Shown one piece after another: positions 1 through 64,000 of a DNA stretch of 64,000 nt; positions within the stretch are counted from its first letter, which is position 1, and every line of letters starts with the position of its first letter. Both the position numbers and the translations under genes were made by a program. The notes under the pieces were generated by a model. That model was not told the origin of the DNA. It made no database searches and was given only the letters and a program-made list of their open reading frames with translations. Source of the DNA: Candidatus Cloacimonadales bacterium (GTDB taxonomy: Bacteria > Cloacimonadota > Cloacimonadia > Cloacimonadales > JAIOQZ01); the NCBI GenBank assembly GCA_963674825.1, contig OY771587.1:1888001-1952000 (forward strand). The letters are read 5' to 3'.

Positions 1-415
1 AGTTCTTCGCAGCTGATCGGATCATGGTTGGACCACCGATATCAATATTCTCGATCATTTCTTCATGGGATGCGCCGGGTGTCTTGAGCGTCTTTTCGAA
101 TGGGTAGAGGTTGACCACTACCATATCGATCCACTGGATGCCCAGCTCATCCGCTTTGGCGGTATGCTGATCGTTGTCGCGCAAACCGAGGATCGCGCCG
201 TGGATCATCGGATGCAGCGTCTTGACTCGCCCGTCCATGATTTCGGGAAATCCCGTGATATCCGAGACGTTCGTAACCGGAATATCTGCTTCTCGCAGTG
301 CGCGAGACGTTCCGCCGGTGGAAAGGATTTCATAGCCTTTTTGGTGGATCGCTGTCGCGAACGGAATAAGCTCCCGCTTATCCGATACGCTGATGAGAAC
401 TCGTTTACCTGTCAT
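1..415 (-). CDS. purH: IMP cyclohydrolase / PurH N-terminal (MGS-like) domain, partial; runs off the window edge
   Basis: Not in the ORF track. Hand translation from ATG at 415 gives [13 protein letters not shown]...LSTGGTS...[16 protein letters not shown]...VVVNLYPF...[17 protein letters not shown], classic PurH motifs. The start overlaps the upstream stop (ATGA). Confidence 0.93.
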
Positions 416-1521
416 AACATCTCCGTTTTCTTGACGACTTCGAAACCGGTCATCTTGTCCTGATCGATTCCCTTGTATATTTTCTTCAGCGCTTCGGCTG
501 CTTTACGGTCAAATTGCACATCGGCATGCTTCATGATCTCAGAGATTGCCGTTTCCGCCGAGAGTGCTTTACGATATGGGCGGTCCGATGTAATGGCGTC
601 GTAAGTATCGGCCACGGCCACGATGCGCGCCAGAAATGATATCTGGTCACCGGCGAGCCGGTTTGGATAGCCATTGCCATCGATACGTTCATGATGCTGG
701 CCCACGATGTTGAAGACCTCCTCTTCGAGGTCGATCGGCCGGATGATCTTCACGCCGATGGTGGGATGTTCCTTCATTTCCTCATACTCGAGCGGGTCGA
801 GCTTACGCGGAGCGCGCAGGATACGATGAGAGATACCGAGCTTGCCGATATCGTGCAGCACCGAGCCCAGGCGCAGAACCTTGAGTGTCTCGCTGTCGAG
901 GTTCATCTGTTGCCCGATCATCATGCTGATGGCTGTGACACGCTCGGAGTGACCGCGCGTGTATTCGTCGCTGGCTTCCAGCGCGTTGATCATCGCCAGA
1001 ATCGTTCCGAGAAGGTTCTCTTCGAGCTTTTGATTGGCAACCACCAGCTCTTTGGTCTTCTCGATGACCCTTTCTTCGAGAATATCGTAGTATTGCTCGA
1101 TCTGAAGCTGTAAATCGCGCTTTTCCACGGCTTTGTCCACCGTGATAAGCAGCTCGTTCATGCTGAAGGGTTTCTTGAGGTAATCATATGCACCCAGCCG
1201 GAACGACTTCATCAGGTTGTTCAGATCGGCAAAACCTGTAATCATGATAACGGGGAGCTTCTTGTCGTACTGTTTGATCAGCTTCAGGAGGGTGAGGCCG
1301 TCCATGTGAGGCATCTGGATATCGGTGACAACAGTATCGATATCGAGCTTTTCGACCAGCTCTTTCAGCTTGGTGGGATTGGAAACAGCGGTTACTTTGT
1401 AGCCGTTGTCCTCCAGCGTTTCTTGCATGATTTCGAGGATTGTTTCCTCGTCGTCCACTAGCAGAATATGCTTCTTCTTCTTGCCGATCTGTTCCAGCAT
1501 GTTCAGTGATTGACTATTCAT
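412..1521 (-). CDS. Response regulator with HD-GYP phosphodiesterase domain (RpfG-like)
   Basis: REC domain (LLVDDE, VTDIQMP, KPF) plus HD-GYP motifs [27 protein letters not shown]. Confidence 0.92.
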
Positions 1522-2746
1522 AGCGCAATGCCTTTACCGGGTCGAGATTACTTGCGTTGACCGCCGGATAGATTCCGAAAATGAGTCCCACGCTTATGGA
1601 AATGATGGTAGCCGTAATGATCAGATTGACGTCTATGACCACTTCCATGTTGATGAAAGCAGCCACCTTATCTAGGATCGAGATTCCCAGCACAACCCCG
1701 AAGATGCCTCCAAAAAACGTGGTAAGGACTGTCTGCACCAGAAATTGAATAAATATATCGAACCGCCGGGCGCCTGTCGCCATGCGGATACCAATTTCAC
1801 GCGTACGTTCCTGGATTGTCGCCAACATGATGTTGGTGATGACAATACCTCCTACGAGCAGCGAAATACCGCTGATAATGAAAAAGATCGCTTTGAAAAT
1901 GATCGTGTCCTGCATACTTCGTTCGATCTCTTCCTTGGTCGATTCGACCACAAAAATCGGGTGGCCGTGACGCAGATTCAGCAGGATCGCTTCGAGCTTT
2001 TCTTTGAGCGGTATCACTTCCGAGACGTAGCGTACTTTTACGTCGAATGTCTGGATTCGCTCATCGTTGGATATCTTCTTAAGCACTGTGCTAAGCGGTA
2101 CGAAGCAGTAGCTATTGAGGTATTCCAGTGCGTTATCATCGCCGATCTCACTGCGCGCTTTCATGTAGCGGCGCTTCATCACACCGATTACCTGAAATTT
2201 TCGGTCCATAACGTAGATGTACTTTCCGATCGGATCTTCATTTCCAAAGAGCTTTGTCTTGGCTGTCGAACCAATAACTATGACATCGTTGTAGGCATCG
2301 AGATCGAAATCGCTGATAAAACGGCCTTTGGAAACACTCCATTCCTCGATATTGGCGAAATCGGGGAAGACACCGACGGTTTGCGGCCAGTATTCATTTC
2401 CGTTGTAATAAGCACGATGCGAGGTCCATTGATTGGACGATGGATTAAAGTATTCCACTTCGGGAATCAGCGACTGAATGAGCCGTAGCTCTTTGAAATC
2501 GAAGTGCCGACGTTCGTGATGCGGCTTGGAATATTCCCCATTGCGATGCACTGAAAGCTTGGTTGCTCCACCGCGTTCCTGAAGCCATTGTTCGGTGGTT
2601 TTATTGACGCCTTTAATCAGGGAGAGCACCACGATGATGGACATCGTTCCCAGTGCGATTCCCAAAACAGTTACGATGGTTCGTACTTTGCGACTCCACA
2701 GGTCGGATAGCCCGACAATCACGCTTTCTTTAAGCGATATCGCCAT
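1514..2746 (-). CDS. ABC transporter permease, MacB/FtsX family
   Basis: N-terminal TM helix, periplasmic domain, and C-terminal LLVGGIVITNIMLATIQERTREIGIRMATGA...[19 protein letters not shown]. Confidence 0.92.
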   Translation of the reverse strand: MAISLKESVIVGLSDLWSRKVRTIVTVLGIALGTMSIIVVLSLIKGVNKTTEQWLQERGGATKLSVHRNGEYSKPHHERRHFDFKELRLIQSLIPEVEYFNPSSNQWTSHRAYYNGNEYWPQTVGVFPDFANIEEWSVSKGRFISDFDLDAYNDVIVIGSTAKTKLFGNEDPIGKYIYVMDRKFQVIGVMKRRYMKARSEIGDDNALEYLNSYCFVPLSTVLKKISNDERIQTFDVKVRYVSEVIPLKEKLEAILLNLRHGHPIFVVESTKEEIERSMQDTIIFKAIFFIISGISLLVGGIVITNIMLATIQERTREIGIRMATGARRFDIFIQFLVQTVLTTFFGGIFGVVLGISILDKVAAFINMEVVIDVNLIITATIISISVGLIFGIYPAVNASNLDPVKALRYE

Positions 2747-3416
2747 CGGTGATTTTCCCGTCGATGATATGGATGATCCGGTTTGCCTTGCCGGCTACGC
2801 GCGGATCGTGTGTTACCATGATGACCGTGTTTCCTTTGTCATGCAATTCGGAGAAGATGTTCAAGATATCGGAGCCGGAATTGGTATCGAGGTTACCGGT
2901 AGGCTCGTCGGCGAGGATGATCGCCGGTTCGTTCACGATCGCTCTGGCGATGGCTACGCGTTGTCTTTGTCCACCGGAAAGCTCGGATGGTTTGTGCCGG
3001 AGGCGATCGCCAAGCCCGACCTGCTCCAGAATGTATGTAGCCCGTTCTTTTCGCTTCGCAGGGGATATTCCACTGTACATCAGTGGGAGCTCGACATTTT
3101 TTAGGATGTTGAGATGCGGTAACAGATTGAACGTCTGAAAGACAAAGCCGATTTTCTGATTGCGTACCGCGGCAAGTTGCCGTTTCTTGAGCTTGCTAAC
3201 TTTGTGGTCTTCCAGAATATAATCGCCACCGGAGGGAGTATCGAGGCAGCCCAGAATATGCATCAGCGTCGATTTGCCGGAGCCGGATGGCCCCATAATG
3301 GCTAAAAATTCACCGCGGTAAATCTCGATATCGACATTGTCCAGCGCGGTAACTTTGTGTTTGCCCATGTCATACACTTTATCCAGATTAACAGTCTTGA
3401 TGACAACATCCTGCAT
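2730..3416 (-). CDS. ABC transporter ATP-binding protein, LolD/MacB type
   Basis: GPSGSGKST, LSGGQRQRVAIARA, ILADEPTGNLD, VTHD. Confidence 0.95.
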   Translation of the reverse strand: MQDVVIKTVNLDKVYDMGKHKVTALDNVDIEIYRGEFLAIMGPSGSGKSTLMHILGCLDTPSGGDYILEDHKVSKLKKRQLAAVRNQKIGFVFQTFNLLPHLNILKNVELPLMYSGISPAKRKERATYILEQVGLGDRLRHKPSELSGGQRQRVAIARAIVNEPAIILADEPTGNLDTNSGSDILNIFSELHDKGNTVIMVTHDPRVAGKANRIIHIIDGKITDGDIA

Positions 3417-3461
3417 CGTTTACCTTCCAATTCCGATTCATTCGGCGGCAAAATTCCACAT

Positions 3462-4442
3462 TTATAGCTGCTTGGCAATCTTTTCTTTTTCTAATCCCTG
3501 CATGTCGGTGAAGCGCAGGGTGATATTCATGGTTTCAGGAGCCAGATTCTTGATGATGGACGCGCTTGCGCGATTCGGAAGTGTGATGCGCACCACGGCG
3601 TCAGATGGCAGTTTTTCGAGGTCGTTCCGAAGTCGCGATTCGATGTTTATGTTATCATCGTAGTGCAGAACGATCATCGGCCTTGCGGGGAGCTCCACGA
3701 AGCTATGCGTCAGCCTGCCATCCTGCCAGGCGAAATCGAAATAGCCCTTCTCCTCGAAACGCTCGATGAACGACGTTCGCTCCAGCGATCCCGGGTAGTA
3801 TACCGGTGTTTGCCCGTGTAATATCTGCCATTTGTGGATATGTCCGGCCAGTGCTGCATCGAATTCGTGCGGGATGTCGTGTATATTCACCACATCGTCA
3901 CGGCCAAAGAAGGTGAAATTCTCGATGCGCGATCCATCCACAGCCTGATGCATGCATAGCAGACGCAGATCGGCATCGTAATTCAGCCAGCCGGTGTTTC
4001 GCACAAGATCCGGGAAATTCGTGCGGACGTGATCACGGTCGTTTGGGAAGCCGCTAATCAGGATGTTTGTCCCGCGAACATTCAGCAGGAAGCTCTGCGG
4101 TTCTTCGAAAATGAACACGCGCTCGTGCAGCGCGAAAAGCCCGTGCGGGATATTCGAACGCTCGTGGTTTCCAGGGACGATGTAGACGGGTATCCCGGCG
4201 TCGGCAACGCGAAAGAGCTTTTGGAACACCATCCAGACCAGCTGCTCAGGGATCTTGCTTCGGTAAAAGAGGTCGCCGCCGTGGATGAGGAAATCCACCT
4301 TCTCGTCGATGGCTTTTTCGAGCACAAGGTCGAAATTGCGGAAGAAGTCATCGCCTCTCCGTCGCCGCTGGGTACGTGGCCGAAACGGGTAATCGAACCC
4401 CAGATGGGAATCCGAGAAGAAGAGAAATCGTATCGCGTTCAT
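3462..4442 (-). CDS. SbcD/Mre11-like DNA repair metallophosphoesterase
   Basis: SDSHLG, GGDLF, PGNHE, AGHIH and YPGSLERTSF motifs. Confidence 0.85.
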   Translation of the reverse strand: MNAIRFLFFSDSHLGFDYPFRPRTQRRRRGDDFFRNFDLVLEKAIDEKVDFLIHGGDLFYRSKIPEQLVWMVFQKLFRVADAGIPVYIVPGNHERSNIPHGLFALHERVFIFEEPQSFLLNVRGTNILISGFPNDRDHVRTNFPDLVRNTGWLNYDADLRLLCMHQAVDGSRIENFTFFGRDDVVNIHDIPHEFDAALAGHIHKWQILHGQTPVYYPGSLERTSFIERFEEKGYFDFAWQDGRLTHSFVELPARPMIVLHYDDNINIESRLRNDLEKLPSDAVVRITLPNRASASIIKNLAPETMNITLRFTDMQGLEKEKIAKQL

Positions 4443-4593
4443 CTGCCCATCTCGCAGGAGCGTACGGCGATTGTCAATGGATTCGTGGGAACTGTTTGAT
4501 TCGCCTGCTCGTTCAGCAGAAGAAATATCTTGCCAGAATCTAATATTAAGTGGAAATTATTAATAGAACACTTTTCCGTGCAAGGAGGGAGCA

Positions 4594-6441
4594 ATGAGAC
4601 GCGTAGTAATGATGGTACTGCTGGCGCTTGTCGTTACGACAACGCTGCTGGCGAAAGGCACCGGCTCAATCATGGGTAGTGTAAAGGATGAAGAAGGCAA
4701 TGTAGTAACTTATGCGAATGTCTTTCTGAAAGGTACTACCATTGGCAAGAACACGGATGATAAGGGTGAATATATCATCAATGAAGTTCCTGCTGGAGAA
4801 TATGACGTCGTATGCCAGCGAGCAGGATATTCTCCTGTAAGCATAAAGGCTGTCGTTCGAGAAAATGAAATCACAACGGTCAATTTCGTCCTTAAAAGGA
4901 GTTCCGCTTCATTAGATGGTCTTGACGTTGTGTCACGAAAAGAAGCTCTAAAGATATCCGGTTCCGGCTTGAGAACCACCGCGCAGTTTGTCCCGTATTC
5001 GAATGCTCCAATGGCTGAGTTCAACACCGAGGACTACCAGGGATTGACCTTCAACGGATACCGGGATGTCGCGGCCAATCCGCTTTCGACCTTTTCCATC
5101 GACGTCGATACCGCAACCTACAGCAACATCCGTCGTCTGCTCAATGAGAGCCAGTTTCCGCAACCAGACTACGTGCGCATCGAAGAGCTGATAAACTATT
5201 TCACCTATGACTACCCGCAGCCCAAGGGTGATGCTCCGCTGGAGATCGTGGTGGAATCCGGAATCTGTCCGTGGAACGAAGATCATTTACTTGCGCATAT
5301 AGGATTGCAGGCAAAAAAGATAGACCTTGAAAAAGCTCCCGCTTCGAATCTGGTTTTCCTGCTGGATGTCTCTGGCTCGATGGCCCAGCCCAACAAACTT
5401 CCTTTGGTTATCCGCTCCATGCGCATGCTGATAGACAAAATGCGTCCTGAAGATCGGATCGCTATCGTTGTTTACGCGGGTGCGGCAGGCGAGGTGTTGC
5501 CATCCACATCCGGTAATCAGAAAGAAAAGATACTCGATGCGCTCGAATCGCTGCAAGCTGGTGGCAGCACCGCCGGTGGGGAAGGAATCCGCCTGGCATA
5601 CAAAATCGCGAAAGATAATTTCAATCCCAAAGGCAACAACCGCATCATTCTGTGTACCGACGGCGATTTCAACGTCGGAGAATCCAGCGATGCCGCCATG
5701 CAGGATCTGATCGAAGAGAAGCGCAAGGAAGGCGTTTTCCTGACAGTACTCGGCTTCGGCGAGGGCAATATCAAGGACAACAAGATGGAGCTTCTCGCGG
5801 ATAAAGGAAACGGCAACTACGCCTATATCGACGACATTCTGGAAGCGAAGAAGGTGCTAGTCAAGGAGATGGGCGGAACCCTGTTCACCGTCGCAAAAGA
5901 CGTGAAGCTGCAAATTGAGTTCAATCCAGCGAAGGTCAAAGCCTACCGGCTTATCGGTTATGAAAACCGGCTGCTCAACAACGAGGATTTCAAGGACGAT
6001 ACAAAAGATGCGGGTGAGATGGGAGCCGGTCATACCGTGACAGCTCTCTACGAGATTATTCCGGCTGATTCGGACGAAGAAATTCCCGGCGTGGATCCGC
6101 TAAAATATCAGAAGACCAGATTGACCGATAAAGCCGAGTCCAACGAGCTTCTCACGGTTAAATTCCGCTACAAGAAACCGGATAGCGATACCAGCGTAGA
6201 GCTCCAGAGTGTGCTCAAGGAAAAGAAAACGAAGGTTGCGAAAACATCCGACAATTTCCGCTTTTCCGCAGCAGTAGCCGCGTTTGGAATGCTCCTGCGC
6301 AAGTCAGATTATATCGGCGATTATACATGGCAAAAAGTCATCGACCTTGCGAAATCAGCAAAGGGAAAGGACGACGAAGGGTACCGCGCCGAGTTTATTC
6401 AGCTGGTGGAAAAAGCGGAGCTGGTTGATCCCGGAAAGTAG
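4594..6441 (+). CDS. Secreted vWA-domain protein, YfbK-like, with N-terminal carboxypeptidase-regulatory-like domain
   Basis: Signal peptide, STFSIDVDTATY, MIDAS motif DVSGSM, TDGDFNVG and YRLIGYENR. RBS AAGGAGG. Confidence 0.9.
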   Translation: MRRVVMMVLLALVVTTTLLAKGTGSIMGSVKDEEGNVVTYANVFLKGTTIGKNTDDKGEYIINEVPAGEYDVVCQRAGYSPVSIKAVVRENEITTVNFVLKRSSASLDGLDVVSRKEALKISGSGLRTTAQFVPYSNAPMAEFNTEDYQGLTFNGYRDVAANPLSTFSIDVDTATYSNIRRLLNESQFPQPDYVRIEELINYFTYDYPQPKGDAPLEIVVESGICPWNEDHLLAHIGLQAKKIDLEKAPASNLVFLLDVSGSMAQPNKLPLVIRSMRMLIDKMRPEDRIAIVVYAGAAGEVLPSTSGNQKEKILDALESLQAGGSTAGGEGIRLAYKIAKDNFNPKGNNRIILCTDGDFNVGESSDAAMQDLIEEKRKEGVFLTVLGFGEGNIKDNKMELLADKGNGNYAYIDDILEAKKVLVKEMGGTLFTVAKDVKLQIEFNPAKVKAYRLIGYENRLLNNEDFKDDTKDAGEMGAGHTVTALYEIIPADSDEEIPGVDPLKYQKTRLTDKAESNELLTVKFRYKKPDSDTSVELQSVLKEKKTKVAKTSDNFRFSAAVAAFGMLLRKSDYIGDYTWQKVIDLAKSAKGKDDEGYRAEFIQLVEKAELVDPGK

Positions 6442-6443
6442 GG

Positions 6444-7181
6444 CTATCTTCCTTCCACGTGTAGGATTCGCGTGGAGCGTTTGAGCGTACGCAACACGAT
6501 ATAGATCAGCACGCACACACCCACTGCAATCAGCCAACTGATGGACAGGCGAACCTTGTGTGTGTGAATCAGCGTGTAAACGACTCGCACGAACGCGAAA
6601 GATACGGCAAGCCCGAGCAGGCCAGAATATTCTCTTTTCAGTACGTTACGAAGCGAGAATTCGAGATCGGATTTTCGCTTCGATCTGAATTTGGGGATAA
6701 AAACCGGGGTGGTTTGTGACCATACCTCATAAGCTTTGCCGAATTTCTTCGCCAGAAATTCCTCTTCTGCCAGCATGATGCGTTCGTAATAGAGTGCGTA
6801 TAGGACGCAGAAAAAGACGATGAACCAGATGTGCTCCGTGTAGAGAATAACGCCCAGCCACATCAGGAAGTTGCCAAGGTAGAGCGGATGACGAACCATC
6901 GAATAAATACCGGTGGTGTTGAGTGTATCGGCGATTTGTGAACGCGTATTGCGGCCGGATGTCCGTTTGGGTACCTGGCCTATCGTGATGATTCTGACCC
7001 AAAGTCCGATAACGGATATAAGGATGCAGAAGCCATTGTATATCTTTTGAATTGTCGGGTAATCATCAAGCGGCATCTTCTGTATTAAAGCCAATACGAC
7101 GAAGATTGCCAGCAGCAGCGGAAGATAGCTGCGATGGCGGAACAACCAGTTCCCTTGAACGTGCAAATCTTGTGATAACAT
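6444..7181 (-). CDS. Isoprenylcysteine-carboxyl-methyltransferase-family membrane methyltransferase (LmtA-like)
   Basis: GNWLFRHRSYLP, TSGRNT, LNTTGIYSMVRHPLYLGN, EEEFL. Start reassigned to MLSQDL at 7181. Confidence 0.8.
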   Translation of the reverse strand: MLSQDLHVQGNWLFRHRSYLPLLLAIFVVLALIQKMPLDDYPTIQKIYNGFCILISVIGLWVRIITIGQVPKRTSGRNTRSQIADTLNTTGIYSMVRHPLYLGNFLMWLGVILYTEHIWFIVFFCVLYALYYERIMLAEEEFLAKKFGKAYEVWSQTTPVFIPKFRSKRKSDLEFSLRNVLKREYSGLLGLAVSFAFVRVVYTLIHTHKVRLSISWLIAVGVCVLIYIVLRTLKRSTRILHVEGR

Positions 7182-7429
7182 TTTCAACCCTCTTTTTCTG
7201 GAACGATATAGTGAACAAATTTCATATGTTGTTTCTTTTTTTGAATGCACAATAAATGCAAGGATTTTCTCGAACCGGTTCAATTCGAGACCATGAAATC
7301 TGTTTAATTAGATTGTGTATTTATAATTATAAAAGTGAGTTGGGTTATCACATACTGTGGAGGGAGGGGCTCGGAAATTATTCGCATTTTTTATTGGATA
7401 CAGGAGCGACTTGCTTACTCGCGGTTAAA

Positions 7430-8308
7430 TCACGGGTTAAGATTTATCAGCCATAAAAGTGCTGCCGGGAAACGCCTTGCCCAGGCTGCTTCATTATGCT
7501 GCGCACCACCGTCTATGACGAGACGGCAGTCCATCACGCCTTTTTGTCTCAGGATCATGCGAATCTGCGTAGCATCGCTAACGTAAGACTTGCCTTCCAG
7601 GGTACCGGAATCGATATAGATACGGAAATCGTGATCGATCGAAACCGTGTCGAGGAAATCGAGCAGCGGCTGCTTGGCATACCAGAAAGCCGGTGAGAAT
7701 AGGCCGAGTTTTGAATAGACTTCGGGGTATTTCATGCCGGCATATAGCGAGATCAGTCCACCCATGGAGCTTCCGGCGATCATGGTGTTGTCGCGGTCAG
7801 GCAGGGTTCGGTAGTGCTGATCGACCCAAGGTTTGAGCGTCTTGACCAGGAAATCGACGTACTGAGCACCTTCGCCGCCATCACCGCGATCGTTATTCCT
7901 CCATGGAGAATATTCATCTATACGTAGCGACTGACCGTTGTCGATACCGACCACAATCGCGCCGTCCCATTTTCCTTCACGCACCAGGCCATTGATGGTC
8001 TCGTCTATCTTCCACTCGCCGACATAGGATGTGTATTCATCGAAGAGATTCTGCCCATCGTGCATGTAGATTACCGGGTAGTGGTTATCCGAATTGCGAT
8101 AACCTTCCGGTAGAAAGATTCGGAGCGTGCGACTCCGGCCCAGTTCCGGCATCTCGAAATCGTCGATGATCTCGACTTCTCCGTCGATGGTGTTTGGCTC
8201 CGACTGTTCCATTTGCGCTCTCCAGTTCTGGTATTTCTGATCCTCTCCGTCTGTTGCCTGTACGCAGATCGCGAAGAGAAGCAGCAGGATCGAAAAAATC
8301 TTCGGCAT
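7430..8308 (-). CDS. Secreted alpha/beta-hydrolase, putative esterase
   Basis: Signal peptide, YPVIYMHDGQNLF, nucleophile motif GSSMGG, HNEAAW. GGAGG RBS precedes ATG 8308. Confidence 0.88.
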   Translation of the reverse strand: MPKIFSILLLLFAICVQATDGEDQKYQNWRAQMEQSEPNTIDGEVEIIDDFEMPELGRSRTLRIFLPEGYRNSDNHYPVIYMHDGQNLFDEYTSYVGEWKIDETINGLVREGKWDGAIVVGIDNGQSLRIDEYSPWRNNDRGDGGEGAQYVDFLVKTLKPWVDQHYRTLPDRDNTMIAGSSMGGLISLYAGMKYPEVYSKLGLFSPAFWYAKQPLLDFLDTVSIDHDFRIYIDSGTLEGKSYVSDATQIRMILRQKGVMDCRLVIDGGAQHNEAAWARRFPAALLWLINLNP

Positions 8309-8428
8309 GGATTCCTCCTGCATCGATTTAGAGGCTGATGCTCATTTTGTCCACAAAATTGTAAAACCGCCCTTGACAAAACATCCCGCGTCCAGAGCAT
8401 CAAATCAAATCGAACTCGAGGATGGTAT

Positions 8429-9322
8429 ATGGCCAGGATAACACAGACCCTTTCTGATGAAGTCATCGCGCGGCTGGACCGCTTCAATCTGCGTGCTCGT
8501 CACATCGTGGAAGGCTTCATGATCGGTCTGCACAAGTCACCCTATCACGGCTTCAGCGTGGAATTTTCCGATCACCGGCAATATAATCCCGGCGACACCA
8601 TCCGCAATATCGATTGGAAGGTATTCGCCAAGACCGAACGCTACTACATCAAGCGTTACGAAGAAGAGACCAACCTCAAATCGTGGATCATCCTCGACCA
8701 CAGTAAATCGATGGGCTATACATCGGGAACGATAACCAAACTCGACTATGCCAAAACACTTGCTTCCGCGCTTTCATACCTGATGGTGTCGCAGCAGGAT
8801 GCCGTCGGCCTGCTGACTTTCTCCGATAAGATCGATGGTTATATTCCGCCGCGCGCCATGCGCAGCTATCTGGATATCATATTCAAAGAGCTTATTGAAA
8901 CCCGGCCAGACAGTGGAACCAACACCATTCAGACGCTGCACAGCCTTGCCGAACGCATCAAGAAGCGCAGTCTGATCATCCTCATCTCCGATCTACTGGA
9001 CGACCCGGACAACATCCTGCAAGGGTTACGTCACTTCCGGCACCAGAAGCACGAAGTGATTCTCTTCCACATACTGGATAAGCAGGAGCAGGAGTTCGAT
9101 TTCAAGAAGGAAACGCAGTTTGTCGATGCGGAGACCGGCGAAAAGATCACCGTGTTTCCCTGGCAGATTCGCAAGGATTACCTGGAGCAATTCCACGGCG
9201 CGGCCGACTACCTAAAGCAGAAATGCCACGAATACCGCGTGGAATACAATCCCATTACCACCGATACGCCCTTCGAACAGAACCTGATGAACTACCTGAT
9301 CAAACGCAGCCGCCTGCATTGA
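8429..9322 (+). CDS. DUF58 domain (vWA-like) protein
   Basis: GLHKSPYHGFSVEFSDHRQYNPGD..IDWK, EEETNL, DHSKSM, LISDLL. Confidence 0.93.
   Translation: MARITQTLSDEVIARLDRFNLRARHIVEGFMIGLHKSPYHGFSVEFSDHRQYNPGDTIRNIDWKVFAKTERYYIKRYEEETNLKSWIILDHSKSMGYTSGTITKLDYAKTLASALSYLMVSQQDAVGLLTFSDKIDGYIPPRAMRSYLDIIFKELIETRPDSGTNTIQTLHSLAERIKKRSLIILISDLLDDPDNILQGLRHFRHQKHEVILFHILDKQEQEFDFKKETQFVDAETGEKITVFPWQIRKDYLEQFHGAADYLKQKCHEYRVEYNPITTDTPFEQNLMNYLIKRSRLH
9111..9322 (+). repeat. Direct repeat copy 1: last 212 bp of the DUF58 gene
   Basis: Matches 12304..12515 at 198/212 positions by hand alignment, with no gaps. Confidence 0.95.
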
Positions 9323-9370
9323 AATTATTTCTTAATAACGTCTACGTTAACAACCATAATGCTAGCTTCA

Positions 9371-11758
9371 TTAATGGAAAGGCTTAATATTGGCATTCGG
9401 GCCGAAATTTTCTTTCAATGACGTAAAAATATTTCTTGACTCGTAAAAACCATTCACATCATCATTCCTATTAAGAAGAAGCGTATAGAGTCCTATGTAT
9501 CTATCGATAAACTGGTTATATTGCTGAAGTCCCCAAAATGTCTGCCTGCGCCCCCTTTTCAAAGTCTCCATAAGGTGCTTATTCTTATTGATATACTCTT
9601 TGAAGAAACGTAAATATGTAATATGCTCTGTGACGATTTGATGGATGTAAAACATCTTTGATCCACTCGCTGTTGTTGAGCACCATTTAGATTCAAGAAA
9701 TTCTTGATTTGTCAACTTGATGTCGTCTTTTAAGCAGGTAAGAATCTTATCGTATAGAATACACACTCTCTTATATACACTTTTCACCACAACAACAAAC
9801 TCGTATGTTTTTTCTGGATACTTCATGTCACGGTTCTTATCCTTGTCTTGTTCATTAGGGTAATATGGTATTTTATTAAAAGCCAGATAGAGTGGCACAA
9901 TATATTTATTTGATCTTGAGCAATTAAAGAACTCAAAATTTGTTGAAATGCGATCAATGAAATACTTTCCCAAAGGAGTCAGTCTAATAAAGACCATATC
10001 TTTCTTGGACCTAAAAATGGTGTCAATGATCTTTTCATCGCTCATATTCTTCTGGAGGCTATCAAGTTGTTTCTTTGTCCAATCCTTATAATCAAGCACG
10101 ATGAATCGCTGCCAGTCTCCCTCTTTTGCCCGATAAAGTTGCTTCAGAGTGTCCGATAGCTTGAAGAGGGCTCTATATTGATGCGAAAAATCGCTATTGT
10201 AAGAATCCTCCAAATCTTTTAAGGTAGTAGTGCATTCGTAACCTCCATACGAAGAATTCCGAATAAATGTCAGCACCATACGCTCTAGGCTACATTTCTG
10301 GTTTTTTACGCTTGAGCTTGGCAACGCTATTTGTTTGAAATTATCGTTGTTTATTAAGCTGAAAAAATATACAGTAAAGTCCATTATACTATTACACGGA
10401 AAGTTCTTTGATATTGCTTCATCCTCTGGCCGATCATTTAATGCCAGCTCTTCAAAAAGTTTACTCCACTCAGCCCCAAAGATATCGAAATTGTTTGGAT
10501 TAACGAGGGTTGTCCTTTCCCTTAGCATTTTTAATGTTGCACTTACTCTGTTTTCTTCCAAGTCGTAATCGGAACTAGCACAGCGAAGGGATTTCATAAA
10601 TTTCGTTGAATCATTATTAAAAATGGATGGAAGCCATTTGTCTCGTTTCGTATTATAACCTGCAATATTTGTCCAAGAATTGTAAAGTTTAAAGAGTCCA
10701 AGCTCTTTTTTTTCTTCACTTTGCCCATTTGTGATGTATTGATATCGTTTACGCTGGATATCAAATGTGCTTGAAAGCTTTGAGAGAGTAGATATCTGAG
10801 ATTTATTGCTATATTGTTCAGCAGCTTCAGGCGGTACCAGATTTGAGTAAACATTTCGGTAGACTAAAATAAACTTTACCCTTTCTCTCCAATCAAAACT
10901 AGACACTTTAGGAATGATCTCTTTAATATTGCTTGTAACTTCAAACAAAATTCTCCACAATGGGATTTGTAAAAACCTGAAATCGATACCATCAAGATTA
11001 TCAAATACAAGGTAACATCCCTTAAATTTAAGTAATTCAGATTCAATGACAGACGTGACGCAGAACAACAATAGTTGACCTATCGGATTTAACATGTTAT
11101 ATATTTTTTCGACTGCATCAACTTCACCTGGCATAAACTTCGACACTAAAAGAGCTTTCTTCACATCCTCTTCAGTTATCTTCTTCTGACGCCCTAGATT
11201 AGTTCTATCGTGCAATACTGAGAGAGTCAGGTTATTATAGTGGTCAATAAAATTTTCACAAAGTACCCTATCCTTGAAACGCATATCCCAAAGAAGATTG
11301 ATTACTATATCTCTAATTTCAGGATGGGCTCGAATCTTTTCTAGAAGATATATCTTAATCGTTCTGAAGAAAATAGTCTCGCTTTGCTCATTCCTTTTAA
11401 ACTCTGTTCCTCCCTGGAAAGAAAGAAGCGGATTAACAATAACAGGATTGAAATCATCTTCTAGAAACGTGTTAAAAAACTGCGCTGTTGTTTCCTTGCG
11501 AAACAAACTATTGATCAAAGTAGATTTACCAAGCTTTGCGTAGCCTGTCACAATATTTATATAGGACTTATTTGACTTCTTGTCAGTTATCGAGCTGATC
11601 AACTTCTCCCTGAAAATCCTAAAATCCCTGTCAGCAATGAAGAAGTCCTGATAAAACAATTTCTCAAACTCACTTTGCTTGGCCTCGCGTTCATCAAAGT
11701 AGTTTTTATCATATGGGCTAAACTCTAAAACATTGGAATCTTTCTGCAAGTATTTCAT
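9371..11758 (-). CDS. Large hypothetical P-loop NTPase with probable C-terminal winged-helix region
   Basis: Walker A IVTGYAKLGKST, Walker B-like YLVFDNLD, a following strand FILVYR, and a wHTH-wing-like FIRLTPLGKYFI. AT-rich codon usage. Confidence 0.7.
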   Translation of the reverse strand: MKYLQKDSNVLEFSPYDKNYFDEREAKQSEFEKLFYQDFFIADRDFRIFREKLISSITDKKSNKSYINIVTGYAKLGKSTLINSLFRKETTAQFFNTFLEDDFNPVIVNPLLSFQGGTEFKRNEQSETIFFRTIKIYLLEKIRAHPEIRDIVINLLWDMRFKDRVLCENFIDHYNNLTLSVLHDRTNLGRQKKITEEDVKKALLVSKFMPGEVDAVEKIYNMLNPIGQLLLFCVTSVIESELLKFKGCYLVFDNLDGIDFRFLQIPLWRILFEVTSNIKEIIPKVSSFDWRERVKFILVYRNVYSNLVPPEAAEQYSNKSQISTLSKLSSTFDIQRKRYQYITNGQSEEKKELGLFKLYNSWTNIAGYNTKRDKWLPSIFNNDSTKFMKSLRCASSDYDLEENRVSATLKMLRERTTLVNPNNFDIFGAEWSKLFEELALNDRPEDEAISKNFPCNSIMDFTVYFFSLINNDNFKQIALPSSSVKNQKCSLERMVLTFIRNSSYGGYECTTTLKDLEDSYNSDFSHQYRALFKLSDTLKQLYRAKEGDWQRFIVLDYKDWTKKQLDSLQKNMSDEKIIDTIFRSKKDMVFIRLTPLGKYFIDRISTNFEFFNCSRSNKYIVPLYLAFNKIPYYPNEQDKDKNRDMKYPEKTYEFVVVVKSVYKRVCILYDKILTCLKDDIKLTNQEFLESKWCSTTASGSKMFYIHQIVTEHITYLRFFKEYINKNKHLMETLKRGRRQTFWGLQQYNQFIDRYIGLYTLLLNRNDDVNGFYESRNIFTSLKENFGPNANIKPFH

Positions 11759-12186
11759 GGGCGTTGTCCTTGATTGTTGGCGACGATGTACTCGCTTAGG
11801 GCTATAATCCTTTTCCTCTTGGATTCCGTAATTTGATGGACATTTTCGATTTTAGAGGTCTCTTCGAGGAGATCGTAAAGCCCCTGGATCTCATGCTGGA
11901 TTTGTGATCGCCGCAATGGCCGGTAATGCGTTAAAAACTTGTGATATATATCGATATTATACACATTCAGTAGTCGCTCGTAATCAAGCTTGTTATCAAC
12001 AAAGATTTGTGACTTGATTTCAATATAAAGATTTGTGAGGTTATCTGCTCGGTTATCGTTCCGTTGACCGATACTTGACCAAAGACTGAATGCAACCTTG
12101 ACAAGATGCACAGTAACCATAACTATCAAAACCATGATAAGAAGAGACAGACTACCTTGAAATATTGATTTGATTAATTGATCCAT
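11755..12186 (-). CDS. Small hypothetical protein with an N-terminal TM helix
   Basis: Hydrophobic residues ~12-36. Its stop overlaps the NTPase start (ATGA), which suggests translational coupling. Confidence 0.75.
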   Translation of the reverse strand: MDQLIKSIFQGSLSLLIMVLIVMVTVHLVKVAFSLWSSIGQRNDNRADNLTNLYIEIKSQIFVDNKLDYERLLNVYNIDIYHKFLTHYRPLRRSQIQHEIQGLYDLLEETSKIENVHQITESKRKRIIALSEYIVANNQGQRP

Positions 12187-12303
12187 AAGTTTATCCCCGT
12201 AAATTCAATCAAGCAGAAATGCAATTAGCACGTCAAGGAAATTTTACCGTCAATTAACATTTACTTGATATGACTTATGGTTTTTAATAGGGTTTATTCG
12301 CTA

Positions 12304-12515
12304 AAACGCAGTTTGTCGATGCGGAGACGGGCGAGAAGATCACGGTGTTCCCCTGGCAGATTCGCAAGGATTACCTGGAGCAATTCCACGGCGTGGCCGA
12401 TTACATCAAACAGAAATGCCACGAATACCGCGTGGAATACAATCCTATTACCACCGATACGCCCTTCGAACAAAATCTGATGAACTATCTGATCAAACGC
12501 AGCCGCTTGCATTGA
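12304..12515 (+). pseudogene. Orphan 3' fragment of the DUF58 gene (direct repeat copy 2)
   Basis: Encodes TQFVDAETGEK...LIKRSRLH*. An in-frame TAG lies at 12288-12290 and there is no start codon between it and the fragment. Confidence 0.9.
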
Positions 12516-12524
12516 TGCGTTCTA

Positions 12525-13202
12525 TTACTGGTTGATAATCTCCTGTGCTTCTTCCTTGTCGTCGCTGTAGGTGAAGGCTGAGATGATATTGTGCGAATTC
12601 TCACGATCGACAACCATCGGATAAAGGAGACGCAGTGCGGCGATCTGGTCGTCGGAATAGGTCAGGACGGTGATAACACGCACGGTTTGATCCACGGTGA
12701 AATGATTGCGTTTGGCAGCCGACCGGATGACATTGAGTTGGTCGTCCGCAAAACTTTCGTTCCGAATCTGGTTCAGGAGATTGGAGAAATCGGCTTCATT
12801 CATTGCTTGTGAGGTAGGAGCGGATGTCTCCGAAATAACCGGTTCATCCGTCGTGTCGTTGAAGTTGACGTTCAACGAAATGCTCGATGTGGTCGAACTG
12901 CTTGACGTGGTAACTTGAACATGTTCGTCGGTTGGCAGGCTTCCCAGCATGGCGAAAATCTCGTCCATAAGCTTCTTTGCCTTCATGTCGCCGGTTCGCC
13001 CGAGTTTATCCTTGTAGAGCGATTCCAATTCTTCCAGCTTGAGCCCGATATTCTCGACGATCTGACCGGACGATACCGTTCCATTTTGCGTTGTACCGGA
13101 TATCTCTACACTGACTTCCCCGCCGGGTGTTTTAAAGACGATTTCGTCCGCCGTCAGCATTGCGGCGAATAGGAATAGCGCGATTATAATGGTTATTTTC
13201 AT
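12525..13202 (-). CDS. Secreted DUF4476-domain protein
   Basis: Signal peptide; C-terminal MNEADFSNLL..ESFADDQL..FTVDQ..LYPMVVDREN..AFTYSDDK pattern. AGGAGG RBS. Confidence 0.75.
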   Translation of the reverse strand: MKITIIIALFLFAAMLTADEIVFKTPGGEVSVEISGTTQNGTVSSGQIVENIGLKLEELESLYKDKLGRTGDMKAKKLMDEIFAMLGSLPTDEHVQVTTSSSSTTSSISLNVNFNDTTDEPVISETSAPTSQAMNEADFSNLLNQIRNESFADDQLNVIRSAAKRNHFTVDQTVRVITVLTYSDDQIAALRLLYPMVVDRENSHNIISAFTYSDDKEEAQEIINQ

Positions 13203-13383
13203 AGTAAACCTCCTGAGAAAAACTTAGACTGTACTTGAATTGTCTGGATTCATGCGTCAATATCTTTTTCCGTAAGGAATTATTTACAGTGATTATAAAG
13301 TCCTTAAGTTATTGAAGCCGTTATTTCAGATGACTCTTTGGCGTTTGATGTAACGATACCCCATAACATTGTATCGCATTTAT

Positions 13384-14526
13384 TTACAGCGTTGGAAGAT
13401 ATTTGTGTACCAGCCAGTTCTTCATGTTCTCGTCTCTGCCGAAAGCTTCGTAGAACATGAACAGTCGCAGGCACCCAAAGAAAAACGCCTGCTGACGGAT
13501 ATCCTCGCGTTGTTCCTCGTCTGGCGAATCGAAGTAATAGCGCTCGAACAGCTCCCATACCCGAAACGCCAGCTCTGGCTCCATACCTACGGCGCGTTCC
13601 GATATATGTGTTTGCCGGCTGCAATAGAAGATGTTGTAAATTTGCCCCACATCGAACATGGGATGGCCCAGCGAGAAGTCACCCAGGTCAATCAGACGAG
13701 GCTCACCGTCTTGTATAAGTATGTTACTGGTGTGAAGGTCTCCGTGAACGCAAGTGTCCACTTCCGGTATAGCGAGGACCTTCTCCAAGATCAATGAGCG
13801 CTGCTTATCATCGAGGAAGTCCACTGTTTGAATAGCTTTCTGACAGGCATCACGGGTTCTGGAGAAAACAGCAGGGTTTCCTTTTGTGGTGTGAATAAGC
13901 TTGCATACGTCGGAAAACATACGAACAAGCTCTTCCAGCCTATCGGGGTTTTCCACGATCAGTTGCGAAAGAGTCTTCGCGTTGAGCATCTCATACAGGA
14001 TACCTTTACGCCGTTCATGAGCCACAATATCATATGAAATAGCCGTAGGCAGTCCGGCTACGAAGGCGGCGCGCGCATATGCTTTTTCTCTTTCCGCAAT
14101 CTCGTCCGAAACGTGTTCGAAATACAGTTTGAGCAGCGTTTCATCGTCCACCCGATAGCACTCGCCCGTCACCCCACGCGCAATGCACTCCAACCCAGCG
14201 ATGGACACCTGACGCAACATCGGCTCGATATGCATGATATCTGTGAAGCCTGTGGTGGTGAATATCTCCATTATGGGGGCGGGTACGTTGATGATGCTCA
14301 AGCTTCCTTTCGCGGCCAGCTTCTTGTGAACGGCGAGCAGTACGCGCAGCCCGGCACTGGAGATAAATCGAAGATCGCCAAGGTCTGCTACCAGCCGTAC
14401 GTTGTTTTCAACCTCTTTTATGAGATCGGCTTCCAGCGCTGGCGCTGTGAAAGAGTCGATTCGACCGGCGAGGAATACTTTCAGTTGGTTGTCTGTTCTT
14501 TCTGTTTTCATTTTGTACCGATCCAT
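13384..14526 (-). CDS. STAS (anti-sigma antagonist) domain fused to an APH/choline-kinase-like phosphotransferase
   Basis: GRIDSFTA...DLRFISSAGLRVLL (STAS with the conserved Ser), then LLKLY, HGDLHTSNI and LIDLGD. Start uncertain (14526 or 14511). Confidence 0.85.
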   Translation of the reverse strand: MDRYKMKTERTDNQLKVFLAGRIDSFTAPALEADLIKEVENNVRLVADLGDLRFISSAGLRVLLAVHKKLAAKGSLSIINVPAPIMEIFTTTGFTDIMHIEPMLRQVSIAGLECIARGVTGECYRVDDETLLKLYFEHVSDEIAEREKAYARAAFVAGLPTAISYDIVAHERRKGILYEMLNAKTLSQLIVENPDRLEELVRMFSDVCKLIHTTKGNPAVFSRTRDACQKAIQTVDFLDDKQRSLILEKVLAIPEVDTCVHGDLHTSNILIQDGEPRLIDLGDFSLGHPMFDVGQIYNIFYCSRQTHISERAVGMEPELAFRVWELFERYYFDSPDEEQREDIRQQAFFFGCLRLFMFYEAFGRDENMKNWLVHKYLPTL

Positions 14527-14613
14527 TTTATTGATTCCTGCGTGCACTTCGTTATCAATCCGATCGAGAAAAACCAAATGAACTAACGGATCAATCGCGG
14601 TCATCTGTATAGT

Positions 14614-15354
14614 TCAATAAACCGTCGTCATCTCTTCCCACGTAATAGTGAAGCTGTTTACTCCGTCGATCATTTCCTTTCGAGTGTAACGCACATCACC
14701 TTCTGTGTCCTGGACGAAAATGAAACTGTTGGCAGAGAGGTTCATATAGCCTTCGAATTCTCCGTATTCATTGATCATGGGAAAGGCGTAGGTGCAGTAA
14801 AGACCAGGCAGGGGCTGAATGTCGTCAAACATTGCGAAGCCATCTGAAGTTGTGGTTCTGACACCGGGTACATTATCTCCGATGCATTGCAGGAGGTAAA
14901 CATACAGCGTATCCTGCATGGCGATTGCATCCTCCCACCAAACGGTTAGATGCCCTTTATACACGCCTTGCTCAACAGTTTCGCCGAGATAATTTCTACC
15001 GCTCCATATCAGGGAGTGGGCTCCCGAAGGCAGATTTTCGTCGATCGGCATACTGACGAATCGATCCCAATAATCGGTAATGACAAGCTTCGTCGGACAG
15101 GAGCCGAATCCGTAGTCATCGATTGTGAAACGAATTTGCGTAACCGGGCGTAAGCTCAGGCTGTACACATTGTAGGACGAAAGCTGTACCAGATATCCGT
15201 CAAGTGGCTCACCCAATTCGTTCTGCAATAGCACTTCGCATGAGAATGGCGCTTCGGGTACTTCGACTTCCACGATTTCGGTAACGGTCTTTTCTTTTTC
15301 GCAGGCCATGAGCAGAAAACAAAACAGTACAGTGACGATAATCATCAGTTTCAT
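14614..15354 (-). CDS. Lipoprotein with internal FlgD-Ig-like segment (paralogue B)
   Basis: Lipobox LMAC; GAHSLIWSGRNYLGETVEQGVY. Paralogous to 15358..16059. Confidence 0.75.
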   Translation of the reverse strand: MKLMIIVTVLFCFLLMACEKEKTVTEIVEVEVPEAPFSCEVLLQNELGEPLDGYLVQLSSYNVYSLSLRPVTQIRFTIDDYGFGSCPTKLVITDYWDRFVSMPIDENLPSGAHSLIWSGRNYLGETVEQGVYKGHLTVWWEDAIAMQDTLYVYLLQCIGDNVPGVRTTTSDGFAMFDDIQPLPGLYCTYAFPMINEYGEFEGYMNLSANSFIFVQDTEGDVRYTRKEMIDGVNSFTITWEEMTTVY

Positions 15355-15357
15355 GAA

Positions 15358-16059
15358 CTATTCTTCTGCCTCGGGAGTCAACTCCTCCCACGTAATGGTG
15401 AAGCTGTTCTTGCCGTCTGTCATCTCGCGCTGGGTGTAGCGGATTTCTCCGTCGGGAGCCTGTACGATGATATAGCTGTTAGGAGACAGATCAAGAAAAC
15501 CGATGGCCTCACCGTTCTCACCATAGGCGGGAACTTGCTCCGTGCAATAGATGCCCGGCAGCGGGATGATATTCGTGAACATTGCTGAGCCCTGCTCGGA
15601 AGTGGTGAGTATGCCGGGATTGTCTTCCTCGATTCCGTAGAGGAGGTATATGAAGTCTTGCTTTTCATATTCGACAACGCCATCATTCCAGGATTTCAGC
15701 CAGTACTTGTATAGCCCCATTATGACGGTTTCACCGTCCTCATCTTTTCCGTCCCATGCCAGCGAGTGTTCTCCATTATCCTCATACTCGATTTCTCGCA
15801 CGAAATTGCCCCAGTAATCGGCGATGGTCAGGGTAATATCATTGGGATCATTAATGTCGCGCTCGGCAATGACGATCGATTCACCGTCGTATTTATTGAG
15901 CGAGGTAAGTTGGATCCGGTAGTTTTCCAATGGTGCGCCGTCGGCGTTCCGGAGCGTGACTTCGCAAGAGAATGCGGTGTTGGTTCCTGTGCTGTCGTTG
16001 CAAGCGGTCAGAATCAATGCTAAAAAGAACAATGTAAATATTGTGTACCTCATGGTCAA
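15358..16059 (-). CDS. Lipoprotein with internal FlgD-Ig-like segment (paralogue A)
   Basis: Lipobox LTAC; GEHSLAWDGKDEDGETVIMGLY. Shares FSCEV.. and NSFTITWEE with its neighbour. Confidence 0.75.
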   Translation of the reverse strand: MTMRYTIFTLFFLALILTACNDSTGTNTAFSCEVTLRNADGAPLENYRIQLTSLNKYDGESIVIAERDINDPNDITLTIADYWGNFVREIEYEDNGEHSLAWDGKDEDGETVIMGLYKYWLKSWNDGVVEYEKQDFIYLLYGIEEDNPGILTTSEQGSAMFTNIIPLPGIYCTEQVPAYGENGEAIGFLDLSPNSYIIVQAPDGEIRYTQREMTDGKNSFTITWEELTPEAEE

Positions 16060-16193
16060 ACCTCCATCTGTGTTAATTTAGGAACTCATCATCGAGGATG
16101 TCAAGACATTCTCACACCCGTATTTCTTGAAATAGCTTGACGGTACCACACAATTGGAAAATGGTTTCTAATCAATTTCGGTGGAGGAACCGA

Positions 16194-18452
16194 ATGCCGG
16201 AAAAAGAGCAAACACAGAATATAAATGAAATGACACCGCTTGATTTAATTGAAGCAGGAACGAAGTTAGCGGGTCGCAAAGAACTTGTGCAAGCGAACGA
16301 GATTCTATCGCTTTTAGAGAATTACTATGCAAAGCAGGAATGCCCGGTCGAATATGTCGAAATTGTGAAAGGTGCGATTTCCTTCAGTGAACATCGTTTT
16401 GACGAGGCGATTTCCAATTTCGAGCACTGTGTCCCGTATTTATCGGAGCATGAAATGATTCCCGAATTGATGTACGTCTGCAATGCACTTGGCACCATTT
16501 ATCGTACAAAAAACGAATACCACCGTGCCATCTACTGGCAACAATACGCCCTGGAAGGCAGGGAAGAAACGCTGAAGCCGTATGTCATCGGCGTACTGTA
16601 TAACAATATGGGGAACTCGTATACTCAGCTTAGCGAGTTTGATAAAGCGCTCGAATGTTGCTTCAAATCCATGAAGATTCGCGAGGAAATCGGAGATTTG
16701 ACCGGCGTGGCGAGTTGCAACCTCAATATCGCTGAGGTTTATATTGAGATGAACGAACTCGGTAACGCGGCTCAATTCGTTGAGAACGCCATTTCATTCT
16801 ACCGTGAGAATGGGAAAGAAATTCAACTGTCCAAAGCCCTCAATATGATGGGAGCTCTGTGCAAGGATTTCGGGAAACTGGATCAAGCAATAACGGTGTT
16901 GCTTGAATCGCTGGAAATCAAGGAGAAATACAACCAGATCAATCTCATTCATGTCACATTGCATACGCTGGGGCTTGTGTACCGGGAAAAGGGTGATTAT
17001 GAGAAATCGCGATCATTTTTCGAACGGTCCCTGGAGATACGCAGAGAATTGGGACATAATGACAATGTGGCGTCATCGCTGCTTGCGCTGGCATATACCT
17101 ATCTGTTAGAGGAACGGTATAACGAAGCGATCGATTACTGCATGCAGGCATCGGCGATCGAAATCCATCGCAAGGGGCTGCTGCACGATATGAATGAAAT
17201 TCTCTCCGCTTGCTACATCGAGTTGGGCGATTTCGAGCGTGCGTGCAAATATCAGAGCGAGAAGTACAACCATGCAATAGAAGTATATAAGGAAGAACGC
17301 GCAGCGAAACTGGCTGAAGCGCAGACACGATTCGACCTGGAAACCCAGAAAAAAGAAGCGGAGATCTATCGTCTGAAGAATGTCGAGTTATTGGAGAAAA
17401 ACCGGCAGATCGAAGAGCAGAAAGCATGCATCGAAGAAACACTACGTAAGCTAAGGAAAAGCGAACGATCCCTCGATTTTATCCAGGAGCGCTTTATCGA
17501 GATAGCTGGTCGTAAGATCATCGGTGACAGCGACGAGGTGAAGGGAATCCTGAACATGGTAGGGAAAGTCGCCAAGACAGATAACACAACAGTGCTGATT
17601 ATTGGCGAAAGCGGTACGGGTAAGGAGCTTATTGCACGTGCAATCCACGATGCCAGCCGTCGCTCGAAACAATTCTTTCATGGCGTGAACTCTTCCGCAA
17701 TATCCTCCACCCTTTTCGAAAGTGAGCTTTTCGGGTATGAGAAGGGGGCCTTCACTGGCGCGGTTACAGCCAGACCGGGGTGGTTTGAAGTCGCAAACGG
17801 TGGAACACTGTTCCTGGATGAGATCGGAACCATGCCCATTGATCAGCAGATCAAGCTGCTACGCGTCCTGGAAGAGCGAAATGTCATCCGCGTGGGGGCA
17901 CGTAACCAGATTGCTGTCGATGTCAGAATCATATCTGCCACCAACCAGAATCTCACCGACCTGGTAAACGAAGGCAAGTTCCGTGAGGATCTTTACCATC
18001 GTCTGGCGGCATTCGTAATCCACATCCCACCGCTCAGAGAGAGAAAATCGGACATCCCCATCTTGTTCGAGCACTACATTTCCTACTTCTCGAAGGCTAT
18101 GAATAAGTCGATCCGTCGAATTGATCCACTTGTTATCGAGATACTCATGGGATACTCGTTCCCTGGAAATATCCGCGAACTAAAAAACCTCGCGGAAAAG
18201 GCTGTTATTCTCTGCGAGAGCAGCACATTGCAGCCTGAACATATCGAGATCCACGCAAAATCACTGGCTAAGGTCACAACATCCGACGATACGCTCAATC
18301 TTGCTGATCTGGAGGAACGAGCAGTTCGTCGTGCGCTGGAATTGACGAGCGGCAATCAGGCTGCTGCCGCGCGATTGCTGGGCATTACCTCAAAGTCTGT
18401 AGAGCGCCGTCTTGTGAAGTACGGAATTCCCACTCGATTCCAGATAACCTGA
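16194..18452 (+). CDS. Sigma54-dependent enhancer-binding activator: TPR repeats, AAA+ domain and Fis-type HTH
   Basis: [49 protein letters not shown], and [15 protein letters not shown]. About 8 TPR-like repeats. GGAGG RBS before ATG 16194. Confidence 0.93.
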
Positions 18453-18464
18453 CGAAAACGTCAG
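18449..18464. promoter_or_regulatory. Palindromic site CTGACG-AAAA-CGTCAG, putative activator UAS
   Basis: Perfect 6-bp-arm inverted repeat. The same motif recurs at 18547, 53612 and 53826. Confidence 0.7.
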
Positions 18465-18545
18465 ATATGACGATTTGGAGAAATTAATGGAGTATGTCGT
18501 AACTAATTATATATAAGTTTCTTAAGCACATATCATACCTACATG

Positions 18546-18570
18546 CCTGACGTTTGCGTCAGGTTTTTTT
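18546..18570 (+). promoter_or_regulatory. CCTGACG-TTTG-CGTCAGG plus T7: putative UAS that could also act as an intrinsic terminator
   Basis: Inverted repeat followed by a T-run, ~100 bp upstream of a sigma54 motif. Confidence 0.65.
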
Positions 18571-18615
18571 ATGCATTTTGATATTATACATCCGATTTTT
18601 TATACCCGTTGTTTT

Positions 18616-18628
18616 TAACCTACTGATA
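18616..18628 (-). promoter_or_regulatory. IHF-like site
   Basis: Reverse complement TATCAG-TAGG-TTA fits WATCARNNNNTTR and lies between the UAS and the sigma54 promoter. Confidence 0.5.
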
Positions 18629-18647
18629 AATAATGATGTTACGGGGG

Positions 18648-18662
18648 TGGCACAAGAAATGT
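18648..18662 (+). promoter_or_regulatory. Sigma54 (-24/-12) promoter variant TGGCAC-AAGAA-ATGT
   Basis: GG-N10-GT spacing, downstream of a sigma54 activator gene and upstream of 18696. Confidence 0.7.
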
Positions 18663-18695
18663 ATTAATAGCCGGTAAATCAAAATTGGAGCGATT

Positions 18696-19055
18696 ATGAA
18701 TATTTTGTTGATCGGCTCGAACGGTATAACGTCGGAGCTTCTTGAGTATTTGCAAAAGATCGTCGATGGATCTGTTTTCCTGGCGACTTCTGTGAAGGAA
18801 GCTCTTCATCTTGTGCGAAACTACTCATTTCGTTTCATCGTGCTCAATATAAGCAGTGAACAGGATCTTCCCATCTACAGGGAGATCATGATGCACGCAA
18901 AGCAGGCGATGCAGATCGTTTGTGGTGGCGATATCCAGCAGATGAAAAAGGTACTCGAAAATGGTGCGGCGACCTGGGTTCCAGACTTCGAGACGCTTGT
19001 GACCTTCCTTGAGTTCCAAGAGGAACGGAGATATCAATCTCAACAATCACGATGA
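18696..19055 (+). CDS. Stand-alone atypical receiver-like protein
   Basis: REC-like pattern (MNILLIG...ATSVKEAL...FRFIVLN), but Asn sits at the phospho-Asp position and there is no acidic pocket. GGAG RBS. Confidence 0.6.
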   Translation: MNILLIGSNGITSELLEYLQKIVDGSVFLATSVKEALHLVRNYSFRFIVLNISSEQDLPIYREIMMHAKQAMQIVCGGDIQQMKKVLENGAATWVPDFETLVTFLEFQEERRYQSQQSR

Positions 19056-19089
19056 GATAAGAAAACAAATAATATAATCAGGAGGAACT

Positions 19090-22000
19090 ATGAAGAACTT
19101 AGTACTACTTCTTGGGTTGCTGATGATCAGCCTGTCATTGATGGCTGATTACACACTATTACAAGAAAATTTCGAAGGCGGTGGCCTTCCTGCTGGCTGG
19201 TTCAACTTTTCGATGACCGGATCCGCGTGGGGCGTCAATTCCCCCGGCTACAACAGCAACTACAAGCTTGACCTTTCAAACAGCACCCCAAGTTCGATAG
19301 ACATGGTGGTCGTATCGACACCGGCGATCGATATATCCGGTCTGAACGGCGCACCGTTGATCATCGATTACATGCTCTATCAAGACATCGATCCGGAGAT
19401 GGTTGATATGGGAATGTTTCAGCCGCAATACTCATATGACGGCAGCACCTGGAACGCGATAACAGAAGTGATGTCTGAAGTAGTGGATACATGGCACCCG
19501 CAACAACATGTGTTCTATCCGGAAGCGCAGCCACAAATCTACATCGGCTTTCTTTGCTACATGCTGAACAACACCGGGGCATTGCTCGAATTTGGCATCG
19601 ACGATGTCCAAATATCCGCCGGAGCTCCCGAACTTACACTCAGCGCGACCTCATTCGATTTCGGTACGATCTTCGTCGGCGACTACGCACTCAATACGTT
19701 GACCGTGACCAATACCGGCAGCCTGTCACTCGAATATTCGTTCTCCGTCTCGACATACATGTATATGGACATCAACGGATTCCCCTATACCACCTATAAC
19801 GGAACACTGGGAACGGGTGCTTCGCAGAGCATCGATATCTATTACCATCCGCTAGCGCCATACAACTACATCGGAAGCCTCTTTCCAATGACCTCGAACG
19901 ATCCCAATAACGATGTTGTGAATATAATACTCTCTGCTTCAAGCTTGTATCCGGCTACGGGTTCCAATGTAATAGAGTTCAATGGTACGAACGACTGGGG
20001 CGAATCGAAAGCCCCGTTGCCCATCGGCGCTAACAGCACGGTAACCATCGAAACCTGGTTCAAGGTTACCGGAAGCAACGGTATTCAGTTCCTCACAAGC
20101 TCTGGATCGGAGAAGCTGGAAATTCATTTGGACATGACAAACAACAATCTTCGTTTCATTCCTACCACCGGCGTCTTTCTCGATACGGATCCCGGTACGA
20201 TCAGCATGAATAGCTGGACGCATCTCGCTTGCGTATATAATCCAGGTAGCGGGACTGCCGGAATATACATCAACGGCGTCGGGATGAATGTCACGAACAA
20301 CGGATATAATCCTCTGACAACACCGATCTCGACCTCGCTCGACAATGTCTATCTGGGTGTTCGCGCCGGAATAGTATATCCATTCTCGGGAGCGATGGAC
20401 GAAATCCGCATCTGGAGCTGTGAACGCACGGCCGAACAGATTCGCAACAACAAGCATTTGCCGCTTGCGCTGCCACAGCCAAATCTCATATCCTATTGGC
20501 GATGCGACGAAGTGGAAAGCAAATTCCTTTATGACCCGGTCTGGCTGAATTACTTTGAGATGTACAACTACGATGCGTCGCAGCGTGTCGCTCCGGACTT
20601 CGCGTTTGGTACCGGCGTAGCTGAATGCCTGACCGTTCCATACGGAAGTGGCGTCGTGACCAGCTCCAATACGGGTGTCTCGCTGAACGTCTCCAACGGT
20701 AACGGACAAATATTCAGCGTTACCCGTCTGGATGGCGCTCCGCTCAATCCCCCAACCGGACAGTTCTCCGTGTTCGATGCACAAACGTGGGTGATCCAGA
20801 CCTTCGGCAGTGACCAGATGACTTGTGACATTTCCTATACGCTTTCTGAAGATCTCACTTCTGATGACGAAGCAAATCCGAATAATGCCCGGTCAAACGG
20901 CAGAAACGCAAACACATCTGCTTCATTCACTAATTATGTCGGTGCGATGAATGTCAATGCGGCTACAAATCAGGTGACCTATGGCGGATTGACCGCTGTT
21001 CCTGTTGGGCAGCAGATGATTATCACGCGCCAGAACAATCCTGTTTTTCCGATCATACATCTGGATAGCACATCGCTAGATTTCGGTCAAAACTATATCG
21101 GCGAGGTCACCACGGTAGATCTCCCGATTACGAATAATGGAACAGCGCCGCTCGAATACGATATTACCATAGAAGCGCCGTTCCACTTTGTCATCAATGG
21201 TGCTGTAACCCAGACATGCTCCGGCACTGTGGGCGAAGACGGTGGTTCCGAGATAGTCGAAGTCTATTTCGCGCCGACGGAAGAATGCGTATTTACCGGT
21301 GAGTCATTCTCTATTGCTAGCAACGATCCCGAGACCCCATTTGTGAATGTATCTCTACATGGATCAGCTGTCGCGCAAACTATCGGCGCAAAGTCGGTCC
21401 AGTTCAACGGTACCAACGATTATGCAAAGACCTTCCAGCCTGTTAACTTTGCAGCAGGATCGGCGGTCACGATGGAAATGTGGTTCAACGCCTATAGCGG
21501 CGGTGGGCAAATTCAATTTCTGACGAGTTCGAGTATGGAAGTACTCGAAGCACATCTGGATCTCGAGCATAATTCTCTTATGATCATTCCTACCATCGGC
21601 GTTTACCTTAGCACACCGGAGAACTCAATTGTGCTTGATACATGGACGCACTTGGCTTTCGTTTACGATCCGACGAACTCCTACGCGAAGATATATATAA
21701 ACGGCGTAGATACGCCCTATATCCAGTCTGGCTACAATTCGATCTCTTCTCCGATCCCTACACCGCTCGGTAACACACGCTTCGGAAAAAGAAGTGATAA
21801 CACATTTCCTTTCTTCGGAGCGATAGACGAAATCCGAATCTGGTCATCAGTCCGTAGCGCGAACGATATTCGTAAAAACAAACACCTTACATTATCTCTG
21901 CCAAGTACCGGATTGCTCGCCTATTGGCGCTGCAACGAAACTGAGGGCTCTGCATTATTGGAGGAAATCAATCAGCGTCATGCACAGCTTCAATACTACA

Positions 22001-24096
22001 ATGACAGTGACCGTATCGATCCGGGATTCGTTTTCGGAAACGGTTGGAGTGAAAGCTATGTCGCACCGGCTGATGGAGGTATTCTTGACTGCTCCGGTAG
22101 CTACATTTACTTCGATTTCACTTCCTCTGACAGCCAGGATATCGTATATACCTATCTGTATGGTGCACCTGTCAATCCACCTACCGGATGCTTCACGGTT
22201 TTCAACGACAACACTCGTATCATCCAGGCCTATGGAAGCAGTAATCTGGCAGGAAGCGTAACCTTCTCGGCATTTGGTAATATGACACTGACTGATGAGA
22301 CTTATTACGACAATATCCGTCTCTACGGTCGCGATGCACGCGGTATCGCTAACTTCAATGATGTCACAGGTGCGAGCAGCGTCAGTGCTGCAACCGACAA
22401 GGCGACCTTCCCATTGACATCCACGCTCCAGAATGCGCAGCAGTTCATCATCACCCGTCAGGAAGATCCGTCATCCCCCAGCATCGACCTCAATACTACG
22501 ACACTCGATTTCGGAACCGTATTTCTGGGCTCCACGGGTGAGGCATGGCTGCAAATAACCAATACCGGCTATTCGGATCTGAACTGGACGATCACCTCCG
22601 ATTCTCTGGTTACCATCACAGATGGCGCAGGAGACGACGTTTATGAGTACTCGGCGAGTTGTGAGGCTGGTTATACCTACCATCTTCAACTGAAGTACCA
22701 TCCGACTGCGGTAGGTCCTCAAAGCGGTACCGTAGAGATCACCTCGAACGATCCGCTCCAGCCTTCGGTAAGCGTCGAATGGTCTGGTGAAGGCGATGTA
22801 ATTGAGAACGGTGAATATGCGATCCAATTCTCCGGAAGTAATCAGAATATATCCGTTCCGGCAGATACAAGCTTCTGCGGTTTGGCATACACGATCGAGC
22901 TGTGGTTCATGCGACCGGATTTCACTTCTGCACCGCTATTTATCTGCGCTCGCGATTACGAGAACTACGAGATTCACCTGAATGGTAATACCATCCGATT
23001 TATTCCAGCTTATCATGTATTTCTCGATTCGCCGGCCGACACGTTCGTCGATGGCGAATGGACACACCTCGCCTGTACCTACGATCCATACAACGGCACC
23101 GCCGCGATGTATATCAACGGTACCGAAGTGACATTGACCAACCACGGTACGAATTCCCTTACGACGTATCCCGCCCACACCAACAGCCCGTTCTATATCG
23201 GCTCACGTGCAGGGAATGCATATTGTTTCAATGGTTGCATGGATGAATTCCGCGTCTGGAGCTGCGTTCGTACAGCCGATCAAATCCGCCTTGGCATGCA
23301 TGATCAGCCATCGGTCAATTCGGAAAATCTGAGTGGCTACTGGAAGATGAACTATGGTGAAGGCACAACGGTCTACGATGCCACCCGTAAATGGGATGGG
23401 ACCATTAATGGAGCAACCTGGGTCAATTCTCCGCTGATCCTTGGCGAGAATATCACACACGTCTATCAGGCCCCAACTGTAGCCGGAACGCTGGACTGCC
23501 CGGAAGTCGATATGTCCTTCGAGTTCCCCGTGGCTGCCGACGGAACATTCTATATCACGATGTGCCCGGAGACAACCTCCCGACGCCAGCGCTACAATGA
23601 GGTCTTCGACGATCCCACACGCATCTTATACTACTACGGCAGCACAATGCCTGATGTAACAATGACCGTCGGAATCAACGATTCTTTCACGGATATGGAC
23701 GATTATGACCCGACGAACATATGTCTTGGAACTCGCACAGATGGAAATTTCGATGAATACATAATTGGACAGGGTGCATACAGTGTCTATTCTGAAACCG
23801 GTGAGGCGGTATATGAAAATCCGCTCAATGGTATGAATGGAACGCAGTTCTACCTTGTACGCGAAGGCGAACCGGAGCTTGGCAAACCGCGCGGAGTTCA
23901 GCTTACCGTTGCAGAAGGAATTGTTGAAATTACCTGGGATGCCGTTCCTGGTGCAACGTTCTATGTGGTTAAATTCGCCTCTACGCCTGATGGCGAGTTC
24001 AGTACTGCTCCGAATGGCGAAACAACCGAAACCACTTGGAGCGGTTCAGTCACCGAAGCAAAGATGTTCTATCGGATTTCTGCGATTCAAGAATAA
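19090..24096 (+). CDS. Large secreted protein with three [Ig/ASH-like + LamG jelly-roll] repeats
   Basis: Signal peptide; three copies of F.G.N...T.E.WF...WTHLA..Y.P....YING...G..DE.R.WS; three xDFG...TN.G...SNDP Ig modules; FN3-like tail. AGGAGG RBS. Confidence 0.88.
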   Translation: MKNLVLLLGLLMISLSLMADYTLLQENFEGGGLPAGWFNFSMTGSAWGVNSPGYNSNYKLDLSNSTPSSIDMVVVSTPAIDISGLNGAPLIIDYMLYQDIDPEMVDMGMFQPQYSYDGSTWNAITEVMSEVVDTWHPQQHVFYPEAQPQIYIGFLCYMLNNTGALLEFGIDDVQISAGAPELTLSATSFDFGTIFVGDYALNTLTVTNTGSLSLEYSFSVSTYMYMDINGFPYTTYNGTLGTGASQSIDIYYHPLAPYNYIGSLFPMTSNDPNNDVVNIILSASSLYPATGSNVIEFNGTNDWGESKAPLPIGANSTVTIETWFKVTGSNGIQFLTSSGSEKLEIHLDMTNNNLRFIPTTGVFLDTDPGTISMNSWTHLACVYNPGSGTAGIYINGVGMNVTNNGYNPLTTPISTSLDNVYLGVRAGIVYPFSGAMDEIRIWSCERTAEQIRNNKHLPLALPQPNLISYWRCDEVESKFLYDPVWLNYFEMYNYDASQRVAPDFAFGTGVAECLTVPYGSGVVTSSNTGVSLNVSNGNGQIFSVTRLDGAPLNPPTGQFSVFDAQTWVIQTFGSDQMTCDISYTLSEDLTSDDEANPNNARSNGRNANTSASFTNYVGAMNVNAATNQVTYGGLTAVPVGQQMIITRQNNPVFPIIHLDSTSLDFGQNYIGEVTTVDLPITNNGTAPLEYDITIEAPFHFVINGAVTQTCSGTVGEDGGSEIVEVYFAPTEECVFTGESFSIASNDPETPFVNVSLHGSAVAQTIGAKSVQFNGTNDYAKTFQPVNFAAGSAVTMEMWFNAYSGGGQIQFLTSSSMEVLEAHLDLEHNSLMIIPTIGVYLSTPENSIVLDTWTHLAFVYDPTNSYAKIYINGVDTPYIQSGYNSISSPIPTPLGNTRFGKRSDNTFPFFGAIDEIRIWSSVRSANDIRKNKHLTLSLPSTGLLAYWRCNETEGSALLEEINQRHAQLQYYNDSDRIDPGFVFGNGWSESYVAPADGGILDCSGSYIYFDFTSSDSQDIVYTYLYGAPVNPPTGCFTVFNDNTRIIQAYGSSNLAGSVTFSAFGNMTLTDETYYDNIRLYGRDARGIANFNDVTGASSVSAATDKATFPLTSTLQNAQQFIITRQEDPSSPSIDLNTTTLDFGTVFLGSTGEAWLQITNTGYSDLNWTITSDSLVTITDGAGDDVYEYSASCEAGYTYHLQLKYHPTAVGPQSGTVEITSNDPLQPSVSVEWSGEGDVIENGEYAIQFSGSNQNISVPADTSFCGLAYTIELWFMRPDFTSAPLFICARDYENYEIHLNGNTIRFIPAYHVFLDSPADTFVDGEWTHLACTYDPYNGTAAMYINGTEVTLTNHGTNSLTTYPAHTNSPFYIGSRAGNAYCFNGCMDEFRVWSCVRTADQIRLGMHDQPSVNSENLSGYWKMNYGEGTTVYDATRKWDGTINGATWVNSPLILGENITHVYQAPTVAGTLDCPEVDMSFEFPVAADGTFYITMCPETTSRRQRYNEVFDDPTRILYYYGSTMPDVTMTVGINDSFTDMDDYDPTNICLGTRTDGNFDEYIIGQGAYSVYSETGEAVYENPLNGMNGTQFYLVREGEPELGKPRGVQLTVAEGIVEITWDAVPGATFYVVKFASTPDGEFSTAPNGETTETTWSGSVTEAKMFYRISAIQE

Positions 24097-24110
24097 TTTC
24101 CCCAGCCAAC

Positions 24111-24150
24111 AAAGGGCCGGTATCTGTATTGATACCGGTCTTTTGCTTTT
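24111..24150 (+). terminator. Intrinsic terminator
   Basis: AAAGGGCCGGTATC-tgtatt-GATACCGGTCTTTT followed by gctttt. Confidence 0.8.
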
Positions 24151-24254
24151 ATATAAGGGCGTTGCATTTCCTTTGGATATCTAATCGGGATAAGTTGACA
24201 AAAAAACACGGCCTGATTTTGTCGTTTTGATACCTTAAAAATACGAGGTGCAAT

Positions 24255-25067
24255 ATGGAACAATTCAGCAAAGTTCTAACCGAATGTATCGGAATCAACC
24301 GGAAACCGGCTAATAAGGAAGCAACTCTGCGTGAGATCGCAAAGCTGGCGAAACAGCATCCTGTTCTTAAGAACCACGATGAAGAGCAGATTTACAATCG
24401 CCTGGTCGCACGTGAGAAACAAGGTTCAACCGGTTTTGGAAACGAAATCGCAATCCCGCACTGCATGATTGACGATATCGATCAATTTGTAATTGGATTC
24501 TTGACCATCCCTGATGGTGTGGAATTCGATTCACTCGACGATCAGAAAGTTCGTTTGATCGCCTATATCATCGCCCCTTCCAGTAAGCGTAACGAGCACA
24601 TCCGAATCTTGAGCGCGCTTTCCAGCGTTTTCCGTAAGAAAAACGCGGTACACGAGATGATCGGCGCGACATCTTCACAAGAGCTCATCAAACGCTTCCT
24701 GAAGCATATTCCCGCTCCGAAGAAGGGTGAAAAGACGACGGAATACAACCTTCTGCATCTTCACGTGCAGAACGAGGATGCCTTTATCGATCTGCTTGAA
24801 CTGATGGCGGAAACGCCTAATTGCTGTATGTCGATTGTGGAAGCCAACGACGCGCAGAACTACCTCCACTCCCTCCCGCTCTTTGCGAGCTTCTGGACAG
24901 AGGAGACCAGGGGATTTCACCGCATAATCGTGGCTACCATCGATAAAGCGCTTTCCAACGATCTGATCCGCAAGATCAATATGATCGTCGAGTCTTACCC
25001 GGAAGAAGCCGGGATCTTGCTTACCGTTCAGAGCCTTGTCTATCTGAACGGCTGGCTTAACCTGTAG
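24255..25067 (+). CDS. PTS EIIA (Fru/Ntr-type) domain with C-terminal PII-like domain
   Basis: RE..GSTGFGNEIAIPHC (phospho-His), GVEFDSLD. The C-terminal ~115 aa resemble those of 48877..49698. Confidence 0.85.
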   Translation: MEQFSKVLTECIGINRKPANKEATLREIAKLAKQHPVLKNHDEEQIYNRLVAREKQGSTGFGNEIAIPHCMIDDIDQFVIGFLTIPDGVEFDSLDDQKVRLIAYIIAPSSKRNEHIRILSALSSVFRKKNAVHEMIGATSSQELIKRFLKHIPAPKKGEKTTEYNLLHLHVQNEDAFIDLLELMAETPNCCMSIVEANDAQNYLHSLPLFASFWTEETRGFHRIIVATIDKALSNDLIRKINMIVESYPEEAGILLTVQSLVYLNGWLNL

Positions 25068-25076
25068 GGGTGCATC

Positions 25077-26359
25077 ATGATACCCGAAACAGTCAATATT
25101 CCAGTGCTTTTGACGCTGGGCTTCGTGATCGTTGCCGGATTCTATCTTGGCAGGAACATGAAATGGATCAAGATGCCGGCGCTGATCGGTTACATGATTC
25201 TTGGCGTACTGTTGGGACCATCGCTATTCAATCTTCTCCCGTTTGCATTACAGGATAAGCTCGAATTCATCACCAACATCGCGCTGAGCTTCGTCGCGAT
25301 CAGTATCGGTCTGGAAATGAAATACTCAGCGCTTAAGAAGTTGGGTGCCGGTATTCTCTGGATCATCCTTTTCGAGTGCGTAGGCGCATTCGTCATCGTT
25401 TTTGCTGTGCTGTACCCGCTGACAGGTGACCTTGTCTTGTCGCTGATCTTCGCATCGATCGCGCCAGCGAGCGCACCGGCAGGTACCGTCGCTGTCATTG
25501 AAGAATACAAAGCAAAGGGTAGCCTTACCAAAGCGCTTTATGCGGTTGTCGGTCTGGATGACGGTGTGGGAATCATTATCTTCGGTTTCACCGCGTCGAT
25601 CTGCCGTACTCTTCTTGTGAGAGAGGCTGGTGGTGGAGAAATCGATGTCATGATGTTGCTTTTTGAGCCATTCAAAGAGGTGGTTCTGAGCTTTCTGATC
25701 GGTGGAGCGCTTGGCTGGCTCTTCTCCATCATGGCTCGTCGCCTGAAAACCGCCGGAGACGTGTTGATTCTCCTGTTTGGATTTATGTTCATGTCTGCCG
25801 GACTGTGCGAATGGCTTGGTCTCTCTGTGATTCTGACCAACATGGTCGTTGGCGCGATTGTGGTCAACACTCAGCCGCATTCACTGGTCAGCAAAATCTA
25901 CGATCGTCTTCCGATGATCATGCCACTATTGTTCCTGCTATTCTTTACGCTTGGAGGTGCAAACCTTCAGGTGCGCCAACTCCCAGCGCTGGGTGTTCTC
26001 GGTATCGTCTATCTGCTGGCACGTAGTGCAGGGCTTATCGGTGGTGCGTATTTCGGAGGCATGGCCGGGAAGGTCGAAGAGAAGATTAAAAAATACCTTG
26101 GTCTGGGCATCCTTGCGCAGGCTGGTGTAGCGATCGGTCTTTCGCTAGTTATAAAAAACGACTTCGCCAACCTCGGTGGCATGGTTCCCGGCTGAACGGC
26201 GAGATGATCAAGCATGGTGCGCTGATCGGTCAATCGGTCATTACGACGATTACAGCAACAAGTGTGATCTTCGGTATTATCGGCCCGATCCTGGCTAAAA
26301 TCGCGCTTCAAAAAGCTGGTGAAATCACATACGATCCCTACAAATCACAGGATAAATAA
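25077..26359 (+). pseudogene. CPA2 cation:proton antiporter, frameshifted near 26190
   Basis: The ORF stops at 26195, but the -1 frame continues LNGEMIKHGALIGQSVITTITATSVIFGIIGPILAKIALQKAGEI..* to 26359, aligning with the C-terminus of the next paralogue. Confidence 0.8.
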
Positions 26360-26363
26360 GTTT

Positions 26364-26406
26364 GGAGCTTCCGACTAAGCGATCTGCTGAAAGGAAGCTC
26401 ATTTTT
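26364..26406 (+). terminator. Hairpin with T-tract between the antiporter paralogues
   Basis: GAGCTTCC...GGAAGCTC followed by attttt. Confidence 0.5.
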
Positions 26407-26433
26407 AACAAGATAATCGAAAAAGGACGGTAG

Positions 26434-27699
26434 ATGCTACATCTTGATCTTTCAACGTTCGTAATTATCGGTATCGTAATCATCGTTGCATATCATGCAG
26501 GCAAGAATATCCGCTATCTGAAGTTACCGTCTCTGATCGGATATATGATACTTGGGGTGCTCCTGGGGCCGTCGTTACTGAACATCCTCACAGAGTCTGT
26601 GCAGCACCACCTCAGCTTCATTACCGAGATCGCGCTCAGTTTCGTTGCCGTGAGTATCGGACTTGAACTGAAATTCTCAAGCCTGAAGAAGCTGGGCATG
26701 GGTATCATCTGGATCATCCTGATGGAATCGTTCGGCGCGTTTATTATCGTTTTTACCGGACTGTACCTATTCACAGGCGATCTTCCCCTAGCGCTGGTCT
26801 TCGGTGCGATAGCACCGGCGAGTGCTCCGGCCGGAACCGTGGCGGTCATCCAGGAATACCGTGCTCGTGGTAGCCTTACCAAGACGCTCTATGCGGTTGT
26901 CGGGTTCGACGATGGCCTCGGAATCATCATCTTCGGTTTTGCGGCCTCATTCGCGAGGATGATCCTTGATCGTGAGGGCGGCGCTGATGATATCGGGTTG
27001 ATGCAATTGCTCATGAGTCCGGTGATGGAAATCGCGTTCAGCATCCTGGTTGGTATCGCGGCAGGTTGGCTCTTCGCCATCATGTCAAGACGTCTTAAGA
27101 ATCCCACCGATGTGATGCTGCTCCTGTTCGGATATGTATTTCTTTCCACTGGTCTTTGCGAAATGCTGCATCTTTCAGTGATCCTGACCAATATGATACT
27201 CGGAATGTTGATCGTCAACACCCAGCAACACGCGCTGGTACAGAAGATTCACGATCGTCTTCCCTTGATCATGCCTCTTCTATTTCTGCTGTTTTTTACG
27301 CTCGCAGGCGCGCATCTTCACCTTTCCAACCTTCCTGCGCTTGGATTACTGGGAATCGTTTATATTATCCTGCGCACTGCTGGACTGATGGGCGGTTCGT
27401 ACCTGGGCGGTTATCTGGGTAAGGTGGAAAAGAAAATCCGAAACTACACCGGTATGGGTATCCTCTCGCAGGCAGGTGTGGCGATCGGTCTAGCGCTGAT
27501 TGTCAAACACGAATTTACTCACGTCGGAAAGATGGTTGAGACAGCATCCGGAGAAATGACACGTGGTGCGCACATCGGAGCAATCGTCATCACCACCGTC
27601 ACCGCGACCTGCATCTTCTTCGAGATTATCGGCCCCATCCTGACACGAATCGCACTTACTAAGGCCGGAGAGATACCGACTGATGCCAGTGACGATTGA
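26434..27699 (+). CDS. CPA2 cation:proton antiporter
   Basis: GYMILGVLLGPS, APASAPAGT, VVGFDD, SQAGVAIGL, EIIGP; about 12 TM helices. Confidence 0.9.
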   Translation: MLHLDLSTFVIIGIVIIVAYHAGKNIRYLKLPSLIGYMILGVLLGPSLLNILTESVQHHLSFITEIALSFVAVSIGLELKFSSLKKLGMGIIWIILMESFGAFIIVFTGLYLFTGDLPLALVFGAIAPASAPAGTVAVIQEYRARGSLTKTLYAVVGFDDGLGIIIFGFAASFARMILDREGGADDIGLMQLLMSPVMEIAFSILVGIAAGWLFAIMSRRLKNPTDVMLLLFGYVFLSTGLCEMLHLSVILTNMILGMLIVNTQQHALVQKIHDRLPLIMPLLFLLFFTLAGAHLHLSNLPALGLLGIVYIILRTAGLMGGSYLGGYLGKVEKKIRNYTGMGILSQAGVAIGLALIVKHEFTHVGKMVETASGEMTRGAHIGAIVITTVTATCIFFEIIGPILTRIALTKAGEIPTDASDD

Positions 27700-28891
27700 T
27701 ATCGCTTCTGCCCGTAATCTTGCGCTTAACAGCCAGTTTCCTACGCTGAAAGCAACAGGTAAGGATCTTACACAGCAAACAATCGAGCATCTCGGCTACG
27801 TACAGATCGATACTATTTCCGTGATCGAACGTGCTCATCATCACACGCAATGGACCAGAAATAACGACTATGAACACGCGCATCTCGATGCTTTACAGGA
27901 AACTGACCGTGCCGTGTTCGAATATTGGGGCCATGCTGCCAGCATCCTGCCAATGAAGGATTATCGATACTATATCCCCCTCATGAAGCGTAAATTCCGT
28001 AAAAGCGCGCGCGAATGGCTGGGCATTGATACCCATGACGTGATTATGACGGAAGTGCTGGATCGTATCAGGAAAGATGGTGCGCTCGGGTCGAAGGATT
28101 TCGAGGACGAACGTAATTCACGTACTGGTGGATGGGGTGACTGGAAGCCTGCAAAACGAGCGCTGGAATTGCTTTTCTGGAGTGGCGAACTTATGATAAC
28201 ACGTCGCGATAAATTCCAGCGAGTCTATGACCTCACAGAACGAGTTCTTCCCGATTCGGTCGATACAACGATTCCTACGGACGATGAACTGGGTCGATTC
28301 CTTGTCAGGACTGCACTCAGAGCACACGGGATCTGCACAGAGAAAGATATCTTCGATCATCTTCCTATCACTTCGAAACAGGTTATCCGAAAGGCGATCA
28401 AGGAGATGATGAAAGCCGGTGAAATCGTACATGTATCTGTCGAGTCGCTCAAGGATACGTGGTTCGTGTTGCCTGATTCTTTGGATGATAACATGTTGAT
28501 GAATACACAGCATAATGGCTGTATACTGCTCTCTCCCTTCGATAACAGCATCATCCTGCGCGATCGTTTGCTGAAGCTCTTTGGATTCGATTACAAGATT
28601 GAGTGCTATGTCCCGGCAGCGAAGAGGATTTACGGTTATTTCACTACACCGATCCTTTACAACGGCGTGTTCATGGGTCGGATCGATCCCAAAGCGGATC
28701 GCCCGAAGAAAACGCTACTTCTACGCAATGTCGTCTTCGAGCCGGATGTCGCTGTTGCTTCCGAGTTTCTGCAATCGTTAGCGCAAGCATTGAAAGATTT
28801 TGCCTTATTCAACCGATGCCATCATATTATACTTGAGAAATGTGAGCCCAAGAAGGTTCATAATCAATTACAGAGGTGGCTCGATCGATGA
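27683..28891 (+). CDS. YcaQ-family winged-helix DNA crosslink-repair glycosylase
   Basis: QIDTISVIERAHH, FEYWGHAAS, FQRVYDLTERV, LLSPFD, IECYVP..KR.YGYF. Confidence 0.88.
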   Translation: MPVTIDIASARNLALNSQFPTLKATGKDLTQQTIEHLGYVQIDTISVIERAHHHTQWTRNNDYEHAHLDALQETDRAVFEYWGHAASILPMKDYRYYIPLMKRKFRKSAREWLGIDTHDVIMTEVLDRIRKDGALGSKDFEDERNSRTGGWGDWKPAKRALELLFWSGELMITRRDKFQRVYDLTERVLPDSVDTTIPTDDELGRFLVRTALRAHGICTEKDIFDHLPITSKQVIRKAIKEMMKAGEIVHVSVESLKDTWFVLPDSLDDNMLMNTQHNGCILLSPFDNSIILRDRLLKLFGFDYKIECYVPAAKRIYGYFTTPILYNGVFMGRIDPKADRPKKTLLLRNVVFEPDVAVASEFLQSLAQALKDFALFNRCHHIILEKCEPKKVHNQLQRWLDR

Positions 28892-29478
28892 GTTTAAGAT
28901 GCCTTGGCGCGTGTTTGGCCATTCTTGCCGTGGCAGGATGCGCGATTTTTATACCACCGGATATTTATTCGGTTCCAATCAGGACGGGTCTTCCGCAGGA
29001 AGCGCTGGATACGTTCAATACGATTGACCTCAATTACCGTATCGAGCTTGAGCCGTATGAGGACGCGGAAATGGTCAGCATCAAAGCGCCCAGCGGTCAT
29101 TATTATGAATTCGGCTTCTGGTCAGCACTCGATTCCACTCTCACGCGCTGGGCTGACTACAAATTCATAGGTGACAGCGAAGAACCGGATGGCGTTATCC
29201 ATGTTCGGTTCGATAAATTCATCAGTAAAACAGAGTACCTCAATAAAGGAACTCGCGATTTCCTCTATGAACTCGGGATTGTCGCCAAGCTATCCATCCA
29301 GAATCATGAAAAGACCTGGGATAAGCCGATCATTGTAAATCTCAAGATACCAGTTGAGGGCGATGAAACTTCCATCGCCCAGATAAAAGAGGGTATCGAC
29401 TACGCGCTCCTCGAATTCATTATCGATATCGATCTGTTTGTGGATCGCGAAATGTCGAACGTTACTGATTCGGATTAG
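28888..29478 (+). CDS. Hypothetical lipoprotein
   Basis: Lipobox VAGC; ATG 28888 overlaps the upstream stop. Confidence 0.7.
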   Translation: MSLRCLGACLAILAVAGCAIFIPPDIYSVPIRTGLPQEALDTFNTIDLNYRIELEPYEDAEMVSIKAPSGHYYEFGFWSALDSTLTRWADYKFIGDSEEPDGVIHVRFDKFISKTEYLNKGTRDFLYELGIVAKLSIQNHEKTWDKPIIVNLKIPVEGDETSIAQIKEGIDYALLEFIIDIDLFVDREMSNVTDSD

Positions 29479-29693
29479 TCTTTTAACTCAAATTCCGCAC
29501 ATTCCCACACCGGCAACACGATTTTCTTCTCAGCAGCAAGCGTTAGCACCTGATGAATGATCGGGCAGCCTTTATCTTCTGCTTCGGGCTTGAACTTCTT
29601 GCAATCCCAGCACATGCAGAATTCCTTCTGGCGGTTGTGTAAATCCTCGCGAACCCATATTGTTACACCATTCTTCTCAGCCTGTTTGTACAT
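29475..29693 (-). CDS. Small Cys-rich hypothetical protein (72 aa)
   Basis: GGAGG RBS before MYKQ; CMCWDC...CP...WEC. Confidence 0.7.
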   Translation of the reverse strand: MYKQAEKNGVTIWVREDLHNRQKEFCMCWDCKKFKPEAEDKGCPIIHQVLTLAAEKKIVLPVWECAEFELKD

Positions 29694-29812
29694 GATACCT
29701 CCAAAAAATAATATCATCTTCAAAACGACAAATATGTGATGTTGTTACGAGAGTATGTTGATAATGCAATTGGGTTAATCTGTGAACGATGAATTCGAGC
29801 GGTTAGCTTCTT

Positions 29813-30187
29813 TTAAGACTGGTCGATTTCTTCAGTACGATCAGAGAGGGCTTGCAGGATGGAGGCGTGAAGGCTATCAGGATTGGTGAGCCAGCGTGTA
29901 GCATATTCGGGGAACGCGGGAACGGTTTCGCTCTTATCGAGGTCTTCGTTGACACTCAAGCGGAACGAAGGCGGCAATGCCGGTTCAACAATCCCAAAAC
30001 GGTTACCGAGAATCATGCTTTCAAGGTGTTCGTCGATCCAGATATCAAGTGGCATGAGCTTTTCATCTGCTTCCATTGCCTTCTGGAACGTGTCCTTATC
30101 CAGATGTGAGTTCTCCATCGAGACGACCAGATCAAAAAAAAGACGATCGACCGGGAGCGAGATATCGACGCGGAATCTCCGTTTCAT
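29813..30187 (-). CDS. Hypothetical protein
   Basis: 124-aa ORF 10 bp downstream of nrdG on the same strand; GAGG RBS. Confidence 0.65.
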   Translation of the reverse strand: MKRRFRVDISLPVDRLFFDLVVSMENSHLDKDTFQKAMEADEKLMPLDIWIDEHLESMILGNRFGIVEPALPPSFRLSVNEDLDKSETVPAFPEYATRWLTNPDSLHASILQALSDRTEEIDQS

Positions 30188-30197
30188 TCTATTGACC

Positions 30198-30878
30198 TCA
30201 CCGAATCATGAATTCTTCGAACTGCGTAATTCCATACTCACGCAGATGATTGACCGAATTCTCGCTGAACGGCTTCATGATGGTATCGTCGAGAGTATTG
30301 GTCGGGTTGAAATTCTGGATTATATATCGTTTTACACCTTTGAGCATGGTGATAATCTCTTTTACGTCATTGGAATCGAGCAGCGTGTCCACCACAGTCG
30401 TGCGGAATTCGTAGTCCACACCCGAATGGCGAATCAGGTCTATACTGGAAGCGATCTTGTCGATATCGACACTGGCACCGGTAAGGAGATCGTACTTGTT
30501 GAACGGCGCTTTGATATCCATAGCGAAGTAATCAACGAGCTTGTGCTCGATAAGCTTGTAGATCATGCCGGGATTGGTACCGTTGGTATCGAGCTTCACC
30601 AGGAATCCCATCGCTTTGATGTCGCGAATAAAGCCGGGCAGTTCAGGATGGAGCGTAGGCTCACCACCGGTGATCACCACCGCGTCAAGCTTCCCCTTAC
30701 GCTTCTCCAGCTTTGCCAGGACGTCATCCTTTTTGAAGGGATCGACAAGACGGCAGCCGTTGACCAGTTCTGGATTATGGCAATACGGGCAGCGAAAATT
30801 GCATCCACGAGTGAATACGATTGCACAGAGCTTGTCCTGATAATCGAGCATGGAAAAACTCTGGAAGCCTCCGATCAT
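30198..30878 (-). CDS. nrdG: Anaerobic ribonucleotide reductase activase (radical SAM)
   Basis: GCNFRCPYCHN, TGGEPT, KLDTNGT, EFRTT; coupled to nrdD. Confidence 0.92.
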   Translation of the reverse strand: MIGGFQSFSMLDYQDKLCAIVFTRGCNFRCPYCHNPELVNGCRLVDPFKKDDVLAKLEKRKGKLDAVVITGGEPTLHPELPGFIRDIKAMGFLVKLDTNGTNPGMIYKLIEHKLVDYFAMDIKAPFNKYDLLTGASVDIDKIASSIDLIRHSGVDYEFRTTVVDTLLDSNDVKEIITMLKGVKRYIIQNFNPTNTLDDTIMKPFSENSVNHLREYGITQFEEFMIR

Positions 30879-32977
30879 GCCTCTTTCTCCTTGATGTGGA
30901 AAGTCTTGCGAAGCTGATATTCAGCCTTCTTGCCGTCGTTCCATTGCGAAACGGGACGCAGATAGCCGGTGACGCGGGAATAGACTTCGCAATCACGGTT
31001 GCACGTCGGGCAGGTCGAATGTTCACCCGCGATGTAGCCATGCTGGGAACATACGCTAAAGGTAGGTGTGAAGGTGAAATAGGGCAGCCGGTAGTTATTG
31101 CAGATCTTTTCGACCAGATTACGCACCGTCTGATAGTTGTGAAGACGTTCTCCACCGAAGATGTGTAATACGGTTCCACCGGTGTATCGGGTCTGGATAC
31201 CGTCCTGCTTGTCGAGGGCTTCGAATACGTCGTCAGAGTAATTGACCGGAAGCTGAGTAGAATTGGTATAGAAAGGCTCAGCGCCGTTCTGCACGGCTGA
31301 TTCATTTGCCACGATGATGTTGTCGAAACGCTTTTTATCGATGCGAGCGAGCCGGTAGCTGGTGCCTTCAGCCGGTGTGGCTTCAAGGTTGTAGTTGTTG
31401 CCGGTCTCCTCCTGATACTCGATCAGTTTGTCGCGCATGAAGTCCATGACACGCTCGGTGAATTCGGTTCCTTCCTGTGTACCGATATCGGTTCCGAGCA
31501 GATTCAGGCAGGCTTCGTTCATGCCGACCAAGCCAATGGTGGAAAAGTGGTTTTTCCAGTACTGTCCAAAGCGTTCGGTGATCTTGGCCAGGTAGAATTT
31601 GGTGTAGGGGTATAGTCCGTTCTCCGTGAATCTCTCCAGCACTTTTCGCTTGATTTCAAGGCTTTGCTTGGCGACATCCATTCTGCGCACCAGCATCTCC
31701 ATGAATTCCTCTTCGTCCTTCGCCAGGTACGCGATACGAGGCATGTTGATGGTGACCACTCCGATGGATCCGGTAAGTGGATTCGCGCCAAACAGACCTC
31801 CGCCACGTGCTTCGAGCTTACGTGTGTCCAGACGAAGACGGCAGCACATGGAGCGTGCGTCCTCGGGGCTCATATCCGAATTGATGAAGTTGGAGAAATA
31901 CGGGATGCCATATTTCGCAGTAGCTTCCCACAGTGCACGCACAATGTCGCTATCCCAGTCGAAATCTTTCGTGATGTTGTAGGTCGGGATCGGGAAGGTG
32001 AAGACGCGACCTTTGGCGTCGCCTTCGCTCATCACCTCGAGGAAGCTCTTGTTAATCATGTCCATTTCGACCTGGAAGTCCGCATAGGTTTCTTTCTGTG
32101 GTACACCGCCGACAATCACAGCCTGATCGCGATAAAGCTTGGGCGGATTGAGGTCCATGGTAATATTGGTGAACGGCGTCTGGAATCCGACGCGCGTAGG
32201 TACATTAATGTTGAATATAAACTCCTGCATCGCCTGCTTGACTTCGGGGTAGGTCAGATTGTCGTAGCGAATGAACGGAGCAAGAAGGGTGTCGAAGCTT
32301 GAGAACGCCTGCGCGCCGGCAGCCTCGCCCTGTAGAGTGTAGAAGAAATTGACGATCTGGCCGAGGACGCTGCGGAAATGCTTGGCCGGGCGGCTTTCAA
32401 TTTTACCTGTAGCGCCTTTGAAGCCGGTGACCAGGAGATCCATGAGATCCCAGCCAACGCAATATACAGAGATCTGACCAAGGTCGTGGATGTGTACGTC
32501 GCCATCGCTATGAATCTGTTTGATTTGCGGCGGATAGACTTTGTTGAGCCAGTACATCTTGCTGATGTCGGACGCGATGTAGTTGTTGAGTCCTTGCAGC
32601 GAATATGCCATGTTGCTGTTTTCGCGCACCTGCCAGTCGAGCTTTTCGAGGTACTGGTCGATGAGATTTACATTAGAGCGCGAAACGATCTCTCGGATCT
32701 TGGCGTGCTGATCACGATAGATGATGTAGGCTTTGGCCGTCTTCTTGTACGGTGAGGCGAGCAGAACATCCTCGACGATATCCTGAACCTGCTCGACCGA
32801 TGGGATGTCGTTGCGCACGACCTGCATGGTCAGATTCATGACCCGCAGTGTTAGTTTTTTTGCGATTTCGAGATCAAATTCGTTGGTTGCCTGACCGGCT
32901 TTCAGGATGGCACTGGTAATCTTTTCGGCGTCAAACGGTTCGACTTGTGCGTTGCGCTTTCTAATTTTTTGAAACAT
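30875..32977 (-). CDS. nrdD: Class III ribonucleoside-triphosphate reductase with ATP-cone
   Basis: ATP-cone IRKRN...FDAEKI; HIHDL; SMCCRL; EATPAEG; Zn-site CSQH..CPTC; glycyl-radical motif YSRVTGYLRP. Start set at MFQK. Confidence 0.95.
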   Translation of the reverse strand: MFQKIRKRNAQVEPFDAEKITSAILKAGQATNEFDLEIAKKLTLRVMNLTMQVVRNDIPSVEQVQDIVEDVLLASPYKKTAKAYIIYRDQHAKIREIVSRSNVNLIDQYLEKLDWQVRENSNMAYSLQGLNNYIASDISKMYWLNKVYPPQIKQIHSDGDVHIHDLGQISVYCVGWDLMDLLVTGFKGATGKIESRPAKHFRSVLGQIVNFFYTLQGEAAGAQAFSSFDTLLAPFIRYDNLTYPEVKQAMQEFIFNINVPTRVGFQTPFTNITMDLNPPKLYRDQAVIVGGVPQKETYADFQVEMDMINKSFLEVMSEGDAKGRVFTFPIPTYNITKDFDWDSDIVRALWEATAKYGIPYFSNFINSDMSPEDARSMCCRLRLDTRKLEARGGGLFGANPLTGSIGVVTINMPRIAYLAKDEEEFMEMLVRRMDVAKQSLEIKRKVLERFTENGLYPYTKFYLAKITERFGQYWKNHFSTIGLVGMNEACLNLLGTDIGTQEGTEFTERVMDFMRDKLIEYQEETGNNYNLEATPAEGTSYRLARIDKKRFDNIIVANESAVQNGAEPFYTNSTQLPVNYSDDVFEALDKQDGIQTRYTGGTVLHIFGGERLHNYQTVRNLVEKICNNYRLPYFTFTPTFSVCSQHGYIAGEHSTCPTCNRDCEVYSRVTGYLRPVSQWNDGKKAEYQLRKTFHIKEKEA

Positions 32978-33267
32978 GAATCCCCCGCGAAGCAAATCTA
33001 TGTCGTAATTACTTACTATTCTGTTAGATACGGAATCGTACCTGGTTTTCACAAATTTGTTTGATACGAATCTTATCTCTTAAACTGAAAAGAGTTAGGA
33101 AATCTGTCAAGCATGAAAAAATTTGGCGGGAAAATCTCAATGGTGAAATCGGAAGAAGTTCCTTTTCAGATGGTCACTTGTCTGGATAAATTATTTTTCC
33201 AGTCTCAAATTGATGATGAAAATTCTTTGGAAACGGGTTAAAAATTGCCCCGATAAACGAAATTCAT

Positions 33268-34125
33268 TTATGAAGTTGTAATATATTTGATATCAGCGAT
33301 TTCGGGCTTATCTAAAGAAACGATTATAATGCAAAGATCATCAGAATCGGTAGCTGCCTGAAAACTCCAGCTCGAATCGGTCTGCTGTTTCCAGCTTCCG
33401 GTAAGGCGGGTAGATTCGTGGACATGCCCGTGGAACGTGATCCTGGGCTGTTTCTGCTGGATGAATTCCTGGATCGCGATGCTCCCGACGTGGACATCCA
33501 TCGGAACGTAATCGACCATCTGGCCATCGAGCGGAGCGCGATCGAGACAGGTTTTGTAGGGTGGGCTGTGGAAGATCATCACTGCGCGCTCCGGCTGGAA
33601 ATCGTGCGTCAGTTTCTGCAGGTCGTCTTTGATCGTTCCATAACGAACCTCTACTGGATTGACCTCGATCGTTCTGCTGCCTTCTTCCGGAGAAACGCAT
33701 CCCGGATCAACATAGCGCGAGACGTCGTACTTCTCCCAGTCTTTAGACCGGAAAGGGGTAGGTGGGACGAAGCTGTAGCCGTAGATGTCGAACGACTCTC
33801 GAACAATCTTTCGCATGTGTGCGTAGGTCCAGAGACCACGGTTCTCCAGCTCGATGATATCTGGCTCGTTGATACGGGGATCATCGTTTCCGAGGATGAC
33901 GAAGATATCCGGGTAGGAGCTGCCAAGAGTTCTTTTGAGCTGCGTGAGCGCTTCGCCGAGATAATCGAGGGTGAAATTATCTCCCTGATAGGGTGAATGC
34001 CAACCAGGTAAAAGGTCACCCGCGATTAATAGAACATCGGGTGAATCAAGCGCAATCGCGTTGAAAAGCGCTTCATATTTTGCCTGATTGCCATGTAGAT
34101 CGGACACACACCAGATTTTTGTCAT
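33268..34125 (-). CDS. Metallophosphoesterase (Icc-like)
   Basis: SDLHG, AGDL, GNDD, HSPP and HGHVHE. Confidence 0.88.
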   Translation of the reverse strand: MTKIWCVSDLHGNQAKYEALFNAIALDSPDVLLIAGDLLPGWHSPYQGDNFTLDYLGEALTQLKRTLGSSYPDIFVILGNDDPRINEPDIIELENRGLWTYAHMRKIVRESFDIYGYSFVPPTPFRSKDWEKYDVSRYVDPGCVSPEEGSRTIEVNPVEVRYGTIKDDLQKLTHDFQPERAVMIFHSPPYKTCLDRAPLDGQMVDYVPMDVHVGSIAIQEFIQQKQPRITFHGHVHESTRLTGSWKQQTDSSWSFQAATDSDDLCIIIVSLDKPEIADIKYITTS

Positions 34126-34309
34126 GTAGTCGCTCCTATAATAATTGGGGTCATATATCGTAGTTGAGTGTATGACGTCAATAAATGATTATGGTGTTGA
34201 AATTTGCGCAGTGTTTGTAGAAATCTCTTCATATATCGGAAAGAAAGAATTCGAGTAAAATATAGATAACCTTTTGAAAGATAAAGGATTGGGAAAGATT
34301 AACTCCGAA

Positions 34310-34324
34310 TGGCACGATACTTGT
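34310..34324 (+). promoter_or_regulatory. Sigma54 promoter variant TGGCAC-GATAC-TTGT
   Basis: One base from the TGGCAC-N5-TTGC consensus; IHF-like site (one mismatch) at 34267-34279. Confidence 0.7.
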
Positions 34325-34335
34325 TAATACATATA

Positions 34336-34545
34336 ACGTCGTGATTTTGATATCACGTTTCGTAGCAAAATTTTGGTCTGGGCAAGACCTAATTAGAGGG
34401 GCAGCGGAAACTCTTCACCCCGGTTCCTACCTGCCCCTCTCGACTATATATAAAACGATTCCGGTCAGGCGTGAGACACCTTCCAGGGTGTAGTCATCGT
34501 TATTCCACTCTCCCCCAGATAGGATGCTTGACCGGTTCTTTTTCT
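34336..34545 (+). ncRNA. Candidate structured small RNA, ~210 nt
   Basis: Follows the sigma54 motif. Hairpins: CGTGAT/ATCACG, GGTCT/AGACC, AGAGGGGCAG/CTGCCCCTCT, and CCGGTCAGGCGT/ATGCTTGACCGG (two G-U pairs) followed by TTCTTTTTCT. Confidence 0.55.
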
Positions 34546-36571
34546 ATTCTGATTGATCCCCACGATTCAATATCTTATCGCGGTACTCCTGATAAGCAGG
34601 ATAATCGATATCAGGATCTACACGCTCGAAGAGCTTCTTTGCGCGATTACGCTTGCCATCCTCATACAGCTTGATCCCGATATCCACCAGTGATTTCTGG
34701 AAGAAAGCGCTATCGTCTCCATCTTCGATTTCCATCATGGTGCGAAATGCATTTTCGGGATGGTTCATCGAAATATGTGTTCGAGCCAGGTTGGCTGCCG
34801 CGTCAGCGAATCCAGGCGATAATTCAAGCTGCCGTTTATAAAGCCCAAGCGCTTGCTGAAGTCTGCCGGTTCTTCCAGCGGCGGCAGCGTAGTTGTTGAT
34901 GAGACTGATATTGGTTGAGATGGCACGATAGGCCTGCTGGTAGTCATCGTAAGCCTTGCGGAAGTCACCTTTGAGAAAATACTGCCCAGCACGATAAGAC
35001 AGCGCTGCCATACAATCGGGCGTTACATTGTATAGCAATAGATTGATGGCGGTTACTTCGTTGATTATTTCATTTTGTTGTTTTCCGACAAGCCCACCGG
35101 CTCGAGCTCGGGTTATCTTACCATCCCGCATATCCTGCTTGATTTCTTCGATGCGGTCAACCCCCATCATTGCTCGTTTCAGGTGGATATTCCCGTTGAG
35201 CCGTGTGAAGAATACAATGAATGAAATCAATAGTGCCAGAATCATGATCCAGATAACGAATCCAGGAAGCGATCGGGGCGATTTCTTTGTCTTGGGTTTG
35301 GGAAGTCCGGCATACAGCGCTGATATCGAAGCAAGATAAAAGATAAACATGCTGCTGTGAAATACCCGTTCACGCGGAAAGCTGAAGAAGGACACGGACA
35401 TGAATCCTGCGACGCCAAGGCCTATCAGTAGCGCTTGGGAAGATGGTTCGCCATCTTTATCACTCAGCATGATACGGAATACATAAAGCCAAAAGAATAC
35501 GAAGATCGAAAGGAAGGCAAGTGCTCCAGGAATACCGTATTCGGAAGCGATCCAGAGATAATCGTTATGTGGCCGGATATAATAAACAAATCCCTTTTCC
35601 TGCATGATCGGTTCGGGCCTGTAGGTATGCTGAAACAAGCGCCAGTTGCCACCACCAAAGCCGGTCAATGGCCGGTCGGCGATCATATCCAGGCTTCTGC
35701 GCCAGGCGCGGAGACGCACCTGCACGCTGCTTCCACCGATGATCTTTTTGCCTGCGAAGTCGTCGCCGAGGTACTGTTGATACAGCTCGAACGTAATGAA
35801 GCCAGCCGCCAGAAACAGTACGGCGATGATGACCAGGCGGATGATCCGCTTTCGCGGGAACAATTCCCGCATGAGCGGTTTCTTGCGGTTGAACAAGCCT
35901 GCGGTTACACTGAAGATAATTGCCAGCCCCATCGCGACCCACACCGAACGCGTACGGAGTGCGGTCATCATGAAGAACGATATGCTCAGCGCTTTCAGCC
36001 CAAGGAAATGCCAGAATCCTTTTTCCCGAAAGAAGGTGGAGAGGTTCAGCGGTAACAGCAGGAATAGAGCGGAAGCGAGCAGGTTGCGATTGGTGAAGAG
36101 CGCGTGGATGTCCTCGATACCGGGGATGATGAAAAACGTCTGGAAGAAGAACTGAATAAGCCCGATCGCGCATAAAAAAAGCGTTACGATCGTAGCAAAT
36201 CTTCTTGCTGGGATTAATGGCGATTGCTGTTGGCGGAATCCGGTATAAAGCAGGAGGAATAACCCCAAATTCATGATATCGCGACAGACCCAATAAAACC
36301 ACTCGGCACGATTATAGGCCATGATGCCCGATAACAGAGAGAAGATTACCATTGCGAAAAGTGACAGCAAGATGCCGTTCCGCATCTCCGATAGCGGTAT
36401 ATTCTGCTTGCTTTTCAACATCATTGCGAGGTATGCCAGGATGATTCCACCCGATAAAACAACCAGTCTCAACGGTGTTACCGAATCGACGGCGACCGGA
36501 TAGAAGATGAATGGGATAACGCAGAATAGTATGGTCAGGATAATGTATTGAGATACCGGAAACTGTTTCAT
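34544..36571 (-). CDS. O-antigen ligase (Wzy_C) family membrane protein with C-terminal TPR region
   Basis: Multiple TM helices; FTNRNLLA, TRSVW, R..AW....MIADRPLTGFGGGNW, PHNDYL...SEYGI; TPR-like tail. Confidence 0.85.
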   Translation of the reverse strand: MKQFPVSQYIILTILFCVIPFIFYPVAVDSVTPLRLVVLSGGIILAYLAMMLKSKQNIPLSEMRNGILLSLFAMVIFSLLSGIMAYNRAEWFYWVCRDIMNLGLFLLLYTGFRQQQSPLIPARRFATIVTLFLCAIGLIQFFFQTFFIIPGIEDIHALFTNRNLLASALFLLLPLNLSTFFREKGFWHFLGLKALSISFFMMTALRTRSVWVAMGLAIIFSVTAGLFNRKKPLMRELFPRKRIIRLVIIAVLFLAAGFITFELYQQYLGDDFAGKKIIGGSSVQVRLRAWRRSLDMIADRPLTGFGGGNWRLFQHTYRPEPIMQEKGFVYYIRPHNDYLWIASEYGIPGALAFLSIFVFFWLYVFRIMLSDKDGEPSSQALLIGLGVAGFMSVSFFSFPRERVFHSSMFIFYLASISALYAGLPKPKTKKSPRSLPGFVIWIMILALLISFIVFFTRLNGNIHLKRAMMGVDRIEEIKQDMRDGKITRARAGGLVGKQQNEIINEVTAINLLLYNVTPDCMAALSYRAGQYFLKGDFRKAYDDYQQAYRAISTNISLINNYAAAAGRTGRLQQALGLYKRQLELSPGFADAAANLARTHISMNHPENAFRTMMEIEDGDDSAFFQKSLVDIGIKLYEDGKRNRAKKLFERVDPDIDYPAYQEYRDKILNRGDQSE

Positions 36572-36713
36572 GAGGCCATCCTTTTCTATGGTACGACGAA
36601 TACAGTATTTCAAACGGAGCCTGTCAATAAAAACGATATCAACCTGTTAATCTTCTTCGAGAAATGGATAATGAAGTGCGATTCATTCAGAAAAATCAGG
36701 ATCGATTGCCATC

Positions 36714-36746
36714 AAAAAAAAGAAAACCGCCCCGATGTGGGGCGGT
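36714..36746 (-). terminator. Intrinsic terminator of the gingipain-like pair
   Basis: ACCGCCCC-gatgt-GGGGCGGT with an adjacent A-run (a U-tract on the minus strand). Confidence 0.85.
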
Positions 36747-36848
36747 CACTTATGAAACGGTTCGGGTATATATGATCCCGAGTATCATATTAGCACTGAA
36801 AGAACGAGTAACCAGCTCATGCTTTCAGGCATACCAGCTCATATGACA

Positions 36849-39800
36849 CTACTTGAGAAGGATCATCTTTTTGGTAGCGGTATAGCGTCCGGCCTTCATT
36901 TTGTAGAAGTAAATACCGGAGCCAACCTTCTTGCTGTGATCATCTTCACCAGCCCATACCAGATTATACTCGCCTCTGTCAAGTCTTTCATTAACGAGGG
37001 TTTTCACTTTCTGTCCCTTGACATTATAGATGTCGATCTGGACGTCAGCATCCTCTGCGATCGAGAAGGCGATATTGGTTTCCGGGTTGAACGGATTGGG
37101 GAAGTTGCCACCGAGTTGGGTTACCAGTTCGGGAGCGTTGGGATCATTACCGTTACCTTGACCGGTAGCGGCAATGGTGATCACGGTTTCATTGAGATAC
37201 GGATCGTTGGATGTAATTACGATCTCGCCATTATAGCTGCCTTCAACTTCAGGAGCGAAGACGAGCGTAAAGGTCTGATAACCCTGCTCGTTAACGGAGA
37301 ACGTGTAGTTCTCGCGAGTAGTGGTCATCTTCGAACCCTTGTTGTTGCGAATCAGCTGTGTACCGCCAATCGTGAAGCCGTCGTAGGTTTCGATGTTACC
37401 GTTGAGCGTGGTATTACCGTAGTTGAAGATCGTGAATTCGAGCGTTGCCGATTCGTTGACCATCACGGTACCGAAATCGAGTTCGGCATCGGAAAGCGAG
37501 ATAATCGGGGTCGGATCAGCCGGTGCGGCCGGGAACTGGATGTAATCAATCCAGGCCTTGTCGTATCCGCTGCTCTGCGAGCTATCCTTGTCGTAGGTCC
37601 AGGAGAGGAGGTGGTAGCCGGTCGTGATGGGATAGCTTACCATTGCCCAGTTCTGGATACCGGACCAGGAGTCGATTGGTTCGCCATCGATTTTGAAGAT
37701 AAGGAAGTCGTAGCCAACTTCGCTGGAGACTTTACGGAAGAACGAGATATCGCCGTCTGCAGCGATATCGACGTTTATCGACGCTGTTGTGTACTGGCTA
37801 TGGGAGATCGCGCCAGAAGCGAGGCAATAGTTGCCTTCATAAGCGTCGGCCTGATTCAGTACCCATTGTTCTCCACCGGAGAATAACCAATCGAACTGCT
37901 CGAGGCCGTTTTCGAAGTCTTCATTCACGATGGATACAGTTGCGGGGTATGTCATCTGGACACAGTACATATCGCTGGTATAGCCAAATCCAAGCATGAT
38001 CGAAGTGTCTTCCGGAAGATCTTCAGACAGTGTAACGACGAAAGTCGGCTGGATGTCGTCTTCAGGATCGATCGGATCGGTTTCAACTGTACCTTCACTG
38101 ATGGTGATATAAGGGTTGTTGCAAACGAGCGTAGCGATTCCTTCCGGAGCTATCGCGTGACCGTTGTTGTAAACGGTGAATTTAAGCGCTGCGGTTTCGC
38201 CCGGGTCGAGCATGCCGTTACTGTTACCAGACGGATCGAACACATCCATTTCGCCAAGTGCGAATGACGGTGCGTTGACCGTGATGGTTTTCTCGGCCTC
38301 GAATGTCTGCTCTTCGTTGCCGGAATTGGTGCAAGTAACGGTCACAGCGAAATTGAGTTCGTACTGATCCGGGATATTACCTGCGATCTGGATGGCAAAC
38401 GCGTCATCGAGCACAACTTCACCTTCGCTGTCGATCGAAGCGACGGTTTCTGTGTCATCGGAAACGGTGACATACTGATCGTCGATCGCGATGGTTACGC
38501 TGACATCGGTAGCGTCGTCTGAACCGACATTATTCAGCGTCATGCCAAGCAGCATGCTGTCGCCGTAATCCGGTTCGTTATTGTCGCCATCATTGTATGA
38601 GAAATCGCTCATGACGATATAGGAACCTTCGTTCGGAAGAAGCGAGATCGTCTCGATATAGGTTACCTTGTTATAGCCGGTAACGGTGAGTGTCAGGTCA
38701 GTCGGTTCCTGGGGAACGTTTTCAAGGTTGAGCATAACGTTTCCGTTGGCATCGGTATAGCCAGCGCCAAGGGTTTCGCCTGCGTTTGAAAGACAGACCA
38801 TCGCGTTCGGGATGTCTGTATCAACTTCGAATTGCGATACGCCGATAAGCAGTTCGCCTGGATGGGAAATGACGAATTCTTCCGGAGTGTCGGTGCGCAC
38901 CTGCAGCGACGCGTCGCCGAAGATGTGCCAGGTCATGAACATTTTCACGCCGTCACTGCCATAGTTGTCTAACATGGAGCAAGAACCGTTGTAATAGAGA
39001 CCACCGGTGAGATTTTTCTCTTCGTTGGTCAGAAGGATCACATATTCATCCTGTGATTCCATGGGCGGAGCCCATGATTGATTCACAGACGATGCGTACA
39101 TCGCGATAGCGCCTGTGGGAGCGCCGTTAGAGTTGTTCATGGCACGAAGCCAGGCTTCTGCGAAGCAAGTAGTGTTGGTGAAGTTACCGTTCACGCATGC
39201 AACAGAAGAGATGAACGGAAGCATGTAATCGTTGGTCAGCGCGTTGACATGGCTGTTTGAGAAGCCAGTCGAGACCCAGGAAGTATTTGAGCCATGGCCA
39301 CAGTACATGACTTCGCCGCGTCCTTCGTTGAGCGCGTTGCTGACCATCGAGGAGTTTCCGCCGTTGTTGTCGTAAATTTGGTCGATTTCAGTGTAAGTGT
39401 AATTAAGGAACTGGTTGCGAAAGTTGCCGATGTGTACGTAGTCGGCTTCGCCTTCATCGCCCTGGCCTGAGCCCTGGCTGGAAGCGATACCGGTACCCTT
39501 ATGGAGCCATTCGCCATCTACGATATCACGTTCGTAATAAATTGTGCGTTCAACCTGGGTTTCCACCTGGATTTCAGTCTCTGCCGAGAAACGGCCGACA
39601 AAGATATCCGGGTAGTTGTCATTACCTTCGAGAAGGCTGTAGGAAGGATCGGAGCCACCTGATTCATAGGAGCTGATCGAGTAGATGAAGGTAGGAATCT
39701 GGGCGGCGTCGCCAACAAGCTGTACAAAAGTCAGGTCGCCTGCATCATATACGTCCTGGATGTAGTCAAGCACGTCGTCTTCGTCTGTGCCAACTTCGCT

Positions 39801-40595
39801 CATCGCAACTACATTAACGTTGAATCCTTTCTGGATCTTCCAGTCAACGTAAGGCTGGATTTCTTCAAGGAAGTCGTCGTAGCAGATCACAAGGATGTTT
39901 CCCTGTTCTTCCACTGCATCATAACGCGGCTCGGTGAAGTTAATGAACTGGCCGGCGTAAATGTTGGTGAAGTAGGGGTTCATGCCTGCATGGGTGCGGA
40001 TCTTGACGTTGCGGTCGTCCGTACCGATGCGATTGATCTGGATGGTCATGCTGTGGTAAACACGGAGCGTCTGGGTCACGGGATTGTAGGCAAACGGATA
40101 GGCATTGACTACGGTACCGCGAATGTCGCGCATGATATACGGTTCACCGAGTGAAACCAGCGACTTGGGATAGAATGCATCCTGCTGATATACCGTTGAA
40201 AATGTGTAGGGGACGGTATTCGGGTCAATCGCACGAGAGATGAATCCGCGAGAAGGAGCGACAGCCATCTGGTAGTCGGTATATTCGCTGTTTACGACAG
40301 TTGCTTCCATACGCGCGTCATCGCCGATAACGATGCTGCGAGTAATTTTCGGAAGCTCTGGTTCGCCGGCTGTGTAGGTGTGGCTCTCAGTTTCGAGGCC
40401 CAGCCGATACATTGTCTGACCGTCGATTTCGACAGCCTGGCGATCAAACGAGCCGAAGCTGTATTCAATCACCACTTGCTGCTCGTTCGATGAAACGACA
40501 TTAACATCAAACGAACGATGGTCGATCTTGATGTTTTCTGCTGCAAGACCAAGCGCGAGCAGCAGCACCAAAACCAATGACATACCTTTCTTCAT
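36849..40595 (-). CDS. C25 cysteine peptidase, Arg-gingipain-like, with propeptide, Ig modules and FlgD-Ig/CTD
   Basis: QLVGD, VGRFSAE, GIAS.QG, catalytic YCGHGS and SVACVNGNF; tail NFPNPFNPET...GIYFYKM..KKMILLK. Confidence 0.9.
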   Translation of the reverse strand: MKKGMSLVLVLLLALGLAAENIKIDHRSFDVNVVSSNEQQVVIEYSFGSFDRQAVEIDGQTMYRLGLETESHTYTAGEPELPKITRSIVIGDDARMEATVVNSEYTDYQMAVAPSRGFISRAIDPNTVPYTFSTVYQQDAFYPKSLVSLGEPYIMRDIRGTVVNAYPFAYNPVTQTLRVYHSMTIQINRIGTDDRNVKIRTHAGMNPYFTNIYAGQFINFTEPRYDAVEEQGNILVICYDDFLEEIQPYVDWKIQKGFNVNVVAMSEVGTDEDDVLDYIQDVYDAGDLTFVQLVGDAAQIPTFIYSISSYESGGSDPSYSLLEGNDNYPDIFVGRFSAETEIQVETQVERTIYYERDIVDGEWLHKGTGIASSQGSGQGDEGEADYVHIGNFRNQFLNYTYTEIDQIYDNNGGNSSMVSNALNEGRGEVMYCGHGSNTSWVSTGFSNSHVNALTNDYMLPFISSVACVNGNFTNTTCFAEAWLRAMNNSNGAPTGAIAMYASSVNQSWAPPMESQDEYVILLTNEEKNLTGGLYYNGSCSMLDNYGSDGVKMFMTWHIFGDASLQVRTDTPEEFVISHPGELLIGVSQFEVDTDIPNAMVCLSNAGETLGAGYTDANGNVMLNLENVPQEPTDLTLTVTGYNKVTYIETISLLPNEGSYIVMSDFSYNDGDNNEPDYGDSMLLGMTLNNVGSDDATDVSVTIAIDDQYVTVSDDTETVASIDSEGEVVLDDAFAIQIAGNIPDQYELNFAVTVTCTNSGNEEQTFEAEKTITVNAPSFALGEMDVFDPSGNSNGMLDPGETAALKFTVYNNGHAIAPEGIATLVCNNPYITISEGTVETDPIDPEDDIQPTFVVTLSEDLPEDTSIMLGFGYTSDMYCVQMTYPATVSIVNEDFENGLEQFDWLFSGGEQWVLNQADAYEGNYCLASGAISHSQYTTASINVDIAADGDISFFRKVSSEVGYDFLIFKIDGEPIDSWSGIQNWAMVSYPITTGYHLLSWTYDKDSSQSSGYDKAWIDYIQFPAAPADPTPIISLSDAELDFGTVMVNESATLEFTIFNYGNTTLNGNIETYDGFTIGGTQLIRNNKGSKMTTTRENYTFSVNEQGYQTFTLVFAPEVEGSYNGEIVITSNDPYLNETVITIAATGQGNGNDPNAPELVTQLGGNFPNPFNPETNIAFSIAEDADVQIDIYNVKGQKVKTLVNERLDRGEYNLVWAGEDDHSKKVGSGIYFYKMKAGRYTATKKMILLK

Positions 40596-40612
40596 AGTAC
40601 CTCCAAAGGTAG

Positions 40613-40636
40613 GTGCCCGTCCCGAAGGACGAGCAC
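40613..40636 (-). other. cUUCGg tetraloop hairpin between the two protease genes
   Basis: Minus strand reads GTGCTCGTCC-TTCG-GGACGGGCAC, just upstream of the GGAGG RBS. Confidence 0.7.
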
Positions 40637-40656
40637 TTGTTTTTTTATGTTCAGTT

Positions 40657-43600
40657 CTATTTTATCAACAGCATTTTCTTCACAGATACGTAGCTTCCGG
40701 TCTTCATCTTGTAGAAGTACACACCGCTACCTACCTGGCGATTCTGGCCATCCTTGCCTTCCCAGACGATCGAGTGCGGACCAGCCTGCATCTCTTCGGA
40801 GACGAGTGTCTTTACTTTCTGTCCGAGGATGTTGAAGACCTCGATCTGAACATCGCTCTTCTCAGCAAGGCTGAAGGAGATGGTGGTTGTAGGATTGAAC
40901 GGGTTGGGATAGTTTCCCTTGAGTTCGTTCACGAATGCAGGAATATCGTTACCGTTTGTTCCCTGAGCGTCAGCGGTTGCGCTGATATCGATTGAAGCAT
41001 TCAGGGCATACGGGTCGTTGCTGGTCAGAAGGATCTGTCCACTATAGTCGCCTTCTTCGGTGGGCATATACTTCAGGGTGAAGGTATAGCTTCCGGCAGC
41101 GGGGACTATATAGTCATAGGTTTCACGAGAAGTTCTTGAGCCTCTGGCTGAACGTGTCTGACGCTCTGCGCCGAGAACGGTGAATCCGTCGTATGTGGTG
41201 ATAGTGCCTTCCATGTCGGTGTTACCGTAATTATACAGTATTACATCGTACATCAGGCTGTCGCCGACGATAACTTCGCCGAAATCGATTTCTTCATCGC
41301 TAGCCATGAAGATCGGAACCGGAGCTGAAGGAATCGACGGGAAGATAATGTAGTCGATCCAGGCACAGTCGCTGCCGTTGCTGACCGAGTTATCTTTGTC
41401 GTAGGTCCATGCGAAAGTATGGAAACCGGGCTCGACGGGGAAGGACGCCTGCGTCCAGTTGATTGTACCTGACCACTGTTCCTGCATTTCATTGTCGATG
41501 TAGAATTGCAGGAAGTCGTAGTTAGCTTCACTGGATACACGGTAAGAGAAAGCGATCTCTCCACCAGAGACAACGGTGACAGCGATCTGGGCAGTGGTTG
41601 ACTGGTTGTCGGAGATATCGCCCGATACGAGGCTATAGGTGCCTTCGTAAACGCTATTGGTGGTGAGCTCCCAGTCCGCGTTTCCTTCCATACCCCAACC
41701 ATAGAGGTCCAGGCCGTTTTCGAAGTCTTCGGTCATTTCGGAGACGGTCACGCCGTAGGTGATCTGGAATTCGTATTCACCGGCGAATATGCCGAAGCCG
41801 AGGTTGATGTCGGTTCCTTCAGGAACGTCTTCGGAGAGCGAAACGATGAATGTCGCGTCTTCGGTGTCTTCAGCGTCGATTTCACCAAGTTCGTCGGAGT
41901 TTTCGTCGATGGTGATGTATGGGTTGGTGCAGATCAGCATCGCGACAACTTCTGGAGAGTCTGCGTGGCCATAGTTGGTGACGGGGAAGCTGATCGCGGT
42001 GGTTTCACCTGGGTCGAGCTGTCCGTTATTGTTACCGGACGCGTCAAATACCGACATTTCGCCGATGGAGAATGCAGGCGCGTTCACGGTGATGTCTTTG
42101 TTGATTTCCCAGGTCTGCTCGGAGCCGTTAACGGTTCCGAAGATCGAGATCGAAAATTCGATGATGTGCTGATCGGGTGCGTTGCCGGCAACTTCAATTG
42201 TGAATGCGTCTTCGAGCGTGATGGCTTCGTTTGAATCGATGCTGTCGAAGAGCTCTTCGCCGTCGGTAATCGTGACATAAGCGTCTTCGCTGGTGAGGGT
42301 CACAGTAAGGTCGGTTGCTTCGTCGGTGCCAACGTTTGTCACCGGCAATCCGAGTGTGGCGGTTTCCGCAAATTGCGGCAGGCCGTCGTTTCCATCGGTG
42401 TAGATGAGGTCATCTGCTACCAGATACGCGCCGTCACTGGGAACGATCTGAACAGTGGTGATAATCGGCTGGCGATTCTGAGCGGTGATAACAAGGTTTG
42501 CATCGCCAGGAACGGTGAAAGGTTCGAGATCGAGTGTAAGCGAGCCGCTGTCGCCAACAAGGCCCATGCCGTAAGTCTCGCCATTCATGGTGAGGCTTAC
42601 TAATGAATACGGGTCGGCTGTGACTTCGTATTCAGTCATGCCGATGAGGATCTGAGCTGCGAAATCGGCTTCGTTTTCAATCGGAACACCCATGTACGGG
42701 GTGAGTGACGGTTCGCCCATCAGCGAGTAGATTTCCCAGTAATAACTGGAGCTTCCACCGCCTTCGACAACTGCGAGGTTACCGCACATGATCATGGCAC
42801 CAGCAGTGACAAACCAGTCTTCTTCGGTTTCGCCGTTATCGTGGAACAGTCCGTCATAAGTACCCCGACCGGTAGATTCGTAAGTCGGGTTGCTTACAAT
42901 GCTACCAGCTCCAACACCCCACCAGTAGTCTTCGTCCCAGTAGGTACTGTTGGTGCCGCCAATGTAGCCGACAGCGCCCTTGTCTTCAGCGCGAAGCCAG
43001 GCTTCGCCGAAGCACGTGGTTACTTCAAATTTGTTGGTAAGACAGCAGTTACCTACAACCATCGGGTACTTGTCTTCATTGTCCAGACCATTGATGTCCG
43101 AGATGGTGAAGGACGGATCGGCCCAGGATGTCGAGCTTCCGTGCGCTGTGTAGTTTACGTATCCGACGCCATTGCTGACGTTGGCGATAATGTTGTTGGA
43201 GTTGCTACCCGAATTCGGATAGAGATAAGTGTGAGATTCGATATCGTGATCTTCGTTGAAGTAGTATGTTGTGCCATAGTTGATCTGGCCATTACCCCAG
43301 GTGGATCCGTGAGAGGAGTCCATACCGGCGATCATGACAACTTCGCCCAGATAGCTGGGATCGGGCATTTCATACTTTTCGAACATGAGGGTCTTATCGA
43401 TCTGCGGCTGAAGTTCGGATGTGCTGTTGGCAGAGAAACGGCCATAGTACATCTCGGGGAAGAAGTCGGTGCCATCAAGCTTGACATAGTTGAGGTCAGT
43501 CACGTGGCTTCCGGTGGAACCATTGTAAGCCGGGATCTGCGGAGTATCGCCCACGAAAAGGACAAACGACGGAGCCGGGTCTGTCGGTGTACCTTCATCG

Positions 43601-44469
43601 TAGAGGTCTTGCAGGAAGTTGTGGATGAGGGATGTGGTGGTTCCGGTTTCGTCGGTACTAGCGGCGATAACGGTGAAGCCCATTTCTTCCTTCCATTCGA
43701 TGAACGGAGCAAGCTGTTCTTCGAACATGTCGTCGTAGATCACCACGTATTTCACGGGATACTGAGTCAGTTCATCGCGATTCTGCAGCGGCTGGTAGTT
43801 CAGGATGGAACTGCTGAATACGGGTTCGAAGTAGTGCGAGTAGGTTCTTTCCAGCTGGTAGCGGGTTTCGACGTAGTTTGCACCGGTGAAGTTCACAGAC
43901 ACGTTGACGTCGGAATAGACACGGATCATGTTCGTGGCGGGATTGTAGTCAACCGGACGAACAGTAAGCTGGAAGAGGCGCATTCCACGCATGACACCCA
44001 GCTCTTCGACGCTTGCCAGCTCCGGATACTGCCAGCTTGCAGAAGCGTATGCATCTTGATCGATGACGAATTCAACGTCTTCGATGCGTTCGCTTTTAGA
44101 GAGAGAGGGCTGTGCAGGGATAAGCTGGCTTTCAAGGGCAAGCTCCTGTACCTGACCTGTCGTGACGTTGAGATTGACATTCGCTCCGAAGGGAACAGCG
44201 ATGATTTCGCGGTTCAGCGGGAGACGCGGTTGGCCGGGTTCGGTCACATATTCAAAGTCATTTGCGGTCAAGACCGTGAAATTGCCTCCACGTGTCTGAG
44301 TCGCGCTGGTCTCGAGGCCTGAAATGTGGAAACGGGCTTCGAAGCCGGACTGGCTGTTACTTGTTAGTTCAACGGCAGCGCTTGCCGTATCGCTGTTGAT
44401 GGGATGATAGGTTGCAAATAATGACATGGTTAGAGCGCTCAAAAGCACGAGCGTCAAGATGCGTTTCAT
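40657..44469 (-). CDS. C25 cysteine peptidase, Lys-gingipain-like, with propeptide, Ig modules and FlgD-Ig/CTD
   Basis: FPEMYYGRFSA, GQINYG..YYFN, NYTAHGS.TSWADP, GNCC, YW.EDY.W (Kgp-type motifs); NYPNPFNP tail. Confidence 0.9.
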   Translation of the reverse strand: MKRILTLVLLSALTMSLFATYHPINSDTASAAVELTSNSQSGFEARFHISGLETSATQTRGGNFTVLTANDFEYVTEPGQPRLPLNREIIAVPFGANVNLNVTTGQVQELALESQLIPAQPSLSKSERIEDVEFVIDQDAYASASWQYPELASVEELGVMRGMRLFQLTVRPVDYNPATNMIRVYSDVNVSVNFTGANYVETRYQLERTYSHYFEPVFSSSILNYQPLQNRDELTQYPVKYVVIYDDMFEEQLAPFIEWKEEMGFTVIAASTDETGTTTSLIHNFLQDLYDEGTPTDPAPSFVLFVGDTPQIPAYNGSTGSHVTDLNYVKLDGTDFFPEMYYGRFSANSTSELQPQIDKTLMFEKYEMPDPSYLGEVVMIAGMDSSHGSTWGNGQINYGTTYYFNEDHDIESHTYLYPNSGSNSNNIIANVSNGVGYVNYTAHGSSTSWADPSFTISDINGLDNEDKYPMVVGNCCLTNKFEVTTCFGEAWLRAEDKGAVGYIGGTNSTYWDEDYWWGVGAGSIVSNPTYESTGRGTYDGLFHDNGETEEDWFVTAGAMIMCGNLAVVEGGGSSSYYWEIYSLMGEPSLTPYMGVPIENEADFAAQILIGMTEYEVTADPYSLVSLTMNGETYGMGLVGDSGSLTLDLEPFTVPGDANLVITAQNRQPIITTVQIVPSDGAYLVADDLIYTDGNDGLPQFAETATLGLPVTNVGTDEATDLTVTLTSEDAYVTITDGEELFDSIDSNEAITLEDAFTIEVAGNAPDQHIIEFSISIFGTVNGSEQTWEINKDITVNAPAFSIGEMSVFDASGNNNGQLDPGETTAISFPVTNYGHADSPEVVAMLICTNPYITIDENSDELGEIDAEDTEDATFIVSLSEDVPEGTDINLGFGIFAGEYEFQITYGVTVSEMTEDFENGLDLYGWGMEGNADWELTTNSVYEGTYSLVSGDISDNQSTTAQIAVTVVSGGEIAFSYRVSSEANYDFLQFYIDNEMQEQWSGTINWTQASFPVEPGFHTFAWTYDKDNSVSNGSDCAWIDYIIFPSIPSAPVPIFMASDEEIDFGEVIVGDSLMYDVILYNYGNTDMEGTITTYDGFTVLGAERQTRSARGSRTSRETYDYIVPAAGSYTFTLKYMPTEEGDYSGQILLTSNDPYALNASIDISATADAQGTNGNDIPAFVNELKGNYPNPFNPTTTISFSLAEKSDVQIEVFNILGQKVKTLVSEEMQAGPHSIVWEGKDGQNRQVGSGVYFYKMKTGSYVSVKKMLLIK

Positions 44470-44721
44470 AATTACTCCTTACTCCATTGTATTGACACAT
44501 ACCATATTTAATCATAGAATATAAAGCAAAAATAGGGCCAATATGGGTAAAATAATCTGGATGCTGTGCGCACAATAATGCAGGTCTATGGGGAAAAATG
44601 AGATAAATTATTTATGCGAGAGTGTTGAGGATTCGCAGGATTTTATTGTCACGACGGGCAGTGAGAATCGTTTTTTCAGCGGAATATCGGATGCCTGGAA
44701 ATGTTGCGCATCGAAAAACAT

Positions 44722-44751
44722 TTGACAAGAAAATCCGGTAGATTGCATTCT
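44722..44751 (+). promoter_or_regulatory. Sigma70-type promoter
   Basis: TTGACA-N18-CATTCT with TG immediately before the -10 hexamer, ahead of the 44787 operon. Confidence 0.5.
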
Positions 44752-44786
44752 ATGCTTACCGGAAAATGTGTGATCAGGAGGTTGCC

Positions 44787-45134
44787 ATGGACCACAGGAA
44801 ATTGCTTGATAACCTTAGAAAAGAAGTAAATGTCGCATTGACGAAGGTGTTTGACGAGGTCGGGAAGGCTACGAAAGTCTCTGGTCATCGGCTGGCGATC
44901 AACTCGCTCAAGGGCGAGATTCGCGAGAACAAAGAGAAGCTCGGAAGCATTATTTGCGAGCACGAAGAACTCTCGAACCAGCCCGAATTGAAAGATATCG
45001 TTCTCAAGATCAAGGCCTTGCATGCCGAGATAGAAGAACGGGAAGAGCAGATTCGTCATATGAAAGAGAAGGAGACCGAGGCTGAAGAAGAAGCTGCAAT
45101 GGACGAAGAAGACGAGGACGAAAAGAATTCATAA
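44787..45134 (+). CDS. Hypothetical coiled-coil protein with acidic tail
   Basis: AGGAGG RBS before ATG 44787. Confidence 0.75.
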   Translation: MDHRKLLDNLRKEVNVALTKVFDEVGKATKVSGHRLAINSLKGEIRENKEKLGSIICEHEELSNQPELKDIVLKIKALHAEIEEREEQIRHMKEKETEAEEEAAMDEEDEDEKNS

Positions 45135-45699
45135 TCTGCTGCCGATTATAGCGGTAGCACTTCTATTGTCTTGCAATGCCTTCTCTCCTAGAGATTCGGA
45201 AGAGCCGCAGTCCGGTTCCGAATGGAACTCGTTTCCAATACAGCCGGAGCAGACGCTGGAGAACCTCGAATACGCCTACGAGTATAGCCAGAACAGCATC
45301 AAATACGGCGAAATTTTCGCCGATGGGTTCTCTTTTTTCTTTGACACACAAGATATAAGCGATTATGGTGTTCCTGAAGCGTGGGATTCTGAAACGGAAG
45401 AAGAAATGCTGCTTCTTTTATACAATCACCTTCTTTCGGGAACTGTTATAAGCTTGGAGCTGACGCCGGTAGAAAGCGAACCAGACGACATCCAGAGCGA
45501 GACAGCCGAGTTTTACAGAGAATATCAGTTGAGCATTGACCACGATCTCGAGGACTTACCGGATACTTTCGGTGGAATGATGTATCTCGAGATTGTGAGA
45601 AACCAGGATGGATTTTGGAGAATATCCAAATGGCAGGACTACAGAACGGACCAAGAAACGGTTACATGGGGGAGGTTGAAATATGAAATTTCACCCTAG
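45082..45699 (+). CDS. Lipoprotein, NTF2-like fold suspected; start uncertain and non-canonical
   Basis: The signal KRIHNLLPIIAVALLLSC lies upstream of the track's TTG at 45166; PEQTLENLEYAY resembles the neighbouring gene. Confidence 0.7.
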   Translation: MKKKLQWTKKTRTKRIHNLLPIIAVALLLSCNAFSPRDSEEPQSGSEWNSFPIQPEQTLENLEYAYEYSQNSIKYGEIFADGFSFFFDTQDISDYGVPEAWDSETEEEMLLLLYNHLLSGTVISLELTPVESEPDDIQSETAEFYREYQLSIDHDLEDLPDTFGGMMYLEIVRNQDGFWRISKWQDYRTDQETVTWGRLKYEISP

Positions 45700-46273
45700 T
45701 TTCCTCGGGGGTGTAATCCTTGTTCTGTCAATTTTGTTTACAGTTGGATGCCAGAATCCATTTAATCCGGACATGCGTAAACAAATGGAGACAGTTCAAC
45801 CCTCGATTGCCGATTCTCCCGAGAAAGTTCTGACTAATCTCCAGCTTGCTTACAATACACAAGACATTGATCTTTACAAGCAATGCCTCTCCGAATCGTT
45901 TACCTTTGTTCTGGTCGCTTCCGAATCCACCGAACTGGGCCTGGATATGGACGGCGACGGTATCCGCGACGATTGGTGGGGCTATGATGAAGAAGTACTT
46001 TACCACGAAAATTTATTCGTATATGGCTCCAGCGACGGCAGAACGCCACCGCCTTATAACATTTCGCTGAGCCTCCAGGTACCGCCGGATTCTCTCTGGA
46101 ACTACACACAGACGGAAGATGATGGTTATTACCTTATCGTTCCCTGTTATTTCGATCTTCGGCTCAGTTTCGAGACCTCGGAGATCATCGCCAATGGCTA
46201 TGCACGATTCTTTCTGACCGAAGAGGATGAAGTGTGGAAAATCATCCGCTGGCAGGACGAATCGAATATATAG
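45683..46273 (+). CDS. Lipoprotein, paralogous to the upstream gene
   Basis: Lipobox TVGC-QNPF; PEKVLTNLQLAY...WKIIRWQD. Confidence 0.75.
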   Translation: MKFHPSFLGGVILVLSILFTVGCQNPFNPDMRKQMETVQPSIADSPEKVLTNLQLAYNTQDIDLYKQCLSESFTFVLVASESTELGLDMDGDGIRDDWWGYDEEVLYHENLFVYGSSDGRTPPPYNISLSLQVPPDSLWNYTQTEDDGYYLIVPCYFDLRLSFETSEIIANGYARFFLTEEDEVWKIIRWQDESNI

Positions 46274-46292
46274 GAAAGCAGAAAATCGGTTT

Positions 46293-46712
46293 ATGGGATT
46301 ATATCGCATTTTAGCTATCGATTACGGTAATTCGAAGATTGGGTTTGCTCTGACAGACCCCATGAGAATCATCTCACAACCTTATTACACACTTGTTTAC
46401 GACTCGGAAGACCACGCGCTGGACTGGATTCGCAACACCATCCATAAAGAACGCGTCGGCCGTATCGTTATGGGACTTCCTATCGACATGGAAGGCAACG
46501 AGACAACACAATCGACCCTCACCCGTCAGTTCGCTGAAAGGCTCAAACACAGCATCGAAATCCCTGTCGATTTCCAGGATGAGCGCTTCACCAGCGAAGA
46601 AGCTAACGCCGAAATCCGCAAGATGGGTAAGAATCCGATTGATGGGCGGAAAATCATCGATCAGGTTGCTGCTTCCATAATTCTGAAGAATTATCTGGAA
46701 TCCTATCGATGA
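46293..46712 (+). CDS. ruvX: YqgF/RuvX RNase H-fold nuclease
   Basis: ILAIDYG..KIGFALTD, MGLP, DERFTS, IDQVAASIIL. Confidence 0.93.
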   Translation: MGLYRILAIDYGNSKIGFALTDPMRIISQPYYTLVYDSEDHALDWIRNTIHKERVGRIVMGLPIDMEGNETTQSTLTRQFAERLKHSIEIPVDFQDERFTSEEANAEIRKMGKNPIDGRKIIDQVAASIILKNYLESYR

Positions 46713-47701
46713 AACGGGTTCTCCCCATAGCGATTCTGCTTGTGATCGTATCCTTTATCGCGATTGACATCAAGCTACTCCTCAAACCAGTCTATATCCG
46801 CGATACTATCGTGGAAGTCAACGACGGCGAGACGGCAAAATCCATCTCGAAGAAGCTTTATGACAGCGGCATTATCCGTAGTCGGTTCTTGTTTGAAAAA
46901 TATGCACGCTACAAAGGAATCGATCGGAAGCTTAGTCGCGGTAAATATCTGTTTCGCGGAAAGATAACCATCCCTGAAGCGCTCAGATTGCTCCACTCCG
47001 CACGCGTCATTCTTCACAAAGTAACCATCCCCGAAGGTATGACCGCGAGAAGAACGGCGCATCTGCTGGCTGATAATGGTTTCGGTGATTATCAGCGATT
47101 CATGGAATTGATCAACGATTCGCTGTTCGTAAAACGCACCACCGGCTTTTGCCTCCCATCTCTGGAAGGATTTCTTTATCCTGAGACTTACCTTTTCCCG
47201 GAAGGGGTTCGTGAAGAATTCATTTTACGTCACATGGTCGATCAGTTTTGGAAAATGACAGCCAATACTTTTGAGGATACCAGCACACTGGAGGATTTCT
47301 ATCCTACGATTATTCTGGCGTCAATTGTAGAACGAGAGGCGCGACGAGAAGAAGAAAAACCCTTTATCGCCGATGTGTATCTTAACCGTATTGAGCGCGG
47401 AATGCTGCTGCAGGCAGATCCCACCGTTGCCTATGCGCTTGAAAACGCAGGTATTCGACGATCCCGTATCCTCTACAAAGATCTCAAATACGATTCCCCC
47501 TACAATACCTATTTAAATCCCGGATTACCGCCAACACCGGTGTGTAATCCTACCATAAGCGCGATCGAAGCAACGCTGAATCCGCAAGACACAAACTACT
47601 ACTTTTTCTTCGCTGATGGCGAAGGCGGCCACATTTTTTCCGAGACATACAGGCAGCATTCATCGAGGCTGCGAAAGTTGAGAAACGACAATGGGCGATA
47701 G
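46709..47701 (+). CDS. mltG: Endolytic transglycosylase MltG
   Basis: TIPEG, LEGFLYPETY, ASIVERE, LQADPTV, SPYNTY..PGLPPTP. Confidence 0.93.
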   Translation: MKRVLPIAILLVIVSFIAIDIKLLLKPVYIRDTIVEVNDGETAKSISKKLYDSGIIRSRFLFEKYARYKGIDRKLSRGKYLFRGKITIPEALRLLHSARVILHKVTIPEGMTARRTAHLLADNGFGDYQRFMELINDSLFVKRTTGFCLPSLEGFLYPETYLFPEGVREEFILRHMVDQFWKMTANTFEDTSTLEDFYPTIILASIVEREARREEEKPFIADVYLNRIERGMLLQADPTVAYALENAGIRRSRILYKDLKYDSPYNTYLNPGLPPTPVCNPTISAIEATLNPQDTNYYFFFADGEGGHIFSETYRQHSSRLRKLRNDNGR

Positions 47702-48887
47702 AATTCTGCTCGATCTCGCGATCATCATTTTCTGCTCCAAGATCATGGAAGCTGTATCGCGTCGGCTCAAGCAGCCACCGGTTATCGGTATGCTGCTGTT
47801 GGGCGTGATCCTGGGACCAAGCTTCTTGAACCTGGTCGAGTCGGACGTGATTATCCAGTGGCTCGCAAAGCTGGGCGTGTTGTTCCTGCTCTTCGAAGCC
47901 GGTCTTGAGACGAATCTCAAGCAAATTCGGCAGGACTCGCGTCAGGCACTGCTTCCCGCGCTGGGCGGCATTACTATACCTATGTTGCTGGGTGTCGGCT
48001 TGTCATTCTTTTTCAACCACAGCCTCATGCACAGCCTGACGATCGGCGTGATCTTCACCGCCACCAGTGTGAGCGTGAGTGTGATGACGCTGCTCGATTT
48101 GGGTAAACTGAAGGGTATCGAGGGCCGTTGCATCGTCAATGCAGCCATCATTGACGACGTGGTAGGCATCTTGTTGGTGACTTTCCTTTTCGGCATGAAT
48201 ATTGGGCATGGTGAAAGCTTGCACTTGCCGGGCGTTGCGTTCCTGCATTCAGTAGGTAAGATTATCGGCTTCTTCGTGCTGATCTTCCTATTCGGCTTCT
48301 TTGTACTCAAACCCTTCTTTCTGAATATCAAGAAATTCTATCTCGAGACAGCGACACTCTCACTGGCGATCGCGGTTATCTTCGTCTATGCCTGGCTGGC
48401 CGAGCAGGCTGAGATTGCAGCGATTACCGGCGCATATTTTGCTGGTCTCTTTATTGGACAGACGAAGTATAAGAATAAAATCCAGGAGGACGTCTCAACT
48501 GTTGGGAAGTCATTCTTCGTGGACGTATTTTTTGTAAATATAGGGCTTGGAATCCATCTTTTTCGCATTCAGACGAATCCGTTATATCTGGCGATGTTTA
48601 TCCTGCTGGCAATGGGAGGAAAATTCATCGGAAGTTCGATCGGCGCACGTTTTTCAGGATTCGATGGCATCCGATCGCTTCGTATCGGTTTTGGCATGAT
48701 CCCTCGTGGCGAGGTAGCGCTGATCATCGCTAACATGGCGGTGGAACGGCAATTGATAACCAATGGTGAGCTCTCATCGACCATCATGCTGGTCATCGTG
48801 AGCGCGTTCATCACACCGATGCTGCTCAAGTACAGCTATTCGCGCTTGCAGCGTAAATCATTCAATGGAGGCGGCAATGTGGAATGA
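47691..48887 (+). CDS. CPA2 cation:proton antiporter (NapA/KefB-like)
   Basis: LLFEAGLE, ATSVSVS, AAIIDDV, GMIPRGEVAL. Confidence 0.9.
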   Translation: MGDRILLDLAIIIFCSKIMEAVSRRLKQPPVIGMLLLGVILGPSFLNLVESDVIIQWLAKLGVLFLLFEAGLETNLKQIRQDSRQALLPALGGITIPMLLGVGLSFFFNHSLMHSLTIGVIFTATSVSVSVMTLLDLGKLKGIEGRCIVNAAIIDDVVGILLVTFLFGMNIGHGESLHLPGVAFLHSVGKIIGFFVLIFLFGFFVLKPFFLNIKKFYLETATLSLAIAVIFVYAWLAEQAEIAAITGAYFAGLFIGQTKYKNKIQEDVSTVGKSFFVDVFFVNIGLGIHLFRIQTNPLYLAMFILLAMGGKFIGSSIGARFSGFDGIRSLRIGFGMIPRGEVALIIANMAVERQLITNGELSSTIMLVIVSAFITPMLLKYSYSRLQRKSFNGGGNVE

Positions 48888-49698
48888 TTGCATAAACGAA
48901 AACCTGATCGTCATCAATCCGAAGGTTAAAGACAAGAAGGACCTCTTCGAGAAGATGGTGAATCATGTGTATAATCAGGACATCATTCGTGATCACAAGG
49001 CGTTTCTCAAAGCTGTGAAGCAGCGTGAAGAAACCGCAAACACCGAGCTGATCGCCGAAGTAGCGCTGCCACATGCCCGGGATATTAGCTGCGAGAAGCT
49101 ATTCCTCTGCATTATTGTGCTTAAGGATGGGATCGATTATGGCAACCCGGAAATGGGCCCGGCGAAGATCATCTTTTTCTTCGGTGCGCCTCCGGGAGAA
49201 AATCGCGAGTACCTGCAACTGCTTGCGAAGTCGTCGCGCCTACTGAAGAAAGACGAGTTCCGCCACGAGATTTTGAATGCGAAAAACCCTTCCGAAATTC
49301 TGGCGCTGATCAACCGTTACGAAGAGAAAGAAAAAAGGCCGGAAGCAAGCGCACGATACAGCCTGACCGTAGTTCTGCACAATCCGGATTTTCTTGACGG
49401 ATTGCTCTCCGCACTCGTAGAACTTGGCATAACAAATGCTTCCATTGTTGACAGTATTTCAATGGCGAGAAAACTTGCATACGAAATGCCCGTCTTTGCC
49501 GGACTCAGCTACATGTCACCCGGAAAAGACGAACGATCGCTGCTTGTTCAATGCGTGGTAAACGAGCAGAACGTGGCACGAAGGCTTTATGAATTACTGC
49601 GCGAATTCAAGATTGATCTGGATCAGCCGGGAACCGGTTTCCTCTACATGACACGACTGGAGGAGCTGTTCGGCAATCCGGAAGAAATGGTGGAATAG
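48877..49698 (+). CDS. PTS EIIA domain with PII-like C-terminal domain
   Basis: RE...NTEL..VALPHAR, GIDYG; C-terminal LDGLLSALVELGITNASIVDS..MPVFAGL..DLDQPGTGFL. GGAGG RBS. Confidence 0.82.
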   Translation: MWNDCINENLIVINPKVKDKKDLFEKMVNHVYNQDIIRDHKAFLKAVKQREETANTELIAEVALPHARDISCEKLFLCIIVLKDGIDYGNPEMGPAKIIFFFGAPPGENREYLQLLAKSSRLLKKDEFRHEILNAKNPSEILALINRYEEKEKRPEASARYSLTVVLHNPDFLDGLLSALVELGITNASIVDSISMARKLAYEMPVFAGLSYMSPGKDERSLLVQCVVNEQNVARRLYELLREFKIDLDQPGTGFLYMTRLEELFGNPEEMVE

Positions 49699-50267
49699 TG
49701 AAGATATATATCATGCGGCATGGCGATTCGACCCACCTGGTGGGCGATTTCCAGCAGAAGACAACGTGGAAGGAATTCAGGAAAGAACTTCCGTCATGGG
49801 ACAGCGCACAACTCACCGAGCTGGGAATCCAGCAGGTAAAGGATGCGTCCGTCAAATGGAAAGGCACCTTCAATCGTATCTTCCACAGTCCGTTGCCGCG
49901 TGCCACCGATACCGCGTCATACATGAACCAGCAGGCCAACGTTCCCATGGAACCCATGCCCGAGCTTCGTGAGATCGACACCCGGTCGCTTCCACTTCCG
50001 CCGTGGATTCAGTTGACGCTCTACAACTGGTTTATCTACACCTTCTTCAATTCGCTCTTTGATTTCGGCCTATTCAAAATCATGCGCACCGCATCTCGGA
50101 TCATGCACCGGGCACAGCGTTGCCACGAGCCGGTGTTGCTCGTCTCACACAAGGCTCGAATTATGTCGCTGATGTTCTGGGTTTGGCTCAAGCCGGGCTG
50201 GCGCATCGTTTCCAGCATCACCGATCCCGCCGGCGTCACCGTCGTCGAGTGCCCGGATAAGAAGTAG
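49698..50267 (+). CDS. Histidine phosphatase family protein
   Basis: YIMRHG, LT.LG..Q, SPLPRA..TA, LREI, LVSH. Confidence 0.85.
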   Translation: MKIYIMRHGDSTHLVGDFQQKTTWKEFRKELPSWDSAQLTELGIQQVKDASVKWKGTFNRIFHSPLPRATDTASYMNQQANVPMEPMPELREIDTRSLPLPPWIQLTLYNWFIYTFFNSLFDFGLFKIMRTASRIMHRAQRCHEPVLLVSHKARIMSLMFWVWLKPGWRIVSSITDPAGVTVVECPDKK

Positions 50268-50465
50268 CCGCACGAATCTCTTTCTCAACCACTCATCATT
50301 TACCAGAAAAGTAGTTATCAGCCGTGTCATCCTGACAGAATCGAAGGCCCCACGATGGATATCACATCTTTATTGGTTTCATCAGAGCATCGCGTAAACC
50401 ATAACACCGATTTTCTTGACATCCGCTAATCCTGTTGCTATTTAATGCGTCACGGAGGTATCCTG

Positions 50466-51629
50466 ATGAAAAAGATGTTGATTGCGCTTTCAATTCTTAT
50501 ATTGGTCGGAATGCTCAACGCCGTTACATACAAAATCGAACTGACGTGGGACGAATTCGAGGGCGAACTCAACGGCGTCCTCACCGGTACCTACGACGAA
50601 GATACCGGTTTTGTGCAGGGCGTGGGAAGCGAATCTGCGCTGGATGGAAAAATCGTCTCACTGGGCGAAGACCATGGAGCAAATGCACGCCAGACCTTCG
50701 AGGTACGCGCTGAAGACGGACTCTATTCCTTCTGGATTCGCGACAAATTTGCCGATCAGGATATCAATGCGGACATGGAGCTCATAGCCAATGCAAAACC
50801 CAAGGTTGTGATTTCAAGAGATGACTTTCCCCTCGAGACGATCGAAGTGCCGCAGTCGTACGGGCTCGTTTGCAAAGTATTTACGCTGGATGCCGGATCA
50901 GGTGAAGTCGATCGCGAGATACGCTATTTCCCGAAGAACCGGATCATCATGGCGCAGGCCGTACATGCTGTAACCGGCGATCCACTGCCGGATGTTAAGG
51001 TCTCTGCGTCGGCGATTACCGGCAGCTTCATCGAATTGCAGGAGGTGGATAATGGCGTGTATGTGGCAGAAGTAGAGACGGGCGATTACGAGCTCAGCTT
51101 TCATAAGGAAGGCTTCATTCCGGTAAGCTTCAAGGTCAACATGGGTTTCGACGAAAATCCGCGTGAAGTGATCTGCGCAATGACGCCGGAGCTGAAAGAC
51201 ATCCGTATCGTATTGACCTGGGGTTCGCGTCCGAAAGACCTTGACGCTCATCTGAGCGGTCCTGATCCGGATGGCGGTGACTTCCATATCTGGTACCGTC
51301 ATCGGGTGCTCGTGGCTGGAAGGGATTTCCTCGATCGCGACGACACCAGCAGCTACGGCCCGGAAACCATCACCATCTACAAACCCGCGCAGGGTGAATA
51401 TTATTACGCGGTTCACGACTACTCGAATCGTCATTCCAAACGAAGCAAACGACTCTCCGCCAGCGGAGCAAGGGTTCAGGTTTACGGCGACGGCAGGCTC
51501 TTGAATTCGTTCGAAGTGCCCCGCAACAAACGAGGAACCGTCTGGCATGTCTTTAAAATCGACAAGAATAACCAGGTTGTGCCGACAAACACCGTGGATT
51601 ACGTCGATCGCGGAGAAGATATTCGCTGA
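50466..51629 (+). CDS. Secreted protein with PEGA/carboxypeptidase-regulatory-like and YfaP/DUF2135-like domains
   Basis: Signal peptide; RIVLTW...DLDAH...LDRDDTSSYGPETITI...YYYAVHDY. Confidence 0.75.
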   Translation: MKKMLIALSILILVGMLNAVTYKIELTWDEFEGELNGVLTGTYDEDTGFVQGVGSESALDGKIVSLGEDHGANARQTFEVRAEDGLYSFWIRDKFADQDINADMELIANAKPKVVISRDDFPLETIEVPQSYGLVCKVFTLDAGSGEVDREIRYFPKNRIIMAQAVHAVTGDPLPDVKVSASAITGSFIELQEVDNGVYVAEVETGDYELSFHKEGFIPVSFKVNMGFDENPREVICAMTPELKDIRIVLTWGSRPKDLDAHLSGPDPDGGDFHIWYRHRVLVAGRDFLDRDDTSSYGPETITIYKPAQGEYYYAVHDYSNRHSKRSKRLSASGARVQVYGDGRLLNSFEVPRNKRGTVWHVFKIDKNNQVVPTNTVDYVDRGEDIR

Positions 51630-51645
51630 TTTTGCCCAAAAGCAA

Positions 51646-51673
51646 GAACGACAACCGGTTAGGGTTGTCGTTC
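51646..51673. terminator. Hairpin between convergent genes
   Basis: GAACGACAACC...GGTTGTCGTTC, an 11-bp stem. Confidence 0.7.
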
Positions 51674-51692
51674 CATCAAGCGAAGATTGATG

Positions 51693-53438
51693 CTATTTCA
51701 GTAGCATTGCCTTGACCGTGCTACTTTCTTCGGCAGTATTCATACGGATGAGGTAGGTTCCGTTCGAGACATTTTTTCCTGACTGATCCGTCCCATCCCA
51801 TGTCACGCGATGCTCACCGTCGCTCATCAATTGGTTCACGAGAGAACGAACTTTCTGACCGCGAATATTGAACACGGCAACTTCCACATGTCCGGCCATT
51901 CTTAAGGAGAAGCTGATCGTTGTGTTTGGATTGAACGGGTTCGGATAGATGCTGTTAATCCCTGTAATATAGGTTACGTCTGGAGATTCTTCCTGTTCTT
52001 GTTCATCCGAAGTAAGTGTTACCGATACAGGACCGAAAAACTCGGAATGTCCGTCGAGCTCGACGCTTTCAAGCCAGTAATTGTAGGTTGTCTCGGTCTC
52101 AACATCCGAATCGACGTAGCTGTAGATGTTTTGCGACGATGAATTGTGCGGAGAGACGTAGTTCAGGTTGATTTTCGTCGCTTCTTCGAGTTCATCGCTC
52201 TGGTTGCGATAAATGTTGTACCCAATGAGGTCGCATTCGGACTCGGTCTGCCACTCGATCTGAACGAACGAACTGGCAGTTACGGATGCGGTAAAAGACG
52301 AGAGTTCGACTGGGAGTGAACCGTCATAGAAAGTGAACATAAGTATGATAGAAGGATAACCATCATTCATCTCACTGCTGATCATCCAGTAATCGTCAGA
52401 GCCGTTATCGCTTTCATAGACGAAATCCCAGCCGACGGCCGTGTACATATTGGGAAGGTCGTACGATTCGGTCGTCATCTGTGCGGTTGTTTTGCCAAGT
52501 ACAGTGCCTTCCGAGCTTGTTGCCTGAGATGTATCCATGTCCCAGAAACAGCCCATGATTGTTCCACCGCTGTCTTTTCCGCAGAAGCCATAGCTGTCTT
52601 GAATAGTAGAGTTAACGGTTACGGTACCTGTAGAATAGCAGTTCAAGATGAATGTATCATTGTCTCCCACAAATCCACCGATTTTCAGGAGATCGGGTAT
52701 TGTATTCTCGCAAGAGGCATTGCCCATGCTGTAACAATTGCGGATTAAGCCTGAATTCCATCCGACAAATCCACCAGCGCTGCCTTCCTCGGAATGCACT
52801 GCAACATCCGAGTTCGAAAGCTCAGTCAGGCCATCGTTCATACCAACGAGTCCACCAAGCATCCCGCCGATTCCGTTAACGGAGCCCATGCTGCTACAAT
52901 ACGATACGGTTCCGCCATTGTAACCGACGATGCCACCACCGCATTCGGTATTTACCATGACAGATCCCATCGTAATCACATGGTCGATAAATCCCAGAGA
53001 TGTACCGGCGACACAACCGATGTTGCTTCCGCCCGAAATATCGCAATTAATGATAAACAGTTGCTCGACTCTTGCTGTGGGTGAAAGCACGCCAAACAGC
53101 CCTGCGTTACCGGCTTCACCTGTGTTGCAATACAGATCGAAAATCCCGCAACCCCAGCCGTAATAGGTTCCCGTGAACTGCTCCATGAAGTATCCTATCG
53201 GGCTCCAGCCACTGCCTTCGTTCCATTCAGTGATTTCTGCAGGGAAAGTGATGTCGTTGATCTGTGCGAAGTGCTTGTCCCATGAGGTCGGATTTTCGGA
53301 TATCCACCACAGGTTTTGCCATGATGTGACGATGTACGGATTTCCGGCGGTTCCTCCGCCAATTGGTTGTATGGCTGTTTGAGCCATGATGATCATTGTA
53401 CTCACGAGAAATAATACGAAAAGCAGTCCCTTTTTCAT
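51693..53438 (-). CDS. Secreted GLUG-repeat protein with LPVELSSF module and FlgD-Ig/CTD
   Basis: G.GT..NPY.V, repeated GG.VG.N motifs, LPVELSSFTA, IYPNPFNP...KAMLLK. Confidence 0.85.
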   Translation of the reverse strand: MKKGLLFVLFLVSTMIIMAQTAIQPIGGGTAGNPYIVTSWQNLWWISENPTSWDKHFAQINDITFPAEITEWNEGSGWSPIGYFMEQFTGTYYGWGCGIFDLYCNTGEAGNAGLFGVLSPTARVEQLFIINCDISGGSNIGCVAGTSLGFIDHVITMGSVMVNTECGGGIVGYNGGTVSYCSSMGSVNGIGGMLGGLVGMNDGLTELSNSDVAVHSEEGSAGGFVGWNSGLIRNCYSMGNASCENTIPDLLKIGGFVGDNDTFILNCYSTGTVTVNSTIQDSYGFCGKDSGGTIMGCFWDMDTSQATSSEGTVLGKTTAQMTTESYDLPNMYTAVGWDFVYESDNGSDDYWMISSEMNDGYPSIILMFTFYDGSLPVELSSFTASVTASSFVQIEWQTESECDLIGYNIYRNQSDELEEATKINLNYVSPHNSSSQNIYSYVDSDVETETTYNYWLESVELDGHSEFFGPVSVTLTSDEQEQEESPDVTYITGINSIYPNPFNPNTTISFSLRMAGHVEVAVFNIRGQKVRSLVNQLMSDGEHRVTWDGTDQSGKNVSNGTYLIRMNTAEESSTVKAMLLK

Positions 53439-53512
53439 TTTCAGTGTCTCCTTAAGTTTTATCGTTTACGTTGGAAATTCGTGTACTGTTTGAGCGTCAA
53501 AATCCCTAATAT

Positions 53513-53527
53513 ACAATTATGGTGCCA
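53513..53527 (-). promoter_or_regulatory. Sigma54 promoter variant TGGCAC-CATAA-TTGT
   Basis: GG-N10-GT, 75 bp upstream of the 53438 start; IHF-like TATCAG-TTCT-TTA at 53534-53546. Confidence 0.72.
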
Positions 53528-53610
53528 ATAGCGTAAAGAACTGATAAAGAATGAGATATGTTGAGGTGTGTGGTTTGGGTAGAGCAAGGGGAGAAAATAA
53601 AGGTCACAAA

Positions 53611-53628
53611 GCTGACGAATTCGTCAGC
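53611..53628. promoter_or_regulatory. Palindrome GCTGACG-AATT-CGTCAGC, putative UAS
   Basis: Same motif as at 18449 and 18547. Confidence 0.7.
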
Positions 53629-53825
53629 TATATTGACAGAGAATAGAAGAGCAATTCAGTGATGTTTGCTATCTTGCTGGGATGTGGTATAAACGATTTG
53701 GTGAAAAGAAAAATACTATCTGTATATTTTACTATAAGATGGCATATACAAAAATGTGATGACAGTGCATTCCTTGTGTTTTGCCGAAACAGATGGGTTG
53801 GTCATTATTCCTAAATCGTCAACCA

Positions 53826-53840
53826 TGACGAATTCGTCAG
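53826..53840. promoter_or_regulatory. Palindrome TGACG-AATT-CGTCAG, putative UAS
   Basis: Fourth copy of the motif. Confidence 0.65.
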
Positions 53841-53994
53841 GGTGCCGTCCAATTTCTATGCTTTATATTGCGAAAAGAAGCTTCTGAACTGCATGTCGTT
53901 AAAAGCTGTGCAAATAATACAGAATTTCTTTGCCTAAAATCCCTATGTTCGATTCTATTGATTGCAGAAAAACGATAGTTTCACGGAGTGATTA

Positions 53995-55161
53995 TTGGAA
54001 GCAATACGGCTTGAAAATTTGAGCAAGGCTTTCGAGCCTCTGATGGCGGTGGATAACGTCAATCTAAAGATCGAGCAGGGCGAGCTTTATTCGTTTCTTG
54101 GCCCGAGCGGCTGCGGTAAAACCACGCTCTTGCGAATGATCGCCGGTTTCGAAGTGCCTACCGATGGCAGGATATTCATCGCGGGACAGGACATCACGGA
54201 TGTGCCGGCTTATAAGCGAAAAGTAAACACCATCTTCCAGAACTATTCCCTCTTTCCGCATATGACCGTGTTCGACAACACCGCGTTCGGACTGCGTATC
54301 CAGAAGATCCGCAAGAGCGAGATCGAAGATCGAGTCATGGAAATGCTGAAGCTGGTGAAGATGGAAGATCAGGCAGCGAAATTTCCGCGTCAGCTCAGCG
54401 GTGGCCAGAAACAGCGTATCGCTATTGCGCGTGCTCTGGTCAACCGGCCAGAAGTTTTGCTGCTCGACGAACCGCTTGCGGCGCTGGATCTCAAGCTGCG
54501 TCAGCACATGCTCATCGAGCTGATGAACATCCACGACGCGGTGGGAATCACCTTCATCTACGTCACGCACAACCAGGACGAAGCGATGAGTATCTCCGAT
54601 CGGATCGCGGTCATGAACCGTGGCCAGATCATTCAGGAAGGTCCGCCGGATGATATCTACGAACGCCCTCAGAGCATCTTCGCGGCGTATTTCATTGGCG
54701 ACACAAATATGATCCCCGCGACAGTGCTGGGTATCGAAGACAACTACGTCGATCTGCGCTACGAATCGAAGACCGGCGAAGGATTCGAATTCGATAGCAC
54801 TTTCCAGCGCGTTCCCGAACTCGGACAGAATATTACCGTCTCGCTACGCCCCGAGAAGATTGCCATTTCCCGCTCAAAGCCTGAGGACCAGGAAGATTTC
54901 AACGTACTCAAGGGCGTGATCGAGGACATTCTTTACCTCGGCACTCATACCCAGTATATCGTGCGGGTCGATGACCTGCGTTTCCGCGTTTTCAACCAGC
55001 ATAAACGCGTCTATTTCGACGATAAAGCATTGGACTGGGAGGAAGAAGTTTACCTCTACTGGCACGACACCGACACTCATATCATCGAGGAAGTTGAAGA
55101 GGATTATCGCCAGGAAGACCTCAACGTTCTCGATCAGACCAATCTGGAAAGCAGGCACTGA
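53995..55161 (+). CDS. potA: Polyamine ABC transporter ATPase
   Basis: GPSGCGKTT, FQNYSLFPHM, LSGGQKQR, LDEPLAALDLKLR, TOBE-like tail. Confidence 0.88.
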   Translation: MEAIRLENLSKAFEPLMAVDNVNLKIEQGELYSFLGPSGCGKTTLLRMIAGFEVPTDGRIFIAGQDITDVPAYKRKVNTIFQNYSLFPHMTVFDNTAFGLRIQKIRKSEIEDRVMEMLKLVKMEDQAAKFPRQLSGGQKQRIAIARALVNRPEVLLLDEPLAALDLKLRQHMLIELMNIHDAVGITFIYVTHNQDEAMSISDRIAVMNRGQIIQEGPPDDIYERPQSIFAAYFIGDTNMIPATVLGIEDNYVDLRYESKTGEGFEFDSTFQRVPELGQNITVSLRPEKIAISRSKPEDQEDFNVLKGVIEDILYLGTHTQYIVRVDDLRFRVFNQHKRVYFDDKALDWEEEVYLYWHDTDTHIIEEVEEDYRQEDLNVLDQTNLESRH

Positions 55162-55163
55162 TA

Positions 55164-56042
55164 ATGCCCATATCAATCAGTGAACAACGCCTGGACGAAA
55201 AGCGAAATACCCGGAGCTGGATACTATCCGCACCGGTGATTATATGGCTGGTGATCTTCTTTTTGATTCCCTATCTGATCATCTTCCTCTACAGCTTTCT
55301 GACAACCAATGTGTATGACGTGCAGTTTCGGTTCTCGTTGGACGCATTCCGGCAGGTTTTTCGACCAATTTACCTGAAGCCGTTCCTGCTCGCGTTCCGG
55401 CTTGCCACTATAACAACCGCACTTTGTCTCATTCTGGGATACCCTGTTGCTTACCACATTGCGAGAAGCTCACAGAAGATGAAAAATTACCTGCTGCTTC
55501 TCATCATTATCCCGTTCTGGACCAATTTTGTGATCCGCATCTTTTCATGGCGGGTCTTTCTTTCTGCAAACGGCGTTCTGAATGAAACGCTTATGTATTT
55601 CAACCTGATCGACGAGCCATTGCGACTGCTGCGTACCGATCTGGCAGTGATCCTGGTGACCGTTTATGTCTATCTGCCCTACATGATCTTTCCGCTTTAC
55701 AGCGCGATCGAGAAAATGGATTTCACGTTGCTCGATGCGGCCCGTGACCTCGGTGCGAACGAGGTGACATCATTCTTCAAAATCACCCTGCCGCTCTCGC
55801 GAGAAGGGATTGTCGCCGGGATTATCCTGGTGTTCATTCCAGCACTGGGAACGTACGTGATCCCGCACCTTGTGGGGCATCAGAACGCGCTTTACATAGG
55901 GCAGATTATCACCTACAAGATCAAGAACATCCCGCGAAACTGGCCGCTTGCCTCAGCGCTATCGCTTTCGCTGTTGATTCTGGTCAGCCTGATTCTTTTT
56001 TTCCTGACGCGGCGCTACAAGCGTGAAAGGAAGGTCTCATGA
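55164..56042 (+). CDS. potB: Polyamine ABC transporter permease
   Basis: GYPVAY, IPFWTN..IR, YLPYM.FPLY, DAARDLGA, NWPLASA. Confidence 0.85.
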   Translation: MPISISEQRLDEKRNTRSWILSAPVIIWLVIFFLIPYLIIFLYSFLTTNVYDVQFRFSLDAFRQVFRPIYLKPFLLAFRLATITTALCLILGYPVAYHIARSSQKMKNYLLLLIIIPFWTNFVIRIFSWRVFLSANGVLNETLMYFNLIDEPLRLLRTDLAVILVTVYVYLPYMIFPLYSAIEKMDFTLLDAARDLGANEVTSFFKITLPLSREGIVAGIILVFIPALGTYVIPHLVGHQNALYIGQIITYKIKNIPRNWPLASALSLSLLILVSLILFFLTRRYKRERKVS

Positions 56043-56833
56043 ATCGTCAACGCGGTTTCTACAAGGGGATGAACCTTACTCTTTTCACCTTCGCAATGAT
56101 CTTTCTGTATATTCCGATCATCATTATGATCGTTTACAGCTTCAATGATTCCAAGATCGTCGCCGGCTGGAAGGGATTTACCTTCAAATATTACGTCGAT
56201 CTGATGAATAACGAGAATATCAGGCTCGCTTTCCGCAACACCATGCTGATCGCGTTCCTTTCGACGCTGATCTCCACCGTTTTGGGTACGCTTGGGGCGC
56301 TGGCACTGGAAAACCTCCGTTTCAAGGGGCGGAAGCTGCTCAACATCCTTGTGTTCATTCCGCTGATCATGCCCGATATCCTCATGGGTGTTTCCATGGC
56401 GATGTTCTACAGCTTCCTGAGGGTCAAGACGGGGATGCTCACCGTCCTCATCGCGCATGTGACCTTCTGCCTCTCCTATGCGGTGATCGTGATCCGGTCA
56501 CGGCTGGAGGGCTTTGACGGATCGCTTTTGGAAGCGTCCATGGACCTGGGCGCGAATCCGTGGCAGACTTTTTTCAAGATCAAGCTGCCGCTGATGATGC
56601 CAGGGATCATCGCTGCAGCGCTGCTGGCGTTTACGCTGTCTATCGACGATTTCATCATCACCTTCTTTACCACGGGCCGAGGATTCAATACGCTGCCCAT
56701 CTATGTGGAAGGAGGTATCCGGCGCGGAACGATCACCACCATCAATGCGCTGTCGTCCCTGATGATAGCCGCGACAATCGTGATCGTGTTCCTCTCGAGG
56801 AGATTCCACAAGGCTATCTTGAAGCATCTGTAA
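56039..56833 (+). CDS. potC: Polyamine ABC transporter permease
   Basis: FLYIPI...YSFN, EASMDLGA, AFTLSIDDF, TLP. Confidence 0.85.
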   Translation: MNRQRGFYKGMNLTLFTFAMIFLYIPIIIMIVYSFNDSKIVAGWKGFTFKYYVDLMNNENIRLAFRNTMLIAFLSTLISTVLGTLGALALENLRFKGRKLLNILVFIPLIMPDILMGVSMAMFYSFLRVKTGMLTVLIAHVTFCLSYAVIVIRSRLEGFDGSLLEASMDLGANPWQTFFKIKLPLMMPGIIAAALLAFTLSIDDFIITFFTTGRGFNTLPIYVEGGIRRGTITTINALSSLMIAATIVIVFLSRRFHKAILKHL

Positions 56834-56917
56834 CCCCGAAACCTCTTCCTTTGGGCGGAAATCAGGAAATTCCTTTACAATTTCATGCCGCGTATTCATT
56901 CTTTCGATGAGGTGAAT

Positions 56918-57373
56918 ATGTCGGTATTTTCAGAGGAATTGATTTTTATCCATCCGGAATGTGCAGAAAAACGAGACTGCTTAAAAAATATGGTCACGGT
57001 TTTACAGAACCGTGGTTATATAGAAGAGGACGACGATTTTCTGCAGAAAGTATTGGAGCGCGAGGATACGATGACCACCGGCATCGGATACGGAATCGCC
57101 ATTCCGCATGGACGCAGCAAGTCGGTGCGCGAGCTGAAAATCCTCGTATATATCCTTGACAAGGCGATCGATTTCAACTCGATTGACCGACAACCGGTAC
57201 AATTGATCTTCATGTTTGCCGTTCCACTGGATGGCAAGGAGAAATACATGCCGGTTTTGGGTGCGGTAACGACGTTTCTGCGTGATCGTGATAACCGCAA
57301 AAGACTGATTGAAACCACATCCCTCGAAGAGGCGATGGAAATACTGCACGAGATAAAAATCGGGAGTGAATGA
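56918..57373 (+). CDS. Stand-alone PTS EIIA (Fru/Ntr-type)
   Basis: RE..MTTGIGYGIAIPHGRS, IDFNSID..PV.LIF; GAGG RBS. Confidence 0.88.
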   Translation: MSVFSEELIFIHPECAEKRDCLKNMVTVLQNRGYIEEDDDFLQKVLEREDTMTTGIGYGIAIPHGRSKSVRELKILVYILDKAIDFNSIDRQPVQLIFMFAVPLDGKEKYMPVLGAVTTFLRDRDNRKRLIETTSLEEAMEILHEIKIGSE

Positions 57374-58324
57374 ATGCGTATCAGACGTTTGACCGTCCTT
57401 GCCGTCCTGTTGATGTCGGCAACCCTCTCCTTTGCGATACATGATGACGCGGGAACCACGGGATTCAGTTTCCTGAGGATGAATTTTTCCACGCACGCAG
57501 CCGCCATGGCTAACGCCTTTACCGCCGATACCGGCACCGCCGACGGAGTTTTCTTCAATAGCGCGGGTCTAACCCGTACAAAGGGTACCATTTTTTCCGT
57601 CTCCGGTATGAGCTATATCGAAGGTTTCTACGGTGGTTCAGCCGTATTCGTGAAACCGATCCAGGATCAGGTCAAGCTGGCCGTGTTCACTCAGACACTC
57701 ACCAAATCCGGAATCACACGTACTACTGTTGATGAAAACGGTTATTACGGTGGTGAAGACGGAACCTACGGCGCTTCCAACTTCGTGTTCGGCCTTGGCT
57801 CCGGCTTCACGGTAGCACCGGTTATCGACGCCGGTATCAACGTGAAGTATATCCACGAATCGATCGACGACAAAAGCGCTTCTGCTATCGCGATCGACGT
57901 CTCGCTTCTACATCAGACGGTTAACGAAGACATCCGTGTTGGCTTGGCTATGAAAAACCTCGGTTCGCAGATTACCTATTATACCGATGAAGAGCACGAC
58001 GAAGGCCTTCCCTTTGGATTCACCGCCGGTATGAATTATACACCCACCAAGAAGATGACCATCGATTTTGATGTGGAAATCCCTATGGAATACGATGTTA
58101 CCGGACGCCTCGGCGCTCAGTATATGCTGCATGACATGCTTGCGCTACGCGCGGGATATAAGTACGAAGGACATCAGTGGAAAACCGGCGGCGACTACGA
58201 CCTATTCTCCGGTATCTCCTGTGGTTTCGGTGTTTACTGGAACAACTTCATCATTGATTACGCGGTGAGTTCTTACGGCGATCTTGGATTTGTTAATCAG
58301 GCGTCTGTGAGCTATTCATTCTAG
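57374..58324 (+). CDS. PorV/PorQ-family outer-membrane beta-barrel protein
   Basis: Signal peptide; GTTGFSFLR...AAAMANA...FFNSAGL; alternating beta strands; C-terminal Phe. Confidence 0.75.
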   Translation: MRIRRLTVLAVLLMSATLSFAIHDDAGTTGFSFLRMNFSTHAAAMANAFTADTGTADGVFFNSAGLTRTKGTIFSVSGMSYIEGFYGGSAVFVKPIQDQVKLAVFTQTLTKSGITRTTVDENGYYGGEDGTYGASNFVFGLGSGFTVAPVIDAGINVKYIHESIDDKSASAIAIDVSLLHQTVNEDIRVGLAMKNLGSQITYYTDEEHDEGLPFGFTAGMNYTPTKKMTIDFDVEIPMEYDVTGRLGAQYMLHDMLALRAGYKYEGHQWKTGGDYDLFSGISCGFGVYWNNFIIDYAVSSYGDLGFVNQASVSYSF

Positions 58325-59699
58325 CGATATTATCAGCAATAAACTTTGTCCAAGCTGATCGTATGACGATCAGCTTTTTATTTTCTTTCTCATCAAACGA
58401 TTTGTCAAGATCCACCATCATTTCGTTCTCTGTGTATTGGTTCAAGGAGATGCTTTTCAAATTGTTCATTTTGTGCAGGATCTCCTGAATGCGTTTAATA
58501 CATTCATGGATTTTCTGTATTCGCCTGAAGCACTCTTCTCCGCATTCACTGCTCGTTTCCAGCATTTCAACATGCATCAGCATGATCTGAAGCGGTTGGT
58601 TCATCTCATGGCTTGCGGTCACACTCATGGCGGATACTGTCTCGAGTTTACCCAGTGCCTCTTTGTTCGTCATATACTTCAGATAGAAAATAGTCAGGAA
58701 GATCATGAGTGTAAAAACACAGACGATAGCAGCCGATCTGGTTAAGAAGTGACGCCAAATAAGGTTGAATGGCTCAAATTCCTGCGAGAATTGCAGGAAG
58801 TATCCGACCTTCTCACCACTGTAGTTTTCGATAGGTACACCGGTTACGAGATATTTACCATTTTCTGTGGATATACAATTGCAGAATGGTTTGAAATCCT
58901 GGATATCCTGGCAGCAATTACTAAATGGATTTTCTTTACCGGTAAGGTTTGAGAATTTTTCAAGTAAATCTTTATCAACCGCCTGTAAATCAACGTAAAA
59001 ATTGGGATTAATTGTGCTGGGAATGTAGTTTTCTAAACGGGATTCCTCGAAAACATGTTTATCGACAACTTCTTTCGATATAAGGAAATGATAGTCGTAG
59101 CCGTACAATTCTTTGAGATTCTTGATGATCATGGAGGCCGAAGTACTGAATTCGACGCTGCCGACATGCTCCCGATTATAGAATAATGGGAATACGAACC
59201 TATAGCCATTATACACTTTGCCTTCCTCAAAACCAATTTGCTCCTTGAGCTGCCTGTTAGCCTCCAGAACAGTTTTCCGCGTATCCGCAAGTAAATCGCC
59301 GTAACGGTTCGGCTTGTGCATGCGCAGGAAACTCTCCGTCGAAGGAAGGTGATAGTGGAATTGCCGAAAGTTGTACTTCAACAGGATCGAGTAAAGTACG
59401 ATGCTCCTTTCGTAAAGTTTATAGCGAATGGCTCTTTTTTCCTGATCTGATTTTGCGTGGACCGCTTCATGCATCAATTCTTCGAGATCGGTATAGTTGA
59501 ACTGTGTTTCAAAAACCAGATGGGCCATGTGATAGTAGATACTCTCGGTAATCATGATCTTGTTTTGCAGATTATCAATATTGTATTGAATGATTTCGTT
59601 CTTTTTGGTTCGATAACTCCAGTAGAAGAACAGAACAGAAAGAATCATAAGGACGAACAGAATGCTGATTATGATGAAGCTACTCGATCTTTTAAACAT
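58293..59699 (-). CDS. Membrane sensor: TM-Cache-TM plus HisKA-like helix, no HATPase domain
   Basis: SFLRMHKP..YGD.L...R, GFEEGK...GYRFVFPL...GSVE (Cache-type), H-box SHEMNQPL; no N/G1/F/G2 boxes. Confidence 0.75.
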   Translation of the reverse strand: MFKRSSSFIIISILFVLMILSVLFFYWSYRTKKNEIIQYNIDNLQNKIMITESIYYHMAHLVFETQFNYTDLEELMHEAVHAKSDQEKRAIRYKLYERSIVLYSILLKYNFRQFHYHLPSTESFLRMHKPNRYGDLLADTRKTVLEANRQLKEQIGFEEGKVYNGYRFVFPLFYNREHVGSVEFSTSASMIIKNLKELYGYDYHFLISKEVVDKHVFEESRLENYIPSTINPNFYVDLQAVDKDLLEKFSNLTGKENPFSNCCQDIQDFKPFCNCISTENGKYLVTGVPIENYSGEKVGYFLQFSQEFEPFNLIWRHFLTRSAAIVCVFTLMIFLTIFYLKYMTNKEALGKLETVSAMSVTASHEMNQPLQIMLMHVEMLETSSECGEECFRRIQKIHECIKRIQEILHKMNNLKSISLNQYTENEMMVDLDKSFDEKENKKLIVIRSAWTKFIADNIARMNSSQTPD

Positions 59700-59800
59700 C
59701 TATACTCCCGCAACTTTACGCAATAGACAATATAATTCAGAAACACGTATGTCCAAAGAAAACGAGTGACGAGAGTTTATTTTATTAATTAATTATATAA

Positions 59801-60952
59801 TTAGAAGAATGCCCTGATTCTGAGCAAGCCTCCGACATCTGAAACACCATATTCAGAATTTTTACTGCCAATGGGAATGTATAGAACGATGTCTGTTTCG
59901 ATGTTATCGCCGAGAGTGAAATCGACCCAGGGGTAGAGGATCGCGCTACCATCATTGAGATTGTACGATGCGTAGAACGAGCCGTTCATGAGTTCAGTCA
60001 ACGGATATTGGATCATCGCGAAGCCGTAATCTCGTCCGAGGCTTTCCGATGTTCCCTCCAGGTAATTCGCCCAGTCGTCGAAGGTATAATCGTCACGATC
60101 CGTTTGACCGTTGTTGTTGCGGTAGTATTCAGCCATAAAATACAGGCCGTTTTCGAAGGTGTAGTCGGAACCGGCAAGCAGTTGAAGATAATCATCAATC
60201 TCGTTACCTGTCCGATAGGCGGCTTCAGCCCATACGCCCAGACCGAAAAGCTGACCGGAGACATCGCTGCCGTATTGATTGATAGATTCATGTGAAGCTT
60301 GTGCCATCCTGACGTAACTGAGGCTGAAATCGTAGTCAAGCACCTTTGAGCGGATCTTGATGGCACGTTTACTTGCCTCCCAATCCTCAGCGGAATTCAT
60401 GATTGCAGTGACTGTGGTGTTCAGGTCGAGATTATAGTCGAGCTTGAAGGCGTTGATGCCCTCTTTATCGTAGGTCGGGTCGAGGATATTCTTCTGGTGA
60501 AAACAATCCGTTGGATTACGCGAATAGCCGGTTCCCCACGGGATGAGCTGCCTTCCTACCCGAAGGTCAAATTGCTTCCAGTAGATAGTGATATTGGCAT
60601 TGTCGAGGTAGTAGCGATTGTCGTACTTGTAGTAGAATATCTGGTCCAAGTCTTCCACCGGGACGTTCATTGAATCAGCATATTCCAGCAAGACATCCTC
60701 GGGAATGCATTCGGAGGCGAGAATTGTCCTTTTCCCATCGTAGAGCTCGATATTGTAGTTCGCCTGGAAATCGATATTGTCATCAATCGATCCGCTGAGA
60801 TCCAGCCGCAGTTTATTCAAGTCGGTCATCTTCATGCTGGTGTCGAACATCTGCGGATAGAGCGAGTTCTCGTATTGCCCGGATACATCGACATTCAGTG
60901 CGACGAGAGACAGAGTCAGCAGCATGAACCCGATGCAAAGAATCAGCCTCAT
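59801..60952 (-). CDS. Hypothetical outer-membrane beta-barrel protein
   Basis: Signal peptide; LRVGRQLIPWGTG...NPTD; C-terminal F; operon context with LolA-like and MMPL genes. Confidence 0.75.
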   Translation of the reverse strand: MRLILCIGFMLLTLSLVALNVDVSGQYENSLYPQMFDTSMKMTDLNKLRLDLSGSIDDNIDFQANYNIELYDGKRTILASECIPEDVLLEYADSMNVPVEDLDQIFYYKYDNRYYLDNANITIYWKQFDLRVGRQLIPWGTGYSRNPTDCFHQKNILDPTYDKEGINAFKLDYNLDLNTTVTAIMNSAEDWEASKRAIKIRSKVLDYDFSLSYVRMAQASHESINQYGSDVSGQLFGLGVWAEAAYRTGNEIDDYLQLLAGSDYTFENGLYFMAEYYRNNNGQTDRDDYTFDDWANYLEGTSESLGRDYGFAMIQYPLTELMNGSFYASYNLNDGSAILYPWVDFTLGDNIETDIVLYIPIGSKNSEYGVSDVGGLLRIRAFF

Positions 60953-60959
60953 ATTGACC

Positions 60960-61697
60960 TCACTTGCGTTTGAGATAGCTTCTTGTGAACATTGCATCAT
61001 CCAGCTCGACGCCAAACTTGATGGAGCTTGTTTCCATGATGGTCTTACCACCTTCGAGCAAGTTGGTCATGGTCATTTTCATGGGTGTCCAATGGCCGTC
61101 GATATCCCGGATATCCGAGCAGATGAGCCTTTTCTCCAGCTCATTATCGGTGTAGTAATCGATGCGGATGCTGGTGAAGCGCTCCTTGTCCGCCCACAGG
61201 ATTAGCTTCGAGTAGGACGGTCCCTTTGGTGTGGGAATCAGTTCAATCTGGTAGCAAGGACGCCCTTCCACCTCTTCTTCGCCCAGTAGCTTGTAAGTGT
61301 ATTGATCCGAGATTTTTCCGCCGCTGATGTCTTCGTAGCTGAAATCACTGCCCTGCACTTTCTTCTTACGTGCGTGTCCGGCAAGATGCCGGTCGCGGCC
61401 TGTCTTGGGTGTGAAGAAGTAGATATCGTTGCCGTCATCGAGCATCAGGATCTTGTCGCCTTTGATACGTGCGGGTGCGGTATAGATGGTGAGTTGCTTA
61501 TCATTCAGGTCTTTGGTAAACATCTCATACTCGAGGGTACGCGTCTCGCCACCGGAGGTTTCGATGGTCTGACTGCCGGTTCCCTGGCTGGACTGCACCC
61601 GTTCGTTGTCGTCAATTTTCTGGATAATCTCATCCGGCGTGAGTGCAATCAGCCCGATGGCCATGATCGCGAAGAAAATCGTGCTTATCGTACGCAT
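60960..61697 (-). CDS. LolA-like outer-membrane lipoprotein-sorting protein
   Basis: P..IKG.K.L, GSDFSYED, YSKL..W.D, RIDYY, F....L. Confidence 0.85.
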   Translation of the reverse strand: MRTISTIFFAIMAIGLIALTPDEIIQKIDDNERVQSSQGTGSQTIETSGGETRTLEYEMFTKDLNDKQLTIYTAPARIKGDKILMLDDGNDIYFFTPKTGRDRHLAGHARKKKVQGSDFSYEDISGGKISDQYTYKLLGEEEVEGRPCYQIELIPTPKGPSYSKLILWADKERFTSIRIDYYTDNELEKRLICSDIRDIDGHWTPMKMTMTNLLEGGKTIMETSSIKFGVELDDAMFTRSYLKRK

Positions 61698-61713
61698 AGT
61701 TGCTCCTATGTTT

Positions 61714-61810
61714 TCTCACCCCATCCCTCTCCCATTGCTGGGCGAGAGAATGGTAAGGTTGAGGTTTTTTTAGTTCCCCCGACCATTTACGGAAGAGGGT
61801 TGGGGTGAGA
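61714..61810. repeat. BoxC-like intergenic inverted repeat
   Basis: TCTCACCCCATCCCTCTCCC (61714-61733) and GGAAGAGGGTTGGGGTGAGA (61791-61810) are complementary at 18/20 positions. Confidence 0.7.
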
Positions 61811-61814
61811 TTCT

Positions 61815-64000
61815 TCATTTCTTTCTATCAAAAATCGCCAACGCAGACGGAATGACCAGGAGGGTGGTCAAAAAGCACGCTGCGATGCCAATAAACAGGG
61901 TTATACCCAAGCTTGCCAAGCCGCGAAGAGTGGCAAATCCCATTGATCCGAAGGCAAGCATTGTGGTCAGCGTTGTGAGCAGGACAGCTTTGCCCGTACT
62001 GGTAAAGGTCTGCCGAATCTTTCCCGGTCCCTCTACGCGATATCGATTCAGGATGTGAACACCGTCATCGATTCCCATTCCGAGGATCAGCGGAACACCC
62101 ATCAGATTGAGGATATTCAACTGCATGCCTACCAACTTCATGATGCCCACCATCCAGACAGCACCGAAGAAAAGTGGTATCAGCGCGATAAGTGTTTTCT
62201 TGAGGCTACGGAAATCGACCAGTAGAAGCAAGAAAATAACACCGATCGTGAGCAGAGCTGCCAGGCGTCCATCCTGACCGATATATTGGATCAGAATGTA
62301 GAATACAAGCGGCATGCCGGTGATATTGGGATCGATCTCGTGCATGCGAGTCTGGAGATCCTTCAGATAAGCGAAATCCCATACCTGTTGCCGTGGGTAG
62401 ATCGTAACCAGATATTGGCTGCCATCCTTGCTGAGGAAACGATTAAGGATCGTTTCGGGAAGCTGATCGACGGTGATGGTAGAAGTATCGGTCATGCCCA
62501 GCGCCAGTTCATGCAATCTCGGCTTAAACGCTGCCTGGAACGCCTGAAGTCGCTGTAACGCTTCCGGCTGCTTATCGAGCTCCTCGACTATGCTCTGCAC
62601 CAGGCTGTGGCGCTGATCGACAGGCAATTCCAAGTTCCCGGTGATCGTTTTTGCCTTGCGATCGACCTTATCCTGTCCACCCATATACGCAAGCTGAGAA
62701 AGCTCGATGATGTTGTCTTCAAGACGATAAAGCTCGTCGGTAATGCTCGTGATATCGTCCTGAAGAAGGATGGAAGTCCGTTCGTTCTGAAGATCCGTGC
62801 GGATGGCGTCGATGTACGGCTTACGTTCTTCCTGTTCCAAAGTGGAAGGGATGAAGCTGCTGATGCTGGAGACCATGCCGACCGATTTCAACTTCTTCGC
62901 CTTGTCGGCAATCTCGCGCGATCCCTGTACGGTTTCGGTTGTCACCATGAACATATCGGTGGTGAGATCGTATTTATCAATCACTTTGTCCTGGATCACG
63001 ACACTTCTCAGCCCCTTGGGCTCGAGATCGAGATAGTTGTAGTTAAACTTGATGTCCAGTGCTTGCATGAGGAAGAATCCAGTGATGAGGATCGTCATGA
63101 TGAAGGTAACCCAGCGATGATTCGCTACAAACTCGGAGACGTGGCCGAGAAAGGCGAACGAAACCGCTTTCACTTCTTTCTGTTGCTTCTTTTTCGAGCT
63201 AAATCGCTCGCGGAGTATCAGCATGGGTGGCAAGACGATCAGCGCTGAAAGCATGGTCAGCAGTACACCGGTTCCGGCTACGAAACCGAATTCCTTCATA
63301 CCACTGTTGCGGGATACGAGCATGGTCAGGAACGCTAGCGCGGTGGTCAAAGCGCCGATGACAATGCCGTTGCCGGAGTGATGATACATGCTGAGGACCG
63401 ATTGCCCCGGTGACTCTCCTCGTGATCGGGCATCCTGAAATGCTGAGATCACGTGGATGTTGAAGTCAATCCCCAATCCCATCAGCACTACGGCGAACAT
63501 GGATGTCATCATGTTGAGGTGGCCATAGACGAGTTGTGTGAGTGCCGCTGCCCAGATCACGCCAACAATCAGACTGATTCCGGAAAGAAGCGGTGCCGCT
63601 ACCATGCGGAATGAGAAGATGAACAGCAGAATGATGAGAACGAACGAGATGATGGAGGTGTAGTTCATATCCTCCTGCGCGGCTATCGTTTCATCGCGAG
63701 CAAGGGTCATGGTACCGGTGAGTCCACCTTCGAGCGAGGAGAAGTTCTTGAGTTCGGCAGTAACCAGTGAATCAACGCGGTTCACCACCGGAATCACGAC
63801 ATCCATTTCGTCGATTGGAAAGGATGGCTGCGCAAAGAGCAGGATCATGTCACGCTCTGGCGAGAGATAATACGGATCGCCAAGCAGGAAGCGTTCGGCT
63901 GCTGCCTCACCAACAGCTTTGCCTGGTGTCTGCTCGCTTTCGAGGTATTGTTTAAGGGTCAGAAGATAGCTGCGGATGCCGTCCAGTGACTGCACTGCCT
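61815..64000 (-). CDS. MMPL/RND-family transporter, 5' part outside the window
   Basis: Two TM bundles with GLGIDFNIH and GMGIDDGVH, and TTALAF / TTMLAFGS. Confidence 0.9.
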   Translation of the reverse strand, partial: AVQSLDGIRSYLLTLKQYLESEQTPGKAVGEAAAERFLLGDPYYLSPERDMILLFAQPSFPIDEMDVVIPVVNRVDSLVTAELKNFSSLEGGLTGTMTLARDETIAAQEDMNYTSIISFVLIILLFIFSFRMVAAPLLSGISLIVGVIWAAALTQLVYGHLNMMTSMFAVVLMGLGIDFNIHVISAFQDARSRGESPGQSVLSMYHHSGNGIVIGALTTALAFLTMLVSRNSGMKEFGFVAGTGVLLTMLSALIVLPPMLILRERFSSKKKQQKEVKAVSFAFLGHVSEFVANHRWVTFIMTILITGFFLMQALDIKFNYNYLDLEPKGLRSVVIQDKVIDKYDLTTDMFMVTTETVQGSREIADKAKKLKSVGMVSSISSFIPSTLEQEERKPYIDAIRTDLQNERTSILLQDDITSITDELYRLEDNIIELSQLAYMGGQDKVDRKAKTITGNLELPVDQRHSLVQSIVEELDKQPEALQRLQAFQAAFKPRLHELALGMTDTSTITVDQLPETILNRFLSKDGSQYLVTIYPRQQVWDFAYLKDLQTRMHEIDPNITGMPLVFYILIQYIGQDGRLAALLTIGVIFLLLLVDFRSLKKTLIALIPLFFGAVWMVGIMKLVGMQLNILNLMGVPLILGMGIDDGVHILNRYRVEGPGKIRQTFTSTGKAVLLTTLTTMLAFGSMGFATLRGLASLGITLFIGIAACFLTTLLVIPSALAIFDRKK

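Follow-up and report, generated by a model that had tools for sequence, protein, structure and literature searches.

We asked whether a GC-poor, two-gene islet in a Candidatus Cloacimonadales genome encodes an undescribed defence system, how it entered its site, and which of its products would act as switch and which as effector. The islet lies in the window, the whole 64,000-nt stretch of contig OY771587.1 that was analysed, and an initial annotation had described it as a candidate defence or conflict cassette of a membrane protein and a P-loop NTPase. Our best reading is that the pair forms an undescribed split sensor–effector defence system, for which we infer both phage defence and binding between the partners. 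The islet and its insertion site comprise the following features:

8429 to 9322, + strand: host DUF58 (vWA-like) gene, 297 aa, the insertion target (Pfam PF01882, E 1.6e-50)
9111 to 9322, + strand: left copy of a 212-nt repeat, the last 70 codons plus stop of the working DUF58 gene
9371 to 11758, - strand: 795-aa P-loop NTPase of an unnamed family (ORF, homologues, alignment, structure model)
11755 to 12186, - strand: 143-aa protein with a single membrane helix predicted at residues 15-33 (ORF, hydropathy)
12304 to 12515, + strand: right copy of the repeat, an orphan DUF58 3' end with 93% identity to the left copy
12525 to 13202, - strand: host DUF4476 gene, directly adjacent to DUF58 in genome G002 (Pfam PF14771, E 2.8e-26)

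Both ORFs, their coupling by an ATGA overlap on the same strand and their low GC were reproduced from the sequence. The GC content is 0.359 in the islet and averages 0.496 (s.d. 0.028) across the genome, and none of the 2,980-nt genome segments sampled in 1-kb steps is as low. Short-read contigs from two runs of one sample, which may be the source of the window, cover the islet at a depth of 41–43 and its flanks at 36–44, and because islet depth equals that of the flanks, the islet is no assembly artefact. As annotated, the small protein carries a single N-terminal membrane helix by prediction: it has one strong hydrophobic stretch (residues 15–33, Kyte–Doolittle 2.63), preceded by about 14 residues and followed by a C-terminal part of about 110 residues that is predicted to be cytoplasmic. 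The NTPase reaches a maximum of 1.42 in 19-residue windows and has no membrane helix. A promoter scan returned 14 sites against 10.0 ± 2.7 expected and is uninformative.

The islet is flanked by a 212-nt direct repeat (copies at 9111–9322 and 12304–12515) that is absent from the initial annotation. The two genes alone fill the 2,981 nt between the copies, in agreement with the earlier view that they are the entire cargo, and no integrase or recombinase gene lies between these att-like repeats; an integrative element encoding its own integrase is therefore ruled out. Three same-genus genomes, with DUF58 orthologues 85–92% identical, lack the islet at this site. The junction of the right repeat copy with DUF4476 is exactly the one that DUF58 forms in genome G002, where the site is empty; in G001 and G003, other genes of host GC follow DUF58. 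Between the repeat copies, 11 of 13 changed codons (boundary codon omitted) are silent, where random single changes would be expected to give 21%; both copies therefore diverged while coding, and the spare tail is therefore not a duplicate that decayed in place. The two-gene cassette appears to be foreign, and DNA from a relative carrying its own DUF58 tail would have recombined in as a small circle or a linear fragment. Recombination of this kind, with DNA of a related strain or species bearing its own DUF58 3' end, is the likely mode of entry, and it would leave DUF58 whole plus one spare tail.

A genome-wide survey of direct repeats gave 153 nearby pairs; from a list of 34 with a GC-poor middle, 13 were examined. 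Most of these 13 are paralogous genes or short intergenic repeats, and one is a second tail duplication in the same genome (G000, 3839099–3841022), with a 58-nt tail that differs by two silent changes and a cargo of an N6/N4 methylase and an EcoO109I-type restriction endonuclease. No joint across the islet, as an empty allele would give, occurs in contigs of three runs, contigs being a form of data that drops rare variants; a share of 0.39 in run X3 was rejected as an empty allele for low cover.

Neither window protein has a significant match in Pfam, NCBIfam or PADLOC, so the initial judgement that the pair is not assignable to a named system stands, and no known non-defence family fits (Pfam, NCBIfam). 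ESM Atlas places both proteins in unnamed clusters, with low recognition for the small one, and the neighbours of the NTPase there include clusters with 11–14% PF07693 members. Word-index protein searches returned only the window proteins themselves, and an exhaustive phmmer search of 1.84 billion representatives found four relatives of the NTPase (743–780 aa, 24–27% identity, E 2e-6 to 3e-4) that align with it over its whole length. The alignment of these four seeded locus scans that yielded seven genome loci (from 195 pattern stretches; five Bacteroidota, two Bacillota) and at least 14 metagenome loci (16 of 593 pattern stretches), at least 21 in all, with none in viral contigs (0 of 599 pattern stretches). 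Because the scans require exact short patterns, the family is surely larger. Locus L046 is a near copy of L039, and L048 and L055 encode proteins P0003 and P0005. Within the phylum of the window, a single-protein search matched 1 of 232 genomes and a profile search 102 of 232, with a full-length match in G000 alone (1/232); the other profile matches (best E 6e-7) are limited to the P-loop and were discarded. NCBIfam and PADLOC hold no model that matches more than 2 of 20 family members, and all such matches are weak. By sequence, the 795-aa protein belongs to a rare family without a name, in which it forms a long branch outside the Bacteroidota core (terminal branch 3.29 changes per column) at an exact place that is unsure. 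Our search of the open-access literature found no description of a pair of this NTPase with a small membrane partner, but the NTPase may be present, without a name, in the tables of the 589 STAND clades of PMC13581612.

The NTPase chain carries the following motifs and domains:

11519 to 11545, - strand: Walker A, residues 72-80, GYAKLGKST (family consensus GYSGNGKTT)
10991 to 11014, - strand: Walker B, residues 249-256, YLVFDNLD
10856 to 10873, - strand: core strand FILVYR ending in R301, which is invariant in 20/20 sequences
9947 to 10288, - strand: probable winged-helix region, residues about 491-604, ending RLTPLGKYFI (model, Cdc6/Orc1 and archaeal ATPase alignments)
9374 to 9946, - strand: C-terminal helical domain, residues about 605-795 (alignment, models)

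All four annotated motifs were recovered in the 795-aa protein, with GYAKLGKST at residue 72, YLVFDNLD at 249, FILVYR at 296 and RLTPLGKYFI at 592. They are more than chance resemblances, because K78, D253, N254 and R301 are common to the window NTPase and all 19 aligned relatives; the Walker A lysine is thus present in 20/20 sequences, and FILVYR with R301 occupies what we take to be the sensor-1 position. K78 and D253 are separated by 131–197 residues in 20/20 sequences, a stretch that is helical in the model. The residue after YLVFDNLD is E in 15/19 relatives and G in the window NTPase, which retains 37 of 53 highly conserved columns and is without R385, E257, R707 and R720. In the C-terminal domain, E609, L623, H712 and Y715 are kept across the family; R707 and R720 are present in 19/19 relatives, and the window NTPase has Q and K there. 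With Walker A at residue 72, the window chain has no N-terminal effector domain, and extra N-terminal sequence occurs in two members alone, L038 (an EAD11 domain) and L058 (an unnamed extension).

The model of the full NTPase is weak (pLDDT 59, pTM 0.62). It shows the AAA+/STAND-type P-loop fold that the initial annotation expected, in which the P-loop core has helices inserted between Walker A and Walker B and is followed by a helical lid, then by a probable winged helix and last by a helical domain at the C-terminus. A helical domain plus a winged helix after the NTPase core is a feature of STAND proteins, and a large insertion between Walker A and Walker B is one of KAP NTPases. The claim of a winged helix-turn-helix held in part: a probable winged helix ending in RLTPLGKYFI is modelled with helices and strands, but it sits in a low-confidence part of the model (pLDDT 39–72), as do the residues to which structural alignments extend, 586–606 for Cdc6/Orc1 and archaeal ATPases overall and 586–602 for Cdc6/Orc1 and SSO1545. 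In Foldseek, RdrA (RADAR) chains came first (E 2.4e-5 to 3.4e-4, TM-score about 0.2), followed by ORC subunits, Apaf-1, Cdc6/Orc1 and BrxC. In VIA-align, an ORC chain (Z 11.7, rmsd 5.3, 245 aligned), BrxC (Z 11.6, rmsd 6.6, 310 aligned) and ORC–Cdc6 (Z 11.4, rmsd 5.0, 255 aligned) are tied, and below this group lie NRC2 (10.6), AVAST5 (10.3), Apaf-1 (10.1) and Avs3 (9.9), with TnsC ATPases (Z 9.3–10.4) also among the fold matches. The model thus clearly places the NTPase in an Orc1/Cdc6/STAND class, within which the top named families are tied. Curated STAND profiles (NACHT, NB-ARC, nSTAND) do not reach cut-off for the window protein, P0003–P0006, L038 or L058. Modelled alone, the C-terminal part reaches pLDDT 69; Foldseek finds nothing for it at E<=0.001, and its structural matches are all of a generic helical kind, the best at Z 9.1 (rmsd 4.9, 134 aligned).

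Although the homologous loci were found by the NTPase alone, independently of any partner, a small co-oriented gene lies directly upstream of it at 18 of the 21 listed loci, which upholds the co-occurrence of the two genes. At 14 of the 21, this gene belongs to one small-protein family, whose profile was built from nine loci; L042, L045, L046 and L051 match it at E 2e-18 or better, and the L047 partner by a short tail only (E 0.004). Four loci have other small upstream genes, with a strong hydrophobic stretch at L056 and L057, a value of 1.73 at L043 and a weak 1.06 at L044. An upstream small gene is lacking at L058, which has one downstream, at L055, which meets a contig end, and at L038, the one locus clearly without a partner. 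Partner and NTPase are spaced by -29 to +36 nt (16 measured loci), and their pairwise identities are correlated (Spearman 0.68, 0/5000 permutations, 11 pairs), which shows co-inheritance only. In the core partners, a likely signal peptide is followed by a short outer segment of about 25 residues, one helix, basic residues and 111–139 further residues. The window protein has the same anchor-plus-110 layout without the signal peptide; it has no detectable homology to the partner family (hhalign probability 0.2–0.3%, hmmsearch E 0.14), and a word-index protein search found no homologue of it. Because the window partner and other deep-branch partners differ in sequence, what the partners share is an architecture and not a single proven family: the annotated cassette survives as a conserved pairing, but sequence comparison does not tie the window's small protein to the partner family. 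A Pneumovirus_M2 match on a partner (E 1.4e-5, 1 of 14 partners scanned) was treated as chance. The L042 genome has one partner copy, beside the NTPase, and the L038 genome has none. The L038 NTPase carries an EAD11 domain fused at its N-terminus (E 1e-9), its genome has ten EAD11 matches over the cut-off, and EADs are proposed to recruit effectors (PMC8195603).

For genomic context, 12 loci had usable flanks, and 76 of 91 neighbouring ORFs were scanned against PADLOC (2023 library, E<=1e-8), with a Pfam scan of 41 selected neighbours. PADLOC defence matches lie beside 5 of the 12 flanked loci (L039, L041, L044, L048, L057), an uncontrolled count, for which the 1.53% background in PMC13581612 counts whole systems and is a rough guide only. 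These neighbours are bSEFIR, Old, a dCTP deaminase, capP/type I REase/E1 and AbiD; no PADLOC model fits the NTPase or its partners. Integrases occur beside four loci (L039, L040, L041, L044), and six (L038, L042, L049, L050, L056, L058) have neither a defence gene nor an integrase, so the expected defence-rich neighbourhood is borne out at some loci but not at others. RdrB, the adenosine deaminase of RADAR, is absent from the islet and from the 76 scanned neighbours. Cassette GC is below flank GC at 12/12 flanked loci, repeat-separated cassette arrays occur at L039 and L042, and a transposase is not a constant neighbour at any of the homologue loci.

We consider it probable that the family of NTPase and partner serves phage defence. 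For the islet pair itself, we favour, tentatively and at slightly less than an even chance, a split anti-phage sensor–effector with the NTPase as switch and the membrane protein as effector, mainly because the NTPase has no effector in its own chain and, where no partner is present, carries an adaptor proposed to recruit effectors, an argument that comes from the single locus L038. In such a system, the resting NTPase would be nucleotide-bound and off; once a phage product bound to its winged helix or to its C-terminal helical domain, it would exchange nucleotide and assemble into a ring; this ring would dock onto the cytoplasmic part of the small protein, about 110 residues long, and draw the membrane helices into a cluster, which would damage the membrane and abort the infection. 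A more specific version, which we regard as speculative and rather doubtful, is a split bacterial NLR: a compact STAND-class switch without effector or repeat sensor would assemble a separate single-pass protein into a killing pore, the partner would be interchangeable with a fused EAD adaptor, and the integrase-free cassette would spread via a replacement gene tail.

The signal peptide and outer segment of the core partners also suit a sensor or anchor, and the roles could be reversed, with the small protein sensing envelope events (adsorption or DNA injection) or serving as an anchor and the C-terminal helical domain of the NTPase acting as the toxic effector. We judge this arrangement unlikely. 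The outer segment of about 25 residues favours it, as do the C-terminal polar residues invariant in relatives (E609, R707, H712, Y715, R720), as an active site would be, and phage protection has been described for KAP NTPases that have unknown regions fused to them (10.1101/2025.10.07.681051). Yet the window NTPase is without R707 and R720 while its ORF is intact, the window partner has only about 14 residues before its helix, and the EAD11 fusion suggests that the NTPase needs an outside effector. The R-x4-H of the relatives (19/19, with Q707 in the window NTPase) is likewise unlike HEPN, whose R-x4-6-H motif closes helix 3 and usually has a polar residue next to the R (PMC3710099): here the motif begins a long helix (704–725), and the residue after R is V, I or L in 19/19. 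A HEPN RNase effector was set aside on these grounds; no HEPN structure is among the best 50 structural matches of the C-terminal model, which does not in itself exclude the fold.

The family might instead be a defence system of which the window copy is decaying or inactive, as the long terminal branch of 3.29 changes per column and the 16 changed columns among 53 highly conserved ones (including Walker A G75K and Walker B E257G) would allow. This is improbable, given that both frames are intact over 938 codons with the ATGA coupling kept, that K78, D253, N254, D256, R301, R338, N381, R493, E609 and H712 are retained at about 20% overall identity, and that the deep member L058 has changed more (24 of 57 columns); moreover, the proteins diverged long before the insertion took place, since the repeats around it retain 93% identity. 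The close coupling of the two genes, the integrases found at 4 of 12 loci, the cassette arrays at L039 and L042 and the TnsC ATPases among the fold matches (Z 9.3–10.4) would also suit a selfish addiction or exclusion module of mobile DNA, toxin–antitoxin-like or excluding other elements and without an anti-phage role, but defence-gene neighbours at 5 of 12 loci, the EAD11 fusion in L038 and the inconstancy of any transposase make that quite improbable. Least probable of all is a regulatory or signalling ATPase that is tethered to the membrane and serves in housekeeping or under stress; non-defence STAND clades are interspersed with defence ones (PMC13581612), and an Orc1-like winged helix could bind DNA, but the distribution is very patchy (a full-length match in 1/232 genomes of the phylum, and scattered members among Bacteroidota and Bacillota) and the cassette is always GC-poorer than its flanks.

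The islet thus encodes a rare, mobile, GC-poor and tightly coupled pair of an NTPase, of Orc1/STAND class by its model, and a small predicted membrane protein. Some 20 natural pairs, each shorter than 3.5 kb, are available for direct cloning, and the natural swap of membrane partner for EAD11 would give an experimental handle on the adaptor role that has so far been predicted for EADs. Insertion without an integrase but with a duplicated gene tail, which this genome shows twice, suggests a simple mark by which further defence islets might be recognised in phyla that have received little study.

Among known systems, RADAR gives the top Foldseek match, and its RdrA (PDB 8hr8, 8fnt) is similar in size, has a helical insert and is the longest sequence-profile match among solved structures, if a weak one (E 0.006); the TM-score is nevertheless about 0.2, PADLOC gives no RdrA match for the NTPase, and the window partner is a small single-pass protein. 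BrxC of BREX (PDB 9zdx, 9zll) is a tied best structural match of the NTPase core (Z 11.5–11.6, rmsd 6.4–6.6), but no other BREX gene lies nearby and PADLOC gives no BREX match. EAD-linked iSTAND, nSTAND1 and nSTAND2 systems are resembled by the family in its one member with an N-terminal EAD11, whereas their MoxR–vWA pair, second STAND and FGS/GT4 are not constant neighbours of the homologues, and, as described in the available portions of PMC7159879 and PMC8195603, they include no operon of an NTPase and a single-pass partner. The vWA–MoxR–iSTAND ternary systems, in which an inactive STAND is encoded with a MoxR–vWA pair (PMC7159879), were ruled out by the Walker A lysine in 20/20 sequences, by the lack of MoxR–vWA beside the homologues and by the status of DUF58 as insertion target.

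KAP NTPases (PifA, EF_KAP) and YobI-family Tmn proteins are likewise P-loop NTPases tied to the membrane and to phage defence (10.1101/2025.10.07.681051, PMC13001434). A large Walker A–B insertion has been stated for YobI, and such an insertion is present in 20/20 sequences of our family. Unlike them, the window NTPase has no membrane helix, the helix being on a second gene, although PifA-like KAP members also have none and the missing helix does not alone exclude kinship; Pfam KAP_NTPase PF07693 is not listed at E<=1 for the window NTPase or at E<=0.1 for P0003–P0006. With Avs proteins (such as Avs3–5 and Avs7–21; PMC13581612), the family shares an Orc1/Cdc6-class P-loop NTPase with Walker A and B, helical and probable winged-helix domains, and defence-rich neighbourhoods. 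It differs in having no fused N-terminal effector, except for EAD11 in L038, about 190 helical residues (no Pfam repeat match) in place of a long TPR, WD40 or FGE sensor, a Walker A–B stretch of 131–197 residues and a separately encoded membrane partner. The NTPase therefore resembles Avs or KAP defence NTPases but lacks features tested as marks of Avs (fused effector, repeat sensor), KAP/Tmn (membrane helices, profile match), RADAR (RdrB) and iSTAND systems. If our preferred reading is true, the islet represents a compact anti-phage design of two genes, one for the switch and the other for the membrane effector, and stands nearer to the receptor-plus-executioner pairs of animals and plants than to single-chain Avs proteins.

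In the genome that holds the window (G000), a duplicated gene tail was also observed on both sides of a second islet lacking an integrase (L079, G000:C1:3839099-3841022). The tail repeat measures 58 nt, and its copies differ at two positions, both silent. As its cargo, the islet encodes an N6/N4 DNA methylase alongside a restriction enzyme of the EcoO109I type. Further GC-poor DNA bounded by direct repeats in this genome, together with one gene of the window, is as follows.

G000:C1:444726-446230 (L080), single GC-poor gene, 313 aa, with short intergenic direct repeats (135 nt) on either side
G000:C1:2971306-2972371 (L081), single GC-poor gene, 286 aa, with short intergenic direct repeats (62 nt) on either side
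G000:C1:3604432-3623737, GC-poor island of 17 kb, with a 152-nt repeat at its bounds
window 13384-14604 (-), gene fusing a STAS domain to an aminoglycoside-phosphotransferase-like kinase domain

A Pfam scan of the 313-aa and 286-aa products returned nothing at E ≤ 0.001, and in the 17-kb island a helicase-like gene is accompanied by genes for receiver domains and for unknown proteins.

Between its vWA and esterase genes, the same-genus genome G002 encodes a GC-poor 901-aa NACHT protein (L033:7626-10331; PF05729, E = 1.2e-14), whereas the window has at this position a gene for a 279-aa membrane protein (7283-6444); thus, one region holds different cargo in the two sister genomes.

Repeats and cassettes also lie beside members of the NTPase family. 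At L048:3344-9317, a type I restriction HsdR fragment is repeated (387 nt, 90%) on both sides of a block of ThiF/E1, multi-ubiquitin and capP-like genes that directly adjoins the family member. GC-poor single-gene cassettes set apart by short repeats of 80–320 nt occur at L039:5644-9273, where they follow an integrase, and at L042:8413-13262, and look like a cassette array in Bacteroidales.

Among the small partner proteins encoded directly upstream of the NTPase, those of Bacillota (L043:25-450 and L044:5452-5925) have a C-terminal segment. On visual inspection it looks similar to a small winged helix, in contrast to the partners from Bacteroidota.

Follow-up and report, generated by a model that had tools for sequence, protein, structure and literature searches.

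The 64,000-nt window of a Candidatus Cloacimonadales bacterium genome analyzed here contains, between a divergent metallophosphoesterase gene (33268..34125, minus strand; Pfam Metallophos) and a convergent O-antigen-ligase/TPR gene (34544..36613, minus strand; Pfam Wzy_C plus TPR), an element that, judged by its pattern of conservation, is a conserved noncoding gene. The element is single-copy in the host genome and is, with high probability, transcribed into an RNA. Our preferred reading, which we consider on balance probable, is that it encodes a stand-alone, signal-induced and Hfq-independent trans-acting sRNA whose C-rich loops pair with G-rich ribosome-binding regions. A sigma54-transcribed small RNA had been proposed in this gap, and a sequence check confirmed all coordinates given for the element in that original prediction.

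Homologs, for which the original prediction had suggested a BLAST search of relatives, were found by blastn and a covariance model in all three other genomes of the genus (G001–G003; this genome is G000) and in none of four other genomes of the family. Enhancer, promoter and RNA recur at fixed spacing in these three genomes, and a pattern combining the promoter with one of the RNA hairpins (P2) matched 4 of 232 genomes of the phylum, all of this genus. The core segments are 69–100% invariant, far above the 17% of four-fold codon sites (30 of 174 sites in three ortholog sets), indicating that the core is under strong selection; none of 24 columns is invariant in the region downstream of the element. 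Outside the genus, blastn searches in 41 genomes gave four matches of 24–36 nt, which had no support from the covariance model (best E 0.16). The model matched 7 of 151 genomes of the order; the three matches outside the genus (∼22 bits) were rejected on inspection, as they carry no sigma54 motif in the 120 nt upstream and one of them looks tRNA-like. Relaxed promoter patterns gave zero and one matches in five genomes outside the genus, and the single one, which had no model match, was discarded. Scans with exact patterns gave three matches in genome contigs, with the pattern of loop 3 (see below), and none in the metagenome or viral contigs searched, and loci beside phosphoesterase orthologs contained no match to the element. 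Contigs from three sequencing runs are without differences to the window, two of these runs possibly being its own source.

The sigma54 −24/−12 promoter of the original prediction (TGGCAC-GATAC-TTGT, 34310..34324, plus strand) is present as claimed and is kept as TGGCAC-N5-TTGT in all four genomes, with 10 of 15 columns invariant. Judging from their placement, sigma54 motifs are genuinely used in this genome: of 23 TGGCAY-N5-TTGC sites, 13 lie between genes, as do 4 of 15 TGGCAY-N5-TTGT sites, in a genome with 8.6% intergenic DNA, and spacings other than N5 show little enrichment with either tail. Genome searches identified one RpoN gene and 23 strong plus one weak sigma54 activator domains, and a Pfam search two HU/IHF-family genes. 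The −12 element of the sRNA promoter is TTGT, TTGC being the commoner form, and two further TTGT-type sites lie upstream of protein genes in the host. Within the window, a second TGGCAC-N5-TTGT promoter was noted at 53513-53527 (minus strand), 89 nt upstream of a gene (51693-53438) for a 581-aa GLUG/FlgD-Ig secreted protein. Genome-wide we observed ∼30 sigma54-like promoters between genes, many of which have the GGAAY form; from N-terminal sequences, we take the genes behind them to include flgB, fliD, pilin-like genes and many large secreted-protein genes.

Upstream of the promoter, conservation at fixed spacing points to a putative tandem enhancer (UAS) for a sigma54 activator (34195..34231, plus strand), which lies outside the interval originally described (34261..34545) and was not mentioned there. 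It consists of two 16-bp imperfect palindromes of TGT-N10-NCA shape (34195-34210 and 34216-34231), 21 bp apart, which we take to resemble the TGT-N10-ACA class of activator sites, as for NifA. Relative to TGGCAC, the four genomes have the first half-site at −115, −114, −112 and −115, and the tandem is the best-conserved upstream feature; the spacer downstream of it diverges, with 8 of 78 columns between enhancer and promoter invariant. Scored with a matrix that was trained on the same sites, the tandem reaches 37.3 and the next site in the genome 18.4. A matrix scan found no second tandem in this genome, and the RNA may therefore be the main output of its activator. The best single half-site (14.4), at the flgB promoter, was considered as a further regulon member and rejected, since it lies inside upstream coding sequence. 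No activator gene adjoins the element; across the four genomes, the distances to the nearest activator domain are about 16, 12, 100 and 140 kb. The IHF-like site that had been proposed upstream of the promoter is weak. In this genome, the AT-rich spacer contains two overlapping one-mismatch matches to the IHF consensus (34256..34279); the site is weakly conserved, with only two- to three-mismatch matches in the relatives.

From the spacing to the −12 element, the predicted small RNA would start at 34336 and span ∼208 nt (34336..34543, plus strand); cut in this way, it is 188–234 nt long in the four genomes. The plus strand folds at −70 kcal/mol (z −3.57, with 0 of 200 shuffles as good), and its z-score is better than that of the minus strand (−2.87 in this genome) in all four genomes. 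The hairpins and stems of the original prediction at 34340-34357, 34375-34389 and 34395-34440 are present as described. The first of these, the 5′ hairpin P1 (34340..34357), is predicted in all four genomes, weakly in G001, and is unconserved in sequence, with 2 of 35 columns of its region invariant. It is followed by a U-run and hairpin P2 (GGUCU-GGGCA-AGACC; 34371..34391), in which 20 of 21 columns are invariant, loop included, and which on this basis is a candidate protein- or tertiary-contact site. P3 (34395..34440; 34 of 46 columns invariant) is a long GC-rich stem, whose outer 10 bp pair 34395-34404 with 34431-34440, and an inner stem, which together display the C-rich loop 1, CUUCACCCC (34413-34421), within an invariant 17-mer (34409-34425). 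Except for its first base, loop 1 is unpaired with a probability of 0.98–1.0. P3 contains two compensatory and three G-U-keeping pairs.

After a variable linker (2 of 19 columns invariant), P4 (34461..34535) closes the 3′ domain. The 12-bp stem claimed here exists and includes two G-U pairs; conservation is confined to its outer 8–9 bp (34461-34469 with 34527-34535), with 9 of 9 columns invariant in the 5′ arm and 9 of 13 on the 3′ side. It encloses the 6-bp hairpin P5 (34476..34491), which folds in all four genomes with changed stem and loop sequences (7 of 24 columns invariant). Of the hairpin described with a CCUUCC loop, the hairpin is kept and the loop sequence differs in the relatives. 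P1 and P5 are thus hairpins kept with different sequences, each alone moderately beyond shuffles except P1 of G001. The segment UUAUUC..UCUCCCCCAGAUAG (34493..34523; 26 of 31 columns invariant) carries loop 3, CCCCC at 34512-34516, which is unpaired with a probability of 0.91–1.0 in all four genomes. The claimed U-tract after P4 is found as UUCUUUUU and marks the probable 3′ end (34536..34543), directly abutting the stop codon (34544-34546) of the convergent gene. All four genomes have a run of at least four U there on the plus strand; a U-run trails P4 on the minus strand in this genome alone. A simple scan recognized no terminator of the classical type, which is explained by the ∼60 nt that the last stem encloses.

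The relatives agree with the earlier argument that G-U-only mismatches place the RNA on the plus strand. Six one-sided changes keep a standard pair on that strand, compared to two A-C mismatches that would favor the minus strand, and 95.7% of the cells in the consensus structure of the four sequences are paired. Covariation, for which the original prediction had proposed a test, is present as two pairs that change on both sides; it is weak and suggestive only, since just four related sequences are available, and the covariation score is equaled by 16 of 500 shuffles and the double changes by 92 of 500. No conserved ORF was found on either strand in the four genomes.

Rfam at gathering thresholds returned nothing across the window, and in E-value mode the element and its three relatives gave only chance-level, unrelated matches (E 0.2 and 4.6), as the original prediction of a novel RNA implied. 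ARAGORN detected no tRNA or tmRNA in the window and located tmRNA elsewhere in the genome; 6S RNA is found at G000:2400976, and, judged by sequence motifs, RNase P RNA and SRP RNA presumably also lie elsewhere. The statement that the element is not a tRNA, SRP, 6S, tmRNA or RNase P RNA therefore holds.

GlmY and Qrr are sigma54-dependent sRNAs under an enhancer-binding activator. NrsZ and CJnc230 are described in the same terms; none of these sRNAs has a sequence or model match to our element, which lacks repeated modules of the NrsZ type and, in three of four genomes, does not derive by processing from a co-oriented gene upstream of it. Pxr of Myxococcus xanthus is reported to follow a predicted sigma54 promoter and, further upstream, an enhancer region, and to have three stem-loops (PMC5684412), conserved and variable, of which the first contains an essential C in its loop. 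Our element resembles Pxr as a stand-alone structured sRNA with a sigma54 promoter and enhancer, both predicted from their conservation in all four genomes. It differs in having no Rfam match, in its ∼200 nt with five helices, in its phylum and in its flanks, which encode the phosphoesterase or a TPR protein, whereas Pxr has the activator gene pxrR/pxrK immediately upstream.

For the loops, the closest parallels are sX13 and 6C. The study of sX13 of Xanthomonas (PMC3771888) reports apical 4C/5C loops on stable stems and a predicted, Hfq-independent action on G-rich motifs near translation starts, and the C-runs of our element, unpaired at 0.91–1.0 in all four genomes, are likewise displayed in loops on stable stems. 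In contrast to sX13, to which no covariance-model match was found, the element is longer, contains an invariant hairpin without C-loop and a multibranched 3′ domain, and belongs to a host in which Hfq was not detected (0 of 21 genomes searched). 6C of Mycobacterium, whose host has neither Hfq nor ProQ, is reported to bind G-rich ribosome-binding sites by base pairing through two C-rich loops (PMC6486639). Our element has two C-rich loops as well, and ProQ was found in none of eight genomes searched. It is distinguished from 6C by the lack of an Rfam match, loops of four and five C with specific flanks, restriction to one genus and the sigma54 promoter. The alphaproteobacterial cuckoo RNAs have hairpins with anti-SD-like C/U loops (PMC4615179); none of the four sequences contains their CCUCCUCCC loop motif, and the loops of the element differ from each other. 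By these comparisons, the element is outside the Pxr, sX13, 6C, cuckoo, CsrB-type and housekeeping families; we regard it as a separate family, confined to this genus, of an already known kind of RNA, and by analogy its mode is most plausibly like that of sX13 and 6C, placed under a Pxr-like promoter.

We propose that one of the sigma54 activators of the host binds the tandem enhancer, 112–115 bp upstream, and opens the −24/−12 promoter, a step supported by the conserved sites. An RNA of ∼200 nt would then run from about 34336 to the U-tail after P4, and its rigid stems would present the C-rich loops CUUCACCCC and CCCCC, both invariant and unpaired. Without help from Hfq or ProQ, these loops would base-pair with ribosome-binding regions rich in G, thereby repressing the translation of several mRNAs in the manner of sX13 and 6C. 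The display of the loops is supported by structure, and from it we infer the repressive function. The 16S rRNA of the host has a standard anti-SD 3′ end, which loop 1 resembles, and SD-like sites lie upstream of 80% of modeled host genes. We favor chaperone-free pairing at ribosome-binding sites because the loops are unpaired in four of four genomes, because this is the mode of sX13 and 6C and because the promoter layout is Pxr-like. Against pairing as the full account, it does not explain the invariant P2, which is probably a protein-binding or stabilizing element.

Candidate targets were sought by scoring duplexes against 2831 crudely modeled starts, a screen without accessibility in which any C-rich seed scores on SD sites. 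Two top loop-1 matches were set aside as spurious ORFs, which presumably lie in 23S rRNA. Three top candidates, none of them established as a target, were followed into the relatives: a Ppx/GppA phosphatase gene, the gene of a 76-aa Cys-rich protein and a predicted lipoprotein gene at 45683 of the window (left out were 2887883, 2742029, 626349, 2729731, 2222106 and 465615). None of the three was both conserved as a target in all four genomes and free of confounds. The 76-aa protein gene (L059:2898-3195, plus strand) ranked first for loop 1 in one screen of modeled starts, and its distribution in the family equals that of the RNA (4/4 vs 0/4). Its pairing reaches −27.5, −22.4 and −23.0 in three genomes and −12.0 in G001, with shifts in register; the site lies inside a hairpin of the mRNA itself, and whole-molecule cofolding gives an MFE structure without the loop-1 duplex. 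The gene has a conserved sigma54-like promoter (GGAAY-N5-TTGCA) and a conserved 5′ UTR hairpin. Its product belongs to no family found in our searches and has two homologs; its Atlas neighbors are unnamed and mostly viral, with a weak lead to DUF4032.

The Ppx/GppA phosphatase gene pairs in three of four genomes, while G001 has a plain AAGGAGG site, and the 3′ letters of its G-rich ribosome-binding site track the loop-3 change between G000 and G002/G003, which is a single event. The gene at 45683 pairs with loop 3 in all four genomes (−20.8 to −27.7); its site overlaps upstream coding sequence, where it encodes the tail of that protein, and scores −20 in G006, a genome without the RNA. This region (45166-46273, plus strand) contains two overlapping predicted lipoprotein genes without a Pfam family, the second of which is present in all eight genomes of the family. 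Seed-pattern searches in the relatives, for which loci were listed for 30 of 71, 30 of 45 and 16 of 16 matches, gave no further shared target site among the matches listed.

GlmY and CrcZ are precedents for sRNAs that act as decoys or scaffolds, and the same sigma54-driven RNA could act mainly on a protein through P2 and its loops instead of by pairing with mRNAs, a reading that we regard as unlikely, though the most serious of the alternatives. Since both arms and the loop of P2 are invariant, sequence-specific recognition is suggested, no cleanly conserved mRNA target emerged, and CsrA is present in five of five genomes tested (G003 has two csrA copies of equal score, at G003:C3:7353 and G003:C4:59778, possibly an assembly duplication). 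The plus strand, however, carries only one or two GGA motifs, none at a conserved place, which argues against a CsrB/RsmZ-type sponge for CsrA, and the genomes searched yielded neither Hfq nor ProQ. Moreover, sponges usually carry a repeated motif, which the element lacks. Its C-runs in apical loops are the known pairing signature, as in 6C and sX13 (PMC6486639, PMC3771888). We consider it considerably less probable still that the element acts in cis, as leader or terminator of a flanking gene or as an operator array at the DNA level. It lies upstream of the phosphoesterase gene, on the minus strand, in G000, G001 and G003, the minus strand folds well and P4 could end a convergent transcript. 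In G002, however, the phosphoesterase gene is on another contig, so that its linkage to the element is not obligatory, and both neighboring genes are oriented into the element. A convergent gene follows the element in all four genomes and is a different one in each relative; with such variable flanks and both G002 neighbors pointing inwards, the element at G002 cannot be a leader on either strand. In addition, a complete promoter and enhancer are directed along the plus strand, the loops are as invariant as the stems and the G-U changes favor a plus-strand RNA. Least credible of all is a small protein product, whether encoded by the GTG ORF 34341-34493, by a frame starting with TTG at 34372 or by an ATG frame on the minus strand. 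The frame LVWARPI.GA..TLHPG is open in three relatives, and in all four genomes the minus strand has an ATG behind a G-rich, SD-like run. The reading frame of G000 is, however, put out of register with that of the other genomes by a 1-nt indel after P2, so that the GTG ORF is not the conserved product, in keeping with the original prediction, which had seen no convincing ORF. Starts, lengths and C-terminal sequences differ, the core is invariant at all three codon positions, and the minus-strand peptides are 10–30 aa long and dissimilar.

The top duplex matches also led to a dispersed repeat of the genus, which fits the published TMECO/BoxC consensus (PMC4666352). Loop 1 is complementary to CCG-GGGTGA of type B of these TMECO/BoxC/PIT intrastrand-triplex repeats. 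It is conceivable, if improbable, that the RNA is tied to the repeats, either because loop 1 derives from a repeat copy or because it pairs with the single-stranded G-rich tail of repeat transcripts. Strict copies number 18, 1, 28 and 63 in G000–G003 compared to 0–1 in the four other genomes of the family, where the sole match to the repeat pattern is a plain G-run. Between loop 1 and a long variant that carries an inserted hairpin, 12 nt match exactly (reached by 3 of 3000 shuffles, or by 28 of 3000 if the C-core is kept), and loop 1–repeat duplexes reach −18 to −31 kcal/mol. At L158:219-800, two copies flank a DUF559 gene, which this reading would possibly touch as well; no literature joining DUF559 with 'repetitive extragenic palindromic' was found. 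The match test was post hoc, however, the long variant is restricted to G000 (four copies, none in G001–G003), and with the common short form loop 1 has only 9 nt in common, which is close to chance (reached by 144 of 3000 shuffles, or by 899 of 3000 if the core is kept). In G001 the invariant loop is present beside a single strict repeat copy, and the copies show no bias to the transcribed strand (8 sense-sense and 10 anti-anti among 23). The covariance model has no match at repeat loci and, in contrast to the multicopy TMECO/BoxC/PIT repeats, the element is single-copy, has its own promoter and matches neither the hairpin-plus-tail consensus nor the repeat pattern. A shade more remote again, in our view, is an sRNA induced through sigma54 that obtained its guide loop from such repeats, or directs it at them, the repeats having spread together with DUF559 genes. 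If true, one RNA could address many repeat-bearing transcripts or restrain a repeat-nuclease cassette, and it would be the first RNA partner for the long-unexplained TMECO/BoxC repeats. A degenerate copy of this type was noted in the window at about 61700-61760 (minus strand).

Read as a trans-acting C-loop RNA, the element is a complete, cleanly bounded sRNA candidate from a host for which our searches detected neither Hfq nor ProQ, and our literature search, supplements aside (which may list Rfam-external ncRNA motifs), found no regulatory sRNA for Cloacimonadota. It extends the combination of a sigma54 promoter and enhancer, as in Pxr, with C-loops, as in sX13 and 6C, to another phylum and, as this pattern appears there without detectable homology, suggests repeated invention. 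The unique enhancer is a handle for the identity of the activator, and the two invariant loops are handles for mutation. The reach of the finding is limited by its restriction to one uncultured genus and the lack of a proven target.

A tracrRNA role for the element finds no support, as it forms no contiguous duplex with the 36-nt CRISPR repeat of this genome; a repeat-like stretch matching at 21 of 24 positions lies by the cas region, ∼73 kb from the element. The CRISPR array itself, at about 1995870-2002400 of G000:C1, contains 31 copies of a 24-mer of the 36-nt repeat and is accompanied by an ORF that we take to be Cas2-like. A repeat-like stretch upstream, separate from the array, could be the tracrRNA, and one spacer resembles the G-rich strand of the TMECO/BoxC-type repeat. 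Elsewhere in the window, 25077-27699 and 36849-44469 appear from their ORFs to be two tandem gene duplications. The former pair is presumably cation/proton-antiporter-like, and the latter encodes C25 gingipain-like peptidases with FlgD-Ig tails, an assignment that for the second copy has a profile basis and that agrees with a Cloacimonadales host.
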